Positions 1 through 5,522 of a DNA stretch of 5,522 nt are shown in pieces. The DNA is taken from the IMG/VR virus record IMGVR_UViG_2667527792_000001, positions 1 to 5,522 of that record; one strand, written 5' to 3'. The notes beneath the pieces are model-generated. The model was not told the DNA's origin and ran no database searches. It was given only the letters and a program-made list of their open reading frames with translations. The DNA comes from a virus (Duplodnaviria > Heunggongvirae > Uroviricota > Caudoviricetes). The translations under genes were made by a program, and so were the position numbers. How positions within the stretch are numbered: the stretch's first letter is position 1; each line of letters begins with the position of its first letter.

Positions 1-657
1 ACCGACTATTTGCAACAGTGCCGTGTACATCGAAATACGGCTTATCAGGCGTTAAAAGATGCTTGCGATGACTTGTTTGCAAGACAATTCAGTTATCAGA
101 GTCTTAGTGAAAAAGGTAACACTATTAATCACAAATCAAGATGGGTGAGCGAGGTGGTGAAAAAACGCGGTGACCTCCTCGACCTCGAACCAGACAGCTT
201 CGATCAAAACATTGCCATTAACACCCGCGCGCCGTTCTTCCTTGCTCAGGCATTCAGTAAGCGCTTACTGGCACAGCCGAAACCGGAAGCGGAGCTGCCG
301 CACCGCTCGATTATTTTCGTCAGTTCCATCAACGCCATCATGCTGGCGATGAATCGCGGCGAATACACCATTGCCAAAACCGCCGTTTCTGCCGCTGCTC
401 GTCTGTTTGCTGCTCGCCTTTGTAATGAACAAATTGGCGTTTATGAAGTGCGCCCTGGTCTCATCAAAACCGATATGACTATTCCGGCAACGGCTTATTA
501 CGACGAACTGATTGCCAAAGGTCTGGTGCCGTGGGGACGTTGGGGTTATCCGGCTGATATTGCTTCCACTGTCCGCGCGATGGCGGAAGGTAAACTGATT
601 TACACCTGTGGTCAGGCGGTCGCCATCGACGGCGGCTTAAGTATGCCGCGCTTCTGA
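1..657 (+). CDS. Short-chain dehydrogenase/reductase (SDR) family oxidoreductase, 5'-partial (frame is open to the window edge; stop TGA at 655-657)
   Basis: Frame 1 is open from base 1. The translation has SDR hallmarks: a Ser in FVSSINAIM about 14 residues before the catalytic Y-x3-K (YTIAK), then the PG motif region (VRPGLIKTDMT) and a C-terminal IDGG. The NAD(P)-binding N-terminus is outside the window. Specific enzyme not identifiable by eye. Confidence 0.7.
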   Translation, partial: TDYLQQCRVHRNTAYQALKDACDDLFARQFSYQSLSEKGNTINHKSRWVSEVVKKRGDLLDLEPDSFDQNIAINTRAPFFLAQAFSKRLLAQPKPEAELPHRSIIFVSSINAIMLAMNRGEYTIAKTAVSAAARLFAARLCNEQIGVYEVRPGLIKTDMTIPATAYYDELIAKGLVPWGRWGYPADIASTVRAMAEGKLIYTCGQAVAIDGGLSMPRF

Positions 658-703
658 GGCTGAATCATGAGAGATCTGTTACAACGCCCGGATTTATTCA
701 GTA

Positions 704-988
704 TCAATACCGCAACACTGGGCTATAAAACGCCGCTACNAACAGCGCCTTGTTATAGTTGTCCAGATCGCGGATCCGGTTATCCGGAGGAAACAACACG
801 ATCTCCACTGAAGCTGGTGCCGACGTTGGTTTCGGCAGACGGCGTAACTGCTCAATGATGGCGGCACACGCCGCGCCCTGGAATTTACGCCCCGCCGCGC
901 TTATCAGGCTCTTACCTGCAAAAGCCCCTTTGTTGGGGTGTCGCCAGTACGTGTTCACGCTGGGGGGAAACGGCAGGATCAGCTTCAT
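704..988 (-). CDS. rusA: RusA-family Holliday junction resolvase, C-terminally truncated (94 codons; probably an inactive remnant)
   Basis: N-terminus LILPFPPSVNTYWRH and the motif RIRDLDNYNKA parallel E. coli RusA (ITLPWPPSNNRYYRH; RRRDLDNLQKA). Similarity stops about 12 residues after the DLDN motif, and the ORF ends at residue 94 with no equivalent of the third catalytic Asp. Both other frames hit stops immediately. ATG at 988-986 overlaps the upstream stop (ATGA). An ambiguous base (n at 740) falls in codon 83. Confidence 0.75.
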   Translation of the reverse strand: MKLILPFPPSVNTYWRHPNKGAFAGKSLISAAGRKFQGAACAAIIEQLRRLPKPTSAPASVEIVLFPPDNRIRDLDNYNKALXVAAFYSPVLRY

Positions 989-1311
989 ACTTTCAGCCCC
1001 CTCTCATGTAACCAGTGGGCTGCACGCAGCCTGCCGTTTTCCTCACCGGCAAGCAGTGCGCGGATAATCCCGACCGCCTCGCTGTCGTCGTCCTTCACCG
1101 CGGTATGAAGCGTTATCCCCCGGGCCACGCCACGCTTTATCGTGATGACGCCTTTTTTCTCCAGTGCGCGAAGATGCTCTACCGCTGCATTCACTGAACG
1201 GTATCCCAGCATGGTTGCCACCTCCTGATTAGTTGGCGGGAAGCCACGTTCTTGCTGGTAAGAAATCAGCATATCCAGCACCTGCTGCTGGCATTGAGTT
1301 AACGTCGTCAT
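985..1311 (-). CDS. LexA N-terminal DNA-binding domain homologue (winged HTH), lacking the S24 peptidase domain
   Basis: MTTLTQCQQQVLDMLISYQQERGFPPTNQEVATMLGYRSVNAAVEHLRALEKKGVITIKRGVARGITL aligns closely by eye with the E. coli LexA N-terminal domain ([68 protein letters not shown]). The protein is only 108 aa and has no Ala-Gly/Ser/Lys peptidase module. ATGA overlaps at both ends (1308-1311 and 985-988). Confidence 0.7.
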   Translation of the reverse strand: MTTLTQCQQQVLDMLISYQQERGFPPTNQEVATMLGYRSVNAAVEHLRALEKKGVITIKRGVARGITLHTAVKDDDSEAVGIIRALLAGEENGRLRAAHWLHERGLKV

Positions 1312-1961
1312 GCCGCCATCTCCCTGACCAGTTTTTCCGCCTGCTGGCGAACCTGCACCAGAAACGCCTCACCACATGCCTCAAGTTCATCGCGCCCGAT
1401 GTAGCTGATTGCCGGTCCCTTCCAGGTCTTGTCGAAAACAGCAATAGCACCAGCGAAGAAAGCACCTGTCGGCACCTGCTTCTCGTCCTTCGGGATAAAC
1501 CAGGCAGGCAGTTCAAAACCAATACGCCCGCGAATAAAAGCAATATGGTCCGCATCTTCCGGCCACCACACTTCACTGGTGGCAGCTTTGATCAGGAAAA
1601 CATAGCGCCCGCCTTTATCACGCATGGCACTGGCATGTTTCATGATGTAACGCATGCCGGTGATGTATTGCCCCTCATGCTGACTGGCGCGGCTGTATGG
1701 GGGATTACCAAAGGCAGCACCTTTAAGCTCCGCAAGGCGTTCTGACCAGTCATGCGCCAGCGCGTTGTCTTCCGCCGTGTAATACGCGGCACATTTGGCG
1801 TTATCACCGTCAGTGAACAGATCCAGAACAAACGGGCCAAACAGGGTGTTAATTCCCCAGAAAATGTTGTCCGGCGTGCGCCACTGATCGCCCACTTCCT
1901 TCAGTTCATGGGCTGGTTTGTTCCGCAGTTCCACCAGTGCCTGACAATATTTATTACTCAT
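1308..1961 (-). CDS. Phage Dam-family N6-adenine DNA methyltransferase
   Basis: Contains the amino-methyltransferase catalytic motif NPPY (AAFGNPPYS); length and organisation fit the phage Dam family. Start chosen at ATG 1961-1959 (MSNKYCQ...), preceded by GGGGG 4 nt upstream; an in-frame GTG at 1994 is an alternative start. Stop overlaps the next gene's ATG (ATGA at 1308-1311). Confidence 0.8.
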   Translation of the reverse strand: MSNKYCQALVELRNKPAHELKEVGDQWRTPDNIFWGINTLFGPFVLDLFTDGDNAKCAAYYTAEDNALAHDWSERLAELKGAAFGNPPYSRASQHEGQYITGMRYIMKHASAMRDKGGRYVFLIKAATSEVWWPEDADHIAFIRGRIGFELPAWFIPKDEKQVPTGAFFAGAIAVFDKTWKGPAISYIGRDELEACGEAFLVQVRQQAEKLVREMAA

Positions 1962-2152
1962 TAAGCCCCCACGTAATTCCCTGACAGATACCACTCTTCA
2001 CCCGATGCAGCGCGCTTGCTGCTTTTCTGTAAGCACTGCTCACGACGCGCCAGAAAATTGTTTCGTTCTGGCTGGGAGTGGCTTTCACGGAATACCGCCA
2101 TCCACACGGTTGCAGCACGACGGTATAAGCCCCTGGACTCCAGTTCTTCAGC

Positions 2153-2449
2153 CTAGCGGGTCAGGCACAAAATCACCCGTGGATCGTTAGTGCCGACATA
2201 GAAATTGCGCACAGGTCTGGTTTCTCGAACTGGTTGTGGTTCCGGTTCCTGCGCTCTCTCAGTCAGGCGCGGGAAATGTCTGCGTGTATCTCCTTCACAA
2301 CGGTGAGCCACACGCCCACTCTGACGTAACTTGCTTGCTGACTGCAGAACGCGCTGCCGTGAGTAACCTGCAAAAGCATCCGCAATGTCTCCGGAAGTAC
2401 ATCCCGGATGGGCTTCAATGAATTTCTGAACTTCATTCAAAAGACTCAT
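2153..2449 (-). CDS. Hypothetical small protein (possible winged-helix fold); may be the N-terminal part of an amber-interrupted gene
   Basis: ORF starting at ATG 2449-2447 (MSLLNEVQKFIEAHPGCTSGDIADAFAGYSRQRVLQSASKLRQSGRV...), immediately after the replication gene stop (TGA 2454-2452). Ends at TAG 2155-2153, with the same frame staying open for 46 more codons downstream. No family recognised. Confidence 0.4.
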   Translation of the reverse strand: MSLLNEVQKFIEAHPGCTSGDIADAFAGYSRQRVLQSASKLRQSGRVAHRCEGDTRRHFPRLTERAQEPEPQPVRETRPVRNFYVGTNDPRVILCLTR

Positions 2450-2451
2450 GA

Positions 2452-3393
2452 TCACCCCCTGAATCCTGCCGGGATCTGGCTGTAGTCCACGTTGTCGTAA
2501 CTGGATTTGAAGTACGGGTCTTCGCGTTTTTCGGTGTACGTGCTGACGGACGGTGATAAGCGCAGGGAAAGCTCATCCCATTTTTCCCGCAACTTCGACG
2601 GGCTGAGCACGTTACGGCACCAGAACGGATCGCGGCTGACGCGGCTGTACATCTCGCAGATTTGTTTGTGAGTACGACCATCCTGCACACACATCAGGCG
2701 AATTTCGTTTGCCCAGGCTGTCCAGTTCGGTTCTTTGGGACGAACCACCTCGCCGTCACATTCGGCGGCTTGCTCGTACAGGGCGATGATTTTTTTCCAG
2801 AGCCACTGTGCGCAGGTCAAATCATCCTGCGTTCCCCACTGGCGCTTTTTAGGGCTGAATACAACCGCATCAGGATGGCGAGTTAAAAAATCCTGTTCAT
2901 CCGTCTGCGTGTCCGGTTGCGAAGCGTCCGGACGAGAAGGTTTTTTATCTGACGGATCATGTTTTGATTTTACTGACGGATCCCCGCCAGATTCTGACGG
3001 GTGAAAACCCGCTTTTTTGCCAGATTTCGACGCATCAAATTTTGACGGGTCAGATTTTGATGCGTCAGATTTTGACGGGTCAGAATCTGGCAGTTGAGAA
3101 AATGCCGCTGCCTGAAGCTTCGCAACGTTAAGCTGATAAACATTCGACGCATTGCGGTTACCCTGGCGACGCGCCTTACGCGTTAACCAGCCTTCTGCTT
3201 CCAGCCGTGCGATAGCCGTCCTGACGGTACTCATCCCCGCGCCAATCTGACGGGCAATAGTTTCAATTGATGGCCAGCACACACCTTCGTCATTACTGAA
3301 ATCAGCCAGGCGGGCCATAATTGCCACGCTGGATAATTTCATGCCTGATGCAGCGCAACCATCCCATACATAGCCGGTTAATTTAGTGCTCAT
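2452..3393 (-). CDS. Phage replication initiation protein (lambda O-like): N-terminal HTH DNA-binding domain, repetitive Ser/Asp/Pro/Lys linker encoded by the iterons, C-terminal domain
   Basis: The N-terminal ~90 aa (SSVAIMARLADFSNDEGVCWPSIETIARQIGAGMSTVRTAIARLEAEGWL) resemble the HTH domain of phage replication initiators. The central region DSDPSKSDASKSDPSKFDASKS is encoded by tandem 15-bp DNA repeats, as in lambda O where ori lies within the gene. ATG 3393-3391 is preceded by AGAGG. Confidence 0.75.
   Translation of the reverse strand: MSTKLTGYVWDGCAASGMKLSSVAIMARLADFSNDEGVCWPSIETIARQIGAGMSTVRTAIARLEAEGWLTRKARRQGNRNASNVYQLNVAKLQAAAFSQLPDSDPSKSDASKSDPSKFDASKSGKKAGFHPSESGGDPSVKSKHDPSDKKPSRPDASQPDTQTDEQDFLTRHPDAVVFSPKKRQWGTQDDLTCAQWLWKKIIALYEQAAECDGEVVRPKEPNWTAWANEIRLMCVQDGRTHKQICEMYSRVSRDPFWCRNVLSPSKLREKWDELSLRLSPSVSTYTEKREDPYFKSSYDNVDYSQIPAGFRG
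2946..3095. repeat. Iteron array (candidate origin of replication) inside the replication initiator gene
   Basis: Five tandem 15-bp units at 3021-3095 (consensus about CAGATTTTGACGGGT; 3036-3050 and 3066-3080 differ at one position). A further 14/15 copy lies at 2988-3002, and two more TGACGG cores sit near 2950 and 2974. T-runs flank the array. Confidence 0.55.
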
Positions 3394-3402
3394 GACCGAC
3401 CT

Positions 3403-3741
3403 CTATTTCCCTGAATTTACGACGAAACTGTTCGAGCGGGCTGAAGCACTCATGCTCATAGCCTTCGCGGAGGTAGATAACTCGTTGTGTTTCCGGCTCC
3501 CAACGAATGACTCTGACGGGCACTCCGTAGTGATCTTTGAACCAGCGGTTAACTTGTCGCAAAGGACTGTCTCCTTCTGCCGGTTGAAATCACCCACAGC
3601 CCACTCAGCAAAGCTGTGGGTTACAATTTCCCTGTCACCTGGTACATTAACTGCATAGCAATACTCCACCTTCGCTTTTCCACCCGGTACAGGAAGCGCA
3701 ATCAGTTGCGAGCGACGGTAGTGTGTTGTTAAACTGTTCAT
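3403..3741 (-). CDS. Hypothetical protein (112 aa)
   Basis: Co-oriented ORF in the operon; its ATG at 3741-3739 overlaps the upstream stop (ATGA at 3738-3741) and its stop TAG (3405-3403) sits 9 nt before the replication gene start. No recognisable family; the C-terminal third is low-complexity, so a frameshift or a shorter true product is possible. Confidence 0.4.
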
Positions 3742-4346
3742 GCGTTAGTTTCTCCACAGTCACGACACGCCACGGCGCCCGGAGCTGCACACTCGCGGGC
3801 GTCATTACTTTCTGAAATGCAAAAGATTTTGTAGACCAGTGCTGCATGCTCCTGCAGCTTCGAAATTGAGAGATACAGCTCGTCGTTAATTGCTGTCTTC
3901 TCATGCGGTTCCACCACACCGTCTTCGATTGCCGAACGAATCTGTCTGGAATAACTGCCAATCTGTTCAATGACTTCCAGCAGGCGCTGGTTAATATCGG
4001 CGTTGTCCACATCCTCGACGTCAGGAAGAGACACAAAGACGCCATTTGCAGACTGCGCCACAGCGTCAGCAATGAAGTGAGTTCCACCAGCACGTTGCAA
4101 AATCATTGCCCATCCCAGCGGGAAAATCTGATCGCCATCGGCACGAAGGCGGTTAAATAATGCGTTTTCTGTTACATCCAGCCAGTCAGCTGCTTCAGCG
4201 TAACCACCCGGCAACGCTGCGATAGTTTTTCTGACAGCTTTCACGTACCACTCAGGCTGTTTTTCTACTTTCCAGTGATGCTTACCCACGGTTAGCCTCA
4301 TCGTTCTGTGGTTTCTGTTAATCGATTTATCCATTAGATTTTTCAT
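3738..4346 (-). CDS. CII-like / YdaT-family phage regulatory protein (putative)
   Basis: Sits immediately downstream of the Cro-like gene, the position held by CII/YdaT-type regulators in lambdoid prophages; about 200 aa. Start is uncertain: ATG candidates at 4346, 4334 and 4301, all with weak RBS, and the ORF track's GTG at 4403 overlaps cro. Family assignment rests on position and general character, not a confident motif match. Confidence 0.5.
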
Positions 4347-4527
4347 AAAGCTCAGGTTTAAATGGCAACCGTCCGCAAGTTCTATATGCAGCTTCTGCTG
4401 CACGTCCTTTTGGAATTAACTGGCCCGGACGGTTTCGCCACTGATAAACGGCTTCAGTTGTTATGCCGAAAAAAGCAGCAACTTTCTCAATACTGCCGAA
4501 GTAGCTTTCGATATCGTCAGTTGTCAT
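4327..4527 (-). CDS. cro: Cro/YdaS-like HTH DNA-binding protein (lytic-side regulator of the immunity switch)
   Basis: 66-aa protein divergent from the CI-like repressor. HTH segment IEKVAAFFGITTEAVYQWRNR is typical of Cro/YdaS-type proteins. ATG 4527-4525 is preceded by GGAGGG. Confidence 0.7.
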   Translation of the reverse strand: MTTDDIESYFGSIEKVAAFFGITTEAVYQWRNRPGQLIPKGRAAEAAYRTCGRLPFKPELYEKSNG

Positions 4528-4624
4528 ACGCCCTCCAAGCTAAGTTTTATTAGATGCTAATTACAAATCTATCTTTGGTCAATAAAAACTAAGATTACTT
4601 AGCAATTCAAGAAATGGTGCTCCT
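4528..4624. promoter_or_regulatory. cI-cro intergenic immunity switch with two 14-bp operator-like palindromes and divergent promoter candidates
   Basis: Sites CTAAGTTTTATTAG (4540-4553) and CTAAGATTACTTAG (4589-4602). A leftward promoter candidate for cro has -35 TTGACC (complement of 4577-4582), a 17-bp spacer and -10 TAGCAT (complement of 4554-4559), placing the first site over the start region and the second just upstream of -35. The rightward cI promoter is less clear (for example TTACAA 4561-4566 with TAAAAA 4583-4588). Confidence 0.55.
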
Positions 4625-5251
4625 ATGGAAACGGTTGGTCAGCGTATAAAAGCTCTGAGAAGAGTTACCGGAACGTCCCAGAAAGAATTGGGTAAATTTT
4701 GTGGAGTAAGCGACGTTGCTGTGGGGTACTGGGAGAAAGACATCAATACCCCTGGTGGGGAGGCACTTTCGAAATTAGCGAAGTTCTTCAATACGTCAAT
4801 AGATTACATTCTTTATGGTGCTGAGTTTGAAGGCAAACTCGTCACAAACATGCGCAGAGTTCCTGTAATATCGTGGGTTCAGGCTGGGCAGTTTACTGAG
4901 TGCAGGGCAGCAGAAGTGTTTAGTGAAGTGGACAAGTGGGTAGATACATCATTAAAGATTGGTGATAACTCATTTGCATTAGAGGTTAAAGGTGACTCCA
5001 TGACTAACCCTAATGGCCTCCCAACAATACCAGAAGGCGCAACAGTGATTGTAGATCCAGATGCAGAACCTCGTCATGGAAAAATAGTCATCGCTCGACT
5101 TGATGGAACAAACGAAGCTACAGTAAAAAAATTAGTCATCGATGGCCCTCAAAAGTTTTTAGTGCCATTAAATCCTCGGTATCCCAACATCCCTATCAAT
5201 GGTAATTGCCTTATCATTGGTGTAGTCAAAGGAGTTCAATACGAACTCTAA
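4625..5251 (+). CDS. cI: CI-like prophage repressor (XRE-type HTH plus LexA-like S24 peptidase domain; predicted RecA-stimulated autocleavage)
   Basis: N-terminal HTH (TSQKELGKFCGVSDVAVGYWE). C-terminal S24 module with an Ala-Gly cleavage site (VQAG, A87-G88), catalytic Ser in GDSM (S125) and Lys in TVKKL (K168/169). Divergent to cro across a 97-bp intergenic region. Confidence 0.85.
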   Translation: METVGQRIKALRRVTGTSQKELGKFCGVSDVAVGYWEKDINTPGGEALSKLAKFFNTSIDYILYGAEFEGKLVTNMRRVPVISWVQAGQFTECRAAEVFSEVDKWVDTSLKIGDNSFALEVKGDSMTNPNGLPTIPEGATVIVDPDAEPRHGKIVIARLDGTNEATVKKLVIDGPQKFLVPLNPRYPNIPINGNCLIIGVVKGVQYEL

Positions 5252-5273
5252 GACCTCTCTTCTCTAACTAAGG

Positions 5274-5306
5274 CACCGAACTAAGAAAAGTTTGGTGTTT
5301 TCTCTT
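5274..5306 (+). terminator. Candidate intrinsic terminator downstream of cI
   Basis: Stem CACCGAAC (5274-5281) pairs with GTTTGGTG (5290-5297): 8 bp including one G-U, 8-nt loop, followed by TTTCTCTT. The stem is modest, so confidence is low. Confidence 0.3.
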
Positions 5307-5316
5307 GCCATAATAA

Positions 5317-5330
5317 CTAAGTTAAGTTAG
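5317..5330. promoter_or_regulatory. Third copy of the operator-like palindrome, downstream of cI (OL-like candidate)
   Basis: CTAAGTTAAGTTAG matches the CTAAG-N4-nTTAG pattern of the two intergenic sites. It lies in an AT-rich stretch with -35/-10-like hexamers (TTGCCA 5305-5310; TAGATT 5328-5333). Confidence 0.4.
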
Positions 5331-5522
5331 ATTTTATATCAAAGATAACGAACAGGCAGGACGCCCACGAAGTAGCCGCCGGTGGCGTATGAATGACCGG
5401 ATTGNNTCNNTNNNTGGAAATCAGCCAATGATTCGCGTTCGCCTACCAGAATGACTTTCAGCTTCAATGGCATCGAAGGCACAGAGACGGGGAGAGGGCG
5501 CGACTCATCAAACGCAACCCAG

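Follow-up and report, generated by a model that had tools for sequence, protein, structure and literature searches.

Arrays of iterons lying inside lambda O, gene 18 of phage P22 and gene 18 of phage L are regarded as replication origins; P22 gene 18 carries four repeats of ~20 bp and gene 18 of phage L six repeats of 11 bp, and the origins of P22 and L were read from sequence (PMC8022706). In lambda, four iterons are annotated at nt 349-433 of the gene (residues 117-145), in the part which encodes the inter-domain linker, and the most AT-rich 40-mer of the gene begins at nt 436, 3 nt past iteron 4. Iteron plasmids and P1 oriR share with the locus described below a winged-helix initiator, tandem iterons and an adjoining AT-rich stretch, and GATC sites are present in the unwinding region of P1 oriR and of oriC. 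A literature search returned no described origin for SfII, SfIV, SfV or e14 and no binding, footprint or replication data for the initiator family concerned, nor does the paper on the SfIV genome report an origin for the module. A paper on the replication regions of non-lambdoid Stx phages treats other modules.

The DNA analysed here (the window; 5,522 nucleotides, positions 1 to 5,522 of IMG/VR record IMGVR_UViG_2667527792_000001) contains a locus like that of lambda: an e14/SfII/SfIV-type temperate phage is likely to use the segment 2911-3099, located inside its own initiator gene, as its vegetative replication origin. The window itself is a chimeric draft in which only 741-5402 is phage DNA, with Ns at the joins between its unlike segments. 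Positions 1-156 resemble a fragment of a plasmid Rep gene, a reductase/isomerase locus of chromosomal origin occupies 157-739, and 741-5402 is ~99% identical to a prophage early region in 301 of 5426 complete E. coli genomes; the prophage match ends at 5402 and there is none from 5403 on. The phage part shares ~98% DNA identity with the Shigella phages SfII and SfIV. Phage records bearing the module are those of SfII, SfIV, Kati and phiNP, together with YeP2 and KpF5 by an N-terminal protein match, and in the complete genome of strain ECONIH5 the same module is part of a full-length prophage which lies at icd and adjoins xisE, an excisionase gene of the e14 type.

As in lambda, the initiator gene is found downstream of cro-like and cII-like genes and opposite a cI-like repressor (Table 1). 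The cro-like gene is the first in an operon which runs through the initiator gene and the candidate origin, and the cI-like repressor would hold this rightward operon, and the initiator with it, off. The initiator and repressor genes are both intact in the window, and the PerC-like gene has a CAG to TAG change at position 2155 compared to SfIV and ECONIH5. Unlike in lambda, the initiator gene is not followed by a P gene but by the PerC/YfdN-like gene, and then by the Dam, LexA-like and RusA genes (window, SfIV and ECONIH5), while in phiNP a methyltransferase gene follows. The initiator gene was found to have no P, DnaB or DnaC-type neighbour in any of the four (window, SfIV, phiNP and ECONIH5 prophage). 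In the modules of P22 and L, a DnaB-type helicase gene (gene 12) accompanies the initiator gene, which has no such partner here.

Table 1. Coordinates (window positions) of the candidate origin, its repeat units and the surrounding genes
Feature	Position	Strand	Remarks
Segment under DNA-level constraint, taken as the extent of the putative origin	2911-3099		Codons 99-161
AT-rich stretch, candidate unwinding element	2935-2976		Overlaps U6 and U7
U0, degenerate fifth unit TCTCAACTGCCAGAT	3085-3099	-	Its CCAGATTCTGAC is the outer inverted-repeat arm with U5
U1-U4, tandem iterons TCTGACCCGTCAAAA, TCTGACGCATCAAAA, TCTGACCCGTCAAAA, TTTGATGCGTCGAAA	3025-3084	-	Near-palindrome TGAY-SC-RTCA in each
U1	3070-3084	-	
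U2	3055-3069	-	
U3	3040-3054	-	
U4	3025-3039	-	
U5, spaced iteron TTTCACCCGTCAGAA	2992-3006	-	Synonymous sites near-invariant in 72 genes
U6, spaced iteron GGGGATCCGTCAGTA	2971-2985	-	Invariant GATC at 2979
U7, spaced iteron CATGATCCGTCAGAT	2947-2961	-	Second invariant GATC at 2955
Initiator gene, 313 aa, lambda-O-like	2452-3393	-	PHROG 391, BLASTP to lambda O, SfIV match
N-terminal winged-helix DNA-binding domain, aa 1-98, presumed iteron reader	3100-3393	-	Pfam
C-terminal domain, aa ~165-278, homologous to lambda O C-terminal domain	2560-2901	-	BLASTP; PHROG 277, 2357
C-terminal tail SQIPAGFRG	2455-2481	-	8/9 residues match the extreme C-terminus of E. coli DnaT
RusA gene, cut	704-988	-	
LexA-like gene	985-1311	-	
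Dam gene	1308-1994	-	
PerC/YfdN-like gene	2153-2455	-	
Small ORF	3403-3741	-	
cII/CP76-like gene	3738-4403	-	
cro-like gene	4327-4527	-	Pfam P22_Cro, E 4.4e-11
cI-like repressor	4625-5251	+	HTH_3 and peptidase S24; gene order as in SfIV

An earlier note on this DNA had taken the gene around the repeats for an O-like replication initiator, and this was borne out by a match of the predicted protein to PHROG 391 ('replication initiation O-like', E 4.9e-135) and by a BLASTP alignment with lambda O (31% identity over aa 70-277, E 3e-26), in which the C-terminal domains of the two proteins are homologous. The protein is also 98% identical to the SfIV 'primosomal/replication protein'. Its N-terminal domain differs in family from that of lambda O; it matches Pfam HTH_36 (E 4.3e-11, aa 23-70) and, more weakly, GntR, MarR, DnaD_N and RP-C, while no lambda-O-type model was among the Pfam matches with E values of up to 0.01. 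BLASTP gave no significant alignment to the first ~70 residues of lambda O, the sole significant segment starting at aa 70. A PDB sequence search with the N-terminal domain returned marginal MarR and PaaX matches only. The AlphaFold model of this domain (from a 10-sequence alignment) was of low confidence (mean pLDDT 60.5), and the fold is therefore assigned from the Pfam matches alone. In phiNP and most other relatives the lambda-O-like C-terminal domain is replaced by others. The protein also ends differently from lambda O, in a tail (SQIPAGFRG) which resembles that of DnaT (SQIPPGFRG), and a similar DnaT-like tail ends relatives which have other C-terminal domains.

The repeat is a 15-bp unit, TCT-GAY-SCR-TCA-RAW on the coding (-) strand, with eight copies in 2947-3099; the units were read on that strand in the register S-D-x-S-K, and the consensus was built from 559 units in 71 genes. 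Tandem Repeats Finder reported a period of 15 bp x 4.3 copies (81% matches) at 3021-3084, with a period of 30 bp x 2.1 copies (88%) as an alternative for the same positions, and a separate repeat search recovered the same repeat family, found the spaced copies as well and showed inverted symmetry to be strong. With up to 2 mismatches allowed, the core TGACGGGTCA was matched 13 times (4.3 expected), and GAYSCRTCARAW with up to 1 mismatch 12 times (0.82 expected), 11 of these 12 falling in 2947-3085; neither count was equalled in any of 200 shuffles, and chance is excluded as the source of the repeats. Five tandem units and at least one spaced copy had been claimed at 2946-3095. The repeats are real and these coordinates are correct to within a few bases, but the array comprises four head-to-tail units with an abutting degenerate fifth, and the spaced copies number three. 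As had also been proposed, the repeats are part of the O-like coding sequence: the array encodes PDSDPSKSDASKSDPSKFDASKSGKKAGFHPSESGGDPSVKSKHDPSDKK within ORF 2452-3393 (-) and spans aa 99-149 of 313, and its units encode PDSDPSKSDASKSDPSKFDASK...HPSESGGDPSVKSKHDPSDKK, the SDPSK/SDASK linker of the initiator.

Each unit is dyad-symmetric (TCTGAC-SS-GTCARA), and U5 forms a palindrome with the TCTGGCGG which follows it (CCGYCAGA-A-TCTGGCGG). On a larger scale, the inverted repeat GCCAGATTCTGAC / GTCAGAATCTGGC brackets the array, the segments 2986-3007 and 3070-3091 form an inverted repeat which is 86% complementary, and the region folds far better than shuffled sequences (z -6.2 as RNA and z -6.6 as DNA). 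Dyad symmetry and folding together fit binding by dimers, as for lambda O. Compensatory change between half-sites was assessed at the third bases of the D/E codon and the x codon, where 213 of 463 pairs were complementary compared to 190.6 expected; this signal comes from few lineages (L072, L073 and L080), is suggestive only and was not relied upon. Screening of the array gave no DnaA box, no promoter prediction in or near it and no Rfam family match, the one Rfam result being a sub-threshold microRNA match (E 0.63).

The stretch 2935-2976 is where the AT content of 40-mers peaks in the gene, at 70% compared to a gene mean of 47%. It adjoins the main array directly, and occupies the same position in 60 of 72 homologues. 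The GATC sequences of U6 and U7 both derive from a GAT codon which is invariant there, whereas the same aspartate is mostly encoded by GAC in the tandem units.

Lambda has the same arrangement. In both phages an array of sites is placed inside the initiator ORF, in the part which encodes the inter-domain linker, and several dyad-symmetric sites are followed directly by an AT-rich stretch; residues 117-145 of lambda O, which the iterons encode, align by BLASTP with aa ~107-137 here, inside the array. There are also differences. The sites number eight here and four in lambda, and two of the eight are inside the AT-rich stretch, which is weaker than lambda's (70% compared to 80% AT) and has two invariant GATC sites. 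Lambda's sites are of 18 bp and spaced 20-24 bp, while those here are 15-bp units set head to tail; at an estimated ~10.5 bp per turn, this spacing would set neighbouring dimers on near-opposite faces of the helix, unlike in lambda. Both the spacing and the weaker AT-rich stretch count against the locus being an origin. The initiators of P22 and L are likewise distant relatives of lambda O, and the coding region of each contains a repeat family of its own; the repeat sequences of both are unrelated to those found here. In iteron plasmids the iterons are located outside the rep gene and the Rep proteins belong to other families, while the present array is intragenic. The locus was not classed with origins of the Rep_3/RepA/TrfA type, as the RP-C match is sub-threshold (E 0.0048, 17.2 bits against a cut-off of 24.4 bits) and the array is inside the gene.

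When one genome per species was scanned, 76 loci encoding this N-terminal domain (58-100% identical) were identified, in genera from Escherichia to Proteus, Providencia, Yersinia, Pantoea and Rahnella, and a codon alignment was made of 72 distinct homologous genes from Enterobacterales. All intact genes retain 2-7 SDxSK units, with F[HD]P[SP]ESGGDPSV.S..DPS after them. Conservation at codon positions 1, 2 and 3 was 0.87, 0.92 and 0.54 in the N-terminal domain (aa 2-97), the usual pattern of a coding sequence, compared to 0.84, 0.87 and 0.80 in the linker (aa 99-161). At conserved residues, the commonest codon accounted for a fraction of 0.92 in the linker (1.8 codons per column) compared to 0.53 in the N-terminal domain (3.8 codons per column), and the difference was statistically significant (Mann-Whitney p 7e-12); these synonymous-site statistics ignore shared ancestry, although the two regions compared share one tree. 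In gene pairs 70-80% identical in the N-terminal domain, the same residue was encoded by the same codon at a frequency of 0.81 in the linker and 0.37 in the N-terminal domain, while amino acid identity was 0.55 and 0.75 respectively, and by the same-codon measure the linker exceeded the N-terminal domain in all of 2555 gene pairs.

The codons found in single-codon columns of the linker were GAT, TCA, GTA, TTT, GAA and AAA, and in U6 GAT, TCA and GTA were each the sole codon used in 72 genes. Non-synonymous changes in the linker are tolerated and common (TCA to CCA or TTA, CAC to GAC), and third-position drift is normal again past codon ~162. Since the silent sites are almost frozen while amino acid identity in the linker is the lower, selection acts on the DNA and not on the protein, and the pattern is the signature of a cis-acting DNA element.

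The array was also found to follow the N-terminal domain and not the C-terminal one. In Citrobacter phage phiNP, this N-terminal domain and this array (period 15 x 4.3) are combined with an unrelated C-terminal domain, and most of the 72 genes encode yet another C-terminal domain type; conversely, phage mEp460_4F5 shares the C-terminal domain from SRPDASQPD on, but has another N-terminal domain and a different, 23-bp array. More distant N-terminal relatives (43-64% identical) carry different repeats at the same site: TGAACCTTCAGAATC x 4.1 in a Stx2a phage (64% identical), two arrays at the corresponding site in Klebsiella phage Kp4866-6 (59%) and a GC-rich 24-bp unit x 2.9 in phage 24B (43%). 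Within the 5.3-kb loci the motif was confined to the linker, save for one outside match in each of two loci (L029 and L032). The sites and the N-terminal domain thus appear to be one co-inherited specificity module, whichever C-terminal domain follows. The distinct initiator specificity which the earlier note had read from the 15-bp period gains support from this, as the array is inherited with its N-terminal domain and other such domains carry other repeats.

That iterons inside the O-like gene are a probable prophage origin, the central proposal of that note, is supported at the level of sequence by four independent comparative lines. The repeats exist, are selected as DNA, co-segregate with the N-terminal domain and take the position of lambda's iterons with an AT-rich stretch adjoining. 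Absence of the repeats from homologous initiator genes had been named as grounds for regarding them as a protein feature only, and the repeats were retained in 72 of 72 homologues as well as in SfIV and phiNP, so that the proposal was not refuted on these grounds. The simplest such explanation, a low-complexity linker produced by replication slippage with no function as DNA, is in keeping with units which are in frame, rich in Ser, Asp, Pro and Lys, and present in 2 to 7 copies among relatives. It predicts free synonymous drift, however, and the opposite was observed, in that silent sites are frozen and residues change; it is extremely unlikely, and was rejected on the synonymous-site analysis. 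An overlapping gene could in principle freeze silent sites, and an open frame (ORF 2970-3152 on the - strand, 60 aa) does span the repeats in the window, but 29 of 72 homologues have no ATG in this frame, its open length varies from 0 to 125 codons, and conservation extends to all three codon positions, which is more than dual coding requires. This explanation was likewise rejected, and is scarcely credible.

Constraint on the mRNA would also leave a mark at silent sites, through a coding-region hairpin which slows or regulates translation or through a +1 frameshift yielding a protein of 140 aa with the N-terminal domain only. The RNA folds to -55.9 kcal/mol (z -6.2), an A6 run is followed by a small hairpin at 2998-3020, and many database proteins of ~140 aa run from the repeats into an alternative frame ending GIRQ*. 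Hairpin potential is automatic in tandem palindromic units, however, and the conserved bases include loop and spacer positions, so that an mRNA explanation was considered very unlikely. The programmed frameshift to a 140-aa isoform was rejected, because only 20 of 72 homologues have the A6 run and because the points at which database proteins change frame vary widely within aa 88-128, which is what mutations or sequencing errors would produce. The main alternative to an origin is that the array is selected as DNA and bound by the initiator or another protein with no role in initiation, as an autoregulatory operator or transcript roadblock, a copy-control (handcuffing) site or a boundary between recombination modules. 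Any protein-binding array would fit the constraint on the DNA and the dyad symmetry, and this one sits at a mosaic junction between N- and C-terminal modules. Against this, it has the position of lambda's proven iterons with the AT-rich maximum of the gene next to it, it is strictly linked to the DNA-binding domain of the initiator, and the O-cro region of the window showed no second repeat cluster; a non-origin role is thus regarded as distinctly unlikely.

On the preferred reading of the array as an origin, binding, unwinding, helicase recruitment and origin activity itself are what we infer, and events might proceed as follows. On loss of the repressor, the cro-side operon would express the 313-aa initiator, the winged-helix domain of which, probably as dimers, would bind the eight 15-bp sites with their dyad symmetry, three of which are spaced and four or five in tandem. 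The resulting nucleoprotein complex would destabilise the adjoining 40-bp AT-rich stretch at 2935-2976, itself with two invariant-GATC sites, and the lambda-O-like C-terminal domain together with the DnaT-like tail would recruit DnaB, the helicase of the host. The scheme does without a phage P-type loader because none is encoded beside the gene, and the helicase-recruitment step is conjecture for the same reason, with the DnaT-like tail offered as a lead. A more specific version is a P-independent, 'initiator-solo' lambdoid origin, in which a tail mimicking DnaT recruits the host helicase while Dam methylation or SeqA gates firing at the two GATC sites of the unwinding region; this is speculative and rather unlikely.

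The repeats are very probably the origin; the annotation is sound, it concerns an element of a kind already known and it comes as no surprise, and the accepted picture of lambdoid replication is unchanged by it. It provides a precise and testable origin map for a module which is carried by serotype-converting phages of Shigella and by prophages across Enterobacterales, and which was found in 301 of 5426 complete E. coli genomes. Such a map could be of use in checking prophage annotation, in measuring induction by marker frequency and in the construction of phage-derived replicons, and the loader-less module could serve in the study of how an O-type initiator recruits DnaB without P.

When the first 101 residues were used in a protein search, most of the proteins recovered were truncated or fused ones and not distant relatives. 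Cryptic prophages of E. coli, e14 among them, commonly carry N-terminal fragments of the initiator ending at aa 78-80, and, as a corollary of the initiator-solo scheme, these might be retained as origin-specific decoys which block the replication of incoming relatives. In one form, a 455-aa protein which we take to be YmfN of the E. coli K-12 cryptic prophage e14, residues 1-79 of an initiator are fused to a terminase fragment; these first 79 residues are 99% identical to those of the initiator described here, and in the two E. coli genomes which carry the fusion (loci L057 and L077) the DNA from the origin through to the terminase gene has been deleted.

The match to the N-terminus of the lambda-O-like initiator was found to end at exactly amino acid position 78-80 in 74 of the approximately 120 database proteins which share that N-terminus. 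The proteins broken at this position run on into at least 13 different partners, among them RusA, an HNH-like protein, a tail-fibre-like protein, an internal join to SRDPFWCRNV and a terminase, the last as a 455 amino acid fusion in two homologous loci (L057 and L077). The left end of these junctions is constant while the right ends differ, and the site lies approximately 60-70 bp ahead of the array of 15-bp units that encodes the SDxSK linker (see the table for coordinates).

Coordinates of features in the window and of the changed cores in two homologous loci
Feature	Position	Strand	Details
Plasmid Rep3-type gene resemblance	1-156		
Chromosomal 3-ketoacyl-ACP reductase / sugar isomerase locus	157-739		
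Phage Dam methylase gene	1308-1994	-	Downstream of the initiator gene
DnaT-like tail SQIPAGFRG	2455-2481	-	Identical at 8 of 9 positions to the very last residues of E. coli DnaT (SQIPPGFRG)
Changed linker cores	about 2810-2900		In L072 and L073
GATC sites	2955, 2979		Within spaced iterons U6 and U7; invariant across 72 homologues
Alternative-frame ORF	2970-3152	-	Spans the repeats in a frame other than the initiator's; grouped with the ~140 amino acid frameshifted proteins
Breakpoint	~3154-3160		Initiator codons 78-80; GCCAGGGT / AACCGCAATGCGTCGAAT

Both half-sites of the tandem core were altered together in the most diverged lineages (loci L072, L073 and L080), where TGAC-NN-GTCA is replaced by TGAA-NN-TTCA or TGAACGTTCA with the dyad symmetry kept. 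Arg58 of the helix-turn-helix region, which is otherwise invariant, is replaced by isoleucine in L072 and L073 and is retained in L080; this comparison of half-sites with Arg58 rests on three lineages, a sample too small for covariation to be called.

The invariance of the GATC sites in U6 and U7 follows from a GAT codon being fixed at those positions, while the same residue is mostly encoded by GAC in the tandem units. Most linkers contain 2-3 GATC sites, compared to 0-1 in the N-terminal coding part. The window carries a Dam methylase gene, whereas phage SfIV, according to the SfIV paper, does not. A terminator-like hairpin (CGGGTGAAAACCCG then CTTTTTTG; 2998-3020, + strand), antisense to the initiator gene, was observed between the tandem and spaced units.

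Many public proteins of approximately 140 amino acids (P0013, P0036 and others) correspond to the initiator shifted within the repeats to the +1 frame (...QNLTRQNL...GIRQ*), and these products always stop at a TAA made by GTA-AAx. As the frame-switch points are dispersed among these proteins, they look, from sequence comparison, like mutations or homopolymer sequencing errors.

In contrast to lambda O, the initiator ends in a DnaT-like tail; similar tails also close relatives with other C-terminal domains (phiNP, ...NSGFRS; Kp4866-6, ...IPRGFRG; ST64B, SQIPTGFRG). With a P-like gene being absent, this tail may serve in recruitment of the host helicase, and it may also explain annotations as 'primosomal protein I'.

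The window is chimeric. In addition to the plasmid-like and chromosomal segments at its left end, the prophage match stops at 5402, leaving 120 bases beyond it (5403-5522); the RusA gene is interrupted at the 740/741 join, and Ns are present at 739 and 5405-5413. Codon 101 of the PerC/YfdN-like gene (2153-2155, - strand) reads TAG in place of CAG through one C-to-T substitution, which is either a genuine nonsense mutation or a sequencing error, and the protein is cut to 100 amino acids compared to 164 in SfIV and in the full-length prophage of E. coli ECONIH5.

Follow-up and report, generated by a model that had tools for sequence, protein, structure and literature searches.

It is highly probable that three copies of a 14-bp palindrome in this DNA are the operators of the mEp460/vB_EcoM-689R6-type immunity region, recognized by CI repressor dimers and, very probably, by Cro as well. 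The window, by which we mean the whole 5,522-nucleotide stretch that was analyzed, contains a lambdoid immunity region in its prophage part (positions 741-5402). Judged from its sequence, the switch of this E. coli prophage is almost certainly an ordinary lysis-lysogeny switch with the layout of P22 and phage 21 and one base changed per half-site. The first-pass annotation had proposed lambdoid operators here, and all elements of that interpretation that could be tested in silico are supported by the results below.

The prophage part was 99.8% identical to phage vB_EcoM-689R6 and 95.5% identical to mEp460_4F5, and 523 (about one in ten) of 5426 complete E. coli genomes carried it. Phage LLS shared only 77.5% identity over the immunity region, yet retained all three palindromes. 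Related regions, with CI proteins 63-90% identical, were found in about 20 prophages of nine other enterobacterial genera (Enterobacter, Kosakonia, Kluyvera, Serratia, Rahnella, Yersinia, Rouxiella, Providencia, and Proteus). The gene order of the region is lambdoid: leftward lie cro (P22_Cro), a cII-like gene annotated ymfL in relatives (Phage_CP76, CII), and an O-like HTH_36 replication gene with iterons, followed on the other side by cI and then by a PL operon with recombination and integration genes. A rightward operon past the end of the window had been predicted, and in complete relatives it comprises yfdP, yfdQ, yfdR, xis, and int. No RNA family was detected when the window was scanned against Rfam at E-values up to 1.

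The CI-like repressor gene and the divergent cro gene on which the earlier interpretation was built were both recovered (Table 1). Pfam domains HTH_3 (1.1e-10) and Peptidase_S24 (9.2e-28) were identified in CI, and its matches in the PDB were the N-terminal domain of P22 C2 (E 1.7e-9 to 2.1e-9) and the homologous C-terminal domain of lambda cI (E 7.5e-28). In the alignment with lambda cI, the Ala-Gly cleavage site (VQAGQF) and the Ser/Lys dyad (GDSM serine, KK lysine) coincided. CI was 47% identical to a P22-type C2 over 205 aa. Cro shared 30% identity with its counterpart in a P22-like phage, and a Shine-Dalgarno sequence (GGAGGG) was found just upstream of the cro ATG.

Table 1. Features of the switch region, in window coordinates; site scores are from the 18-bp matrix described in the text.
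Feature	Position	Strand	Description
cro-like gene	4327..4527	-	66 aa, first gene of the leftward early operon; Pfam P22_Cro E 4.4e-11
OR1 (putative operator)	4540..4553	.	CTAAGTTTTATTAG; 18-bp form 4538-4555; 20.9 bits
PR candidate	4554..4582	-	-35 TTGACC (4582..4577), 17-bp spacer, -10 TAGCAT (4559..4554); towards cro; promoter scan
OR2 candidate, degenerate	4564..4577	.	CAAATCTATCTTTG; 7/10 half-site bases; 3.2 bits, fifth in the window
PRM candidates	4576..4605	+	Read from the sequence
OR3 (putative operator)	4589..4602	.	CTAAGATTACTTAG; perfect palindrome; 18-bp form 4587-4604; 21.0 bits
cI repressor gene	4625..5251	+	208 aa; P22-C2-like HTH domain and lambda-cI-like S24 autocleavage/oligomerisation domain
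cI intrinsic terminator	5270..5301	+	Hairpin, then U-run; folding energy -15.1 kcal/mol, z -4.1
OL2 candidate	5281..5294	.	CTAAGAAAAGTTTG; 8/10 half-site bases; 13.5 bits
PL candidate	5305..5333	+	-35 TTGCCA (5305-5310), 17-bp spacer, -10 TAGATT (5328-5333); away from cI; promoter scan
OL1 (putative operator)	5317..5330	.	CTAAGTTAAGTTAG; 18-bp form 5315-5332; 24.8 bits, highest matrix score

Three occurrences of the palindrome had been reported, and all three proved to be exact matches to the pattern CTAAGNNNNNTTAG. The OR3 copy matches on both strands, and the window holds four strand matches; dinucleotide-preserving shuffles of the window gave a mean of 0.04 matches, and 0 of 200 reached the observed number. 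The motif did not recur at similar density in related phages or the host chromosome, where it was confined to immunity-region sites. With up to one mismatch allowed, CTAAG-N4-CTTAG occupied three positions only in each of LLS (42.9 kb), mEp460_4F5 (42.9 kb), and vB_EcoM-689R6 (43.5 kb), and exact CTAAGNNNNNTTAG was found in the same three places only within 41 kb of the E. coli ECONIH1 chromosome around the prophage. Altogether, these related phage and host sequences amount to about 170 kb and contained no further occurrences. Two weaker sites, with two mismatches (OL2 candidate) and three mismatches (OR2 candidate), were additionally observed in the window, and no further family of repeats suitable as a competing operator was present in 4500-5400.

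The proposed 49-bp centre-to-centre spacing of the two intergenic sites agreed with our measurement. The same spacing was found across the nine genera of relatives, with half-sites ~85 and 36 bp upstream of the cI ATG, although these prophages share ancestry and their in-register conservation is not fully independent evidence. In most of the ~20 relatives OR1 is found 85-88 bp ahead of the cI ATG; in a few (Serratia L015, Proteus L024/L025, Rouxiella L018) the copy is more diverged or has shifted. The central four bases differ among relatives (ATTA, ATTG, ATAA, TTTT, TTTG, TTAA, TTAT, GTTC). An 18-bp scoring matrix built exclusively from the relatives' sites (32 distinct sites) showed A1, C3 T4 A5 A6 G7, an A/T centre, C12 T13 T14 A15 G16, and T18, with CTAAG in 62 of the 64 symmetrised half-sites and no conservation at position 2. 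The full operator would accordingly span about 18 bp, A-N-CTAAG-(A/T)4-CTTAG-N-T, and the three window sites have this symmetric form with xTAAG half-sites and four central base pairs. Within the window the matrix ranked OL1, OR3, OR1, and OL2 highest, in that order.

OR1 lies directly downstream of the PR -10 element, with no gap, and takes in the position where PR is expected to start. The PR hexamers are kept in relatives (-10 TAATAT or TAGTAT, -35 TTGACC), and PR is positioned relative to OR1 and OR2 as in phage 21. An alternative PR, TTGAAT-17-TTTTAT (4610..4582), which would place OR3 in its spacer, was rejected because TTGACC-17-TA(G/A)(C/T)AT is conserved and the TTGAAT -35 is not, either in LLS or in other relatives. 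A PRM core at any plausible position would overlap OR3, which is located 22 bp upstream of the cI ATG and was the most conserved intergenic block across 22 distinct sequences. The best OR site is OR3, which adjoins cI, and not OR1, an order that the lambda paradigm does not predict. Two candidates for PRM were considered: TGGTCA-18-TAGCAA (4576-4581, 4600-4605), with the OR2 centre near -41.5, and a promoter with the -10 hexamer TAAGAT (4590-4595), which is also present in OR3 of P22 and phage 21. Neither candidate passed the promoter consensus scan. A Shine-Dalgarno-like GGTG element at 4616-4619 is conserved and would require the PRM start to lie upstream of it.

The third site had been placed in a promoter-like stretch past the cI terminator. 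OL1 indeed sits between the -35 and -10 hexamers of PL, filling the spacer and reaching three bases into the -10, and it was invariant or nearly so in relatives with the same downstream module. PL is kept in relatives as TTGACC...TAGATT and is homologous to the phage 21 PL, 'cacTTGACCaataaATTAAGAAGTCTTAAAT'; the homology of this region to the annotated PL/OL1 of phage 21 bears out the suggested OR/OL layout. In the cI terminator, the stem CACCGAAC/GTTTGGTG is replaced by CATCAAAC/GTTTGATG in LLS with pairing kept. The OL2 candidate, 36 bp upstream of OL1, occupies the loop and 3' arm of this terminator, and part of its conservation is due to the overlapping stem. It was the clear fourth site in the window, the 43-kb phage, and the 41-kb chromosomal stretch (best background 7.0), and was kept in 3 of 3 whole phages. 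In relatives from Yersinia, Providencia, and Proteus, a full palindrome lies 34 bp upstream of OL1. No match to an OL3 was seen ~29 bp upstream of the OL2 candidate in the window, and a third OL site located 22 bp downstream of OL1 in Providencia and Proteus is absent from it. An extra half-site, AACTAAG (5266-5272), was dismissed as not conserved (AACCAAA in mEp460_4F5). The conserved PL leader after OL1 folded no better than shuffles (z -0.2). OR3 and OL1 were also seen to have extended flanks in common (ATAAAAACTAAG vs ATAATAACTAAG).

The P22 C2 repressor and the operators OR1-3 and OL1-3 are reportedly the subject of Poteete et al. 1980, and 2R1J is the structure of the P22 repressor with its operator. 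The palindromes had been described as sites of 434/P22 type, of which the P22 part stands, given the N-terminal domain of CI and the xTAAG-N4-CTTAx geometry, while the 434 part does not, as half-site and spacing differ. The repressors of P22 and phage 21 have the same two-domain build as CI and are 47-49% identical to it, and the Cro proteins belong to the same Pfam family. The P22 operator consensus is ATTTAAGATATCTTAAAT (PMC5175364), with positions 2-7 and 12-17 contacted and the central four bases uncontacted (PMC4267663). The window operators resemble it in having xTAAG-N4-CTTAx within 18 bp, conserved A1 and T18, and an A/T-rich centre (PMC4267663, PMC5175364). The valine packing against the TAA methyl groups is likewise conserved (GVSDVAVGYWEK versus GVSNVAISQWER). 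OR1 to OR3 span 49 bp in the window and 48 bp in the phage 21 annotation, the OL2 candidate and OL1 are 36 bp apart versus 35 bp for OL2 and OL1 in phage 21, and OL1 lies within PL with nearly identical flanks in both.

The window system differs from P22 at position 3/16 of the operator, which is C/G instead of T/A (CTAAG vs TTAAG), and in the recognition helix of CI, with Asp and Gly-Tyr in place of Asn and Ser-Gln. Across the relatives, half-site specificity covaries with this helix as read from the paired sequences: S[DG]V[AST]VGYWEK is found with CTAAG, SHVA[IV]SQWEK (Photorhabdus, Xenorhabdus) with TTAAG, like SNVAISQWER of P22-type phage, and NRVTVTGWEK (Morganella) with GTAAG/GTAGG. With C in place of T at position 3, the wild-type P22 repressor binds at least 16-fold more weakly and only non-specifically (PMC4267663). 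The TTAAG half-site of P22 and phage 21 is absent from the three window sites. As binding of the P22 repressor to such '3C' sites lacks specificity, heteroimmunity between the two systems is expected, and the window system should be a relative of P22 C2 and phage 21 cI with its own specificity. Other differences are the cI start, 22 bp past OR3 in the window and immediately past it in P22 and phage 21, and the OL region, with one strong site and one weak candidate fused with the cI terminator and no OL3 found.

Could the palindromes be a chance or compositional recurrence, or remnants of duplicated promoters without operator function? The intergenic DNA is AT-rich, and the flanks common to OR3 and OL1 suggest common descent of both promoter regions. 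The shuffles never reached the observed count, however, and neither the dyad symmetry, nor the combination of conserved half-sites with variable centres and a spacing fixed over nine other genera, nor the lack of other occurrences in related phage and host DNA fits this explanation, which we regard as extremely improbable. It is also very unlikely that the sites are bound by another protein (Cro only, the cII-like YmfL, or a host factor) while CI reads some other sequence. The cro gene adjoins the sites as well, and proteins of the Cro family bind the same operators as their repressor, but no alternative repeated motif exists near the promoters for CI to read, and the covariation described above is with the recognition helix of CI. 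Furthermore, the geometry is that of the operator co-crystallized with P22 C2, whose domain is the closest solved homologue of CI (PMC5175364). CII-type activators bind direct repeats flanking the -35, as annotated in phage 21, and not 14-bp palindromes over the -10/+1 region.

The number of OR sites is the point on which an alternative has most in its favor. The wide spacing had been taken to mean either two sites only or a degenerate middle one, and of these the degenerate middle site is favored. With two strong palindromes 49 bp apart, possibly joined by a DNA loop between dimers, the middle would simply be the PR spacer and -35 region. The OR2 candidate has three mismatches in ten half-site bases and scores no better than 7-12 positions per roughly 43 kb; the score at this offset is negative in Serratia L015, Providencia L023, and MAG L031, and conservation of the middle could stem from the overlapping PR -35 and spacer. 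Since matches of 3.2 bits recur this often, the case for OR2 depends on where it lies and on the better copies that relatives carry. It is centred 24 bp from OR1 and 25 bp from OR3, inside the PR spacer and touching the -35. When the window and 16 relatives were scored, 16 of the 17 sequences had their best matrix match in the OR1-OR3 gap exactly at +24. The site at +24 nears consensus in Rahnella (12.8 bits, CTAATCTTTATTAG) and reaches ~8.6 bits in LLS, Enterobacter, and Kosakonia. In phage 21, a similarly degenerate OR2, CCAAAGGAATCTTAAGT, is annotated at the same position, between an OR1 and OR3 48 bp apart. Two dimers 49 bp apart, or ~4.7 helical turns, would be poorly phased for bridging each other directly. 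We therefore consider a two-site OR a minority reading, rather unlikely overall, and prefer a tripartite OR with a weak OR2.

Like lambda, the region has divergent cI and cro genes, a probably tripartite OR, and an OL overlapping PL on the far side of cI. Unlike lambda, the N-terminal domain of CI and Cro are of P22 type, the sites are 18 bp with a 4-bp centre instead of 17 bp, and OR and OL are separated by ~0.78 kb instead of 2.4 kb. Neither an N gene nor rex genes beside cI were seen in the relatives. The operators of 434 (14-bp ACAA-N6-TTGT, bound by its cI) are likewise dyad sites with an uncontacted, indirectly read centre; their half-site and spacing are unlike those in the window, and the 434 repressor is absent from the PDB sequence matches of CI. 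The proper reference system for the window operators is P22, not 434. An e14 immunity identity was suggested by the 'YmfL' annotation and the icd site: the gene order is the same as in the cryptic prophage e14 of E. coli K-12 (ymfK-ymfT-ymfL), the 689R6-type phage integrates beside icd as e14 does, and the two have the stretch immediately after PL (acaggcaggacgcccacgaagtagcc) in common. This identity was rejected, as only the S24 domain of e14 YmfK aligns with CI, its N-terminal domain being unrelated, YmfT is unrelated to the window Cro, and the e14 operators are GTACA-type palindromes unlike the CTAAG sites.

For the working of the switch, that is, binding, occupancy order, cooperativity, the position of PRM, and SOS inducibility, we infer the following. 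The helix-turn-helix would contact the outer bases of each operator, with the central 4 bp acting as an uncontacted A/T-rich spacer. CI on OR1, over the PR start, would block the leftward cro, cII-like, and replication genes. The weak OR2 would join OR1 in this repression and is probably filled cooperatively via the lambda-like C-terminal domain of CI. OR3 overlaps the presumed cI maintenance promoter and would be the place where CI regulates its own gene negatively and where Cro shuts cI off. At the other end, OL1 inside PL would block the rightward operon, possibly assisted by the weaker OL2. Upon SOS induction, repression would be lifted as RecA stimulates CI to cleave itself at the conserved Ala-Gly site.

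A published description of the immunity specificity of the CTAAG system was not found, and a literature search for the four 14-mer strings returned no paper containing any of them. Papers naming mEp460 are, going by title and abstract, mostly lists of prophage hits. The understanding of lambdoid switches is left unchanged by the CTAAG operators. Knowing the operators of this immunity type would allow homo- and heteroimmunity among such prophages to be predicted, PR, PL, and PRM to be annotated, and reporters or induction-proof mutants to be designed. Conceivably, though this is doubtful, the switch is wired unlike those of lambda and P22: OR3 is the sole perfect and most conserved site, OR2 is very weak, and the OL2 candidate is merged with the terminator hairpin. 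If CI filled OR3 as readily as OR1, tight negative autoregulation of cI and a low, easily induced repressor level would be expected. If true, T3-to-C together with Ser-Gln to Gly-Tyr would be a clean natural example of a P22-type helix-turn-helix being retargeted from its 'valine cleft' half-site to a new immunity. One half-site base (T3 to C) varies together with Gly-Tyr versus Ser-Gln in the recognition helix, which makes the system a naturally occurring variant in specificity of the P22 repressor, whose structure has been studied in detail.

A lambdoid prophage segment was located at 741-5402 of the window, with an immunity region 99.8% identical to that of Escherichia phage vB_EcoM-689R6, 99.5% to vB_EcoS-569R4, 95.5% to mEp460_4F5 and 77.5% to phage LLS. 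Of 5426 complete E. coli genomes, 523 carried this region, in every case on the chromosome. The window ends (1-740, with a short-chain-dehydrogenase-like ORF at 10-657, and 5403-5522) matched E. coli core sequence that is unrelated and occurs in every genome, and both junctions were N characters (N at 740; Ns at 5405-5414). Since the ends are unrelated to the prophage and joined at Ns, the window is an assembly composite, and the joins most likely reflect assembly or scaffolding rather than a real insertion boundary.

The C-terminal part of CI matched the solved structure of the lambda cI C-terminal domain (E 7.5e-28), with the Ala-Gly cleavage site (VQAGQF), the GDSM serine and the KK lysine all matched up, and its N-terminal 65 residues matched the P22 C2 DNA-binding domain (E about 2e-9). 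CI was 47% identical to P22-like phage C2 and 48.8% to phage 21 cI, while Cro was 30% identical to P22-type Cro. These homologies point to a placement of both proteins with P22. Comparison with e14, the E. coli K-12 cryptic prophage, ruled out e14 immunity as the identity of the system. A CII (Phage_CP76)-like gene and an O-like replication gene lie to the left of cro. The latter holds four to five tandem copies of the 15-bp unit CAGATTTTGACGCGT, also readable with a 30-bp period, which resemble the origin iterons of lambda and phage 21 O. The 108-aa ORF is too short for a peptidase domain and lies between adenine methyltransferase and RusA genes in a nin-like region.

Genes, putative operator sites and promoters of the immunity region and its surroundings in the window
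Feature	Position	Strand	Description
CI, 208 aa	4625-5251	+	HTH_3 and Peptidase_S24 domains
Cro-like protein, 66 aa	4327-4527	-	P22_Cro family; divergent from cI
O-like replication initiator gene	2452-3393	-	15-bp tandem repeats at 3021-3084
108-aa ORF	985-1311	-	in relatives 'LexA-like protein' or 'LexA family transcriptional regulator'
OR1	4540-4553		CTAAGTTTTATTAG
OR2 candidate	4564-4577		CAAATCTATCTTTG
OR3	4589-4602		CTAAGATTACTTAG; perfect palindrome
OL2 candidate	5281-5294		CTAAGAAAAGTTTG
OL1	5317-5330		CTAAGTTAAGTTAG
PR candidate	4582..4554	-	TTGACC-17-TAGCAT; consensus promoter scan; hexamers conserved in relatives
PL candidate	5305-5333	+	TTGCCA-17-TAGATT; consensus promoter scan
PRM candidate 1	4576-4605		TGGTCA-18-TAGCAA; putative; would put OR2 near -41.5
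PRM candidate 2			-10 TAAGAT within OR3; putative; hexamer common to phage 21 OR3

The first-pass annotation had described three CTAAG palindromes in an OR/OL-like layout, and all three (OR1, OR3 and OL1) were confirmed at their positions. The motif CTAAGNNNNNTTAG was expected 0.04 times in the window, and none of 200 dinucleotide-preserving shuffles reached the observed number. One further site, the OL2 candidate, appeared once two mismatches to CTAAGNNNNCTTAG were allowed. Across the complete genomes of LLS (42.9 kb), mEp460_4F5 (42.9 kb) and vB_EcoM-689R6 (43.5 kb), CTAAG-N4-CTTAG with at most one mismatch was confined to the three immunity-region positions, and the two-mismatch class included the OL2 equivalent in each. 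Exact CTAAGNNNNNTTAG was also confined to immunity-region sites in 41 kb of the E. coli ECONIH1 chromosome, a stretch covering the prophage and 16 kb of host DNA. Because of this confinement, the concern that the motif recurs at like density elsewhere in the genome does not apply.

When one genome per species was scanned, CI homologues with 63-90% identity turned up in Enterobacter, Kosakonia, Kluyvera, Serratia, Rahnella, Yersinia, Rouxiella, Providencia and Proteus. Nearly all of these relatives carried two sites about 85-88 and 36-38 bp 5' of the cI ATG, always exactly 49 bp apart; the half-sites were kept, and the central four bases differed (ATTA, ATTG, ATAA; TTTT, TTTG, TTAA, TTAT, GTTC). 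Conserved blocks in 22 distinct intergenic sequences were OR1, ATAtTA (PR -10, other strand), C.AA...TTtG (middle site), gTCAA (PR -35) and AAAACTAAGATtACTTAG (OR3), with conservation dropping away immediately past OR3. The perfect and most conserved site is OR3, not OR1. On the 3' side of cI, TTGACC, six bases, CTAAGTTAAGTTAG and ATTT were kept in all relatives sharing the downstream module. Two loci from Serratia and gammaproteobacterial MAGs (L022, L031) carried a second perfect CTAAG-N4-CTTAG pair, 49 bp apart, 440-570 bp 5' of cI, which suggests a duplicated or rearranged operator region.

The 49-bp spacing had left a choice between two OR sites and a degenerate middle one. In the phage 21 record, which carries operator annotations, OR reads ATTAAAGAACACTTAAAT - CCAAAGGAATCTTAAGT - ATTTAAGATGTCTTAACT in the window's orientation, with centre-to-centre steps of 22.5 and 25.5 bp, a span of 48 bp compared with 49 bp between the strong sites here. 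The OR2 candidate occupies the exact midpoint, with centres 24 and 25 bp from the neighbouring sites, and resembles the degenerate OR2 of phage 21. A symmetrised position weight matrix, built from 32 distinct 18-mers (strong sites of other-genus relatives and LLS only), scored OL1 at 24.8 bits, OR3 at 21.0, OR1 at 20.9, the OL2 candidate at 13.5 and the OR2 candidate at 3.2, the last being not significant alone (7-12 such positions per roughly 43 kb). Within the 35-bp gap, the best match fell at exactly +24 for all but one of the 17 sequences scored (the window plus 16 relatives), with scores of up to 12.8 bits, in Rahnella (CTAATCTTTATTAG), and of about 8.6 for LLS, Enterobacter and Kosakonia. 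Because of this register and the higher scores in relatives, we favour a weak, degenerate OR2 that would depend on cooperative binding; an OR with two sites only seems rather unlikely.

Folding of the 5270-5301 RNA gives a 13-bp hairpin (-15.1 kcal/mol, z -4.1) with U residues after it, and the LLS stem shows paired changes (CACCGAAC/GTTTGGTG to CATCAAAC/GTTTGATG) with equal folding. The OL2 candidate sits in the loop and 3' arm of this cI terminator, and its conservation is partly due to the terminator. It lies 36 bp from OL1, compared with 35 bp in phage 21, and a repeat finder independently paired 5279-5304 with 5315-5340. Yersinia proxima, Providencia and Proteus have a full palindrome 34 bp 5' of OL1, directly ahead of the -35. 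Designating 5281-5294 as a putative OL2 is reasonable. The more distantly related Providencia (L023) and Proteus (L024/L025) loci showed three well-formed OL sites, OL1 being flanked by a site 34 bp upstream and another 22 bp downstream, whereas in the E. coli type there is a single strong site plus the terminator-embedded candidate.

OR1 adjoins the -10 of PR, which reads towards cro, and covers the expected start, while the OR2 candidate fills the spacer; this arrangement is that of phage 21. OL1 takes up the spacer of PL, which reads away from cI, and the first three -10 bases; the LLS version cacTTGACCaataaaCTAAGTTAAGTTAGAT is nearly identical to cacTTGACCaataaATTAAGAAGTCTTAAAT of phage 21. 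The rightward operon predicted beyond the window is present in complete relatives, with small ORFs, yfdP, yfdQ and yfdR, then xis and int. PRM candidate 1 would place OR2 as in lambda, and OR3 would overlap the PRM core under either candidate. GGTG before the cI ATG is conserved, and the cI mRNA leader is therefore probably short.

Roughly the first 35 nt of the PL transcript (5352-5385, acaggcaggacgcccacgaagtagcc) are common to e14 and to Kluyvera, Kosakonia and Yersinia proxima prophages with different or diverged immunity regions, and may mark the edge of a module or be a conserved leader. The PL leader folded no better than shuffles. Outside the window, about 0.9 kb past OL1, the Rfam sRNA family STnc100 gave a match below its gathering score (42.5 versus 47 bits, E 3.6e-6) at 7923-8146 of the vB_EcoM-689R6 locus (L001), within a long conserved non-coding stretch 5' of yfdP that also occurs in LLS. 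No N-like antiterminator gene is annotated beside PL in these phages.

The matrix consensus reads A1, N2, C3, T4, A5, A6, G7, an A/T-rich centre and then the mirror image. The P22 operator consensus is ATTTAAGATATCTTAAAT (PMC5175364), and P22 repressor contacts positions 2-7 and 12-17 while leaving the middle four bases untouched (PMC4267663). The key difference in the window's sites is a C where P22 has T at position 3, with G at position 16. According to Harris, Williams and Koudelka, wild-type P22 repressor bound a T3-to-C site only non-specifically, at least 16-fold more weakly (PMC4267663), and for this reason the window system and P22 should be heteroimmune. P22/21 immunity is, judged by sequence, not shared, because the half-site is CTAAG, not TTAAG. 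The recognition helix is GVSDVAVGYWEK in CI and GVSNVAISQWER in P22, where a valine lies packed on the methyl groups of the TTAA thymines (PMC5175364). This valine is retained in CI, consistent with the kept TAA core. Across relatives, Gly-Tyr occurred with CTAAG and Ser-Gln with TTAAG, and a Morganella protein with NRVTVTGWEK had GTAAG/GTAGG sites. No paper containing the site sequences was found; those mentioning mEp460 were, by title and abstract, mostly prophage-hit lists.

We infer that in a lysogen CI dimers would bind OR1 and, cooperatively, OR2, blocking PR and thereby keeping cro, the cII-like gene and the replication genes off, with PRM possibly activated. CI on OL1, perhaps on OL2 too, would block PL. 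OR3, predicted to lie over PRM, would mediate negative autoregulation and serve as Cro's target for cI shut-off, and RecA-stimulated self-cleavage at Ala-Gly would lead to prophage induction. The switch is a diverged P22 C2/phage 21 cI family member and should work alike. On a less likely reading, with OR3 as the perfect and most conserved site and a very weak OR2, it could be differently balanced, with strong autorepression. Such a system is unsurprising to the specialist, but it can aid annotation and serve as a naturally occurring specificity variant.
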